DNA of 62,600 nt, the filler included, from Squatina squatina (Eukaryota), in NCBI GenBank assembly GCA_031763465.1. It is 4 parts of 3 records of this genome, joined end to end, with 100 filler letters (N's around TTAATTAATTAA, not from the genome) between each part and the next. Parts side by side here need not be neighbours in the genome. Positions count along the whole stretch, not along the records: positions 48,049 to 62,600 come from JARFOE010000004.1; 3 more parts are not named here. The stretch is one strand, 5' to 3'. The position numbers and the translations under genes were made by a program. Positions 1 to 62,600 of the stretch are shown here, one piece after another. The notes under the pieces were generated by a model that ran no database searches, had not been told where the DNA came from, and saw only the letters and a program-made list of their open reading frames with translations. How positions within the stretch are numbered: the first letter of the stretch is position 1; each line of letters begins with the position of its first letter.

Positions 1-165
1 CTGCTGCACTGCCCATTGTTCACAATTGTTGTACAGCATTTTCATATACTTTGTAGATATAATTAATGAGAATTTTTTGAAAAGTTAGTAATTCAAAATG
101 AAATGTGAAGGCACAAATCTTAGCATTGTACTTTTTAAAAAAAAAGTGAACTTTTTCCATTTCAG

Positions 166-261
166 TGAAAATGAGTTTCCACTGACCCCAGAGATGACAG
201 TACAGAAGCTGAAAGATTTGTCATTTGAAAAGGCTACAGCGTGCCATTACCATGGACTTGA
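166..261 (+). CDS. MTBP: Internal exon of Mdm2-binding protein (MTBP)
   Basis: 96-bp phase 2-2 exon bounded by ttttccatttcAG and GTAAGT. It translates ENEFPLTPEMTVQKLKDLSFEKATACHYHGL, which resembles the recalled MTBP motif FEKASVCHYHGIEY. It lies tail-to-tail with SNTB1, as in mammals. Confidence 0.7.
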
Positions 262-779
262 GTAAGTGTGATGTTCTAAAGATTCACAAATAATCCAGCA
301 AGTGAGATGTAAGATGCATTTTTTTTAATCATGGGTAAAGAATGTTGGCAAATAATTTCTGTCCACGTGTGGATTTCAAAGTAGCTTACTACAACTCCAA
401 GTGGAAAAAACCTCTTGTTTAACAAAACAAAAAGTGTCTAATGCCAGAGAACTTACGTACTCGTACACTTTAGTTTTGTACTTTTGAGTTCTTTGTTTTT
501 TTTGCCTGTTTTTAATCACCCTTTCTACAAGATTATTTGCATTAAAACCTGGTTCTCTTTTGCCACATTGAGATGGCAAGTGACCCACATATTCTTACTC
601 CCAGCAGGGTATCTCCTGTTAATGTGCTCTACGCATTTGCTTGAGGGATATGTAAGAAACTGGCACAGTTGTGGGGGGNNNNNNNNNNNNNNNNNNNNNN
701 NNNNNNNNNNNNNNNNNNNNNNNNNNNNNNNNNNNNNNNNNNNNNNNNNNNNNNNNNNNNNNNNNNNNNNNNNNNNNNC

Positions 780-1268
780 TCAGCTGCAGAGAACAATATC
801 GGTCACCCTAACTATACTGTCCCCTACCACTACTACATTCCTTTTTGCTCCCCCCACTTGAATGGCCCCCTGTGCCATGGCCAGTTTGCTCATCCTCCCT
901 GCAGTCCCTCTCTCGTCCACACAGCTTGCAAAAACCTCGGAACTGTTGGACAAGTGCAGGGGCTGCGGCTCCTCCAATGCTACCTCATGGATCCCCGTAC
1001 CTGCCGTCACAATCTCCTGTCCCTGACCACGGACCAAATCTGAATTATTTAATCTAAGGGGTGTGACCACCTCCTGCAGCGAAGTGTCCAGGTAACTTTC
1101 TCCCTCCCTGATGTGGCACAATGTCTGCAGCTCGGACTCCGGCTCATCAACTCGGAGCTGAAGTTCCTCGAGCTGCAGACACTGACTACAGATGTGCTCG
1201 CCCTGGATCACACCAGTGTCCACCAGCTCCCACATGCTGCAGCAGTAGCACATCACCTGCCCTGCCAT
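780..1268 (-). mobile_element. CR1-clade LINE ORF1 5' part (Cys zinc-finger/leucine zipper, then start of SGNH/GDSL esterase)
   Basis: ORF MAGQVMCYCCSMWE...HICSQCLQLEELQLRVDEPESEL...NVVVVGDSIVR. The GDS block-I esterase motif is typical of CR1 ORF1. Truncated by a gap. Confidence 0.8.
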
Positions 1269-1834
1269 CTCTATTGCACTTATTTAATTGATTTGCTTTT
1301 TTTTAATGTACCTGTGTATATCTACCCCAACTAATTTTTTTTAAGGTTTTGGTGTCCCTCTGATTTTTCCAGGTCATTGATTTGCCCAGCTTTTGATCAG
1401 TGGAGGGCAATGAATCGAGAACTAGCAATAACTAGTTCAAAAGAACATCTGATGTTTGCAAAGTGACGTTTTTTGTTTAATTGGATGTGATGTAAAATTG
1501 TGTGTTTCCTGCAAGCTAAGTTCAAAATGTAATTACTTCAAGTGAACTTGTACATAAGTTAGTTTCCTTTGTGAGTTACACTCTTCCTGTAATGCAACAA
1601 ATGAACACACAACCGAAATAAAGTTTATGATCATCTTTTATTCAGTATTCATTTATATACAATCAATTATCAAGCACATTCTTAAACCCAAGGTGAAAAG
1701 TCACATTTACGACAATTCATTNNNNNNNNNNNNNNNNNNNNNNNNNNNNNNNNNNNNNNNNNNNNNNNNNNNNNNNNNNNNNNNNNNNNNNNNNNNNNNN
1801 NNNNNNNNNNNNNNNNNNNNNGGGGATCCGGCGG

Positions 1835-4800
1835 GTGGGAGTGGGAGTGGAGTGGAGCAGGAGTGGATTCGGAGTGTGGGAGTGGAGTGGAGTGGATTCG
1901 GAGTGTGGGAGTGGAGTGGAGTGGATTCGGAGTCTGGGAGTGGGAGTGCAGTCGTTTCGGAATGTGGAAGTGGAGTGGAAGTGGATTCGGAGTGTGGGAG
2001 TGGGAGAGGAGTGGAGTGGGAGTGGAGTGGATTCGGAGAGTGGGAGTGGAGTGGATTCGGAGTGTGAGAGTGGGAGCGGAGTGGATTGGGAGTGGAGTGG
2101 ATTCGGAGTGTGGGTGAAAGTGGCGTGGATTCAGAGTGGTGGAGTGTGAGTGGAAGTGGATTTGGAGTGTGGGAGCGGGAGTGGTGTGGAATAGAGTGGG
2201 AGTGGATTTGGAGTGTGGGAGTTGGAGTGGAGTGGATTTGGAGTGTGGGAGTGGAGTGGAGTGGGAGTGGAGTGGATTCGGAGCGTGGGAGTGGAAGAGG
2301 AGTGGATTCGGTGTGTGGGAGTGGGAGCAGAGTGGATTCGGAGTGTGGGAGTGGGAGTGGAGTGGAGTGGGAGTGGAGTGTATTCGGAGTGTGGTTGGGA
2401 GTGGAATGGATTTGGAGTGTGGGAGTGGAAGTGGAGTGGATTCGGAGTGTGTGAGTGGGAGAGGAGTGGATTTGGAGTATGGGAGTGGAGTGGAGTGGAT
2501 TCGGATCGTGGGAGTGTAGCAGAGTGGATTCGGAGTGTGGGAGTGAAAGAGGAGTGGATTCGGAGTGTGGGAGTGGAAGAGGAATGGATTCGGAGTGTGG
2601 GAGTGGGAGTGGAGTGGATTTGGAGTGTGGGAGTGGAAGTGGAGTGGATTTGGAGTGTGTGAGTGGGAGAGGAGTGCATTTGGAGTATGGGAGTGGAGTG
2701 GAGTGGATTTGGATTGTGGGAGTGTAGCAGAGTGGATTCGGAGTGTGGGAGTGAAAGAGGAGTGGATTCGGAGAGTGGGAGTGAGAGTGGAGTGGATTCT
2801 GAGTGTGGGATTGGATTCGGAGTGTCGGTTTGGGAATAAAGTGGAGTGGAAGTGGCACTGGAGTGTATTTGGAGTGTGGGAGTGGAGTGGAGTGGATTCA
2901 GAGTGTGGGAGTGGAAGTGGGAGTGGATTTGGAGGATTGGAGTGGGAGTGGAGTGGATTCGGAGTGTGGGAGTGTGTGTGGAATGGGTTCGGAGTGTGAG
3001 AGCGGGAGTGGAGTGGAGTCAGAGTGTGGGAGTGGAGTGGAGTGGGTTCGGAGTGTGGGAGTGGAGTGGAAGTGGAGTCAGAGTGTGGGAGTGGAGTGGA
3101 GTGGAGTCAGAGTGTGGGAGTGGAGTGGTTTCGGAGTGTGGGAGTGGAGTGGAAGTGGATTCGGAGTGTGGGAGTGGGAGTAGAGTGGATTCGGAGTGTG
3201 GGAGTGGGAGTGGAGTGGTATCGGTGGTGTGGCAGCGTGAGTGGATTCCGAGAGTGGGACTGGGAGTGGAGTGGAGTGGGAGTGGATTCGGAGTGTGGGA
3301 GTGGGAGTGGAGTGGATTCGGAGTGTGGGAGTGGGAGTGGAGTGGATTCGGAGTGNNNNNNNNNNNNNNNNNNNNNNNNNNNNNNNNNNNNNNNNNNNNN
3401 NNNNNNNNNNNNNNNNNNNNNNNNNNNNNNNNNNNNNNNNNNNNNNNNNNNNNNNTGGGAGTTGATTTGGAGTGTTGGAGTTGGAGTGGAGTGGATTTCG
3501 AGTGTGAGAGTGGGAGTGGAGTGGATTCGGAGTGTGAGAGTGGGAGTGGTGTAGTGTGGGAGTTGATTTGGAGTGTTGGAGTTGGAGTGGAGTGGATTTC
3601 GAGTGTGAGAGTGGGAGTGGAGTGGATTCGGAGCGTGGGAGTGGGAGTGGAGTGGATTCAGAGTGGTGGAGTGTGAATGGGAGTGGATTTGGAGTGTGGG
3701 AGCGGGGGTGGAGTGGAATAGAGTGGGAGTGGATTTGGAGTGTTGGAGTTGGAGTGGAGTGGATTCGGATCGTGGGAGTGGAAGAGGAGTGGATTCGGTG
3801 TGTGCGAGTGGGAGCAGAGTGGATTCGGAGTGTTGGAGTGGATTCAGAATGTACGAGTGGAGTGGATATGGCGGGTGGGAGTGGGAGTGGAGTGGATTCG
3901 GAGTGTGGGAGTGGGTGTGGAGTGGAGTGGGAGTGGATTTGGAGTGTGGGAGTGGAGTGGAGTGGATTCGGAGTGTGGGAGTGGAGTGGAAGTGAATTCG
4001 GAGTGTGGTAGTGGGATTGGGAGTAGATTTGGAGTGTGGGTGTGGGAGTGGAGTTGTGTGGGAGTGGAGTGGATTCGGAGCGTGGGAGTGGGAGTGGAGT
4101 GGATTCGGAGTGTGGGAGTGGAAGTGGAATGGATTTTGAGTGTGGGAGTGGAAGTGGAGTGCCGAAGTGGGAGTGGAGTGGATTCAGAGTGTGGGAGTGG
4201 GAGTGGAGTGGATTCGGAGTGTGGGAGTAGAGTGGAGTGGATTCAGATTATGGGAGTGGGAGTGGAGTGGATACGGAGTGTGAGAGTGGGAGTGGAGTGG
4301 ACTTGGAGTGTGGGAGTAGATTCTGAGTGTGGGAGTGGATTCGGAGTGTGGGAGTGGAGTGGATTGTAATGGGAGTGGATTTGGAGTGTGGCAGTGGGAA
4401 TGGAGTGGATTCGGAGTGTGGGAGTTTGAGTGGAGTGGGCGTGGAGTGGATTCGGCGTGAGGGAGTGGGGGTGGTGTGGATTTGGAGTGTGGGAGTGGGA
4501 GTGGAGTGGATTTGGAGTGTGGGAGTGGAAGTGAATTGTAGTGGGAGTGGATTCGGAGTGTGGGAGTGGGAATGGAGTGGAGTGGGAGTGGGAGTGGATT
4601 CGGAGTCTGGGAGTGGAGTGGATTGTATTGGGAGTGGATTTGGAGTGTGGCAGTGGGAATGGAGTGGATTCGGAGTGTGGGAGATGGAGTGGAGTGGATT
4701 CGGAGTGAGGGAGTGGGAGTGGAGTGGATTCGGAGTATGGGAGTGGGAGTGGAGTGGATTCAGAGTGGTGGAGTGTGAATGGGAGTGGATTCGGAGTATG

Positions 4801-6235
4801 GGAGTGGGAGTGGAGTGGATTCAGAGTGGTGGAGTGTGAATGGGAGTGGATTTGGAGTGTGGGAGTGGATTCGGAGTGTGGGAGTGGGAGTGGAGTGGAT
4901 TTCGAGTGTGGGAGTGGAAGTGGAGTGGATTCGGAGTGTGGGAGCGGGAGTGGATTCGGAGTGTGGGAGTGGGAGTGGAGTGGATTCGGAGTGTGAGAGT
5001 AGGAGTGGAGTGCATTTGGAGTGTGGGAGTGGAGTGGAGTAGATTTGGAGTGTGGGAGTGGAGGGGAGTGGATTTGGGTTGGTGGAGTGGGAGTGGGAGT
5101 GGATTCGGAGTATGGGAGTGGAGTGGATTGTATTGGGAGTGGATTCGGAGTGTGGGAGTGGGAATGGAGTGGCTTCGGTGTGTGGAAGAGGGAGTGGAAT
5201 GGAGTGGGAGTGGAGTGGATTCGGAGTGAGGGAGTGGGAGTGGAGTGGAAGAGTGGGAGTGGATTTCGAGTGTGGGAGTGGGAGTGGAGTGAATTTGGAT
5301 TGTGGCAGATGGAGTGGAGTGGATTCGGAGCATGGGAGTGGAAGAGGAGTGGATTCGGAGTGTGGGAGTGGGAGTGGAGTGGATTCGGAGTGTGGGAGTG
5401 GGAGTGGAGTGGATTCGGAGTGTGGGAGTGGATTTGGAGTAGGAAGGGAATGGAGTGGATCGGAGTTTGGGAGTGGGAGTGGGAGTGGATTCGGAGGGTG
5501 GGTGTGGGGTGGATTCGGAGTGTGGGTGTGGGAGGGGAGTGGGAGTGGATTCGGAGTGTGGGAGTGGAGTGGATTCGGAGTCTGGGAGTGGGAGTGTAGT
5601 CGTTTTGGCGTGTGGGAGTGGAGTGGAAGTGGATTTGGAGTGTGGGAGTGGGAGTGCCGAAGTGGGAGTGGGGTGGATTCGGAGTGTGGGCGTGGGAGTG
5701 GATTCGGAGTGTGGGAGTGGGAGTGGAGTGGATTCAGAGTGTGGGAGTGGAGTGGAGTGGATTCAGAGTGTGGGAGTGGAGTGGAGTGGATTCGGAGTAT
5801 GGGAGTGGAAGTGGGAGTGGAGTGGATTCAGAGTGTGAGAGTGGGAGTGGAGTGGATTCGGAGTGTGGGAGTGGAGTGGATTGTAATGGGAGTGGAGTCA
5901 GAGTGTGGGATTGGGAATGGAGTGGATTCGGAGTGTGGGAGTTTGACTGGAGTGGGCGTGGAGTGGATTCGGCGTGAGGGAGTGGGGGTGGTGTGGATTT
6001 GGAGTGTGGGAATGGGCGTGGAGTGGATTTGGAGTGTGGGAGTGGAAGTGAATTGTAGTGGCAGTGGATTTGGAGTGTGGGAGTGGGAATGGAGTGGAGT
6101 CGGAGTGTGGGACTGGGGGTGGAGTGGAGTGGGAGTGAGAGTGGATTCGGAGTCTGGAAGTGGAGTGGATTGTATTGGGAGTGGATTTGGAGTGTGGCAG
6201 TGGGAATGGAGTGGATTCGGAGTGTGGGAGATGGA
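1835..6235. repeat. G-rich pentamer-based satellite/minisatellite, (GGAGT)n with recurring GGATTCGGAGTGTGGGAGT units
   Basis: Directly visible degenerate tandem array across two contigs (gap 3356-3455), with internal higher-order duplications (e.g. ~4330-4690 resembles ~5860-6235). Confidence 0.95.
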
Positions 6236-6335
6236 NNNNNNNNNNNNNNNNNNNNNNNNNNNNNNNNNNNNNNNNNNNNNNNNNNNNNNNNNNNNNNNNN
6301 NNNNNNNNNNNNNNNNNNNNNNNNNNNNNNNNNNN

Positions 6336-6578
6336 TGGATGTTGATTGAGGGATAAATATTGGCCAGGACACCGGGGAGAACTCCCCTGCTCTTCTTCAA
6401 AACAGAGTCATGGGATCTTTTACATCCACCTGAGAGAGCAGACAGGGCGTCAATTTAACATCTCATCTGAAAGATGGCACCTCTGCCATGCTGCACTTCC
6501 TCAGTACCGCACTGGAATGTCAGCCTGGATTTTGTGCTTGAACCAACAACCTTCTGACTCAGAGGCACAGCTGACACA
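6336..6578 (-). mobile_element. tRNA-derived DeuSINE (SacSINE1-like)
   Basis: Reverse complement contains the Deu-domain-like run ...CAGGTGGATGTAAAAGATCCCATG...GAAGAAGAGCAGGGGAGTTCTCCCCGGTGTCCTGGCCAATATTTATCCCTCAA; homologous to the copy at 17485. Confidence 0.8.
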
Positions 6579-6766
6579 ATTAATAATTAATATTCACTCA
6601 ACATCTTTGACAAAGCAAGGGTCAAGATTGAGACTGGATTTAAAAAACAACTTAGGTTAATAAAAACTTTCCTCAAATACGGTCTCGTTGCAAATCGTGA
6701 AGAATTAAAGAAACATTGACTCTGATTTGGTCAGATATTGATCGGAAAGAGGAAGTGCCAGTTTAC

Positions 6767-6986
6767 CTTCCAGGAGGACCTCTTTGCCAGCTCTCTTCAA
6801 CACTTGCACTGCCTCATCATGAGTTGCATCCCTCAGGTCCACTGCATTCACAGACAAGATGGCGTCCCCCACATATAGAGCCTCGGTCTGGTCAGCTGCC
6901 AGACCTTTGAAGATCTTCGAGATCAGGATTGGCATCTTGTTCTCTTTGCCTCCCTTAATGCTGATCCCCAGACCCCCGACCTCTTG
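6767..6986 (-). CDS. SNTB1: Beta-1-syntrophin PDZ-domain exon
   Basis: (K)[73 protein letters not shown] followed by a phase-1 donor GTAAAC. GKENKM, ALYVGDA and [10 protein letters not shown] fit SNTB1. Flanked by MTBP and HAS2. Confidence 0.88.
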
Positions 6987-7103
6987 CTTGAAGGAGAAAA
7001 GAAAACGCCATTACCTAGAGGATCAGTAAAGAGCACAGTTGCGTGCTCCTTAACCGCGCAACCCTCAGATTACTGGAATCCCACAGCATCCTGTTCATTT
7101 TGA

Positions 7104-7262
7104 AGCCATGGCTCAGTGGGTAGCACCATGGAGTAAGAACATTGTGTATTCATGTCCCACCCCAGAGATTTGAGCACAAAATCTATGCCTCCACTCCAGT
7201 GTAGTATTGAGGGAGTACGGCACTGTCAGAGGTACCGTTATTCAGATGAGACATTAAACCAA
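7104..7262 (+). mobile_element. DeuSINE 5' part (tRNA head), truncated
   Basis: A-box-like TGGCTCAGTGGG, degenerate B box, then CAGTGTAGTATTGAGGGAGT...CAGATGAGACATTAAACC shared with the 17485 copy. Confidence 0.65.
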
Positions 7263-7293
7263 ATCTACTTTAACTCATTTTTTTAGCTCTTGC

Positions 7294-7600
7294 AACAACA
7301 ACAACTTGCATTTATATAGCGCCTTTAATGTAGTGAAACATCCCAAGGTGCTTCACAGGAGTGTGATGAGACAAAAAATTTGATACCGAGCCACGTAAGG
7401 AGAAACTACGGCAGGTGACCAAAAGCTTGGTCAAAGAGTTTTAAGGAGTTTCTTAAAGGAGGAAAGCGAGGTAGCGACGAGAAGAGGTTTAGGCAGGGAA
7501 TTCCAGAGCTTAGAACCTTGGCAACAGAAGGCACGGCCACCAGTGGTTGAGCACATTTAGGGTTATTCAGGAATGCTCAAGAGGGCAGAATTAGAGGAGC
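7294..7600 (-). mobile_element. L2-clade LINE 3' end
   Basis: Minus strand ends AAAGGCGCTATATAAATGCAAG(TTG)n; upstream it encodes an LWNSLPKPL...LSSFKKLLK-type RT C-terminus. Confidence 0.7.
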
Positions 7601-7700
7601 NNNNNNNNNNNNNNNNNNNNNNNNNNNNNNNNNNNNNNNNNNNNNNNNNNNNNNNNNNNNNNNNNNNNNNNNNNNNNNNNNNNNNNNNNNNNNNNNNNNN

Positions 7701-7897
7701 TGGTAGAGATCGCGGGTTTGGGAGGTGCTATTGTACAAGCATTGGTGAGCGCTGCAGTGCATCTTGTAGATGGTACACACTGCAGCCACGGTACGCTGGT
7801 GGTGGAGTCAGTGAATGTTTAAGGTGGTGGATGGGGTACCAATCAAATGGATCACTTTGTCCTGGATGGTGTCGAGCATCTTGAGTATTGTTGGGAA
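7701..7897 (-). mobile_element. LINE (CR1/L2-group) ORF2 C-terminal fragment
   Basis: Minus strand encodes LKMLDTIQDKVIHLIGTPSTTLNIH.LHHQRTVAAVCTIYKMHCS, a degraded RT C-terminus. Confidence 0.65.
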
Positions 7898-7973
7898 CCA
7901 AATGTTGTCAGCTTCCGATTTGGTGGGCAGCACACTTCTGGGGGGAGATTACAACCAGAAATTCATCCCCCAT

Positions 7974-8295
7974 CAACAACAACAACAAACTTGTATTTAT
8001 ATAGCGCTTGAACATACTAAAACGTCCCAAGCATCTTCACGGGAGTGATTTCAAACCAAAATGTGACACTGAGCCACATAAGGATCAAAAGCCTTGTCAA
8101 AGAGGTTTTAAGGAGCATCTTAAAGGAGGAGAGAGGTGGAGAGGCAGAGAGGTTTAAGGAGAGAATTCCAGAGCTTTGGGCTTCGTCAGCTGAAGACACG
8201 GCCACCAGTGGTGGAACGGAGGTAGTCGGGGTTGTGCAAGAGGGCAGAATTGGAGAAGCGCAGAGATCTTGGGGAGTTGTAGGGCTGGTGGAGGT
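7974..8295 (-). mobile_element. L2-clade LINE 3' end
   Basis: Homologous to 7294-7600; (CAA)n tail and PLSSFKMLLKTSL. Confidence 0.7.
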
Positions 8296-9559
8296 TACCT
8301 TTCAAAATTGGGTGAAACAATGTTGAATTTCTCCCCAATGAGTTACAAAATCCATAGAGCTGGGGAAGAGAATGCTGAATCTGAATTTATGAAAGTAATG
8401 TGCAATTGAAAAATCACTAAAAGGTTTCAACGACACTATTGCGAGAATTTCAGGGCTGATTCATTTATGAAACATTTATTGCAGATGTGCTTTTAATTAT
8501 TGAGAGTTTTAGACAGAATGAATTTATACTGCAACAATGGGTTACATGTGTACCACTAAAATATATTCCACATTAACTCCGGTCCTCTATGAAAGGGACT
8601 GTGTTGAGGAGAGAAGTTAGTGAATGTGCATGAGATCAGACACAGCTGCACGTTACAGATCTCATGCCTTGCAGTGCAAAGGGCAGCTTCTGTTATGAGA
8701 CAAGGTCACATCCGCAGACCTCCTCAAACCAGATGGGACATGAAAGGCCTTTCTGTTTGACCTGGTAATTGTACGCACTTTCAAACCACACGCGTGCTGT
8801 GGTTCCAACAGTTTACTTCTGACTTGACCCTATCGCTAGGAATACCGATTACTCCCGTCCAGTTTATCTCTTAAAAGCCGAGTATCAACTGGATAAATCA
8901 CTTGTGAGCGGTGAACCACCTCAGGACTAAGAGTCGGTGGTTTATTTTCCAGTGAACCGAGGATCATTGCCATTTAGCCTCTATTTATATGACAAGGGAG
9001 CCGTGATTTAGTTCCCTGATTTGTTGCTCTGGCAATGTTATTTTAATAGTTCCAACTGAACCCCCTCCCCTGCTCATCAGACTGCTGAAACCATCTTTCC
9101 TTACATGTTACTCCATACGCTGGGGACGACTTTACTATCGTCGGGCAGAGTGATCACACGGCTTGCTTGATCAGGCTTGACCTAGGGACATTGAAATAGG
9201 AGGAGGCTATTCAGCCGCTTCAGCTTTTTCCACCATTCATTCATATCATGGTTGTTCTGTGAATAGGGAGAGCCTTCACGCTAGAATGCCAATGATCAGC
9301 TCTAAACAACTAATCAACCCCATCAAACAATGAAATAGTGGATTTATATCTTTCACATTCTTAACAATATGAACAGGGAAAAACATCACAATCCATGAAG
9401 AATGACCACACAGCTACCTTGATACCCTTCGTGATTAAATGTAACCTGCCTGGTGTAGCACTAATCATACAGATTGGAAGGCTGTGCTGAGTTATCTGAG
9501 CCAAGGCATCAATCATTTGGCACATTAAAATTTAATCTCCATGTCCTCTAGGGTTAGTC

Positions 9560-9888
9560 AGGAACACAGGAACAGGAGGAGGCCATTCAGCTCCTCAGCT
9601 CCTGTCCCACCATTCAATTGGGTCATGGCTGATCTGTATCTCAACTCCATTTACCTGCCTTGCTCCATAACCCTTAATACCCTTGCCTCACAAATCTCAG
9701 TTTTGACATTTTCAATTGATCCCCAGCCTCAACTGCTTTTTTTTGGGGGTGGGGGGAGAGTTCCAGATTTCCACTACATTTTGTGTGAAGAAGTGTTCCT
9801 GACACCACCCCTGAACAATCTAGCTCTCATTTTAAGGTTCCGCCCCCTTGTGCTGGACTCTCCCCACCCAGAGGAAATTGTTTCTCTT
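9560..9888 (-). mobile_element. CR1 (HER1-like) LINE 3' end
   Basis: Reverse complement resembles the CR1 tails at 37800-38102 and 62265-62600 (ATCAGCCATGA...GAATGGCCTCCTCCTGTTCCT). Confidence 0.75.
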
Positions 9889-10226
9889 GGAGACATGCAG
9901 CCACCATGGATGGGTGTCCATTGCCAAATCTGGGGAAATTTTGAATGGGATTAAAGTGTTCATGCGACGCGTGAGCTTCATCAACGAGACAAACATTCTC
10001 AACACATGTCAGCTCAGTGCAGTTGGTAGGACCTTTCCCTCAGATTGAATGCTCGTCAATGAACAGGTCAGCTGCTGACGCTTCCATGTCACTCCACCAT
10101 CTACAAGGCGCAAGTCAGACGTGTGTNNNNNNNNNNNNNNNNNNNNNNNNNNNNNNNNNNNNNNNNNNNNNNNNNNNNNNNNNNNNNNNNNNNNNNNNNN
10201 NNNNNNNNNNNNNNNNNNNNNNNNNN

Positions 10227-10558
10227 ATGTAGGAAATGCAGCAGCTAATTTGCACACAGCAAGCTCCCACAAACAATAATGAAATAATGGCCAGATAATC
10301 TGTTTCTGCGGTGTTGGTTGAGGGATAAACATTGGCTGGGACACTGGGAGAAATCCCAATGTCTTCTTTGAATAGTGTCATGGGATCTTTTATGTGCACC
10401 TGAGACAGCAGATGGGTTTAACGTCTCATCTGAAAGATGGCACCTTTAACGGTGTTGCACTGAAGTGCCAGCCTAGATTTTTGTCCCTGGAATGGGCCTT
10501 GAACCCACAACCTTCTGACTCAGGAGAGAGTGCTACCACTGGGCCACGACTGACACCT
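10227..10558 (-). mobile_element. DeuSINE, near full length
   Basis: Minus-strand tRNA head (GTGGCCCAGTGGTAGCAC...GGTTCAAGGCCC) plus Deu domain. Confidence 0.8.
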
Positions 10559-10772
10559 CAATGACCCAACTCAACGCCATAAAACCAAAATGGTAAGGTA
10601 CCAAGTGCTTCTAACTCAACCTTCTTGGAGCTGCTGTCTGCAAAATATCTATGCTGGTCAATTATTTATGACCATATCAGAATCAATGCATTCATCCTGC
10701 TTCTGCAAATATCAGCATAAATATACAAACGCCACCAACAGTTCAAATAGAGAATTTAGGAGAAATTTCTTT

Positions 10773-11433
10773 AACAACTTACATTTATATAGAGCCTTTA
10801 ACGTAGTAAAAATTCCTAAGGCGCTTCACAGGAGCATAATTAGACTAAAACTGAGCCAGAGAAAGTGACAATGATCTGGAAATTGCGGTCAGAGGCTTGC
10901 CGCCCACGTACGCCTCCAAACTGCAAGAAAGTTACGTACTTACCTTGTGTCTCCAGAGCTTCAGCCTCTTGGGGTACTAGACCTGCAGGCACACACCTGC
11001 TTAAAGGCCCATACATCTCAGGGACGCATGCAGTTCGCAAGAGTGCCTGAGATCACTTGGGCCAGCCCAACCAGTGACAAGGGGGATTCCTATTATGCTT
11101 ATGGATGAGTACGATCCGTCAAGGAGATACTTGACAGATTGCAGGTTCTGGGTTTTCTTGCATGTGCATCGCATGTGGAAACCTGGAACATGCGGGGCAC
11201 TTACGATGGCGTAGGCTGCGCATATGCCATCATAGGCCCTGTAAAATCAGGGCCAATAGGATAGGTGACCAAAAGTTTGGTCAAAGAGATAGGTTTTAAA
11301 GAGCAAGATAAAGGAGAGAGGGGTGGTGAGCAGAGTAATTTGGAGAGGGAATTCCAGATCTTAGGGACCAGACAGCTGAAGGCACAGCTGGGGTGAAGGA
11401 AATGAGGGATTGACAAGAAGCCAGAATTGGAAG
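10773..11433 (-). mobile_element. L2 LINE 3' end split by a MITE insertion
   Basis: 10773-10872 and 11255-11433 join to reproduce the uninterrupted L2 tail seen at 7294-7600. Confidence 0.7.
10873..11254. mobile_element. Harbinger-type non-autonomous element (MITE) with 3-bp TSD
   Basis: Flanked by AAT (10870-10872) and AAT (11255-11257); imperfect inverted ends GATCTGGAAATT... and ...AAAATCAGGGCC. Confidence 0.6.
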
Positions 11434-12481
11434 NNNNNNNNNNNNNNNNNNNNNNNNNNNNNNNNNNNNNNNNNNNNNNNNNNNNNNNNNNNNNNNNNNN
11501 NNNNNNNNNNNNNNNNNNNNNNNNNNNNNNNNNAGAGATCCACCCCATTCTAACGGCCAGTGATTATTGTTAGACTCTTTGGGAATAGGGTGATCCTGCG
11601 ATACGCATTAAAGCTACCCAATGTTGCTCATAAATGTGCAGGTTTGCCTGAGGTCCTGTCAAGTGTTTCATTACACATCACCACCGCTGCCCTGGTAATG
11701 AGTTCAGCCTTCACCATCTGTAAGCTGTGTGCACTTAGCGTATCCTGTCTCAGTCTGAAGTAAAAACCACCCTTTCAACTAATCAGCTCCACCTGTCTAC
11801 CTCCAGCAGCGCAGAAGTCTGGCTACTCCTGATATCACTTTAAGCATCTCACCCCCTTTTCAAAGCAATGGGAATAGAATTGTTAAATTGCTTTCGCACA
11901 TCGGTTTTGTGGGAGAAATGTGTTTTGGTTTTATTTGATTTTCCTCTTCGTTGCCTCCTCCCCGAGAGAGACACCCCACCCAGGAAAATATGAACAGAAT
12001 CATTCACACTCCACTGTGCTTTTGTTGCTCCAAGCACTCACAGCCACGGCAGTCTGGGGGGTGCTGAGTTCAACGTCATTGTGACGGTGCAAGTCTGTTC
12101 TGTTCTCTTCAGCACAAACTGTAGTTGTGACAGGCACAAGACATTTTAAAGCTTTGTACTGTCGATTTTAAAGACTCTTCACTGTAGCTTCGTGCTGAGT
12201 GAGTTGACTGATTCATAAGCAGTTTTCGTAGGTCATGTTTAAAAGCATTGTTGACCAAAATCCTTTACCTAAAGGTGGTGTTTCATGCTGACACAAGCTG
12301 TCAGCCTTGGTATCTTACCCAAGTGGCTATGCTTCAGTTAGGAGCCCGCACAGTGAACGTTTGCAGGTTTTTCAATCNNNNNNNNNNNNNNNNNNNNNNN
12401 NNNNNNNNNNNNNNNNNNNNNNNNNNNNNNNNNNNNNNNNNNNNNNNNNNNNNNNNNNNNNNNNNNNNNNNNNNNNNACCA

Positions 12482-12492
12482 TTTATTTTATT
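12482..12492 (-). promoter_or_regulatory. Candidate HAS2 polyadenylation signals
   Basis: Overlapping AATAAA hexamers on the minus strand at the distal end of repeat-poor sequence downstream of the HAS2 stop. A gap intervenes. Confidence 0.3.
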
Positions 12493-14637
12493 TACTTCGG
12501 AAAATGAAGTCAATTTTAACCAGGAAATGTAAACAAAAATCAACGTCTAGCAGACGCAATATAGTTACTCATAATCCCAGATAAAAACCTATAGATTCCA
12601 CCTCTCACTAGAATGTCTTGCTCACTCATGACAATTTGCTCACAATGTATAAAAAAACCTCAAAATGGATTTTTTTCAAAGTCGGGCGTATGAGAATCAC
12701 ACCTGTTTTTGTTTACAAACGGTCGTTTGCAAGTGTTATCAGCATTTGATATTTTCAATTATTACATGTGCGTTAAGCCCATAAATACTCCGTAGAAATG
12801 TCAAGTTGTCACACAGAAGCAGGAGGTGGGGGCAGAGGGTGGAGAAAGCCAGGGGACTTCCTCTCGGGGACAAGTACGAACCTTTGATCCACCCAATGAA
12901 GGCATATTGTTCAACAACCAACTGATTGCTGTTAAATGTCTTGTCCTGTCATACATCACTTATATATCTTTTTAATCTGGTGCTTTTTATCTAATAGTGG
13001 TATGCAATTATTCCTCAATGACCCTTATACTTTCATTCATAATTCCAAGACTTTGGAAAAGTTGAACCTTATCGTTTCAAAAACAAAATGGGATTAGTTA
13101 GCCCACAGGATTGTTTTTTTTTGCATCATCACTTAACTTCAGCAGGCAGGGTGGGTTTAAACAGAGCACGGACTTCAACAACGCTCCGGTAGTAGGCTAA
13201 CGCTCACAGTAGTGTGAATTAGAAGACCTTTGGTTCTTCCCCTCTCCTCAGCCCACCCCTTGACAAGATGGAGTGCTGGGCTCCCACAAAGCACTTGAAT
13301 CGCACTAGTAGCTGCCAATATCAAGTGATGGGGAACACTGCCTCCTTGCCAAACTGGTTTGAAAGCCATCATTGAACCTGGCACTGACCTGCCTATATAA
13401 TAACTCTTGTGTGAACAAAGAAAATGCTAAAACATATTGAGACGCCAATGTGTTTTCCAGCTCCACTTTAGTGCTTGACCTGACGCCGATTTGATTGACA
13501 CTGGACATTCCGCATTGGTGTATGTTAGCATTGTCATCGGTATAAAATCAGTTGTTGTAACATTTCACATTTTCATTCACATATTCACATAAGTCATTCA
13601 AGGAAAAGGTTAATAATGGCGACAAAACTTTGGTTTCATTATTTAAAAAAAAGAACAATCATAAGATATGCAGAATTCGGATCACTCCATTCTGCTGTTT
13701 CCGTGAAAATGCAAATATAAGTAAACTTACACAAAACAAAACTACAGCATCAGCCTATGTTCTGAAAATTTTAAAAATGTCAACTTGCAGGCCCCTAAAA
13801 CCAATAGTTGTTATGGAAGTACAGTCAGGGTCCATTTTCTTTCACTCAGTCAATATGGCTTGGTTTGACATCCACTGGGGATGCCTGAAGGAGTGGGCGA
13901 TAGAATCGTTTCAATGTTAAGATCCACCCCACTATCCACAAGCACTGCCGGTGAGGTATTCTGAAACACCATCAAGCATTTTGCCCAATGAGAAAAAAAG
14001 TGCAGAGACATCAAANNNNNNNNNNNNNNNNNNNNNNNNNNNNNNNNNNNNNNNNNNNNNNNNNNNNNNNNNNNNNNNNNNNNNNNNNNNNNNNNNNNNN
14101 NNNNNNNNNNNNNNNATGGAAACGAGACCCAGGAGTCTGTCCAGACTTGTGGCTCACCTCACATTAGCAACAAGAGTTAAGGGCTTTTGAGAGAAGTGTC
14201 TATGGAGATAAAATTTCAGTTCCTGAAATAAACTAAATTCAGATATAATAGCAGGCATTAATTTGGTCCTGTGAGTGTTCTATCTGCATCTCAGCCCAAA
14301 ATCAATCAGGATCATCACCAAAGCACAATCGTCACTGACCCAGAAAAACAAAGCACATGCAAGTAGAGCAAGTCGGAAAAGTTGAGAATCTCAAACCCTC
14401 AATAAACCAAATGGCGTCCTGTGTACCTAGCAAATCAGTTTGATGTTCCTGGCACTTTTAAGCTAGCAATGAACATTCACTGTGGAAAATCTCCCAGCAG
14501 AGCAGGTACTATGCAAATCCACAGAGCCAGGCCAGTCAGTAAGTTCTTGGGAAACATCACAGCACTAGGAACTAACTAAAGATTTTCACTTGCTGTTGGT
14601 AACTGCTCAATAATAATGATAGGTGCACATGTAAACA

Positions 14638-15015
14638 TCATACATCAAGTACCATGTCATACTGCTGTTCCTTTCTCCGCCGACAGCATTTGGTGATGAG
14701 GACAATGTACAGAGTTAACAGCAAGACCCAGTAGCAGGCGTAGAGGATTGCCCCAATGATGAGAACTGTCTGCTCCGAATCGGAAAAGGGGTCGCGGGTT
14801 TCGTTGTATATGGTGTACATGACCCCTCCCAGAAGTATACTGAACCACACCGACACTGGGATCAGCCCAATGAAGTTCACCACAATGGTTTTTCTTCCCG
14901 ACGTCCCCCAGCCTGCTTTGTTTATGGTGGCGATTGCAAACATCTTGGCCGGCAGTAAACTCGACATGTACAGCACCGAGTACAGCGACATGAAAATCAT
15001 CACAATGTTGCCCCG
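14638..15015 (-). CDS. HAS2: Hyaluronan synthase 2, 3' part of last coding exon
   Basis: GNIVMIFMSLYSVLYMSSLLPAKMFAIATINKAGWGTSGRKTIVVNFIGLIPVSVWF...KEQQYDMVLDV*; the QQYDMVLDV terminus is diagnostic of HAS2. 5' end cut by a gap. Confidence 0.95.
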   Translation of the reverse strand, partial: RGNIVMIFMSLYSVLYMSSLLPAKMFAIATINKAGWGTSGRKTIVVNFIGLIPVSVWFSILLGGVMYTIYNETRDPFSDSEQTVLIIGAILYACYWVLLLTLYIVLITKCCRRRKEQQYDMVLDV

Positions 15016-15059
15016 NNNNNNNNNNNNNNNNNNNNNNNNNNNNNNNNNNNNNNNNNNNN

Positions 15060-15071
15060 TTAATTAATTAA
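15060..15071. other. Artificial scaffold linker TTAATTAATTAA (stops in all six frames) within N44 flanks
   Basis: The same 100-bp N44+12+N44 block occurs three times. Confidence 0.95.
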
Positions 15072-15306
15072 NNNNNNNNNNNNNNNNNNNNNNNNNNNNN
15101 NNNNNNNNNNNNNNNTTTTCTTATGTTCTCCAAACTCATGAATGTCTTATCTCATTGTTACACAATTCTCACTCTATTACCCGAAATATAACATATATAA
15201 GGAGAATAAGGCTAGACTATATGAGATAAGATAAGTAGGATAAATACTAAAATAATTTTACAGAAAAATGAAAAATGTCCAGATCCAATGAAAAAAGCTT
15301 TGTTAC

Positions 15307-15610
15307 CTGAGGCATACGATGTATGTTTAACAACCTTGCAACTGAAATGCTGATTTCTGAGTTAGCAGCTCCTATAACTGCCCTTACTATTGGCAAATAA
15401 TCTGTATAATTACACTGAACTTTAACACAGTTGTCTGAAGAGTTGGATTTAGAAAGGAACCTCAAGCTTGCTCTCAGTGCTATTGTTGGCTCCGTACAAG
15501 TGTCATGTAGTTCATATCCCAGTTTGATTCCAGGTAACAGAGTCGAATTGTTTACCATCTCTATGGAGTGGATCATGGCAAGCGCTTTTACAAAACCTCG
15601 CACGTCAAAC
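15307..15610 (-). CDS. GPRC6A: GPRC6A-like class C GPCR, Venus flytrap exon 2
   Basis: 304-bp exon with ttcAG acceptor and GTAACA donor. FDVRGFVKALAMIHSIEMVNNSTLLPGIKLGYELHDTCTE...VRAVIGAANSEISISVARLLNIHRMPQ; AMIHSIEMxNNSTLLPG and LRFLSK fit GPRC6A rather than CaSR/V2R. Orthologue versus paralogue is unresolved. Confidence 0.8.
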
Positions 15611-15780
15611 CTGAACATCAGAGAGTAACAGAAATAGAAATAAGAATGGTAAATTATAAACAGATGCATTGGATGTACAGNNNNNNNNNNNNNNNNNNNN
15701 NNNNNNNNNNNNNNNNNNNNNNNNNNNNNNNNNNNNNNNNNNNNNNNNNNNNNNNNNNNNNNNNNNNNNNNNNNNNNNNN

Positions 15781-16260
15781 CCTCACCTTCTCTCACGATT
15801 ACTTCTTGGATCAAAAATCTTTGGGGGAGAAAGTGGGCGACTATGCCTCTCCCGTTAATGTCCCCGGGCCCCAAATGTGTTTGCGAACGGGTGCGGAGCT
15901 GTTAATGACTCCCACCATATTGGGCCCGGAGACCGTGATATCATCAACGTGTGCATCGCCCTGTTAGCGGCTCGGACCCGAAATTAGGTTTCGCCTCCTG
16001 CAGCAGCTTCAGGGGTTGTGTATCGGGCGGTTGGCCACTACTGGGGCTAAATTTAAAGAGGACGTGGCTGAGTGCTGAAAAAAAACACGCCTTTTCGTTG
16101 CTGCTCCCGATGCGGTTTCTTCGCGGGGTTTGGGGCTGCGGTCGCTCATTCCGTGCCAGCAGAGCACTACGTGGCAAAATTAGCTTGGGCATCCTGGAGT
16201 TGTCCAGGGTGCATGCCTGTAGCCAGCCTAAGGCCCAATTCCTACCTGAATCCAGGGCCC
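15781..16260. mobile_element. GC/CpG-rich non-autonomous DNA transposon end (Harbinger-like)
   Basis: CpG-rich block ending TGAATCCAGGGCCC, similar to other Harbinger-type termini in the window. Confidence 0.35.
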
Positions 16261-16409
16261 AACGTCTGTTTCAGGACCCTTTCCTTCAAGTGATCATGGC
16301 TGAGCAACAATCAAACCACCATAAGTATTTTCAAACCTGTTAATTGTTCACTACTTAATCTTGTAAGTATCAACCTTAGTGTTGGACCAATCTACATGCA
16401 GATACTGAC

Positions 16410-16535
16410 TTTCATCACACTCGATCTGTTTCAGGCATTCCATCTGGGAGTTACTGTGCTCCAGGTACTCGCCTTCCTCACAAGGTTTGCAGTCAACGGG
16501 TTGGTCCGCAGTGCAGGGGGCAGAGAGATAGAAGC
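16410..16535 (-). CDS. TNF receptor superfamily cysteine-rich-domain exon (CD40/RANK type)
   Basis: 126-bp phase 1-1 exon (ttttAG ... GTCAGT): GFYLSAPCTADQPVDCKPCEEGEYLEHSNSQMECLKQIECDE with C-x7-C-x2-C-x14-C-x5-CD spacing. Confidence 0.8.
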
Positions 16536-17484
16536 CTAAAACACAATACACAGCGTTAGCATCAGCACAATTCTTCCGATGCTGGCACACTTCACTAGTC
16601 GCGATTTACTGCGTATCGTTCTGGTCACCACAGTATAGGAAGGATGTGAGTGCACTGGAGAGGGTACAGAGGCGAGATACCAGGATGTTGCCTGGANNNN
16701 NNNNNNNNNNNNNNNNNNNNNNNNNNNNNNNNNNNNNNNNNNNNNNNNNNNNNNNNNNNNNNNNNNNNNNNNNNNNNNNNNNNNNNNNNNNNNNNNGGGA
16801 TCAGTGCAAAATATCTCTCACCTTGATGAGCCCAGCAAGGAAAAATTGATTATAATCCATATTTATAAAATTAGGCTAATTATCCAAAAAGGTATCGCAT
16901 GGGCTGCCTATTTTGCACTCTGCCCAATATTCCATTCCTTTGAGGTCAGATGGAACTGACATGGGCAGGGCATAGAACAGGAAGCCCATGTAATACCGGC
17001 CAAGGTGAATTTTTACCTCACTCTATGCTAATCACTTAAAATTGAAAGGATGAATTTATTTGAAGTTTTAATGTCAGTTTCGGTCAGGGCCAGTAATTCA
17101 CGTGTAAGCGTGTATGTGCTTTTCTCCCCCTTAATTTGGTGAAGTAGAAATCCTCTCTCTGTTTCCTCTTCATCAAGACCATATATCGCAACCCTATCAA
17201 AAAGGCAAACACAGCTTTGCCAATGGCACCCTATAATTGGCTAACAAGATGTGCAGCCCTGGGTTGACTGATCCTCTGTGTCCCCTCCTCTTCACCTATC
17301 CTGGGCAACTGAAATCAGGGCTTCACCACCTATGGACTTCAACAGTGCACACAAATCCATATATTATCTCTCCCAGAGGCAGCACTACACCTCTATGCTT
17401 CCCGTAAGAAGCAGGTATGTTTGAGTTATTGTTGCTTAGTTACAGACAAGTAACAATTCACTTAATCTATGTGTATTGCCAAGA

Positions 17485-17815
17485 TCTCAGCCTTAGCTCA
17501 GTGGTAGCACTTGTGGATCTGAATCAGAAGGCTATAGGTTCAGGTCCTACTGCAGGACTTGAGCACATAATCTAAGCTGACACTTCAGTACAGTACTGAG
17601 TGAGTGCTGCACAGTTACAGGTGCTGTCTCTGGGAGGAGATGCCCTGTCTTCCTTCTCAAGTGGACGTAAATGATCCCATGGCACTAGTTGAAGAAGAGT
17701 GGGGGAGTTCTCCTGGTTTTCTGGCCAATATTTATCTTTCAACAAACATCACTAAAAACAGGGTATCTGGTCACTGTCTCGTTGCTGTCGTAAAAGGCGC
17801 TATATAAATGCGAGC
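17485..17815 (+). mobile_element. DeuSINE, full length
   Basis: A box TAGCTCAGTGG, B box GGTTCAGGTCC, Deu domain, and 3' tail AAAGGCGCTATATAAATGC. Confidence 0.85.
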
Positions 17816-17864
17816 TCTGTATTATCATTTTACTTTCACAAATTTACGATACTCACAAAACAAA

Positions 17865-18100
17865 TTAAAGAGGAGGTTAGAAAAATGTATTTACAGAGAG
17901 GGTGGTTAGAATATGGAATTCCCTGCCACGAACTATTGTTGAAAGAGAGTCTATAAATTCTTTAAAGGAGAATTAAATAATTGATTGAAATAATAAAGAG
18001 CATGGGAAGAGGGCAGGAGAGTAGGATTACATGGTGAGAAACACTGGTGCAGACCTGATAGAATAAATAGCCTTTTTCTGTGCTGTAACATTCAGTAATT
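17865..18100 (+). mobile_element. Degraded CR1 3' end
   Basis: FTERVVRIWNSLP-like coding remnant followed by a GAATA...GCCTTTTTCTGTGCTGTAA tail. Confidence 0.55.
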
Positions 18101-18107
18101 CCATAAA

Positions 18108-18525
18108 GTGTCAGTTTGGATAAGTTAGTAGCACTCTGAGCTAAGATGTTGTGGGATTAAGTCCCATTGGGGCATGTAATTTGGGAAATTCAGGTGAAAG
18201 GTCATCGACCTGAAACATTAACTCTGTTTCTCTCTCTGCAGATACTACCTGGCCTGCTGAGTGTTTCCAGCATTTTCTGTTTTTTATTTAGGAAGACACT
18301 TCAATGCACTACTGAGGGAGTGCTGCATTGTTGAGAGTGTCACCTTTCAGGTGAGATGTTAAACCAAGGCTTAGCCTGTTTAGTGGTTCAGGTGGATGTA
18401 AATGACCCCATGGCACCATTCAACCAAGAGCCACTGAAAACAGATTAACTCTCATTCATCTCATTTGCTGTTGACTTTAATGTGCAAAAATTGGCGACAG
18501 TGTTTGATATAGGGTAACAGTAACA
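18108..18525 (+). mobile_element. Old DeuSINE interrupted by a Penelope-type tail (18193-18290)
   Basis: SINE head at 18108-18185 resumes at ~18295 (GACACTTCAATGCACTACTGAGGGAGTGCTGC); the insert matches 55733-55826. Confidence 0.65.
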
Positions 18526-21500
18526 GTAAATTAAAAAAAAATCTAATTAATGGGGAGTGAAGCCCTTTCTTTGGGACGTTCTGGGGTTGTGATAAGACAC
18601 TATGGCCGAGAATTTTCTCAGAGCTGTTCTCGTTTCACCAGCATAACGTTGCCGAGTGGTGATACTGAGCAGAAGTGGAAACTTACTGGTATGGGAGCAT
18701 ACTATGTTCAGCAGCAAGTTGACAGTAAAGTTTCCATACAATACAAAAATTGAAGTAAGGTGCTTTAGCAATCCGGACTGCATTGTATTAAATTCCGTAG
18801 GGGCTTAACACACATACATAATACACGTTAGTCCTGGAACTTCAGGGTTGCTTACAGTGCGAGCAAAAAATACAAGTGCAGATGGTGTTATATTTTTGTT
18901 GTCTGCTTGCTGTTTCCTTGTCTCTGGGGATACATCTTCTGAGAGTTTATGTTATTATCCACTATAGTTTCCTTTGTTTTCATTGCCATTTTGCCCGCCT
19001 CCCATCTTGAGTTTGAGACTTCAATCCAACATTCCAGATGAAGAAGGTGAAGATGTCACTTCCTTTTTCTTCTCAGATGTGCTTACTCNNNNNNNNNNNN
19101 NNNNNNNNNNNNNNNNNNNNNNNNNNNNNNNNNNNNNNNNNNNNNNNNNNNNNNNNNNNNNNNNNNNNNNNNNNNNNNNNNNNNNNNNNNNNNNNNNNNN
19201 NNNNNNNNNNNNNNNNNNNNNNNNNNNNNNNNNNNNNNNNNNNNNNNNNNNNNNNNNNNNNNNNNNNNNNNNNNNNNNNNNNNNNNNNNNNNNNNNNNNN
19301 NNNNNNNNNNNNNNNNNNNNNNNNNNNNNNNNNNNNNNNNNNNNNNNNNNNNNNNNNNNNNNNNNNNNNNNNNNNNNNNNNNNNNNNNNNNNNNNNNNNN
19401 NNNNNNNNNNNNNNNNNNNNNNNNNNNNNNNNNNNNNNNNNNNNNNNNNNNNNNNNNNNNNNNNNNNNNNNCAGCTTTGGGCAGAAAAGAGTTCATCTGG
19501 AAGGAGGTGTCTAGCTACAGTGAGTAGGTCCCTTCTCAATATCTTTTGCCTTGTGTGATTTTAAGCAGAAAATTGGCATAGATATTTGAAGCTGCAACTG
19601 CAGCCGATGATTCAAGAACTGCTGTGCTGAAGGAGCCTCCAGATTACAACATTAAACTGAGGTAAGATCCTTAAGTGAATCTGGTAAAACAAACATAGAT
19701 TTGTCATACTCTAATCGGAATGAAAACAAAATGTATTAGAGCAACAAAAGAGTTAAATAAAGTCGGGCTTGGCTTGCCGTTTCTCTTTTCAGTGCATAAA
19801 CCAGCTGTAGCTCAATTAGACTAAATTGCCTTTCTCCCTAGCCACACACACACTGATTCAATTAAAGTGCATTTATACTACCACCATCATATTGGTGCGT
19901 GCATGGTTGGATTAACACAGTCATAAAGTTATAAGTCAAAATCCTGTTTTGTGCTGGAATGAACATAGAAAATGTTCACTGGTGCAAGTGTTCAGGTACA
20001 CTGGTACACTGCCATTCTTTCTAGTTAAGTCATAAAGATGTTGAAATTCCCAACTTTGCCAATTTTAACAAAAAAAGTAGGTTAGAATCCAAAAGTGGTG
20101 GATTGCGGGTAGAAAGGATTAGCAAGCTATTTTTCCATGTTTAGTGCCATTTCTAGTATTTTCAATCCTTCAAATATGTATTACTAAAGGTCAGCATGCA
20201 GTGAGAGAATGAAAAAACCTTTGCTTATCGAGGTTATGTTAAGGTTATTAATGAGAAGCTTTTGTAGTATTTCACTGATGCACAATCAAAACAAAAATTA
20301 TTTTACTCCAGTAATTGGTACTAGTGGGCTTAACAAACTGGAGAGTTTAAAGTATCACTGCAGCGGTGTCAGAAATGAATAGTACACGGGGATTTTTCTC
20401 AGGAGATATGGGTGTAGCAACCATCAGTGGATAAATCACAGTAGAGCACAAGGAGGAGGAGAGTGTGATTTGGGAGCGCAGAGGGCATAGGAGGTGAGCA
20501 ATTCACAGTAGATGCTAATCCAGGCAGCTAATATATCTGAAAAGAGCCAGCTATCTGAGCATCATGGNNNNNNNNNNNNNNNNNNNNNNNNNNNNNNNNN
20601 NNNNNNNNNNNNNNNNNNNNNNNNNNNNNNNNNNNNNNNNNNNNNNNNNNNNNNNNNNNNNNNNNNNNNNNNNTCCACATCAATACATTACAACATTACA
20701 TTAATATAGAGGAATCTTTCAGGAAATGTTACAGGAATCAACCACTTTGTTTGCCTTTCGTGCAACTGGTAATTTCTTTATTGCCCAGTAAAAGAATGAC
20801 AGGCCGCAAGGTGTAGTAAAAATGAATTAATTTTATTCAGTTGTCCAATGGTAACAGTCTATGAGGTTAATGTTCTTTGCTGAAGCATTTGTCTCTTGTG
20901 TGCTTAAATCTCTCTATGTTGGCTGTGCATGGATCTGACTACTACAAGCTTCTATGGTTAATGGAGTAGCAATGGTAGGATCCTTTACATACAACTGGTG
21001 TGCTGGTGGAGATACAAAACCGATGTGTTGCAGGGGATACAAAAGACTCACAACCTGAACCTGCAACTAACCCTGGAGCATCTGCATCAGTAGTGAAAAT
21101 CTTCTTTGCTTGAATTGCTGTGGGCTCATTGTTTTCAGAATTGGCACCTGTTGTGACTTCTGCAGGGCTACAAGGTGGCACAAAACTGACATGAATGCCA
21201 ACTTGCTGCTCCAGTGCTACGTTCTGCAGGCTACTGCTGCAAGGCATCTCTTCCAATTGCCCACTAACCTGTCCAAGCATAGAACAGGGGCACCTTGGAA
21301 TTCCTGCCCTCATTGTTGCCTTCATCTGATCTCAAGTGAGTTGAAGCCAGCTATGACTACATCTTAGAGTTTGAACTCCAGAGCCTCCATAGCAACATTT
21401 ATGAGCGATGCTCCTTCTGTGATTATGGTCTATTTACTGAAGATTTCACTGATATTGCTGCCCCATCATCATCAATGCTTAGTGCCTACCATGTGATTCC

Positions 21501-22971
21501 TGAACACCAAAATTTACTTCCATCAAAGTTCCGTATCAGTGCTGGTGATCAATTCCTGATAAGTGGTAACAGTTGATGGTCTAGTGAGTGATGCACCTTG
21601 GATTCAGTTAGAGGGTGATTCCATTTTCCTTTTTCTGTGAACAGAACAGATGATACATTATGGTAAATAACTATGCTAATCCATAGGGGTACTGAATTGT
21701 ACATGTCTGATTATACACTTGGTTGCAATCAGCATGTGTGAACAAGTTGATGCAACATATTGTACAAATCATAGTGATATAAATATCGTGCACTATGCGC
21801 TGACCCTTTCCCAGCTGACAGCAACAGTTTTAACCTCACCGGATTAAAATATGATTTGTGATTGATTTCTGCCATCAAAATTATTAGAAATCTATTTCAT
21901 AATTCATGACTGCAAAGTGTTAAGAAAGAAAAATAATAGACAGCAGACAGTGAAGGTTTAAGACAAAACCAACTGCCTTCAGGCTACAGAAGTAAAAGAA
22001 TTAAGTCGTGGAGAAAAGTATACAATGAAAACTACTCTAACTACATGAGAACATTGTATCCCTAACAATCCACATACATGAAGAAAACAGCAGCAGGTTG
22101 GTTCATGGAAAGCTGTAAAGTTAACATTACAGCCTGTATTAATATTATGCTCTGTTTTTGCCAGCAACGCTAGTTGGCGCCAACATTCCAGCAACAGAGA
22201 AATGCAGCAGCATTTTATTATGGACATACCTGAATTAAATAATATTTTTAATTGACATTTAAAACGACTATAAAACATCTCTGACAAACAGCATCAGCAG
22301 GGAGCACCAATATACTTCCCAGTCAGATGAGCAGACGTTTTAATATTTGTAGCAATAACAACTACTTGAATTACAAAACTCTTGGAACACAGGCCTGATG
22401 CAGATTCCGTCTCCTCCCTTAAATCCTTTCCACCTCCCATTATTTCACAATTTCCTTTCTGGGAAGAGTTTTTTTGGATTAAGAACAGAACCATTCTAGT
22501 GACAACACTGGTACAATGTTGTTGTAGGATCATGCACTATGTTTAATGGCAGGCTATGTCCATGTCACTTTATGGAAATACAAAAATGTTCAAAACTAAA
22601 ATAATGTGAATCAGCCTAATGATTTTAACATTTACTGTGCTTCAGTTTAAATGACGCAACATTGGTTTAACTATAGCTTCAAGGAAAAAGCACAAAAGAT
22701 TCTTTAACACAAAGGTAAGTCATTTTAACTTTACAATAAATGAGGTGCTGTGATTTTATATAAACTTGGTAAAAACAGAAATCAGTGTCTAAACTTTAGT
22801 TCTTGCTCTAAAATTATGTAAACACAGGACATGAATAGCAGCTTCTCACTGTTCCAAAATATAGATATTATNNNNNNNNNNNNNNNNNNNNNNNNNNNNN
22901 NNNNNNNNNNNNNNNNNNNNNNNNNNNNNNNNNNNNNNNNNNNNNNNNNNNNNNNNNNNNNNNNNNNNNNN

Positions 22972-23155
22972 TGTGGTGAATAGCATAGATGTATTTAAGA
23001 GGAAGCTAGGTAAATGCATAAAGGAGAAAGGAATAGAAGGATATGCTGCTGGGGTGAGTTGAAGAGGGATGGGAGGAGGCTCGTGTGGGGGATATGCACC
23101 AACATGAATTAGTTGGGTTGAATGGCCTGTTTCTGTGCTGGACATTCTATCTAAT
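22972..23155 (+). mobile_element. CR1 3' end
   Basis: FKRKLGKCIKEKGIEGY remnant and TTGGGTTGAATGGCCTGTTTCTGTGCTG tail. Confidence 0.7.
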
Positions 23156-26100
23156 TCTGTATAATTAACCTCCTGGAGGCTGCTGCAAGCAACGTGTGAG
23201 AAAAAGAGGAATTTGAAACTTTCATTTATTATTTGTAAAAATATTGGAGATGGCGGTAAATGCTGTTTGACCGGGTGGGGTGTTTGGCGGCCAGGAAGTC
23301 ATGTGATGAAATCTTCAGGAATGCTTCTAACCAAAGTTGGTAATCTTAATGATGATGGGATTGGAGGGGAGGCGGGGGGCGGAGGGACATGTCCATAACT
23401 TTGCCTCTGGGTAGCAGCCATCCCCTTTAAGTACCAGTGTCCTGCAATAACATTGAATTTTCTGTTTATCACCTCCACCCCTCTTCACTCCCCCATGAAA
23501 ACCCCCCAGGGTTAGGACAGTATGCGTGAAATACAGAGTAAGTTCTGTTTTTAACCATAAATGTAATAATATGTTACAGTTTAAAAAGGTTAATGATTTA
23601 TAGTGAATAACTAGTATAAAAAAAATGTCTCACATATCTTAATGTCAATACTTATGCATGCACTCAATAATCTAGCTAAGGCTGTCATTATACTATCACT
23701 TTTGTATTGACGTAAGATGGTTTTGGGTGTGCATCACATCAATGGTGGGAACATAAAGTGGGAATCAAGTTGGGCATCTGACTCTCAAGAACACTGAAAT
23801 AGGAGTTGTGGTAATCTCATATCATTCAGGGTGCACGCCCCATGTAGTATAACTACAGTCCAGTGCAAAGCCCCATTTTAGGGTAGTCTATTGGACATAA
23901 TGAGAACTTTATTAACTTATTTTTGACTCATTTGATGTTGGGAAAGAAGCTATACTTCATAATATTAAGGGTTAGTTGTCAAGGTAGCAGAGTTCACCTA
24001 TGCAAACACAGCTTCACCACTGAATTCCATAAAAGATGCAATGGACAGTATAACTCTGATCTGCCAGTTGTGCATTGTACCACACAAGTTTGAGACTGGT
24101 ATATGTAGTGTAATGGCATAGTGTTATAGACCCACAATAGACCCTCAATAAAGGGCGTTTAAAACAGGACAAACAGCTGGTATTTATTTGCCTGACATCC
24201 TATACTGTGTTTATAGTAGAGAGTTGTACTTGTATGAGGCTGCGTGCATTTGAAGTTCCATCCTCCCACTGGTGAGATCCTTCAGTTTGTAGTGCAGTGT
24301 AGGTTCACTAACAGGACGATGAAAGCAGAGGCCAATAATCATGATCAGCACCAGCCAAGCTGCACCAAGCTCTCAGTTACTTTTACCACAGATTTAATCA
24401 GTATCCAAAGATGGCAAAAGCTCGCAAGTGGCTAAAAAACATTCCACTTCCATTCAGGGGAGGAGCAGGACGGTTTGGGGCAGTGTGGCTGGTGCCAGCT
24501 ACATTAACTTCGACTTTGCAACTATTACAGTTTGAAGTGGCAAAAAAACAAAGTCTGAAGGGATGTCTCATGCTTCTGACTTTCCAGAAAATCCACTAAC
24601 ATGGTTAGTTTTGTTTAAGCCTCTAACATGCAAGCTGTCACTCACCTTGGTTTAAAAATGCCACTTATTTCATGTAACTCACCCTTAAAAATAAATACGG
24701 CAAATGTATTTGCAATTGGTCTCACTTTTTGATCCTAACTCTCACTCATTTCCCTGATCTTCACACTTATGAGCTCAGCTTTTTGGCAATTGCAATCTTT
24801 ATAGTGCCAACAGATAGCAAATAAGGCATTAGTTCCTCATTTGCAAAGATTAGAAATATCAGATAGGTTAAGCAGATATCTACATTATTTGCAACTAATG
24901 AACAACATACCTTTGACATTACACAGATATTAAGCTTGCCAGTGAACATTGTTGCTTCACTTTTTTAAAGAAACGCCTCCTCAAAACAAATTGGTAAAAA
25001 GAATTTACAGCCTTGAACAACGGCATAGGATCATGTAAATTTCATTCGTCCCATTTTGTATGTTCCAGTGCTGGCATCAAATCGGAATTATCTACTCTAA
25101 TCACATTTTCCTGCTGTAGAATCATAGAACTTAAGGTTCTATCAAGCTGACCACTCCCAACAAGTGCATGAGGCCTTTATATAGAGAAATAGACGCATTC
25201 CTTCCCATCAGAACAGACTAGCTGATCTCTTCACATTGGTGTGATATGGTGTGATACCTGATAAACTCCTAGCATTTGCCCCAAGGCTGGTATTTCCAAT
25301 CCAGAGCCTGTAGGCCAAATCTGGCTCACTCCCTAATTTCATCCAGCCCACCCAGCAAATTGGTCTGCCCCTGAAATGATGCCTCCTGCTCTCAGCACAG
25401 CGACACGTATGAATGAGGTGAGCATCTCTGGAATAAAAGGCTGTGGTTTTGGATAGAGCAAACATGCAGTGCTTCTGGCTCTTTCAGTGCAACGTATCAG
25501 CTGAGACTCACCTACTCAGCACTCCTCTTGCCCTCCAGTTGGTGCCCACAGTATTGTGCTTTGCTGAGGCAGATTCTGACAGGAAAGGGATAGCAGTGCT
25601 GATAGTGAGAGTTGGGTGTTACTAATGATAAATGATCAGATAAATGTCTGGTGTTATTACAATTAGTTTGGTACGGTAGTGTTCAGAAAGATAGGGCAAC
25701 ATTTCTCACTGGGATTGTCAGCATTAGAAATGACCGATAAAATTTTGCTCAGATTTCGAGGGGGAGTTGAATCTATAACATCTATAATATTATTTTTCCC
25801 AGCACTATGTTGTCAGCTTGTTTCAATCGATGGAAACAAACTGGCGTCAAAATACACAACTCATGTTCTAAACTGCATCTCAGATATCCTCCATCAATTA
25901 ATGGAGCAGATTTTCAACATGNNNNNNNNNNNNNNNNNNNNNNNNNNNNNNNNNNNNNNNNNNNNNNNNNNNNNNNNNNNNNNNNNNNNNNNNNNNNNNN
26001 NNNNNNNNNNNNNNNNNNNNNGTGAGCAAGAATAATCCCTTATTTGTAAACCTTATATTGAATTCTACAGTCTTTATATAACCTCCTCTACATTGTACTG

Positions 26101-27728
26101 TTCCAGAGCAACATAAAAATGTCAAGAAGTTTCAGATTAGTCTTTTATATGTAGAAAGAATTTTAATCTTTGGTTTGTGGTTACTTGCTCATATATCGCA
26201 TGACCTTTGCTTTAACCAAACCATGCTGAATTCCACATTGTACTAACTCCTTCATACACTGTTCCTTTGTGTCTTGTTAGTGCCAAACACAGCCAAGTAC
26301 AAGTACTCTACAAGAAATAGCATTATACTTTATGAAGTTGAGGCTTGGAGTCTCACCATTCTCTAGAAACCACAAATATGGCAATAAAACAAACTTAGCA
26401 AAACTTGAAGAGAAAGCCCAAGTTAAGTGGTAGCATGAACTTTGCAACTGGCAAACAGTTCATTTGAAATATAGAACATATCTACAGGATTCTTGATTCT
26501 ATGACCCTAAGAATGTGGATCCCAGGATTCTACCATGGATCTTATACAAGATCTATAATAAAGCATGAATGACTAGATTAGCTGGTGGCTTATGTGTTGG
26601 TTATGGAAAGGGAAGTATTCAATTACATTACTGAGAGCTTGAACANNNNNNNNNNNNNNNNNNNNNNNNNNNNNNNNNNNNNNNNNNNNNNNNNNNNNNN
26701 NNNNNNNNNNNNNNNNNNNNNNNNNNNNNNNNNNNNNNNNNNNNNACTTAGATGTAGAAGTTAATGAACCACAAGTGCTACTTTAACACTCCAGCAGAAG
26801 TCTATAAATATTCACCCTACAGGCACTGTAATGCTGCTTAAACTGCAATATCGTGTGCACACACACATTATAAGTACTTTAATAATTCATTCTCTAATAT
26901 TACATTTCTTGGAGTTTTAATGTGCTGTCAAGGAAATTTATTTTGTCAATTACACCTAACTGACTCCATTGAATTGTTTAGCTCAACTAATCAGGTAAAC
27001 CAACTTGCAGTTTAATTCCTATAAATACCTGCATTGTACTTTTATGGAGCACATTTGCACAGCACATTAACAGCCTCCCACAATGCTGTGGTTCATGTGT
27101 TGGTGGTGCAGCTGCTGAGCCCATGCTGTAATGATTAAAGCTGTGTACTTATGTTCATTCCAGCAGTGTTGTGCACTGACATTTTGCCCATCCTCTGTAT
27201 TACAAGTCTGCTGTGGGCAAATAGCTCTACTTCTTTTATTTTCCCCTGCTCTCTGTGTCTCTTACCTCCCAACCAATACCGATCCATGTCACAAGCTTAC
27301 CTCCAATCCTGTGCGGTTTCATTTTTGCTAATAATCTATTGTGCTAGTGATGTCCTCAAATAATTCAATGAGACCACAAATCCACGCTGACTCTGTTTCA
27401 CTAGCTCATACTAGCCCAAATGCTCAGTCATTCTGTCTCCAATGAAAGATTCCAGTAGCTCCCCCACAACTGATGTTAAACCGATGGTCTATAGTTACTT
27501 ACTTTCTCCCTTCCTTCCGTTCATTCTAAAATAATGGAATGACATTTACAGTTTTCCAATCCAAAGGCACAATTCCTGAATCTAGAGAGCTTTGGAAAAT
27601 TATGTCTAATGCAACTGCAGTTTCCTTGCCTATTTCTTTTAATACTGTGGGGTGGAAACCGTAAGGTTCTGAAGATTTATTTATCTTGGTTGGATGTTAA
27701 TCAGTTTGTTAATACATGTTTTCATTAG

Positions 27729-27920
27729 GAGAAATTGAACCTATCATAAGACTGGTGAATGGCTCAGGCCCCCATGAAGGCAGGGTAGAGGTTTTCTATG
27801 AAAAGTTATGGGGAACAGTGTGCGATGATAAATGGGACAAGCAGGATGGAGAAGTGGTCTGCAGGATGCTCGGTTATAAAGAAGCTTCTGAAACTCATAC
27901 GGCAAATAAATTTGGACAAG
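27729..27920 (+). CDS. SCARA5: Scavenger receptor class A member 5-like, first SRCR exon
   Basis: 192-bp phase 1-1 exon (ttttcattAG ... GTAATA): EIEPIIRLVNGSGPHEGRVEVFYEKLWGTVCDDKWDKQDGEVVCRMLGYKEASETHTANKFGQG. IRLVNGSGPHEGRVEV and WDKxDGxVVCRMLG match SCARA5. Confidence 0.85.
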
Positions 27921-29776
27921 GTAATATTTTATTTTTCTTGAAATGAAAATGTAAATGAATGCTTGGTTTTCTGTTTTCATCAACCACATTTTCTGCTGGA
28001 TGAAGAACAGCAAATTTCTATTTAAATCTATAGACTTAAAAAAGATTTGAGGGAGAAATTCCCGTGCCTTTATAACTTAAAAATTACACAATCTGAGTGG
28101 GGGGTGAAATTTGGGGTGGAACTCAGCTCGGTCTCTGCCCCTTTTTCTGGCCCAATGAGGTAATCTTACAGTAGGGGGCACTGGCACTTCTCGATCCTAC
28201 CCCCACCCCCACAATGCCAGCGTCAGAGGAGGAGATGGGACAACCCCTCCGGCAAGCTCTCAGTTGCCTCTAAATGGCGTGGCTGCCTGTCCAAAATATG
28301 TTTATTGATTGACCATGGGATTTTGGACAGCAGGTGGAAGTCCTGGCCTGCCACACTTCATTGTTGATTTGTAGTCAAAATTATATTTCATATATTTTCT
28401 GTTGAGAATGAAGTGGCCCTTGTTTCATTGCTTTGGCTTTGGACACGACAGCCTGCATGGGTTAAACATTAGTGGTATTGCACCATGGTTAACATACATT
28501 GGAACCAACTCCTATAAAGCACATGATCACAGCAGCCTAGTCACCAATAAACTGCGTGAGAGTTTGTATTGTACAAGTATAATACAATATTTAATTTCTT
28601 CTTAAAAAATATATTTTTAGAATCTTATGTTGACTTATATATTGATGGAGTTGTATATTTTTTCTAATATATACTTGCAGGAGCATATTTTACTATGAAC
28701 CTATGGCATTTTTTTTTAATACTCTTACATTAATACATGAATGTTTCAAGATCAGTGCTTTTGTTAGTGGCCACAAGGATAATGATACCCTCGGCAGGAT
28801 CAATCAGGGACTATCCTTTTTTGTCTCGCAGTGCAGTTAGGTTGGCTTTCCAGGTTTGTGGTCCCTGACGAGCATGTAAGGTACCCTTGGCTTCCTCTCT
28901 GGTTAGGTTACTTCTCCCTCACAAGAGTGTGCTGTGGTTTTTATGGGCGGAAATCTTATATTATTATTCTTCAGGAACGGGGCCAGACCTCTAGTTAGGT
29001 TTTCAGTCTTAGAAAGAGCCACAACATAACTTATTCCAACTGGCACATATTATATCGACTAGATGAGCTCCCATGGCATTGCACACGGTAAGTCAGAGAA
29101 TTTGATATTTTTCTTATTGCCTCCACTGTCTTTAAGTTACTGCTTCTCTCTCTGTCATCTCCTCTTCCTCTTTTGCTTCTGACTCTCTCCTCTTCTGTTT
29201 TTCTTCCTTTAACTCTTTCTTTGCTTCTCTCTGTCTTTTCTTCTTGCCTTTTAAGTAGGTGGCGGTGGTTAGCATAACATAGTGTGCATGAAAAGAAGGC
29301 ACTGATGACTACAGACTGCAGTGTCTAGTGGTGGTTGGAAGTTAATTGTGGCTTGCAGCCTTTCTGCAACCTCCTTCCCATTCCCTACCCCTATCACTCA
29401 TGCTTCCTCTCATCCGCTCACTCCCTCTTCGTATTCTTACCATCCCCTCACTTTCCTATTCCCCATCACTCCGAGCACTATTTCTATTTCCATTCGTCTT
29501 GGCTGACCTCCTTCACTTTGAACTATCTGCCAGACCCATATATTCTACCCTCACCCACACTCTACTGTCACTCACACTCTTCACTTGCCCCTCTCTTCCA
29601 CCTGATCCCCTCAGGGACAGGTATTAAGAGACAAGAGGCCCCCTCACCCTTCCTGTTTCCTTCCTTCTTTTACACGCCTGTTCTCCCCACGCCCCCACAT
29701 CTATTTCTCTCAAAGAAGATTTGTTTGATTACAAAATTCAAATTAGTTTTTTTTAAATAAACACAAATTAAGATTA

Positions 29777-29845
29777 CAAACAAAAAATGCTGGAAAAACT
29801 CAGCAGGTCAGGCAGCATCTGTGGAGAGAAAAACAGAGTCAACGT
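29777..29845 (-). mobile_element. Penelope-type terminal repeat fragment
   Basis: Reverse complement of the 55757-55826 repeat; cut by the linker gap. Confidence 0.6.
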
Positions 29846-29889
29846 NNNNNNNNNNNNNNNNNNNNNNNNNNNNNNNNNNNNNNNNNNNN

Positions 29890-29901
29890 TTAATTAATTA
29901 A
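29890..29901. other. Artificial scaffold linker TTAATTAATTAA
   Basis: Same N44-12-N44 structure. Confidence 0.95.
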
Positions 29902-31907
29902 NNNNNNNNNNNNNNNNNNNNNNNNNNNNNNNNNNNNNNNNNNNNGTCAGAGAAAGAGAGCACAGAACAGCGGTGCTGCCTTTTCTTTCCCACGACGCCT
30001 GAATGTGACCCCCCTTCAGCAGTTGACACAGAGCATCAACATTTCCGCATTCCTCAAACAACAAAGGCGAAACGCCGCCTGGCCTTTTTCTCTTCCCAAC
30101 TCACTCACTCTCTCTCTGTGTGTGTCTCTCAGCTCAATGAACCTTTCCCACTGTCAAGTTCCAGCCGAAAGGGGGGAAAAAAACCCTTCAGACTACACAA
30201 CGCAAGATAAGCTTCCTTCTCTCTCTTCCCCCCCACCCCCGCCATCAACCACCGACACACTTTCTCCTCATTAAAAAAAGAGCATGAAAAAATCCAAATC
30301 AACTTCCTGGATACCAACATGTTAACGGTTCAGCTCAGTTAACTTCTGGAAAAGTTAAACCAGTTTAAAAACTTGGCCACTGTCCCGCTGGATTCCGATC
30401 CTTCTTGTTTCATACGTTTGCAAAAGTGTTGGAATTCAACAAGATAATATAATCAGCCTTGATCGTGAACTTGCAAAGTATAATGCGAACAACAATCAAA
30501 AGCAATAAAGTTCACGATGTGTACGTACCGCATATCCTGCTACTTCCAGCTCATTTTGCCCTTGCCTACGTTGCCAGCAACGTATCCGAGTTCTTTGTAC
30601 AATTTTGCTCCTTTGCCCCCGAAAGTGATGTGAAAGTAACTGGTTTAAACCCTACGCAATTAATCTGTAAAAAAAAGGGCAAAACTAAACCTACAACACA
30701 ACGTTTTTCTCCAAACCAACACGTCCAAAGGGTCTGTCATACAGTAGCTCTTTTACCCACAATACTTAAAGGGAAATAGATCACGTTTCANNNNNNNNNN
30801 NNNNNNNNNNNNNNNNNNNNNNNNNNNNNNNNNNNNNNNNNNNNNNNNNNNNNNNNNNNNNNNNNNNNNNNNNNNNNNNNNNNNNNNNNNAAGGAAATAT
30901 TATAGAAGATTTTTTTTTCAAGTTTGCCAATATTATCCTGTTCAGTCACACGATGTGTTGTGCAAAACAAACCAGTTGCGCGATTTTATATCAACTTTAT
31001 CTCACCAAAGTCATTATCCGTTCCGCCTACAGGAAGATTGGAGAAATGCATGCGAGAGCATATGTGAAAGATATGGGGGCAGAAACTGGTATGTGTTGCG
31101 CCCGTTTTACGGGCATAAAATGGACACAAAGCATGCCAATTTAGCAGTGGGCCAACCTGTGCACAATCTGCGCAAATGTTGGTCCCACTGCAAAACTCGT
31201 GGGGACCATTTTTTAGGCGTCCGGGGCAGATGCATATGTCGGGGCTGCCCAGCTCAAAATTTTTCAGCAGTCCCTGTGGCTGCCAACTGCAGCTAGGTTT
31301 ATCTTTTAATTAAAAAAAACATCTTTCAAAGGAGCCAGGAGGAGCAGGTATGTCCCCCTCAACTCCACGGTCTGCACAATCATCTCCTTCTCCCATTGCC
31401 TGCTCCAACCCTTCCTCCCTGATTCACTCCTGGAGAAGGGCGAGCTGCCTGTGGAGGCATGACAGATGCTCTCAGTCACCGTGAATGTCTTGATGAGGAT
31501 GAGGCCCCAAAATGGGAGCAGACTATTTTTTGACCCATGGTATCCAGTTAGTATGACAAGAGGGATCATTTGTTACATGTCCCAGATTTCATTTAAGTAG
31601 GCACTGGGCATTGTGATTTAACTCTGGAATGCCAGAGATGCAGAATCTACTTATGGTTGTGACTGGTGCCACTGTACTCAAGAGAAGATCTACTATCATG
31701 GCTCTCAGCATGACTTTCAAAGGGTTCTTTGAAATCATTGAGTTTGATGTTTTGCAATTGGCTCCGGTTTGTGTAGCTCTGTGTCTGTGTTACAAATCAC
31801 ACAATACCATTTAATGAATTAGAATTTCACTTATTCAGTCACTATAAATCCATGACCTGATGTTATCCCTTACCTGGCATAAAAACCTTTATTCTTATAA
31901 TAGAGCA

Positions 31908-33020
31908 GGGGCTAGAAATTTGTGAACACCACGCTGGAAACACTGCAGCAGGGAATAATGCTCCAATAGTGCCCGGCGTTACTAGCACCCAGGTGGTGGA
32001 AAATTCATTTAAGTTTTTGGTTTTTCCAGGCGTGGTGTTGTCGCAGGCACTGACAGCTGGAGGGGCGCTCTCTTTAATTTTCCAACCACTTTCACGTGAC
32101 ACATCTCATTAAGCAATTGCATTCCCACTGCCTTGATTCACATAAAAGCCTGGCTGCTCACAGTTCAGCAGCTTGTTGGTTCTGGGAAGAATTTGTTGGT
32201 GAGACCCATCATGTCTGGAGTATCCCGCCGGAGCAGGAGATTTACAGATGTGGCCCTGGAGACATTAGTCACATCGGTGGAGAGGAGGTGGGGGCAGCTG
32301 TTCCCTGCCTCCAGAAGAAAAGCTGCCCCTCAGTACTTTGGACGATGTGGCAGGCAATTGCCATTGAGGTCTCCTCATCTGATGTTGAAGAGCAGACACC
32401 TACCAAGAGCGGACACCTACCCAGTGCCGCAAGAAGTTCAATGACTTAACTCATCTCGTGCGGGTGAGTGCCACTTGCTCTGTTACAGAGAAGTACCTCA
32501 TTGCAGCACAGAAGATTAGTTACACACTAAATGTAGTCCTCATTCCTGATGCTTTATGACCTTCTACTATTCTCAGCTGCCGCCAATGACTTACATATCT
32601 CCACTGAAAGATGTCCATGCAGATGTTGCCATATCATCATGTTAGGATAATGCCGTTTCATTTGCAGGGAAGATCGCAGCAAATAGGGCCGCACAGTGTG
32701 GAACTGGTGGAGGCCCAACAACAGTCATGCCACAAACAGACCTGGAAGAGAGGGTGCTGCAGCTTATCGGCCCTCAAGTCACGGACCCAGTTGGACAGGG
32801 CCATGGAGGCCCAATGACTGGCGACATTGGTAAGTGTGGGAGTAGGGTATGAAGGCACTTCATCTTGAGTGCAGGAAGCGACATGAATGTGGGCATACCC
32901 AGTGTGGACATGCTTGAAGCCACATTTGTGTAGCTTTTCATTTCAACCATCTAAAGTATGTGCTATTTGTCATTGCAGAGGAATCAGCTCTTCTGCCAGC
33001 TCCACCATCATCCCGTAGCA
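31908..33020 (+). mobile_element. Harbinger element with decayed, intron-containing Myb/SANT-like ORF
   Basis: Starts GGGGCTAGAAATT. Exon 32211-32463 reads MSGVSRRSRRFTDVALETLVTSVERRWGQLFP.../WQAIAIEVS.../RTPTQCRKKFNDLTHLVR then GTGAGT. Second exon ~32668-32829 (KIAANRAAQCGTGGGP...GTAAGT). Frameshifted. Confidence 0.75.
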
Positions 33021-36000
33021 NNNNNNNNNNNNNNNNNNNNNNNNNNNNNNNNNNNNNNNNNNNNNNNNNNNNNNNNNNNNNNNNNNNNNNNNNNNNNNNN
33101 NNNNNNNNNNNNNNNNNNNNCGCTGTCTGTGAGAATTCTGCATTTTGATTGGCTGCTTTGACAGCTTGTTGGCGTCGCAGCTGCTCGCACCAGGGGATAC
33201 ACACTATGCTCCGTTGATTTGAATTGAACACCGAACTTCTCAACACAGAGATCAAGAGATCTTTATGTGAAGCTTTCTTCGAGGCCAGCGGCAAACGTCT
33301 TTGCTTCGCCGCTGACCGCAAATTACTAAATCACTCGTAATCCTCTGTGAGTGTAGCACAGTGTACTGAAGGTGACAATAGTCCCTTCGATGATGTTAAG
33401 TAGATATGACAGTAAAAGGAATCTTTCAGAACAAACTTCCAGCGTATGGCACTCAGTAAAAGTCACAGTAACTATAAAAGAACAGCAATGGCTAGTCTAC
33501 AGCAAGTGCACCTGTTTTCTCGTAAATTAAATAATTGCATTTGAAAGCCAAAGGGCAGGTGCTGTTCGATTAATTATCTACTCAGAGCAGCTCCCACTCC
33601 TCTACTGTGACGTTTGCTGAAAATTGATCATTAAAAAAAAAATTTAAGAACACCAGCTGCCTGTGATTTAATAGAAGTGGCTATTTTGCAACAAGCAGTT
33701 AGGACAGGAGTTAAGTGGATTTTATGCATTGTCACCATTTATTTGTCAGATAACCACGGCAGGTGTGCACTATATAAAATCTAATTGTCAAAGAATTATT
33801 AGAATGTATGCACTTTTAACATTCAGTGGTCTATGAAAACGTTTCGTTGTTAGATAATATACTTTTTTTACATCAACAGAGTTGAGAAATAGCTTCCGTT
33901 CATCAGGACTGCATTAGGCAATAAACGTCTCTGGGGTTGATTTGTTGACAGGTCTGCAGACCAAACCGCTTAATCAAAGCACAGGAACCGTTTATTGCCA
34001 AAGACATTTCTGAGAAACAGAGGTTATCGTTGTCNNNNNNNNNNNNNNNNNNNNNNNNNNNNNNNNNNNNNNNNNNNNNNNNNNNNNNNNNNNNNNNNNN
34101 NNNNNNNNNNNNNNNNNNNNNNNNNNNNNNNNNNTAAATTCATCACAAACAGAAGCACTTTTTCAGTTCTGAAGAAGGGGCCAGCTGCAGCATGAACTTG
34201 TCTTGTCTCTCCAGATGCGAATTGAGCTGCTGTAGATTACCAGTGCTTTGTCTTACAAGAAGAATGTTTTCATACTTGAGCCCTACATACCCCTCCTCAA
34301 CACAGGTTAGTCTCTTTTGCTCTTTATCCACCAGGCTATATTCTCTTTTCAGTGGCAGTAACGTTCAGGCCAATCAGGGACACCTCACTGAGCTTTTATA
34401 CTATTTATATAGTAGGAAGTTCTGGACAGGAAACCAAATTAAGCAAAACAAAATATGAAACTACATAATATATATGGCAATTAGTTCTGAAATATAAGAG
34501 GTAGATTTGGGCGCTAAAATCTTTATTTAACAAATACAGCCGAAGTGCTAATTTGTGATTTCCTCATCTTCATTTTCTTATCTTACACCATGCAACTTAG
34601 TCTGCTTCGCTTGAATTGAACCATATTTCTCAAGATTGAGGAAAATGACAATACCAAATAGCTGTACTACTTTTTTAAGGGCATTTGCTAGATGTTTTAC
34701 TAAAATGATTTTTAAAAAATAAAATATGTATTTGGATTGAATCCTGTTTGTTATAAGGTGAACAGCTGGCTGGTTTGATCTCTAAGTCATTTTGGACCAT
34801 TTAAAAATGTTTATAGTTAATAAATAATACTAGAGGATAGGCCTCAAACTGTCTTATTCATAAAGATGATAGATGGATTGCTCAAAGCTTTCCTGGATTT
34901 GTAAATGTGCCTGCATTCAATAGCTCTTCGTGGCACACTGAATTCACTAAAATATTGATCGACCTTCTTGCCAAGTTTCAGAAATTGTATTTATTTAATT
35001 TTGTAATCATACGTCCTGTGATGAGGATCATTGTATCATGTCACGAATAATGCATAGCTGCAGAAGCTTGTGAATGATTAACCCTGAATGAAAACAGAAA
35101 GCAGGACGGGACCCAAATTCTGCAACACATCTGTTACAGCTTTTGGTCATTGGATTCCAGTCATTAACAAGGAACGTTTCTGCTGAGACTGAATTCTGTA
35201 GTTTGGTGGCTAAATGGTGGTTAAGGTTCTGATACTCTTTATCATCACTAACTAATGCCAGCTGCTATTTATTAAGAAATTTCATCTTTTAACATGTTTA
35301 TATTTGAGATTTGTTGTCAATAGCATCTCCATTACTGGTGGGAAACTTGCAAACGAAACCAGTGGCACTGCCCTCATTGAAGGAGTGTGCACCACCAACA
35401 TCAATGATTTTCAGCCATGCCTCAGGCACAAATGTAAATGCTGATGTCAGAGGCAATTGCAGCAAAATAACTTGGCCTCTGACAGTCTGAATGACTAAGG
35501 TGCTCTTCCTGTGGAGGGCAAAGAAGCTGTATCGTTATATCTCTGGCCTGTACAAAGCTTCCCTGTTATTGTGTAAGGTACTGGCCCAAGAGAAATACAC
35601 TGTTTGTGTTTGCAAAGTTGTTTTAAAAGCAGAACAGGCTGCTGTAGAAACTNNNNNNNNNNACATGAAAGGGAAACTTCAACAGTAGCAGCCAGAACTG
35701 GAGAAACACTGCAGAAATTCGATAATATAAATAGAAAGACATTGCATTTTTTTAGCATCTTTCACATCCTTACGATGTCCCAAGCACTTTGCTGCCAATT
35801 AAGTCAAATCCTTTCATGGCAACTTGTGAAATTTAATTCAAGAAATCTGTTAAATTTTGGGTAGCATTGGGAAAATGACAATAAAAACTGCAAGATTGTC
35901 TTAAAAACATAACTGATTCACTTATGAACCTGCCATCCTGTCCTGATTTGGTCTACATGTGACTTCAGTTCCACATTATGTAGTTGACTCTTAATGCCCT

Positions 36001-37414
36001 CAGGGCAACTATGGAGAGACAGAAAATGCTGCCCTGTCAGTGTCATCCCCAGCTCGAGAACCAATTAAAAACATTTTTTTTGAAGTAGCTATGATAAACT
36101 GTGCCCACATCTGTCTAGCAGCTGGCACAGCTCAGTTACTGCCTCATGATGGAGGTACAGCCTTCTTCAGAATTGCCAAGGGGTCAGAAGTACTCATGCC
36201 TAGATCTGCAGAGAGGCAGGTATGGGTGCCAGCCGTAGAGCCCACCTATTGAGTTTGGGATTACTCATTACNNNNNNNNNNNNNNNNNNNNNNNNNNNNN
36301 NNNNNNNNNNNNNNNNNNNNNNNNNNNNNNNNNNNNNNNNNNNNNNNNNNNNNNNNNNNNNNNNNNNNNNNAAAAATATCTCATCTTGAAGGCGGAGCAC
36401 CCTTCTTTTAAATCTAGCTGACTGGCACCAAATTTGCTCTTGGCAGCCTGTCAACTTGCAGGCCTGATTCCGAACGTGCATTTTCCATGCACAGAGCCTA
36501 CTATTGCAAAATGCACTGTGCCTCGCCCCCTACTATGAGCACAGGATTGACAATGCCATAGGCGTTCACATCCTTAAACGTTGCTGTGATTGCTAAACTG
36601 GTTCCATTTTGCCTCTAATAATTCTGCCCAACTATAACTGAAAAAGATTAGCTGGCTTTCCCCAGTGTTATCGTTGCATTGTGCTCCCATATATGCACAA
36701 AGTGCTCAGCTGTTTCCTGTTGCAAGTTTCCATAGCTTATCTGCACATTCATTTATAAATACTGAATTCATCTCTTTATATGGTATTCTTTTGAGATGAC
36801 AGCCGCACTCCCTTTTATTTCCCTTAAGGCCTACCATATTTGTCAGCAGTGGCTATCGCAGCAGGACTCATCGAACCCTCTTGGCTGAACAAATTAAAAG
36901 AAACAGATCTCTGTATGATGTTCTACACTGTGCAGTTTCCACTGAGATCATCATGTACCTTAGTGTCTGTTTTGATGTCACCACAGTTCTTCTGCACCTC
37001 GCTGATTGTCCTTCTTATTTCTGACGCAGCAACGACACACTGGGGATATGATCTGGAACATCAGCCCATGCACTGGGGCTAACTCAATGCCACTATTTGC
37101 GCTGAAGGTTTTTGGAGCCGGATTGGATTTCATTAGGGGCTGCAGTAGTTTCGGGCACCTCCACTCCCATGCTAAGCTCCCGATATTGAAATAATCTCAT
37201 AAGGCCTCATGTGGCCTTGCCTGCTCCCCTTGGATTCTGAAACGGCGATTAATTGCTGCTGAATCTGGTTGAAAATATTGACAGGATTTGCAGCTGAAGT
37301 TCTGGAGGCTTGATTTTATTCCACCCCACCAGCCCCCACCCCGACCCAATCCTCACCCCAGTGTACTTCTATTTGAGGCACAGGCAATAGTTGGGTTGTG
37401 GGCAATTGTTGGGG

Positions 37415-38103
37415 TGGGGTCAATAGTTGAGGTGTACATAGATCATTAAAATGTCATGAACAGGTATAGAAAATAATTAAAAGTCTAATGGAATGCTGGC
37501 CTTTATATCTGGAGGATTAGAATAAAAGGGGATAGAAGTTATGCTACAGTTATACAAAGCCCTAGTTAGACCACACCTGGAGTGCTGTGTTCAGTTCTGG
37601 GCACCACACCTTTGGAAGGATATATTGGCCTTGGAGGGTAGGTTTACCAGAATGATACCTGGACTCCAAGGGTTAAATTATGAGATTACACAAACTTGGG
37701 TTGTATTCTCTGGAATTTAGAAACTTTAGAGGTGATTTGATCAAAGTTTTCAAGATATTAAGGGGAGCTGATAGCGTAGATAGAGAGAAATTATTTCTGC
37801 TGTTTGGGGAGTCTAGGACTGGGGGGCATAGTCTAAAAATTAGAGCCAGGCCTTTCAGGAATGAATTTAGGAAACACTTCTCCACGTAAAGGTTGGTAGA
37901 AGTTTGGAACTCTCTGCCGCATACAGCAGTTGATGCTAGGTTAATTGTTAAGTTTAAATCTGAGATTGATAGATTTATGCTAACCAAAGGTATTAATGGA
38001 TATGGGCCAAAGGTTGGTATATGGAGTTAGGTCATAGATCAGCCATCGAATGGTGAAACAGACTCGAGGAGCTCAATGGCCTACTCCTGTTCCTATGTTC
38101 CTA
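37415..38103 (+). mobile_element. CR1 LINE ORF2 C-terminus and 3' tail
   Basis: MLQLYKALVRPHLECCVQFWAPHL...LGLYSLEFRNFRGDLIKVFKILRG...RTGGHSLKI, ending CCTACTCCTGTTCCTATGTTCCTA. Confidence 0.9.
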
Positions 38104-40845
38104 AATTGACTGTGGTGAAATCCTACTGTTTTTTGAGTTGCTTTAAATATTTTTGGTAAGTGCCAGGCGGAATTAACATCTGGAAATCGGCGCTAACTCA
38201 AAAATAGGGCAGGGCAGTCGTGTACTGCTTAGCAGTCTGTAGCAACAATAACTGGCAGGGCAATGAAAGTCTGCTGGATAATATAGCAACTGAATAGCCC
38301 CCAGCACATATTGTGTGTGTCACCATATTGCATTGCAATTGTCTTCGTTGAGGTCCCAGTGGGTTGCTGGCTTCCCCTTTATAGATCATCCGAACTGATT
38401 GCCCCACAATGTCTACCACCTAGGTTATGTGTGCTTTTCTGGTGGAATCCCAGGAAAATGATGGGAGAAGTGTGAAAACATCATAATTACATCAATTTTA
38501 AATGCCCCATCTGTTTCACGCAGGAGCTTCCCGCCCGTGCTAGGGATTCCCCAGGAAATGCATATTGAGTGCAAAGAGGTCTCCGCTCCCTTTACCTTTG
38601 TTGGACGCCTTGGAAATAGGCATAAATGGGGCATTAGAATGAGGAAAATTGGCTCTCATATTTTGTTGCAGTTTGATTTCTGCATTAGGATTAATTTCCA
38701 GGGATGGCACCATTTTCGCAATTTTCTTTTTACTTTTGATAAAATTTTGGAAGGCGATTTTAATTGAGCCCACCCGGTGTAAACTAGATGGGTTAGCAGT
38801 TAAAATCCGCTGTGGGGTTTACCCGCTGAGGTCCCGCTCTCTTTCCGCAGATTCCAATTTTAACCTGCTCTTCTGAGCAGGCCTACCAGTACCCGGCAGG
38901 GTCCTTTTTAATTATGTAGATTGTGCTCCGATGATCGCATCGAGGCCTGATTGATATTTTAACCAGAGACCTGTGCGGGAAATCATTGTGGCTTTTCCAC
39001 ACAGGTCAACCGAAGAGGAGTCAGGGCCAGAAGAGACCTGAAAAGGTAAGCCATTTTAACAAACCCTGTGCGCCAGGAGGAGCAGGCTGCTCTCTGGGCC
39101 CACCAGGAAGGTTTAGGCCTCCTCTGCCCCGCCCTTTCCCTCCTTCCCCTGATAGTAAGGCCCTCCCCATCCCCTCCCTGAAACTTACCTTTGGTCCTTA
39201 GTGGCAACCTCCTGCCACCCGACTTAGCACTCCCATCTGACCGTCAGTTGCTGCTTTCTCCAGCTTTGGGGAGGGAGAGACTGACTGAATATATGCAGAT
39301 GAGACCTGGGAATTAAAATCTCCTGGGCCTCTCACGCTGTTGAGGTTGGTACGGTTTGCCACCTGACCCGGCTCCCTGAATTGGAATCAAGGCTTTGGTT
39401 GCTGCTGCCAGTTAAATAACAAGCAAAATGTTGAGGATGGAAATTCCTTTTGGAGTTCCGACACTGCTGGATGGATGATAAATGGATGGCTGAATACTTT
39501 AGGTGCTAAAGAGCTAAAGAGGTGGCCAAGTTGAGGTCTTAAGCTGCAACGCTGGTTTAGCCTGCGTTTAGCACGAGACACCATCTTGGTAAAGGAGTTG
39601 AAGCCAGTGCTAGGAACGGCTGCTTGAAGGATCGTTAATTGGCTGATGACAATTAAATTGCCTGTTATCACTTATTAAAGAGGTTGAAAGCCATTTTGGT
39701 GGATAACGCTTAATTTAACAACCTCTCTTAACTGATGTTCCGTTTCAGCTGCGCAGCTGCACTCCAGGAATCCTGCACAACTGACTTGCCGGCTTTTCAT
39801 TGCAAAGTGCAGTATTTTGAATGGCAGTGCCAAGAAAAATTACACGGAACAATGCTCCTTATACTGACCGGCTGAACAGGAGTAAACAAGTCATTGCTGA
39901 AGGTTTTNNNNNNNNNNNNNNNNNNNNNNNNNNNNNNNNNNNNNNNNNNNNNNNNNNNNNNNNNNNNNNNNNNNNNNNNNNNNNNNNNNNNNNNNNNNNN
40001 NNNNNNNACCCCATCAAGCAAACTCCTAGTGCGCACCCTAATACTGACCAGGGGCTCAGCGTGAATATTAAATTAGCACTCACCCCAGAAAATCTGCAGG
40101 GTTAGTCATGCCCTGGCTTAAGAATTCTGGCTTAATAAAAAGAGTCAGCAACAGAAAATCTGCCCTGCTAATCTCTTTCTATACTGAAGCTGATCTTCTA
40201 CAAGGCTCCATACCGTTTAGATTGGCAGAATTGAATAAACATGTGGCTGGATTGAGTCAGTGTGTCGCCACTTGTGTCGACATGGTGTCTCAAATCCAGG
40301 CCACACATTGTGCTACTTCTGCCCACGATGTTTCTTTGCCAAACTTTGCCTGAGGATCTTCAGGTAATGCAGCAATGGGGAAATATCCATTCAGCTTGGA
40401 TACACTCCAGTGCTGTTGGCCATACGAGGCTCCCAGACGGGGAGTGCTGCCAATTAACAATCTTCAAGCCAGTCACAGCATTAGCTCCAAGTTCAGCAAC
40501 TGAGCATGAGGCTGTGCCAGGGGCAATGTCTCTACAACTGGATAAACTGCAAGTATTCTCTCCACTCCAAGAGAGGAGAGGAATATAATGACATAGGAAA
40601 GACAAATTTTTTTACTTGCATTTTTGTGACATATTAAAGGACTGTAAAGTCTGCTTGATCGAGGGAACATATTTCCAAAATCACCCAGGTCCTGAGAAAT
40701 CTGCAGGTTATTGCATTTTGTAGCACAACTATTTTTAGTTCAGCAGTAGAATCATTATTTGTGCTTGCACAACGGTACTTAATAATATTTGCATCTATTT
40801 AAAGGTGTATCCCTTTTAGTATCATAATCCAATTAGCATTATAAT

Positions 40846-40911
40846 ATAAACAGAAAATGCTGGAGATACTCAGCAGGTCAGGCAGCACCTGTGGAGAGAG
40901 AAACTGAGTTA
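40846..40911 (-). mobile_element. Penelope-type terminal repeat fragment
   Basis: Reverse complement of the repeat at 55760-55826. Confidence 0.6.
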
Positions 40912-41157
40912 ATAGCAGAGGAGGAGGGAATCATGGAAAATCTGGCAAGAAGGCGGCTTCCATGACCTAGGAATGTGACCGAGGAAAGGAGGTCTGGACC
41001 CCAGCGGTGGGGACTACCCTGCTGGCCCTGTACCAATGCGGGGGGATACTCACGCTTNNNNNNNNNNNNNNNNNNNNNNNNNNNNNNNNNNNNNNNNNNN
41101 NNNNNNNNNNNNNNNNNNNNNNNNNNNNNNNNNNNNNNNNNNNNNNNNNNNNNNNNN

Positions 41158-41420
41158 AAGCAAATTGCTGATGCGAATCAAGGCAGTGTGAATGCACCTT
41201 TTTACAGGGATGTCTCACATGTAAGTGTTTTATAGATTCAAGATAGCGCCCCTACAGCGCCTCCAAGCAGCTGTCAGCGCCTCCAACAGCGCCACGCCTG
41301 TAAACTTCAAAAATGTTAACAAATTTCTGAGCTCCCGGGCGCTATTAATGCCAAGCGCTGTTTAGGTGCTACTTAGTGTTGCAGCATTTCAAACGTGGCT
41401 GCAGTCAAATTTCAGGCCCT
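41158..41420 (-). mobile_element. Harbinger element end, same family as 31908
   Basis: GAATCAAGGCAGTGTGAATGC is the reverse complement of GCATTCCCACTGCCTTGATTC at ~32120; ends AAATTTCAGGCCC. Confidence 0.6.
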
Positions 41421-42579
41421 ATGACTCTCGTAACAGCTGACGCTAAACCCCTGAATTTATAGCCCACAGTTTTCACCAATACAGATGCATTGAGCAGAAA
41501 CTTTAAAATTTAACTCCTGTTAAATAAAATTAATAAGCTTCAGAACATTATAATTAGTCTCCAAATGGTGAGCACATTGACTCAAGCAAAACAAATTTTC
41601 TTTGAACTTTGCCTTGTCATTCTCTTTTTACCAACTGCACCTGAAACTATAGGTTTGTTTGCCTGCCCTTTAGGCCTTTCAGGAAATATTTAGCAACAGT
41701 GTGGGGACACGGAGAGATCAGAGAAATGGAAAGATACCATTCTAATCTTTGAAACAGAAAAGGAGGGATAGCTTCAGTGCTGTCTGTGTTATGGCTACTG
41801 TAATTATACCCGATTGGTCCTTTGATCTTCCAATTCCGGATGTATGGTATCAGAAGATCAAAGGAATAATTGGGAGTCAACCATAAACTAGCATAGTAAA
41901 TGAGATAACATTGTACTAAAAAGTGTCATAAGGGAGGTCTGTACATTTACTATATGGGTGTGAATGATGATTCAACTTTCCAAGGGATTGACTTTCCAGA
42001 ACCGTAAAAATGAAAACTGATAATGCATCCATTTAAAGTAGGAAAATCAACTGATTCCAACTGGGCTACAATCTGCTGTCATCTGACTCTCCCTTATGGC
42101 TGGCTGATTGAAACTCAGGAAACACAAATAAAACAGTACTTTTTGACATATATCCAACATTCTTCATTTCTCTTTCTTATGTTTATGCTTTGTGTTTCCC
42201 TTTGTCTCCCTGCCGTTGTTTTTCAGTTTCATTATAATTTTCCTTTCTGTTGCTCCCATCTTTCTCCATGTCTCAGTTTCTACCTCAACTTTCTTTACTG
42301 TGTTTCTCTCTGGGGCTGAAACTTCTTTTCCAGTGCACAGGTGACCCGAGGGCATTCTGCATGGTGGATTTTGTGCTTCTGGTGCAGAGTGGGGATCGAG
42401 ACCCTTTTGTTGAATGTGGCTGTGTGCATCCAGTGTAATTTGCATCAATCACTGGAAGTGCAGAAGTTCAGGGCCGGGATTCCCTGTGCAGAGCATTGGA
42501 AGTGCTGGTGCAGCTCCTTAAAGTTAACCTGCACTTCCTGTTTTCAGAAAATTCTCCATTTTGCAAGTTCCCTTTTGTC

Positions 42580-42775
42580 AGAGAGGTGATGCTGAGGAAG
42601 GTGATGATGAGGCGGCATGACATTTTTGGACATCAGGATCATGCTCCTTATTAAGCTGCATTCAGGTCTGCCTGGGACAGTTGATCCAACAAGTGAATGT
42701 ACTTTCTGCCGTTAAGAGACCATTTTCCCAGATGAGGAAGAAATTCAACATCTTGAAGAAGTTTTCCAAGGGAAG
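42580..42775 (+). pseudogene. Decayed Myb/SANT-like (Harbinger ORF2-type) exon
   Basis: EVMLRKVMMRRHDIFG...AW/LIQQVNVLSAVKRPFSQMRKKFNILKK, same motif layout as the 32211 exon. Confidence 0.55.
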
Positions 42776-43079
42776 TAACTACTGTACTAATCTCTTTACA
42801 GTGCTCCACAATATTATGGCAGCAACACAAACACAGATGTTGTCCTTAACAAGCTGTGGATCAATGCCCCAGTTTTCTACCTCTCTTTTGTTTCTACCTC
42901 TTATACAATGATTTTCTGTTTCCTCGTTTGCAGCTTCATGTTTCTATTTTTCAATATCTCCATCCTTCTCCTTCCAATGTTACTTTCAATAATTTACCAC
43001 CCTGGAAAAGAAGAACTTTAGCATTTTCCTTTCTGCAAATGATATTGCTTTGTGAGGACAAGCCACTTTAGGATTACAT

Positions 43080-43262
43080 AGAATAATATAGAATGTTCAG
43101 CACAGAAACAGGCCACTTGGCCCAACAGATCCATGGCGGTGTTCATGCTCCACACAAGTAACTTCCCAGTACACCCTCTTCATCTGACCCTATCAGCGTA
43201 ACCTTTTATTCCTTGCCCCCTCATGTGTTTATCTAGCTTCCCCTTAAATGCATCTATGTTTT
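43080..43262 (-). mobile_element. CR1 3' end
   Basis: Reverse complement resembles the 22972-23155 repeat. Confidence 0.7.
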
Positions 43263-46200
43263 CCATTCTATGATTCCATATTNNNNNNNNNNNNNNNNNN
43301 NNNNNNNNNNNNNNNNNNNNNNNNNNNNNNNNNNNNNNNNNNNNNNNNNNNNNNNNNNNNNNNNNNNNNNNNNNNNNNNNNNGTGAAAAGATAAACTAGG
43401 TATCTTTGAAAATGCTTTTGCTTTACAAATGATAATGTAAAACATTACACAAAACATTGATAACTACAATGATCAGCAGATAGTTTGGATGCAGGTTCTG
43501 GTCATGAGTTTATCAATTTAATGTAATATAGAACAAAGAAAAGCCATAATTATAGCAACATAAAATGTGCAATAATTGTGTATTTATATAGGGAAAAGAG
43601 GTGGGAGAAGTGCCTCTGGCTAATCTGTCAGGGCATACCAATGCATAAAATGTGAAATCTCATCCAAGTTATGACCTACTACACAGCTGTGTCAATTAAG
43701 GACAGAGAATGGCGTATCGTTAGGAAGTTATACAATGTTATATTTATTAAAGCACTGTTGGCTTGTTTTAGAGCACAGATGTTAGGGATACAGTTAGTAA
43801 TCTATAAGCCTGTATGAAAAGACCTTGGAGCTTTGGTTTCTCTAATTGTCAAGGGATAAGGCTGTAACTGCTTGATAACAATAAAATGAACAACCAAAAA
43901 TAAGGAAATGTTGGGAAGACCTCTGTCTGCTGGATTCGGGACTCAAATGCAGTGCTATAATGCACAACATTTAATGGCACCAGTGAAAAGCCTGCCATCT
44001 TTCTACATAGTAGGTATGATGGTATATTTGCACTTCCATAAGATGCACCATATTAGGGGAGGAACTCATCGAGTCACTATATATCTATATATGCATTGGA
44101 TTTTGCCATGTATGTATGAAGCACATTTTCAAAATTTCCTGTGGTACAAATGGAGGCAGTTTTGGAAGACAGCAAGGAGAATTGTAAAGAACTCCAGGAA
44201 GGTAGATGGATTAGTGGAATGGGCAGAGACGGGCAGATTGAATTGAATGCAGGGATGCACTTTGAGAACAAAAACAAGGCATGGGAGTCGAGATAGAAAG
44301 ATGCTGAATGGCGTGGAGGGAGAGAGAGACCTCAGGGTTCAAATACATCAGAAAGTGTGAGTACAGGTATATAATGACATAAAAAGGCCAATTGCATTTT
44401 GTGTTTTATAAATAGGGACAGAGACACAAGAGCAAAAATGTTCCGATAAATTTGTGCAAGGTAAGCTTCTATAGTTGAAGAGCTCTTTTTTTGTTGGCAG
44501 GGAAAGACCAGTGACACCCATGAACCAAATTGTCTGGAAATTATGGAAATATATAATAATATGTTGAAGATTTTTCAGATGTCTCTGACAATGGAATCAG
44601 AGTGTTGACATTTGAGATACATTACCTAAGATTGCATAGCATGGGGTAGAAATTGCACCTCGTTGCAACTGTTTTATGGGTGTGAAATAGGCGTAACGAG
44701 GATCAATGTCCCATGCCTCAAGTATGTCTGAATGATGTCTGACCCGACATTGGGTAGGGACATTTTTCAGGCGTCCCTGGTGTCCACCTAAAACAGACAT
44801 TAGGTCCCTTACATATGTAAATGAGGAGCCTAACGTCTGTTTAGGCCTCCTTGCCAAAATTGGGCAATGATGAGAGGAGCAGGCGCTGGGCCTGCAAAGC
44901 TCAGGATTCTTCAGTGGCTGGTAAGTTTAAAAAAAATTATTGCCATGGAGCCAAAAGGAGCAGGATTGCTCCCCTGACTCCACAGCACTCCTGATCACTC
45001 CCTACTCCTATTATTCTGCAGGATTGTCAGCACAAAAAAAAACTACATGAGTGACCTATATAAAAAAAGTATAGAAACACCATCTAAATAGATCAGAACT
45101 ATACAATACTCCCCACCAAGCTCAAGTCCTATAACTAGTGTGAACTTTAATACTTATTTCTAAAGGAATTAAATATGGCCAATATATTCGGGATTCCCAC
45201 TGCAATCTTCTAAGAATTCATGATTGTCGCATTTATACATCATGTTCAGCCCTGGTTCAAGGCCACTACCATTGACCTCTAATGCGAGCCCATCACAACC
45301 TATCTCTATCCTATACAATCTGCAGTCTCCCCACTGTTTTTTTGGTGGCATCTTCCATGTCATCAGCTATCATTGTGTGTATAAACAATCTATCTGTTCC
45401 CATTATTTGCATATAACTAAAATACTGTAGCTGTCATGTTTCAATTCTGTCAGCAAGTGTCATTCCATATTGATTTTTCATCTGACATTCTATTCCATTG
45501 TTATTATGTCTGCTTATAGTCAATATATTCCACAAACAAAATGTTCACATCTCAGAATCTTTCATTTGTCTTTCACCTTTAATACCCACACTTCATTNNN
45601 NNNNNNNNNNNNNNNNNNNNNNNNNNNNNNNNNNNNNNNNNNNNNNNNNNNNNNNNNNNNNNNNNNNNNNNNNNNNNNNNNNNNNNNNNNNNNNNNNTGT
45701 GAAGGATCAGTTGCCAAAAACATAGTAGTCTCTTAAAAGATGAGTCCCATTGAGAGCAGATTTTCTTTAATAATGGGATGTAAAATCTATATATTGTTTG
45801 ATACCTCCAAATCACGTCAGTATTTGGCATCTTCTAAATATCAGAACAAGAACTGCATTGTATAATTCATTAAAGAATTAAGAAAAGCATATTTTCTTTG
45901 CTGATCACAGCAGGCAGCATTCCTATTTTAGATTCAATGGATAACTGAGAAACCCACCACAAAGTTAAGCAGAGTCAGCTAGCTTTTCAAGTGCCACAGA
46001 TGTAAGAGGATATGGAGGCTGAGTTATAAGAAGTCATTTTTTGCATTAAGACATCAATCCCATTTGTCCAATTAAATAATATTTTTTTCTAAAAAGGCGT
46101 AAAATATTGGGATTCAATAATATCGAACTGTATGCCAATAGTAACAATGCACCTCCGGTGTTGGCAGCTTATATTGTTGGGAGCTGATGCCTGTTTTATC

Positions 46201-47992
46201 CCATAATTCTATTGATTATCAGAATCTGTGAGCCACATTCTAAAAAGTGATAAATTAATTCCTTATCAACTGGTTCTATTTTTATTATTTTCAAGTTTGT
46301 GCTGTTTCCGAATCTTGTGATAACTTTTGGTCTTCTCTGTATTATTTAACTTGTAACTAAATTTGATTAAGTAGTTTCACTATATCCCCAAGCAAGATAA
46401 ATGCGGTGAGGAAGCAACTGTGGCACTGAGGCTCATTAGGGCTTTCAAGAAATGTTAATGAGGTCTTTGTCATTTAGTGTAGTTTCAGTGCCCAAACAGT
46501 GCTGCTCGAGTTTGGCACCCATAAAAAAGGGAGACTACATGGTTCTGCCATTTTAGTTCCTGTTACTTATGGGGAAGTTTGTTTGATAGTTTACAATGAG
46601 TGTTGACCCAGAAATGTCATTGCTTATTTCATGGTGTCTTTGGGTTTCATTAATCAGCTATTTATATCTTCTTAAAGCTATACTCTGCCCATCTGTGGGT
46701 GCTATCTGAGGGAACTGTAATTGAGCTCCACCTAAATTGGACCTATAGGTATCCTGTTGGCCATCCCTCTCTATCTGTTATTTCTGGAGGAGGAAGAGCC
46801 CAGTCAGAGAAGCAGTAAAGGACGACTTACATATAAAAGATGATGGCAGTCTGATGTGCTTTGCACAGCTGTGCCTTGTAATGTACCATTTCCACGGTAC
46901 AGATGGAGAAGAAGCGTACCTGCGTCAACCAATGGCAGAAGAGGATCCCAGCCATCAGCTACCTTATGTGAGTCTGTAAATTTGCGGTATGTGAGTACCT
47001 GGTATTGTCTGTGTGTTTGGCTCCTTGTCGTATTTTATGGGGCACAGAGCAAAATACATTAACATGGCAGCAACTCCAAATCTGGGCTCGACTGTGGTTT
47101 TGGAAAGTAGGTGAGCAGTTGTCAGACTGCTGTACATTCTCCCTCTCTCTGATCCTCTACCAAGCTTACAGTGAAGAGCTATGAAGATGTATTGTAAAGA
47201 AACATTGTAAAATTGTGAACATATCAACCTTTGCGACCCTTGGAATGCCAACAAATTTTTTCCTTACCTGCTCCCAGGATCTGGTCACAGATGAGACAGC
47301 ATTTCATCTTTCTGCTATCTCCGTCCAGCTGCTTCCATGCTACTTTTCAGTGGGGGAGCCACAAAAAAGGATTAGACTTCTCTCCAGGACCCACTGCAGC
47401 AGTATCTCCAAAGATGCATCCTTTGAAGGGTGCTGTTCATTGTCTTGCTGCAAACATTTCTACCCTCAGTAGCAGTACAGCTTTAAGATAACAATAAATC
47501 TTCCTAGACTTCCCACAGCGCCTTGTATGCAGCAGGCGGCTTAATGGAAACTATTTCCCATCCACTGAAATCAATGGCCAGAAAGTTATGGGTGGTGTTT
47601 GCAGGAAGTGGCAGTTCACTTTGATTGAGAATTAGTAAAGCAAAAGGCTCTTTTTGTTGCTGACAGTAGCTGAGATTTTCCAATGCTAACTGCTGATTAT
47701 CATGGGGCAAATCAAGCAGTTGATGGTGCAAATTTTGGTGAGAGTTATGTAACTGAGCTCAGTTTGCACCCTGGCATAATATCAGGGGATTATCTCCAGT
47801 GATGTAGGATGTACCTGCCTCAAAAAGATGGGAACTTAATTGAAATATTGCTTTGGGGCAGAGGCATTCTCTCCGCCATTCCCTGATATTCGGACCTGCA
47901 TTTCGTCAATGTCAATGGTTGTAAGCATCCAGCCGAGCCTCGGAACAGNNNNNNNNNNNNNNNNNNNNNNNNNNNNNNNNNNNNNNNNNNNN

Positions 47993-48004
47993 TTAATTAA
48001 TTAA
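47993..48004. other. Artificial scaffold linker TTAATTAATTAA
   Basis: Same N44-12-N44 structure. Confidence 0.95.
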
Positions 48005-48244
48005 NNNNNNNNNNNNNNNNNNNNNNNNNNNNNNNNNNNNNNNNNNNNCCAAGAGAGTTCAACCCAAAGACAGGCCAGCAGGGGCTCAGAGTGAGGCTAT
48101 GAAGTAAAGAGTCATGTGATGAGCAAAGGTAAAATGGAGCCTAATCTGACTGCTCTCACTTGCGCTCGATTCTCTGAGCTGAGGCCCGTGTCACCGCTGA
48201 AAAATCCAGGCGTTGTCACGGCTGTGTTTGGTGCACACTGACAC

Positions 48245-48470
48245 TGCTGAATTTCGGACGGGCGGCCATTTTGGGCGCCGTGCGCACTCATGATATCATA
48301 GCGCCGCAATAAAGTTTCAGCTAGCGCTTGGAGCCTTAGAGGCCTTGCGCCCATTTGGCGCAGGTGCGAATGGGACCCGAATTTTGCGCCCGTGTTTGGA
48401 CGCCCAAAGTGCATGTACGCCCGTTTTGTGCTGATTTCGCGCCAAAAGTTTACCCGCGAATTGGGCGCCC
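48245..48470. mobile_element. Harbinger-type MITE
   Basis: CpG-rich ~225 bp; its end AATTGGGCGCCC(TAC) is identical to the terminus of the transposase-bearing element at 55240-55251. Confidence 0.55.
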
Positions 48471-49829
48471 TACGTCTATAAATATTCAAGCTTTTTTTCC
48501 TGTGGTCACATAAGTGAGAACAAACCACAAGTATTTTTTAATATTTCCTCTGGTTACTATGTGCAGTGACATCCTAAGATTTCCTCTGTTCGGTATTTCT
48601 CGCGAATTAGTAAACGTGCTCGTTTAGAACCTGTGTTTATGATTATGCAAGAAACACTAAACAGAGGAAATTGTCACAAACACATATACAATTTCACCTC
48701 ACCTATTAACCAGAAGAATTCTAAATGATACGGGAACAATACAGGAAAGTATGTAGTGTGCAGGAATATTCTGGCTTTGAGGTGCAGTTTAGAATATTTC
48801 ACCAGCCTGTGGAGCAAGGCTGACAGAGGCTACATAGATGTCCACAGCCAAGTGCCTGGCCGAGATATATAGCCCCGGGTAAACATCAACAATGTAAAAT
48901 GTATCACTTAAGAATCATTATATGTTTACACTAAAGTGCCAGATACAAGTACATTTTGAATTTCTCAATTCCTAATGCACAGGATAGAAGAAAATGTCTG
49001 ATGATCCTTTTATAGCTAACTTTTCAAAACTCTTTTTTGTCTTTATTTTGTTGGTATTGCTATGTTCATAACTTTTGACCTTTGCTCATGTTCCTCTTCA
49101 GCTCCAAATACTTAATGAAGTTCTACATGATTATTTCCCTCTCACTGCATTTCCACTGCATTGAACTCAAAATTCACCACAACGTCGATCATTTTATTTA
49201 ATTCTTTCCCAGGACTTCAAAACTCTGGAGCTCCGACCTCATTTACACTTGTCTTCCCTCCCTTTCTTCCTCTAACTCACAGGCTTTTCAAGCCCACTTT
49301 AGTGTCACCTCATCACTGCTTCTTACTTTATCCTGATTTCTTTCCTATTCTATTGAACTTTGAAACTTTGTTTTGAAAAATGGGTCCCTGTCCTTCAGTT
49401 AGGTTTCTTAATAATAAAAGCAACATGTGGTGCAGTGTTGAACCATACAGGTCACGAAGCTCCCAGCATTGACCCCCGATCTGTGCAGAGTTAGGCCACC
49501 TCAGCCAATGTGATATTGGAGTTGCTATAGGTGGCTTCAGCACCTAAGGACAGGGAATCATGATCGTAAAGCAGGTGTGAAGGATAATGCAGCCAGGGCC
49601 AGGGGATAAATTTCACCCCGAGTGGAATCAGGTGGACGTTATGCACTGTTCGTTGTAGTTTTGCCCTGTTGATGGTGAAGAGAACAGTTGGCAAGTTTAT
49701 TCTGAAGACCTGACAGTGGCTGTATTTTATAGAGCCAGGGGTGTCTGGAATCTTAACATCAGGACCAGGAAGGAGGAAAATGTAAGTGGTGGCATCTCAC
49801 CTTCCCACCTGCTGCACTATCGCTATTGA

Positions 49830-50100
49830 TAGGGTCACCAACCCTCCAGGGTTATCCTGGAGTCTCCAGGAATTAAAGATTAAACTCCTGGACACTGCTA
49901 TGAGCAACCCAGGCGAAAAATCCTATGGCATTGAAAAGAAAATAGTTTTTGTTCTCATTTTATTTGAACACTTTTGTTTATTAGTTCTAAAAACTATTGG
50001 AGCTGGAGAAACAAAACCTGTTTGAGTGGGCGAGGCGGTTGGAGGCCAGAGCTCATGTGATGAACCCTCCAGTAATACATGCCACCAGAGTTGAAAAGCC
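49830..50100. mobile_element. Short non-autonomous DNA transposon (TAGGGTTGCCA-like termini)
   Basis: Starts TAGGGTCACCAACCCTCCAGG; a related degraded copy lies at ~23165-23348. Confidence 0.4.
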
Positions 50101-50697
50101 GAGCTACTGACTGTGCAAAAGTATTGGTGCCTGCAGATATCTGACCAGGTTTCCGAACACTGTTTAGCATTGTGATGCGACTGCATTGCTAAATATTTTT
50201 GCTTTCCCCCTTTTCATCAATAAGATTTTACTTCCAAATGAATTTTAAACAGTTTCAGATTTCTTGAAAGACCAGTTGATGCAGCGGAGCTTTTGCCAGC
50301 AGCCAGTGTGAAGAAGTTCATATTCTAGAATTCTCCCACACTTGCCAAGTGTTCTTCACGATCAATAACACTGCAGCTGAGTGACGGTCGCTGCTTGACT
50401 CTTTTAATTACATTCATCACTTTGACATGAGGTGACGACCTGGCTCTGTGGCTGACTCGCAACAGAAAAGCCTCAGCCTTCAGAATTAGCTCACGGTTGA
50501 CCGTTCTGGTCCAGGTTCTGCTTCGGTTCTGAGAAACCTGGTGACATTTTTCAGGAAGGCACCAAGTTGTCCAAAGTCATTCAACAGCGTTAATTACACC
50601 TTTTCAAAAGAGGCATTTCTTTAGAACTAAAAGTAAAATATCCCAAGGTATTTTCCTTTAACTTGGCTGTTACTTTTCCCACTTTTTTGCCTGGCAG

Positions 50698-50876
50698 GTG
50701 CGATTGAACTGGATCTGAACAGATTTACACGTGGAGCAAAAACAGCCAAGCTATGCACAATTGAAATGGCTACAGATGAATCTGCTTTTCCCACAGTCTC
50801 CATTTTTAAACAGAAGAGGGTGAAGGGCTGGTGGCCATTCGTGGCCAGAAATGAAAATGATGAAATGGAGCTTACA
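50698..50876 (+). CDS. OTOF: Otoferlin C2F-region exon
   Basis: 179-bp exon (ggcAG ... GTAAGA): [60 protein letters not shown], close to recalled OTOF. Convergent with DRC1, as in mammals. Confidence 0.9.
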
Positions 50877-51277
50877 GTAAGAAGTTTTTTTGTTTTGGAA
50901 TTTGGAAACAGATTTTGTCTCTTACAAACCAAGATGGCCGAATTAACACTAAAGAGTCCAAAAGGACGAAATGTATAAAATTCACTTTCTCAATGTGTTT
51001 TCTCTTTGAGTGGGAGCCTGCCATGGTCAGAACTGTACTGAAAATGAAGAAAATAACATTTTATTATCACAGCATTAATTTGCAAAGTGAAGCCTTTCTT
51101 AACAATCACTTGTATTAAAGCTTTTTATATTTTATAAAGGTCACCTGTTTTCAGTCCCAGTAATACATTATTAATTGAGATGCATGTCTTTACTAGGATC
51201 CCAACCTCCAGCCCTACCCCTGTACTGAAGAATACCTAAATGAGTTTTACATCGGGTTATTCTAAACAAGGTTCATT

Positions 51278-51713
51278 GGGGGAGCAATTCGGGAGTGCCC
51301 CGTTTGGGTCGTTAGCTTTAAAAAGTTGAAAAAATTAGCGCCAGGCGCTAAAGTTTTTTAACTTTAAAAAAAATTCAGGGTTTGCACACCAGGAAGGAAG
51401 TGAAGCGCTTGATTTAGCGTTCCACTTCCTTCCCAGAGCACAACAGGCAGCAGGCGGGGCAGAAGGTGTGCACGCCGCCACATTGGGAAGGGAAGGGCCA
51501 TCGCTGCAGGCTCTGCAAGGCAAAAACTTGCCTGGTCCCCGACGGCACCCACGATCTGCCCGATGCACTGCCGGGCCGATCGATCGGAAACGAAGACAAA
51601 GATCAAAAAAAGAGAGCGAGCACTTTTTTTTTCACCTACCTTGGCCATCTTACCTTGAAGCATCAACTCCGAAGCGTCCGGCCTCCCGATGAATGCCTCC
51701 TGCAGTTTCCGGT
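51278..51713. mobile_element. Harbinger-type non-autonomous element end
   Basis: CpG-rich block starting GGGGGAGCAATTCGGG, similar to the GGGCGCCCAATT termini. Confidence 0.4.
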
Positions 51714-52468
51714 NNNNNNNNNNNNNNNNNNNNNNNNNNNNNNNNNNNNNNNNNNNNNNNNNNNNNNNNNNNNNNNNNNNNNNNNNNNNNNNNNNNNNNN
51801 NNNNNNNNNNNNNATGCATTCTGTGATGTGTGCTGCATTCGCGAATGTTGGCATCAAACTACATTCAGCGTCTCTTTGGCAAGGAGGGAAATTAATCTAG
51901 AGTTTCGGTTTCTGATGTTTTTCCCAGTGCTCTCTGCTATAAACTGCACTCATGCAGACATCTGGTTTTGCTGCGAAGGCTGCCTTACAGCTAATGACCT
52001 GTTGATGTACACTATCTCTGGCTTTTGGGAGAGGTACAAGAGCCATTTTCTTTATGGAGCTATACCCCAGCTGCCTTCACCCACAGGATAGGAAAAAGGA
52101 GATGGGGGGTATAACAGTGGTTGGGGATCATTTTGAAAACTTCTGAGTTACACTTTAAGAATCCATCATTATTTTGGCGTGCAGTGTGCAGTTCTTCAGA
52201 ATTATTCTGTTTGAACTGTAGTTAAAAGTAATTTACTTTTTTTTGCTCTCATTGCTAAATAAACTTTGTTTGCACTGTTTTGAGCTTTAGAATTCATAAC
52301 AAAACAATTNNNNNNNNNNAGTACTTATATTTTTTTCTGGGCCAAGCTGTTTGACGCCAGAGTATAATTCCTTTGTTGCATACCTCTCAGACATGGCTCT
52401 TCCTCACCATGTTACACACCCAGGCGTGAATGGGTTATAATCTAATTAAAAATGACCTGTTTCACTAG

Positions 52469-52655
52469 CCGTCCAAATACCAGTTTATCCTGGTGGCTGA
52501 ACCCAATGCGTGTTGCCTATCTACTGATCTGGAGAAACTACAAGTGTTACATCATTGGATTCCTGGCCGGGCTACTCCTTTTACTGTTTGTGGCCTTGAT
52601 AATCTTCAGCATACCCCGTCAAATAAGTGAAAAAATCTTCAACGCTGGAAGGTGA
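52469..52655 (+). CDS. Type-2 ferlin terminal exon (C-terminal transmembrane anchor)
   Basis: Phase-2 acceptor ttcactAG; RPNTSLSWWLNPMRVAYLLIWRNYKCYIIGFLAGLLLLLFVALIIFSIPRQISEKIFNAGR*. Ferlin RPxTS-W-NP motif plus TM helix. Paralogue identity uncertain. Confidence 0.85.
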
Positions 52656-54099
52656 TTTTATGAGTTATGTTCTTGTCAAAAAGCTCTTGTTTTGGTAGAA
52701 GTTCTTTTTGTGGAGTGAAAGCAGTTCATCTGGTGTAAGCAAGGGACCAACTCTCACATTCTCATGTAGGGCTTATAACTAACCAGCAGATACTGGATTC
52801 ACCTAGGTGTTAAGTGATGGATGCATAAGCATATATATGTAATCAAGACAATATTCTAAGACATATTAAACTGCAATGCATTCTATTCATTCCCATTAAT
52901 TAGAAGGTGTAACACAAGCATGGCATTTTTTGGCATGTGGCTTATGCATTCATGAGGCTTGTTTTCTTGTTACATTATAGCAATGTGATACAACATACAG
53001 GGAGACTTGATGAGAACCAGGTTCAAATCCAGCTCACTATTAAGTAGGGCAAGTAATTTGCCTGAAAGNNNNNNNNNNNNNNNNNNNNNNNNNNNNNNNN
53101 NNNNNNNNNNNNNNNNNNNNNNNNNNNNNNNNNNNNNNNNNNNNNNNNNNNNNNNNNNNNNNNNNNNNTAGCACGTTCATTACTTCCAGGGCTTTTAAGC
53201 AAAACTGCTTTATTTGAGCAGCAAATTGGACTACATGGTGCAAGTTGAGATATTTGTGGGATTTGTTGCAGGATATTGCCCACTTCAAATCACTTGCCGT
53301 GGAAAATCAGAGCAGCATAAAGACATGACAGTAGGCATGCCACATCATCAGGCCCAGAGGCCTACCGTGCACGTGCCATTGCCCCAATGCAGGACTGAAG
53401 TGCTGTTGGAGCATGTGAGAGGCACTCTAATCACTCGGTGACCAGTTGGAGTGGGCATTTCAGGGGAAGCAAAGAAAATACCCACATATCTAAGAAACAC
53501 TAGTTTGAGAAGGTGAGAGCATATTTGTCCAACCACAATTACAGATAAATCTGTTATTTTTCTATCAGACCAGCTCTAGTATTAATGTAATTTTCATGAC
53601 TAATAAATAAAGTAGCACTTTACAAGGCATGATTGCACTGTGGGAAATGGCAGACAGTATGCCCTGGATAACATTAATGTTCTATTTGCTTTGTAATTGA
53701 TAATTGCCTCTCTTTGTAATACATTTCTCATTGTGTACATCCATGAAAATATGAAAGGTTTTTGTGGACATACAATTGTACTATCATGTTCTATTTTGTG
53801 TTACTCTTTGTATGGATCTTTTTTGTGTAACTAACTTTTGGTTCATGTTGTGAAAACAATGCAAAAAAAAATGAGCTATTAAAATTTGAAATAAAGTATT
53901 AAAAATATCTGCATCAAACTGGGGACACTGTCTTCCATTAGCTAGGTGTTTCCAGTGAAACCAATCAACTTACAGACAAGACCATTGCATTAGTTAACTN
54001 NNNNNNNNNNNNNNNNNNNNNNNNNNNNNNNNNNNNNNNNNNNNNNNNNNNNNNNNNNNNNNNNNNNNNNNNNNNNNNNNNNNNNNNNNNNNNNNNNNN

Positions 54100-55251
54100 T
54101 ATGGAGAGGTGCACGGAGGGCGATGTGCTTGCAATCATTTGCACCCTGCACCCTGGGGAACCTGGCTATATTGGCGAACCCCAGGGCTTACTATTGCTAT
54201 AAAGGCTATAAAGGTATGATATGCACTGCCTTCTTTTTCTGTAGAGTAATTTGGTGACCTGTCTAATGGAGCAATGGACTGCATAATGGAAGATGTTGGA
54301 GATGTCACTGGTAGCACCTTGAAATGATCCATTCGCGTAAAAGTTCAGTGCTACTGTTACTTTCACGGCCACAGAAAGAGCTGTGAAAGCCCTGCTCTGT
54401 GGCTGCAGGTCAGCCTGAAGGCCTTGGCATAGTTCAGTGATGGCTTCCTTCCTGAAACGGAGTCTTCAAAAGCATTGCTCATCCGTCATCTGCAGGTAGC
54501 TGAACTGATGTCTGAAGACTCGGTGAGCATATCTCCTTCCTCGCCGACCCCTTGGAGGATGCTGTAAGGGTCTGGCCTGTGCCACCACTGGTTGAGCTGG
54601 CTCTGGCAAGTCAAGGGGTTGTTCGGTGTGGTCATGGTGCGGAGCTGGTGCTTCCTCCTCCCTACCCTCATTTTGCACGGGCGTCATCTCTCTCTGCTCC
54701 AAAAGGAGCCGACACCTCTCCCTGAGGTACCTCATGTGGTGTCGGCAGAGTTCCCAGTCCACCGCTAAAGCAGCAACCATGCCCGATTGGGAACGATCTG
54801 GTGAACAGTAAAATGCTCACCCAAAAGCAAAGTTATCTGTGGGAAACACAGCCCCTGGCTTGCAGACAATACCTCCAGTCCGATTGAACTGTCAGCAATG
54901 CAATTTCTGCAAGCAACATGGCGAACTCACCTACCCCTTTAAATAGTGCCAGAAATCATGGGAGGGAGTGTGTCACCACCTGAAAAAACGTTATTTCTTG
55001 AGGTTTGTAGCGCTACCGAATTGCTTGTGGGGTGGCCATTTTAGGTGTTGCGCTTCTTGATGATGTCATGGAGGCCATCCAACGCCCGACACCATGTTTC
55101 CAGTGCTCCGGGCACAGCGCCCATTTGGCACCGGCGCTGGTCTGATGCGATTTTGGCAGCGGAGCCCCTTAGTGCCCGAAACGGGTGTCACACCCCTAGC
55201 GCCTCTTTCACGCTCATTCTGTGCCTGCGCTAAAGGGCCAATTGGGCGCCC
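54100..55251 (-). mobile_element. Harbinger transposon with decayed HARBI1-like DDE transposase
   Basis: RVFRHQFSYLQMTDEQCF*RLRFRKEAITELC...LSVAVKVTVALNFYANGSFQ.../FPRVQGANDCKHIALRAP, with a stop and frameshifts; terminus GGGCGCCCAATT at 55251. Confidence 0.88.
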
Positions 55252-55732
55252 TACATATTTAAAATGAATTAAAATGGCATTTAATTAAATATTTAAAATA
55301 AAAATTTAATTTTTTGAGAAATAAATTTACATGCTTTAATGGGGCTAAAAATAAACTTACCTTACTGTACAGGGTTTTTAATGTAAATGATTGATAACAT
55401 TTTATTTTTCTGTTTTTTTAAACTCTTACATTGGTAAAAGCAGACCTTATGCCGCTTTTACCAGGCGTAAGAATTTCACGGGCATTCGCTGGGCAGAGGT
55501 TGGGCAAATAGCCCAACTCTCCGCCGGGGAGGCCCTTTGCCCGAGGATCCGGGAATCTGTCAAGAGAATTCTTGACAGGTCTCATGTTCTGGGTTTTAGC
55601 GCATGCCTAAACCCGGAACTTGTGCGGCCCCTACGGGTGCATGCGCACCTTGTACGCGCCCATAGGGGCCACAAATTATGGCCCATTATCTTGACTCTTA
55701 ATAATTGGCTTATAATTGATATATATTTATAT

Positions 55733-55826
55733 CTGACGAAAGGTCATCAACCTGAAACGTTAACTATTTCTCTCTCCACAGATGCTGCTGACCTGCTGAA
55801 TATTTCCAGCACTTTCTGTTTTTATT
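55733..55826 (+). mobile_element. Penelope-type terminal repeat with minimal hammerhead ribozyme core
   Basis: CTGACGA-A-AGGT-catca-ACCT-GAAACGTT-AACT, then TCTCTCCACAGATGCTGC...TTTCCAGC...TTTCTGTTTTTATT. Confidence 0.6.
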
Positions 55827-55920
55827 GTATAATTGACCAGTTATCATTTAAAGGTTGCTACTAGTTCCATGCCCACCAATTTGTTTTTCTTCACACTTAA
55901 ACACATTAAAGAATTCCTAC

Positions 55921-56156
55921 CTCCCAGAATAACTTCTTCTGCCAGTTGAACAGCTGATTTTTTCTTCTTGGCACAGGATACAATTGGTCCAACATTCTTC
56001 ATAAAACACAGATCTGGCATTGTCCAACTCAAGCCCATCTGTTGCTCATGGATTATTCGGTCAGCATCGAGGGCCTTTCTGACTAGATCCTTTGCCTCTT
56101 CCTCGTTCATTAACCAAATGCCTTCAAATTTCTTTGCATCAATTGCAGCAAAATGT
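55921..56156 (-). CDS. DRC1: Dynein regulatory complex subunit 1 (CCDC164) internal exon
   Basis: 236-bp exon (ttttatcAG ... GTAGGA): HFAAIDAKKFEGIWLMNEEEAKDLVRKALDADRIIHEQQMGLSWTMPDLCFMKNVGPI...KSAVQLAEEVILG. IWLMNEEEAKDL matches DRC1; lies between OTOF and SELENOI. Confidence 0.9.
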
Positions 56157-57088
56157 CTGATAAAAGAAAATATAAAGTACTGATTTTTACAATATTCTAA
56201 TCAAATACTTATCAAGCTTTTTTTTCGTAGAGTGTGTTAAAACAGCATTAACTGCCTTTATGAGTAGCCGAGCAGACTTACAAATTTTACTTGGGGGACC
56301 TGTTAATTTTATACTTGTGTAATTCTGTGCTAATATCAAAAATTATGGGGCCTGCTTGTATCGGCATCTCCATGCTTCTGAGCACTTTATAGACTTGGAT
56401 AATTTCTCTGCTCTCAATCTTCTTTTCTCCAATAATATCAATTCAGCTCTGTAAGCCACTCTTCATAACCTCAAGGCCAAAGTCACAGAATCATCCGGTC
56501 ACTCTTCTCTCAGCTCTCTCTATCATATTAATGGCCTTTTAAAACCTGGATGCCCAAAACTGTGTACATTACTTCAAAAATGGTCTTGCTATATGGTTTA
56601 ACTTGTTTGAACTCTTTATCAAATGCCTCAAGATGCACTCCCCTCACATAATTAGCCTTGCTAATAACAACTTCACAATAATTGGATGTATTCAGAAAAA
56701 TGGCTAATAATCAGCCAAGAGGAGGCCAGTTCTTCATATGGTATGTTCATCATGTACAACTCCTCCTCCCTATCCTATTTCATCATTTACAGCTTTAAAG
56801 TTTAAAGAGACATATTGGGCTGGTAATTCTGGAATTGGGAGTTCTCATNNNNNNNNNNNNNNNNNNNNNNNNNNNNNNNNNNNNNNNNNNNNNNNNNNNN
56901 NNNNNNNNNNNNNNNNNNNNNNNNNNNNNNNNNNNNNNNNNNNNNNNNAAGTCACAAAGGTCTTTAAAGTACTTAAGCTTGACAAAAATTTTTTTTTAAT
57001 TGATTCTGACAAAATGTGTATATAACACTATGTTTACAAACCCCACAGAAAAGCTGCATTAAAACCAATTTAACTACCAGTTGGCAAG

Positions 57089-57105
57089 TTTATTTCACTT
57101 TTATT
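57089..57105 (-). promoter_or_regulatory. Candidate distal poly(A) signals of SELENOI
   Basis: Two minus-strand AATAAA (57100-57105, 57089-57094) followed by U/GU-rich sequence (TTGGTTTT...TTTTCTGTGGGGTTTGT). Confidence 0.4.
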
Positions 57106-60100
57106 GTGTGCCTCACCAATAAAGTCATGGCCAAATTTCGTTTGCCGTCTAGTATTGAAGCTATACAATTGTTACTAATGCTGCAACTTGCAAATGTTTC
57201 ACTTTACAATGTCAAAATATTTTTAAGAATCTTTCAATTTAACAGAAGGGGTTGTCAGAATTTAAGATTTCCCCCAAGTGTTTCAATCATACTCCGTTTT
57301 GTAGAACCCCTCATCAAACAAGCCCTGTCCAAAAATATCCTGCATCTGCAAGCCATAATATTGTAATATTTTAGTTTTATGGAAAATTCATAACTTTGAG
57401 TACCTCTAATTTTTCTGAAATATTACTCATTTAAGGTGAAAACAGGTAAATTTTATCCCATGTTGTATCAATCACTAACAATTTATGATTAAAGGGAAAA
57501 ATTCACCAGGCAATTGATTGCAAATATACGTAATTTTTTTTAAATTGCCATCCGAGTTTTACATCTTAGCATATGCAAAATTGACTTTTCTTCTCGTACT
57601 CCCTTGTTTCCCAGTAAACCATTGTAAACTTGTGAAAATACATGGGAGGGAGAAGAGACAGAAAATGAGCAACCTCTAACATTCACAGCCTCAGAAAAAC
57701 ATCAGAGCAGAAAAATATTACTGAACACATATCTAATAGAGATAAAACTGTACATAAATATTCAGATTAAGTTACCTGTATGCATAAGAGGTTGAGCATT
57801 AACAATAATTGCATACCTTCACTGAATGTTTAACTGTAACCAGGCTTCTCTGAATTATACAGTGTGTAAATAATTAAACCAGTTAAACAATCATTCACAG
57901 ATTAAAAGTCAGTATTAAGTGAGCAGCAAAATGGTTTATTAACTATATTAATAAAATCTGGTTTCAAAGGATAGAAAACAGAAGACAGATCTTGATATAG
58001 TTGAATGCTAAATTACAGGTTTGCCAAAAACATTTCATGACCACTGTGCAAATTGAACTGAATAACAGTGCACTGGAATGTCATGCTTGAAAAGCACTTC
58101 AAAATCTAGTATACATCTGGCAAGGTTCAATATTATAGAAAGCCGAAAACATGGTGTGTGGAAATAATTTAGTTATCCGTCTGATTGTACAGGACCTCCG
58201 GTACTTTGGGTATATGGGAACAGCCACAATGCACCTTTGGAACCAAAAGCACAAAAGGCCACAATAGTTACTGAATCCACTTCATAATCACATATAAAGA
58301 GGTTTACAGATCTCAGTGCTAAATAAGTTAACTAATTGTGCTAAGAGAGTGATGTAAACAAAGCCAAAATTTGACCATCAGCCCTTTATACACAATATTT
58401 GAAGTTTTCCAGAAATTTTAGACTGCCACTGCTTCAAAAAAACTTACAACACGGTTATAGGGTGCTCTTTTTTTCTGCTATATCGTGCATGGTTTAAAAT
58501 AAAAAAGACCAAGGAAAATACTGCAGTCCTGCAAGAAATATCAAGTCCAAGGTGAAAATTGCACCCAATGAATTATCGCTTTTGGAAAAAAGCAAAAAGT
58601 CTAGTTTGTAGCGCATGGGAAAGTGTTCAATACTATCCTTATCTTCTATAAATAAATAAAAATCAGTTACATGAGTCACCCGTGAGTGCAACAATGTTCA
58701 CCATTTTCTCCACACAGCATCTGGTTAATATAACTTTTATTTAAAGCTTACAATTTAGGGGGAATATTGTGCTTTTGCAGGTTACTTCTGTGAATTTAAT
58801 ATAAAAATATAGCAAAATCCTGTGATACCTACAGGCACACAAGCTCTGGACATTTCATCCCTTACTCAATGTCAGAAAATTTGAGTGCAGAGTGCCAGAA
58901 AATAACCCATTTGCACCATCAGAACCTGCACATTCTCCAGTAATTTTTCATTTTTCAAGTCAGAAATTCATGTTACTGTACTTGTAATATCATGGATCAT
59001 ATCAAGTGTAATCTAAAATAGCCTTCTTACACACAAAATTCATTCATCTCAATAGGGCAGCAGTTCCATTTTTTTATTAACAGGGAGAATGGAAATTGTA
59101 TCCTGCATATTGTACAAAATAAGGGCTGGTTGAAAATGATTCACGGAACGTGCGCCTATAACAATTTCAAAACGATACACACATCAATGCTTCACGCCAA
59201 ACCATTAATCAATGTTCCACTTCCGGCAATGAAGATGCCAGATGGAGAGGAAAGTAAAAGGATTTGTACAGTTACATGACAGTAACATAATTGTAGCAAA
59301 CAAAAATGGATGTCCTTAAGAAATATTGCTGCAATTATGTAAACAGCAGTTGGTNNNNNNNNNNNNNNNNNNNNNNNNNNNNNNNNNNNNNNNNNNNNNN
59401 NNNNNNNNNNNNNNNNNNNNNNNNNNNNNNNNNNNNNNNNNNNNNNNNNNNNNNNNNNNNNNNNNNNNNNNNNNNNNNNNNNNNNNNNNNNNNNNNNNNN
59501 NNNNNNNNNNNNNNNNNNNNNNNNNNNNNNNNNNNNNNNNNNNNNNNNNNNNNNNNNNNNNNNNNNNNNNNNNNNNNNNNNNNNNNNNNNNNNNNNNNNN
59601 NNNNNNNNNNNNNNNNNNNNNNNNNNNNNNNNNNNNNNNNNNNNNNNNNNNNNNNNNNNNNNNNNNNNNNNNNNNNNNNNNNNNNNNNNNNNNNNNNNNN
59701 NNNNNNNNNNNNNNNNNNNNNNNNNNNNNNNNNNNNNNNNNNNNNNNNNNNNNNNNNNNNNNNNNNNNNNNNNNNNNNNNNNNNNNNNNNNNNNNNNNNN
59801 NNNNNNNNNNNNNNNNNNNNNNNNNNNNNNNNNNNNNNNNNNNNNNNNNNNNNNNNNNNNNNNNNNNNNNNNNNNNNNNNNNNNNNNNNNNNNNNNNNNN
59901 NNNNNNNNNNNNNNNNNNNNNNNNNNNNNNNNNNNNNNNNNNNNNNNNNNNNNNNNNNNNNNNNNNNNNNNNNNNNNNNNNNNNNNNNNNNNNNNNNNNN
60001 NNNNNNNNNNNNNNNNNNNNNNNNNNNNNNNNNNNNNNNNNNNNNNNNNNNNNNNNNNNNNNNNNNNNNNNNNNNNNNNNNNNGTGGTGTACAGCTGCAA

Positions 60101-60627
60101 CACAACTTCAAATTGTAAATTAAATTGGTGCACTAAGCAGTCTTGCGAGCATCTCATGGAAGATAATATAAATAAATTAACATATTTTAAATCTTTATGG
60201 TACACTAATTTGGATCAGTTGAATTCCTTTAAACTGAAATTGGAGCCAGTTCAAAATCGTTAACACAAATTAGTAAACAAAATATTAGAATTGGAACTGT
60301 TCTACTTGCCCAAACTATACTTTGAACAGAAGTTACACTGATGTAATATGAAAATGTTTTATTATAGCAAGCTTCACCAGTAAGAGATACCTCTATGGAA
60401 AAGAGACCATTGACTAAATTGTACTCAACATATAAGAAGGATCCATCAAATTATTTTAACAAAAATATGAATTCTTACACCACAAAGCAGGACTGTCTGA
60501 ACATTCCCCCTACTGTAGTGTAATTGCTAAAATGTGAAAATCTACACAATATATTCATTGCCTTTCCTAAAGAGAGTTTAGGTACAAAACCTCTGGTTGT
60601 GCACCTAAACTAAATACAATTACTGCT

Positions 60628-60697
60628 AATCATGCTTGTTCCTTCCAAGTATACCTTGCTCTAAGACTTTTAGTATACTCTTCATTCAAGCACAATC
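60628..60697 (-). promoter_or_regulatory. SECIS element in the SELENOI 3' UTR
   Basis: RNA: GAUUGUGCUUG-A-AUGAA-GAGUAUACU-AAAAGUCUUAGAGCAA-GGUAUACUU-GGAA-GGAA-CAAGCAUGAUU. It shows helix I, an AUGA/GA non-Watson-Crick core, a 9-bp helix II and unpaired apical As. Confidence 0.9.
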
Positions 60698-61194
60698 CTC
60701 CATGAAAGAAAACCAGAATTTATAGTAGAAAATCGGCATGCATTCACCACCGCAAAGCTGAATATTTGAAACAAAAGAAAAAGTGAAAACAGCAATTTAA
60801 GAGGTTTTGATTTGTTTCTGATAATCCACAATGTTTAAAAACTTTACATTTTCATTCAATTCCCTTTGCAAATTTTATAATTTACTCATTCAAAAAAAAG
60901 CCTTCTTTAAATACATGCCTTAAATATAGGCTGTGGCAAATTCCAACATACTAGGTTCACATACTATTCCCTCTTTTTAAAGACCTGCAAGTTCCAATAT
61001 CAGCAACTTTGCTCAATTGGGCTTTAAAGGCAAGTGAATGTTCAGTCTCTCTAGTATTATAAGCGAGGTGGAATTGTCTTTCAAAACATGTCATTTCAAT
61101 AAAAGAGTAAAAACGTGCAGTACCAAATACTTTGTGAAATATTTCTTTATCATTGGTGATAATTACCGTTTGTCTTTTTTTTCTGTTTTGGTAG

Positions 61195-61368
<174 letters not shown>

Positions 61369-61768
61369 TAATGCTTTACAGGTAGGTCACCCCTAAATTG
61401 TCAGCAGCAGATGTAGGATGACTATTGCTCACTGTAATCTAAGTAAATATTTGTATCGATAGCTGACATTTTGGTCATCAAAAATATTATACCAAAATGT
61501 GTTTCTACTTACCACCTAATATTTGTGCTATGAGATTAAATAAATTAAATTGATTTCTATTCATTACGTGTGTAACAGAACTGTAAAAAATGAATGGCCA
61601 TTTTCCATTGTAGTGTTCCTGCTGTCCTGAAATGTTCCGTAGAAAATTAAATCTTTTGTAGAAANNNNNNNNNNNNNNNNNNNNNNNNNNNNNNNNNNNN
61701 NNNNNNNNNNNNNNNNNNNNNNNNNNNNNNNNNNNNNNNNNNNNNNNNNNNNNNNNNNNNNNNNTTCT

Positions 61769-61879
61769 TTACAATTCAGAAGCCTGCAAGCCAATTTTCT
61801 GTTCCTCCTCTAGTCATTCTGTATTCGGTTTCTTCAGGGAGAAGGCGTAAATGTTAAAATGTTTGCTCAGCTGATTCAC
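61769..61879 (-). CDS. SELENOI: Selenoprotein I / ethanolaminephosphotransferase 1, last coding exon with in-frame Sec UGA
   Basis: Acceptor ttttatcttaaaacAG; VNQLSKHFNIYAFSLKKPNTE-U(TGA 61816-61814)-LEEEQKIGLQASEL*(TAA). Aligns with recalled human [32 protein letters not shown]. Syntenic with DRC1 and OTOF. Confidence 0.92.
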
Positions 61880-62264
61880 CTGTTTTAAGATAAAATAAAA
61901 TTACTGTACTCCCAAGTTTAAAAAAAAAAGGATTTTTTTTTTTACTTCCCTGGAAAATGACACGTATCTAATTCATGTATCTATTTTCAATTCCAAGGCT
62001 TACTGGGTTATTTGTGGTATTTTTCTTTCATTGTGAACTGTTCTAAAACTACTTAGAGTTCTTTACCCATTCACCCTGAGTGAGCAATATATATTCTAAG
62101 CTCCAGAAATGAAACAATACTATGCTAACCCACCTATATAGCATCTATTCTAAAATTAACATAGAAATGCTGCAAACACACAGTTCAATCATTAGTGGTA
62201 AAGAAGTTTTGAGTGTTTACCCTTCAACAGAATTGCCTTTCAAAGCTACTGTGTCATGTACTGT

Positions 62265-62600
62265 AGGGCTTGACAGGGTAGACGCAGGGAGGATGTTTTC
62301 CCTGGCTGGGAGGGTCCAGAACACAGTCTTAAAATAAAGGGTAGGCCATTTAGGACTGAGATGAGGAGATATTTCTTCACTCAGAGGGTAGTGAATATTT
62401 AGAATTGTCCACCCCAGAGGGCTGTTGAAGCTCAGTCATTGAGTATATTCAAAATAAAGATTGATAAGATTTCTAGATATTAAAGGCAACAAGGGATATG
62501 GGGATAGTGCAAGAAAATGGCGTTGAGGTCGAAGCTGAGCCATGATCTTATTGAATGGAAGAGCAGGCTCGAGGGGCCGAATGGTCTACTCCTGTTCCTA
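62265..62600 (+). mobile_element. CR1 LINE 3' end (intronic in SELENOI)
   Basis: GLDRVDAGRMFSL...FRTEMRRYFFTQRVVNI, with tail GAATGGTCTACTCCTGTTCCTA. Confidence 0.88.

Follow-up and report, generated by a model that had tools for sequence, protein, structure and literature searches.

Introduction

The tandem G-A pairs of a SECIS element are bound by SECISBP2, which together with eEFSec delivers Sec-tRNA to a UGA codon. The closest described counterparts of the element analyzed here are the SECIS elements of vertebrate SELENOI (SelI, EPT1, ethanolamine phosphotransferase) in turkey and human, a gene whose selenocysteine (Sec) lies near the C-terminus of the protein. The human SelI SECIS binds SBP2 (apparent Kd, 12.2 nM; PMC3328465, Table 1) and is not among the six weak SECIS elements named in PMC2761289, and 75Se-labelled SELENOI drops in SECISBP2-mutant cells (PMC9599142). 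The SelI SECISes published in PMC2647825 and PMC3328465 are all of type II. In the turkey EPT1 cDNA (JQ616821), the UGA is found at 578-580, the SECIS at 1839-1886 and the 3' end at 2339 (PMC4466519, Table 2). One survey, with the elephant shark among its species (PMC3316567, Table S1), found SelI in every vertebrate it examined and reports having found no Cys forms of it. According to a 2026 survey that included nine cartilaginous fishes, SelI originated at the vertebrate root, and no homologue spans the Sec position outside vertebrates (PMC13134290).

Here, we analyzed a stretch of 62,600 nucleotides from Squatina squatina, filler included (hereafter the window; 58,398 known bases). In this window, a minus-strand hairpin at 60697-60628 had been proposed as a SECIS element that completes a recoding cassette with a UGA about 1.1 kb upstream. 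Our analysis leads us to regard the hairpin, with high confidence, as the 3'UTR SECIS of Squatina squatina SELENOI. It adds one more case of a known element, in a gene already known as a selenoprotein in all vertebrates examined.

Anatomy and predicted fold of the hairpin

All coordinates originally given for the hairpin agree with the sequence, which has the following parts, listed from the whole element inwards:

60628..60697, minus strand: SECIS element, whole hairpin, with helix I, internal loop, core, helix II and apex
60687..60697, minus strand: helix I, 5' arm, pairing with 60638-60628 (pair probabilities 0.89-1.0 in context)
60628..60638, minus strand: helix I, 3' arm, in 11 consecutive pairs with 60697-60687
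60681..60685, minus strand: conserved A and 5' half of the quartet (UGAA; consensus UGAN/KGAW, PMC2647825)
60643..60646, minus strand: 3' half of the quartet (GGAA, which fits KGAW), opposite UGAA at 60684-60681
60672..60680, minus strand: helix II, 5' arm, 9/9 paired with 60655-60647 (probabilities 0.93-1.0)
60647..60655, minus strand: helix II, 3' arm, 9/9 paired with 60680-60672
60656..60671, minus strand: apical region of 16 nt with an unpaired A run at 60671-60668; a possible helix III of 2-3 bp is marginal

The core AUGAA (60685-60681) opposite GGAA (60646-60643), the nine pairs of helix II (60680-60672 with 60655-60647) and the 16-nt apical region starting with AAAA (60671-60656) had all been described correctly. 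Helix I is likewise present, but the ten pairs listed for it fall short of the 11 consecutive ones found, which include one more G-U. Thus, an 11-bp helix I accompanies the 9-bp helix II and the 16-nt apex, and neither helix has a broken pair (11/11 and 9/9). An extra A at 60686 lies between the 5' arm of helix I and the AUGAA core, and the 3' side of the internal loop is formed by a second GGAA (60642-60639).

Folded with ViennaRNA as an 86-nt sequence, the hairpin reached -19.4 kcal/mol, with both helices in the minimum free energy (MFE) and centroid structures; in a 301-nt context, the pairs of the helices had probabilities of 0.89-1.0. Pairs within the apex had probabilities of only 0.26-0.37, and a helix III would span 2-3 bp. 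The UGAA/GGAA quartet would be expected to form the non-canonical tandem G-A pairs of a SECIS. The minor consensus positions of PMC2647825, compared by eye, are also present, namely the unpaired A, a G that follows the quartet and faces a pyrimidine, and the pyrimidine at -4. The 5' arm of helix II contains an 8-nt palindrome (60679-60672, minus strand) and the 3' arm carries the same 6-nt core, so that each arm is self-complementary.

Compared with known elements, the apex is compact, measuring 43 nt from core to core, as against the 48-nt annotated span in turkey, the limits of which are undefined there. Helix III is marginal (probability at most 0.37), so that the hairpin could be of type I or of type II, the latter being the type of the SelI SECISes in PMC2647825 and PMC3328465. 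A likeness of the 5' arm to the mammalian SELENOI SECIS had also been suggested. A printed SELENOI SECIS sequence was not found in the full-text literature (the SelI alignments of PMC3316567 are images), and a search for the SELENOI SECIS motif gave no matches in the supplements of PMC3753652 (file 2), PMC12628022 and PMC13134290.

Pattern matches and chance level

Four SECISearch patterns have been published (PMC3753652, supplement S1), of which we re-implemented the strict, default and loose ones. The hairpin matched all three in this re-implementation, the strict one with an 11-nt spacer. An unpaired AA, sought 11-13 nt past the core, is provided by the A run at 60671-60668, and A60685 is unpaired. 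SECISearch3 filters for a stem 2 of 7-15, an apex of 8-30 and an energy below -4. With these limits applied by hand, the hairpin lay within all of them, having a stem 2 of 9, an apex of 16 and -18.2 kcal/mol. The hairpin shows only half of the predictor of weak SECIS elements in PMC2761289: the T three nucleotides before ATGA is present, and the +2 pair is G-U, not G-C.

To what extent could chance produce such a hairpin? The strict pattern alone is permissive: when the 1581-nt contig that carries the hairpin was shuffled with its dinucleotides preserved, 286 of 3000 shuffles matched, and 96 of the 3000 also passed lax energy limits. The folding energy by itself is modest as well (z -2.19; 7/200 shuffles equally stable). 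However, when the strict pattern was combined with the energies observed (upper stem -6.7 and whole hairpin -19.4 kcal/mol), only 8/3000 shuffles qualified. A tighter descriptor matched once in the window and in 0/2000 shuffles (3/2000 at medium stringency), figures that are biased since this descriptor was fitted after the element had been seen.

Across both strands of the window's known bases, the strict pattern matched seven times, and the hairpin at 60697-60628 was the sole match whose MFE fold has the two-helix SECIS shape. The six others (34705 and 47181 on the plus strand; 59043, 57430, 33631 and 19890 on the minus strand) were rejected, their MFE folds being without that shape. The match at 19890 has an energy similar to that of the SECIS hairpin, but not its shape.

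Rfam was less supportive. The original prediction had named the covariance model SECIS_1 (RF00031) as a check, and the outcome was divided: the alignment covered all 64 model positions in the correct orientation and placed AUGA, AA and GA in register, but the score of 17.3 bits is about half the gathering score of 35, which is a curation threshold and not a mechanistic feature. We accordingly do not present the hairpin as an Rfam-grade match. The E-value was 5.3 for the contig and 0.41 for 121 nt, no better than those of unrelated families at chance level. Relative to the model, the internal loop of the hairpin is short on its 5' side and the apical stem is weak, and the 3' core reads GGAA where the model consensus has UGAU. 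No Rfam family matched at its gathering score anywhere in the window; SECIS_1 and SECIS_5 surfaced only below the cut-off, under an E-value search. Overlapping snoRNA matches (snoMe18S-C1367 and snoU43) had chance-level scores like that of SECIS_1 and were rejected.

The hairpin thus has every SECIS feature of sequence and structure that was tested, the Rfam cut-off being the exception. By itself it is good, not conclusive, evidence, and its position makes the case. The low Rfam score and the permissiveness of the strict pattern would suit a chance look-alike in an AT-rich 3'UTR, with the functional SECIS lying farther downstream or in the DNA hidden by the gaps of 100 N and 729 N that border the contig. 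We consider this highly improbable, given how few shuffles attain the observed energies and given the complete pairing of both helices. Furthermore, the pattern matches downstream, at 59043 and 57430, do not fold as SECIS elements, and none of the six Rfam matches on the next contig (56949-59354) is to a SECIS family.

Does the hairpin belong to SELENOI?

Upstream of the hairpin, on the same strand, the window contains the last SELENOI exon. The features that bear on its relation to the hairpin are:

61769..61879, minus strand: coding part of the last SELENOI/EPT1 exon, comprising 21 residues, UGA, 14 residues and TAA
61814..61816, minus strand: in-frame UGA, the probable Sec codon, followed by CUAG at 61813-61810
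61665..61764, no strand: placeholder gap that separates the exon contig from the SECIS contig; its true size is not fixed by the 100 N
60358..60363, minus strand: first AATAAA past the stop, a candidate polyadenylation signal, 279 nt after the core

The exon is identical to the C-terminus of Hemitrygon akajei (stingray) EPT1 in 21/21 residues (tblastn, E 4e-8), and both matches of a protein search were named ethanolaminephosphotransferase 1 of Hemitrygon akajei. An acceptor AG ends at 61880, and the exon boundary was placed from the start of the protein match. No further SELENOI exon was found in the window, which stops 721 nt upstream of this exon. Within the last intron, a dispersed repeat occupies 62600-62322 (minus strand), with copies at 9568-9675 and 38095-37827; it is probably a shark SINE.

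A SECIS is expected in the 3'UTR of the same mRNA, more than 51-111 nt from the in-frame UGA. The hairpin lies on the strand of the UGA and at least 1016 known nucleotides away from it, but across the 100-N placeholder gap. The nominal distance is 1116 nt to the hairpin, 100 of them N, and 1128 nt (1028 known) to the core. The proposed spacing of about 1.1 kb, and the caution that it is nominal because the gap at 61665-61764 intervenes, are therefore both borne out. In turkey EPT1, the corresponding distance from UGA to SECIS is 1258 nt, as compared with the nominal 1128 nt in the window. In both cases, the SECIS follows the UGA at roughly 1.1-1.3 kb, and some hundreds of nucleotides farther on comes a candidate polyadenylation signal: the turkey 3' end lies 453 nt past the SECIS, and the first AATAAA of the window 279 nt past the core. 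No AATAAA or ATTAAA was found in the known sequence between the SELENOI stop and the SECIS. The turkey protein has 16 residues after Sec, and the window encodes 14.

The exon contig stops 4 nt past the TAA, and the SECIS contig (60084-61664) is flanked by gaps on both sides, of 100 N and 729 N. Between the two contigs, no end-to-end overlap of 4-39 nt was found. The window consists of 39 pieces with a median length of 1207 nt, and most of the joins are runs of exactly 100 N. We also observed that the 12-nt sequence TTAATTAATTAA occurs three times (15060-15071, 29890-29901 and 47993-48004), each time with 44 N on either side. This is the mark of an artificial concatenation linker, and the window is accordingly not a continuous stretch of chromosome. 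Since contigs are joined here as a patchwork, with unrelated neighbours elsewhere and kilobases possibly hidden in gaps, the adjacency of exon and hairpin across the 100 N is not direct evidence, and we infer their join from the turkey-like spacing and the wider neighbourhood.

Downstream of the SECIS, on the same strand, lies a single DRC1 exon (56161-55910, minus strand; residues 378-461 of 761), which is 96% identical to that of Heptranchias perlo; the best 19 of 73 matches are all from cartilaginous fishes. SELENOI and DRC1 are adjacent in human (PMC6978274), and human SELENOI thus shares this neighbour with the window. The order SELENOI, SECIS, DRC1 agrees with the human adjacency and indirectly supports the join. 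The interval from the SELENOI contigs to this exon contains no exons for DRC1 residues 1-377, and no other DRC1 exon was found in the window; with only one DRC1 exon in this block, the gaps there can hide many kilobases. Further indirect support comes from the two species that appear in both the EPT1 and the DRC1 list of records (Hemitrygon and Stegostoma): for each, the longest assembly piece has the same size in the two lists.

The contig between SECIS and DRC1, at 56949-59354 (minus strand), is AT-rich, carries AATAAA at 59078 and 58741, and is joined to the SECIS contig via the 729-N gap. It shows no repeat in common with the rest of the window and no second SECIS, and none of its six Rfam matches is to a SECIS family. 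It may represent the distal portion of an extended SELENOI 3'UTR.

These observations also bear on a contig misjoin, by which a genuine SECIS of another selenoprotein gene would have come to lie beside the SELENOI exon, whether its contig was placed there arbitrarily or guided by homology. The placeholder joins, the unrelated genes on adjacent contigs elsewhere and the lack of overlap between the exon and SECIS contigs give this explanation some room. Against it, a misjoin would have had to bring a SECIS by chance onto the strand of a Sec codon and to about 1.1 kb from it, with a spacing like that of turkey, and between SELENOI and DRC1, and the element so placed would be the only well-formed SECIS among the seven strict-pattern matches of the window. 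We therefore hold a misjoin to be very unlikely. Together, the last SELENOI exon with its in-frame UGA, the turkey-like spacing and the downstream DRC1 exon support the recoding cassette originally proposed, in which exon and hairpin would be carried on one transcript.

The in-frame UGA as a probable selenocysteine codon

The window's UGA is at the position of human Sec387 (PMC8540796 for the human residue). All 16 homologues retrieved, from sharks, a ray, frogs, paddlefish, a lizard, a crocodile and a turtle, stop one residue before it, and the two shark EPT1 records are 386 aa long. Protein records do not show the terminating codon, and records bearing U may escape the search tools. Moreover, an annotation that ends at the Sec codon is an error documented for RefSeq in families whose Sec is C-terminal, SELENOI included (PMC12822975). 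That the UGA is a true stop, with only an enzyme of about 386 residues being made and the hairpin a decaying relic, would accord with these 16/16 homologues and with the in vitro activity retained by the Sec-less human enzyme (PMC8540796), but is scarcely credible in view of that known annotation error, the possible invisibility of U-bearing records and a hairpin with no broken pair in either helix.

With the UGA read as a Sec codon and the hairpin as its SECIS, the mechanism proposed from general SECIS biology and by analogy with mammalian SELENOI would be as follows. In the mRNA, the UGAA/GGAA core would form tandem sheared G-A pairs, a kink-turn-like motif, and would be bound by SECISBP2. 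The latter would recruit eEFSec with Sec-tRNA to the UGA at 61816-61814, which would be read as selenocysteine, and 14 more codons would be translated, up to the TAA. Should recoding fail, the enzyme would end one residue before Sec. SBP2 binding and Sec insertion in Squatina SELENOI are thus presumed to proceed as in the human gene.

Structural databases offered no template for the tail. The 36-residue exon peptide gave one chance match in PDB (E 1.7), and for a shark EPT1 the only matches there were CEPT1/CHPT1 structures (5 sequences), with no solved SELENOI tail. Among the homologues, we observed a diverged EPT1-like group (P0016 and P0017; turtle and Xenopus) that ends where the Sec-truncated records end. 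The end codon of this group, UGA or another, could be informative about how the tail arose.

The UGA-CUAG context of the probable Sec codon

CUAG comes immediately after the probable Sec codon (61816-61810, minus strand). Mammalian SELENOI, we presume, also has Leu after Sec. The UGA-CUAG context drives SECIS-independent readthrough in the mammalian genes OPRL1, OPRK1, MAPK10 and AQP4 (PMC4132726) and is also treated in PMC5100048; UGA-CUA alone gives 1.5% readthrough (PMC4132726). In those four genes it is the stop-codon context that drives readthrough, and the inserted residue is called unimportant (PMC4132726). Unlike them, the SELENOI of the window has a SECIS, and its family keeps Sec, without Cys forms reported (PMC3316567).

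This context raises the speculative, and in our judgment rather unlikely, idea that the SELENOI UGA is decoded in two ways, through the SECIS and through CUAG readthrough, the tail having been born as a leaky stop that was later captured by a SECIS. The motif comprises four bases in one species and was noticed after the fact. The lack of Cys forms argues that Sec itself is selected. The sequence after the UGA forms no strong stem-loop (-5.7 kcal/mol over 49 nt), and none of the literature matches listed linked the CUAG motif with SELENOI, a weak negative judged by term counts or abstracts.

Other features of the window

Several contigs elsewhere in the window carry recognizable coding sequence. 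The last coding part of a hyaluronan synthase lies at 14641-15015 (minus strand; PDB match, E 3e-35). An exon for the ligand-binding domain of a class C receptor (ANF_receptor) is found at 15304-15678 (minus strand), an SRCR domain exon at 27713-27925 (plus strand), and a TNFR cysteine-rich repeat exon, which scores below the Pfam cut-off, at 16357-16605 (minus strand). All three exons are isolated, on neighbouring small contigs. Two open frames at 54169-54816 (minus strand) resemble a decayed transposase of Harbinger/PIF type and gave no Pfam match. Finally, a degenerate G-rich tandem repeat spans 1822-6235; its GC skew is close to 0.87, and both strands contain long open frames.

Discussion

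The identification of the hairpin as the SELENOI SECIS draws on its anatomy and fold and, above all, on its place between a SELENOI exon and DRC1. Counting against it are the SECIS_1 score of 17.3 bits, the fold z of -2.19, the marginal helix III and the patchwork assembly. If the identification is right, a plausible vertebrate SECIS can score far under the Rfam cut-off.

On this main reading, an elasmobranch SELENOI retains both its Sec codon and its SECIS. That in itself matters little, although it would correct the shark and ray EPT1 annotations that end at the UGA, a known database flaw. The role of the SELENOI Sec tail is described as an open question in PMC8540796 and PMC3316567, and the compact SECIS together with the UGA-CUAG context would suit a simple reporter test of selenium-independent tail synthesis. 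Were dual decoding true, scarce selenium would lead to insertion of a near-cognate residue, and the C-terminal tail would still be made. The vertebrate-only Sec tail of SELENOI would then represent a selenoprotein born from readthrough, and not from a Cys-to-Sec exchange.

Follow-up and report, generated by a model that had tools for sequence, protein, structure and literature searches.

Organization of the locus

The window (the whole stretch of 62,600 nucleotides of Squatina squatina DNA analyzed here) contains 38 runs of N and is thus a chain of short contigs; hence, every statement about neighboring genes crosses gaps of undefined size. Its main feature is a minus-strand exon whose coding part reads as 21 codons (VNQLSKHFNIYAFSLKKPNTE), a TGA, 14 further codons (LEEEQKIGLQASEL) and a TAA, precisely as an earlier note on this DNA had read it. 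It belongs to the cartilaginous-fish orthologue of SELENOI/EPT1, whose last coding exon it forms. Downstream of it on the same strand is a SECIS-like hairpin, and the stretch between the UGA and the hairpin holds an assembly gap and an antisense exon of CCDC171 (Table 1). The hairpin, the sequence context of the UGA (UGA_CUAG) and the CCDC171 exon go beyond what the earlier note had described. The DRC1/OTOF neighborhood that it had named is present in the form of one exon of each gene, in the expected order and on the expected strands, each separated by gaps from the SELENOI exon; this arrangement matches what we take to be the human gene order near SELENOI.

Table 1. Features of the window, with position, strand and basis of assignment
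Feature	Position	Strand	Basis or remark
Syntrophin PDZ exon	6767-6986	-	closest to beta-1-syntrophin
Class C GPCR ligand-binding exon	15307-15610	-	best PDB matches taste receptor T1R3, CaSR
SRCR-domain exon	27729-27920	+	best single-domain PDB match SCARA5
Otoferlin (OTOF) exon, neighbor, opposite strand to SELENOI	50698..50876	+	E 8e-26
DRC1 exon, neighbor, same strand as SELENOI	55921..56156	-	PDB E 9e-23
AATAAA, first candidate poly(A) signal past the SECIS	60358..60363	-	sequence motif
SECIS-like element	60628..60697	-	structural pattern, folding, sub-threshold Rfam match
CCDC171 penultimate exon, intact, 51 codons, AG and GTAAGT splice sites	61195..61347	+	protein matches
Intron sequence after CCDC171 exon	61385..61438	+	13/18 residues match tail of Callorhinchus CCDC171 model
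100-N assembly gap (nominal size)	61665..61764	.	4 bases after TAA; splits coding exon from SECIS contig
Last SELENOI/EPT1 exon, coding part	61769..61879	-	translation; tblastn; alignment with relatives
TAA, probable true stop	61769..61771	-	sequence reading
UGA_CUAG context (TGA CTA G), known stop-codon readthrough motif	61810..61816	-	motif from PMC5868278
In-frame TGA, predicted Sec codon, equivalent to human Sec387	61814..61816	-	column equivalence with relatives
Splice acceptor region, phase 0	61880..61915	-	junction shared with divergence point of 4 aberrant database models

The rest of the window is of a mixed nature. The class C GPCR exon is presumably GPRC6A-like, and the minus strand of 54100-54800, beside the DRC1 exon, has what we take to be a likeness to a remnant of a Harbinger-type transposase; a piece of the latter region gave no Pfam match. 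About 4.4 kb (1835-6235) consist of a degenerate G-rich satellite based on TGGAG, with a GC skew near 0.87, and three gaps (15016-15115, 29846-29945 and 47949-48048) consist of 12 bases flanked on each side by 44 N, a pattern of assembly artefact. A search for tRNAs in the window found none. In the little skate, Sntb1 is located on Leri_4C (PMC10115646), a different chromosome from that of Selenoi, and the syntrophin exon is hence either a paralogue or a mis-join in a patchwork scaffold.

The last coding exon of SELENOI

The acceptor of the exon is an A/T-rich tract ending in TCTTAAAACAG (a CAG end) directly before GTG, in phase 0. The boundary is also the point at which four of the 54 named database models discussed below (P0171, P0172, P0174 and P0180) depart from the normal sequence. 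The earlier note had called this a good acceptor: an acceptor is indeed present and its boundary agrees with the four models, but as an acceptor it is adequate and not strong.

The homology search that the note had proposed, in the form of tblastn with Hemitrygon EPT1, gives 21/21 identity at 61879-61817 of the window. With the exon and seven upstream intron codons as the query, two proteins were matched among six candidates, both of them Hemitrygon EPT1, identical to the exon in all 21 residues before the TGA and ending exactly at it. The C-terminal 99 residues of Hemitrygon EPT1 in turn matched 61 proteins among 118 candidates, and the counts of EPT1 relatives given here cover the 54 named ones, with the seven unnamed left out. 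The best named matches to the exon are EPT1 proteins: over the 21 residues preceding the UGA, the chondrichthyan versions are identical at 21/21 (Hemitrygon), 20/21 (Mustelus) and 19/21 positions (Stegostoma), and the range among relatives is 13-21/21 in 44 orthologue-type proteins versus 12-15/21 in six EPT1-like paralogues. By this comparison, the C-terminal exon resembles EPT1 more than it does the EPT1-like paralogue, and the latter was ruled out as the identity of the exon by its lower residue identity.

The CDP-alcohol phosphotransferase domain (PF01066) is present in the matching relatives, and the upstream SELENOI exons lie outside the window. The 36-residue peptide specified by the exon itself matches no Pfam family and has a single chance match in the PDB (E 1.7); the five PDB matches for shark EPT1 include no SELENOI structure. 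Every vertebrate examined has been reported to possess SelI, which is also assigned to the ancestral vertebrate set (PMC3316567); its origin was placed at the root of the vertebrates by a 2026 survey with nine cartilaginous fish among its species (PMC13134290). Thus, such an orthologue is to be expected and adds little biology; because SELENOI is already an established vertebrate selenoprotein, the exon is an orthologue and not a discovery.

The in-frame UGA and the tail following it

The Mustelus EPT1 model, which is 386 amino acids long, stops at the TGA column, and the Sec of human SELENOI is residue 387 (PMC8540796). Judged by alignment, the TGA stands at the position of human Sec387, which bears out the statement in the earlier note that vertebrate SELENOI carries Sec near its C-terminus. 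A synthetic peptide of the human protein with Cys substituted for Sec reads KPNSDCLGMEEK, and its Sec-containing counterpart comes from endogenous SELENOI of HEK293T cells by mass spectrometry (PMC12520545). Around the TGA, the window reads KPNTE-TGA-LEEEQK; three of the six residues following the TGA are identical to the human peptide, the first being Leu in both. The similarity that the note had seen on both sides of the codon therefore holds, with the chondrichthyan identities given above before the TGA and 3/6 human residues after it. This comparison past the UGA spans six human residues, and none of the 54 named relatives extends beyond the UGA column.

Identity at 3/6 residues after the stop is reached by 6 of the 5610 stop triplets in the window, and a BLOSUM62 score to the human post-Sec residues equal to that of the exon by 7/5610, the Sec site being included in both counts. 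An open stretch of 14 codons follows 2568 of the same 5610 triplets, and is so common that alone it means nothing; it is the homology that lifts the exon above chance.

Among the named relatives, 50/54 end at the residue just before the TGA column, namely the 44 orthologue-type proteins and the six EPT1-like paralogues, and the other four are those diverging at the exon junction. A sequencing error or a pseudogene as the source of the TGA was ruled out by these 50 proteins stopping in the same column. As the earlier note had anticipated of ordinary annotation, the EPT1 models are truncated at the UGA in all three chondrichthyan species found, Hemitrygon, Mustelus and Stegostoma (P0002, P0003, P0124 and P0125). 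That none of the 54 named matches goes past the UGA suggests that Sec-bearing records are possibly missing from the collection, and the share of truncated annotations is not readable from these matches. Sec codons are commonly misannotated as stops (PMC13134290). In terms of annotation, the product of the shark gene ought to include Sec and a further 14 residues. Separately, the Hemitrygon EPT1 models have an N-terminal extension of 47 residues that is absent from the other aligned orthologues.

A candidate SECIS element downstream of the UGA

The SECIS-like hairpin combines a helix I of 11 bp, a 5' core A-UGAA (60685-60681) and a 3' core GGAA (60646-60643) with a short helix II of 9 bp, an unpaired AAAA (60671-60668) and a weak apical mini-stem, with which a type 2 form is possible. 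It thus has the features of SECIS anatomy: the core, two helices, an unpaired apical AA, location on the same strand as the coding exon and a downstream position. The core fits the SECIS consensus UGAN/KGAW (PMC3753652), and the SECIS of human SelI is of form 2 (PMC3328465).

A structural pattern, written after the hairpin had been seen, finds it as the only AA-type match in the 58,398 called bases of the window on both strands; one CC-type match lies inside the OTOF exon. When the contig was shuffled, 48/2000 shuffles gave any match to this pattern and 3/2000 gave one as good as the hairpin. The fold has a z of -3.87 with trimmed ends (0/200 shuffles) and of -1.45 with 96 bases (15/200 shuffles). 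The bare SECIS sequence motif is not enriched in the window, with 49 matches versus 54 expected. At the gathering score, Rfam gave no match over the whole window, and a scan of 8.6 kb (54000-62600) gave nine weak matches, none of them a SECIS. A scan of 161 bases gave five, the best being SECIS_1 (17.3 bits, E 0.54, against a gathering score of 35), followed by SECIS_5 (16.4 bits against 50); the hairpin accordingly stays below the score of the curated Rfam SECIS families, although its core and AAA are aligned in both matches. We also take the 5' arm of the hairpin to resemble the human SELENOI element, a likeness not counted here as evidence. A SELENOI SECIS sequence with which the hairpin could be compared directly was not found in the literature, including the available portions of PMC3328465, PMC2761289 and PMC12628022 (two supplements), and SelI does not appear in the available text of PMC2761289.

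The hairpin lies 1029 bases plus the assembly gap from the UGA, i.e. about 1.1 kb, which falls inside the range of 207-5207 given for mammals (PMC3316567). Past the first candidate poly(A) signal, seven further A[AT]TAAA sites occur downstream on the minus strand, as far as 57000. The region 56949-61664, possibly a long 3' UTR of SELENOI, is A/T-rich (GC 0.33), matches nothing else in the window and contains, on its minus strand, eight hexamers resembling poly(A) signals. The hairpin appears to strengthen the selenocysteine reading, its placement on the same mRNA as the UGA being presumed on the basis of the pathway established in vertebrates.

The antisense CCDC171 exon and the integrity of the SECIS contig

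The contig bearing the hairpin (60084-61664) also contains the CCDC171 exon, antisense to SELENOI and located between the TGA and the hairpin. A search with this exon matched 141 proteins among 163 candidates, nearly all of the 120 listed being named CCDC171; among the matches listed, the identity is 51/51 to four sharks, 45-48/51 to batoids and 39/51 to the coelacanth. The match of the following intron to the tail of the Callorhinchus model indicates that sequence of the CCDC171 locus extends past the exon. The Callorhinchus and Latimeria CCDC171 models (P0016, P0029 and P0030) appear to run into the last intron and not to contain the true last exon.

This contig is probably chimeric, with the SELENOI 3' UTR and its SECIS at the low end misjoined to a piece of CCDC171. 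In the little skate, Ccdc171 (27.9 Mb) lies close to Bnc2 (28.6 Mb) on Leri_3C, and Selenoi on a different chromosome, Leri_5C, at 42.5 Mb (PMC10115646, SI Table 10). The sequences bearing EPT1 and CCDC171 differ in listed size in both Mustelus (148,774,877 versus 147,988,225) and Stegostoma (132,187,655 versus 139,723,901), an indirect indication that could also reflect assembly versions. The exon is protein-identical to that of four sharks and has intact splice sites, as expected of a working gene, no other CCDC171 exon was found in the window, and the assembly is very fragmented. Against a misjoin, neither a junction, a repeat nor a composition step was found in the contig between the SECIS and the exon, and chimeras joining unique sequences are uncommon. 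Were the contig chimeric, the Sec reading would stand, and the UGA-SECIS distance in the window would not be real.

The arrangement could instead be genuine, a genomic fragment of CCDC171 (the exon with flanking intron) having been duplicated in recent times into the 3' UTR of SELENOI, where it would separate the UGA from the SECIS, or CCDC171 and SELENOI being interleaved in this lineage. We consider this unlikely, although a single contig free of gaps holds both the exon and the SECIS at a spacing of about 500 bases, the position and orientation of the contig are right for a 3' UTR and the nominal UGA-SECIS distance is ordinary. It sits poorly with the separate chromosomes of the two genes in the skate (PMC10115646); a target-site duplication around the exon was looked for in the contig and not seen, and interleaving would need a working CCDC171 to have its other exons on both sides, where none were found. 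A misplaced contig with a chance hairpin is improbable.

An overlap of CCDC171 and SELENOI dating back to the chondrichthyan ancestor was also considered and is unsupported by the available part of the skate table (PMC10115646). No literature linking SELENOI with CCDC171, or on shark CCDC171, was found, the only listing in either case being unrelated, and the five supplements of PMC8302630 gave no gene rows. The CCDC171 exon is either a warning about this assembly or a rare case of an insertion that entered the 3' UTR of a selenoprotein gene and left its SECIS intact.

Decoding of the UGA

It is very probable that the UGA in this last SELENOI exon is decoded as Sec by means of the downstream SECIS, with 14 more residues up to the TAA. 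Recoding was the central claim of the earlier note, and it is supported by the identity of the gene, the position of the UGA in the Sec387 column, the similarity on both sides of it and the SECIS-shaped element downstream on the right strand. In this species, Sec insertion would follow the established vertebrate pathway: upon the ribosome reaching the UGA at the position of residue 387, the hairpin, lying in the 3' UTR some 1.1 kb past the codon, would bind SECISBP2 via its tandem G-A core, and the SECISBP2-bound SECIS would bring eEFSec with Sec-tRNA to the UGA. Sec would then be inserted and translation would continue through the 14 further residues to the TAA.

The immediate context of the codon raises the tentative possibility of a second route, in which near-cognate tRNAs, besides Sec insertion, read the UGA_CUAG at a few percent without a SECIS and supply a non-Sec full-length protein when selenium is short. 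In reporters, this context gives about 1.3-17% readthrough in a SECIS-independent manner (PMC5868278), and the Leu-Gly following Sec in the human protein is compatible with the same context, judging from the residues only (PMC12520545). Misreading of Sec codons as Trp, Arg or Cys occurs under aminoglycosides (PMC9599142). In the window, TGA is followed by CTAG at 4 of the 2284 TGA triplets, the SELENOI site included, and CTA makes up 5 of the 46 Leu codons in seven exons. Against this, the context comes from one sequence only, its chance is about 1 in 9 given Leu at +1 and Glu at +2, and the main text of PMC5868278, whose search covered annotated stops only, does not mention EPT1/SELENOI. With the residues fixed, a chance of this order makes the context a lead and no more. 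It is thus doubtful, if possible, that the SELENOI Sec codon has two recoding signals, a distant SECIS for Sec and a local UGA_CUAG for ordinary tRNAs. If it does, and if the local context is conserved throughout the vertebrates, selection would act on the tail as such and not on the selenium atom alone, and the selenium supply would shift cells between full-length enzyme with and without Sec. This would open a direct way of testing what makes a selenoprotein of a non-redox lipid enzyme.

A plain stop at the UGA, with the protein ending in PNTE as in the database models, is very improbable. The termination of all 50 named relatives with the exon at the UGA column, inclusive of the six EPT1-like paralogues, would accord with it, as would the in vitro activity of human EPT1 truncated at the UGA (PMC8540796). 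However, Sec codons are often misannotated as stops (PMC13134290), the human orthologue has Sec at this place by mass spectrometry (PMC12520545), and in SECISBP2-mutant human cells there is a drop in a 75Se band that was attributed to SELENOI from its mobility (PMC9599142). The likeness of the residues after the UGA to the human ones and the presence of the SECIS-like hairpin likewise argue against a plain stop. Readthrough of UGA_CUAG as the sole mechanism is more unlikely still.

Accepting Sec insertion at the UGA as the preferred reading, the question is what the residue does. SELENOI makes phosphatidylethanolamine (PE) and plasmenyl-PE (PMC12936836). Sec lies outside the catalytic core and the UGA-truncated human enzyme retains its activity in vitro (PMC8540796), which makes a regulatory or stability role the best guess. 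Hence, the Sec tail most likely tunes the amount, stability or redox sensitivity of the enzyme rather than catalysis. A 2026 preprint used a predicted SELENOI model with Cys at 387 (10.64898/2026.05.02.722203). The role of Sec387 is not decided by a further orthologue; the UGA_CUAG context offers an inexpensive lead on it.

Comparison with known systems

The exon shares with vertebrate SELENOI/EPT1 the last-exon sequence, the exon boundary, the UGA at 387, the Leu after it, a downstream SECIS-like element and the proximity of DRC1/OTOF; it differs in the CCDC171 exon in the apparent 3' UTR and may differ in its 14-residue tail after the UGA. The EPT1-like paralogue of bowfin, frogs and turtle (P0173, P0175, P0177-P0179 and P0181) belongs to the same family and ends at the same column, but only 12-15 of its 21 residues are identical to those of the window exon. 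Its end column may mean either that the Sec tail arose by recoding of an ancestral stop or that the paralogue is a second, unannotated selenoprotein. CEPT1/CHPT1, again of the same family, are the only relatives of solved structure among the PDB matches for shark EPT1 (five sequences, best E 2.5e-33); unlike SELENOI, they are not selenoproteins and are without the Sec extension (PMC3316567, PMC8540796). The genes with UGA_CUAG readthrough (AQP4, OPRL1, OPRK1, MAPK10, VDR and the malate/lactate dehydrogenases; PMC5868278) resemble the SELENOI site in the immediate CUAG and a short in-frame extension. They use a near-cognate tRNA without a SECIS, whereas the SELENOI site has a SECIS-like element and, in the human orthologue, Sec.
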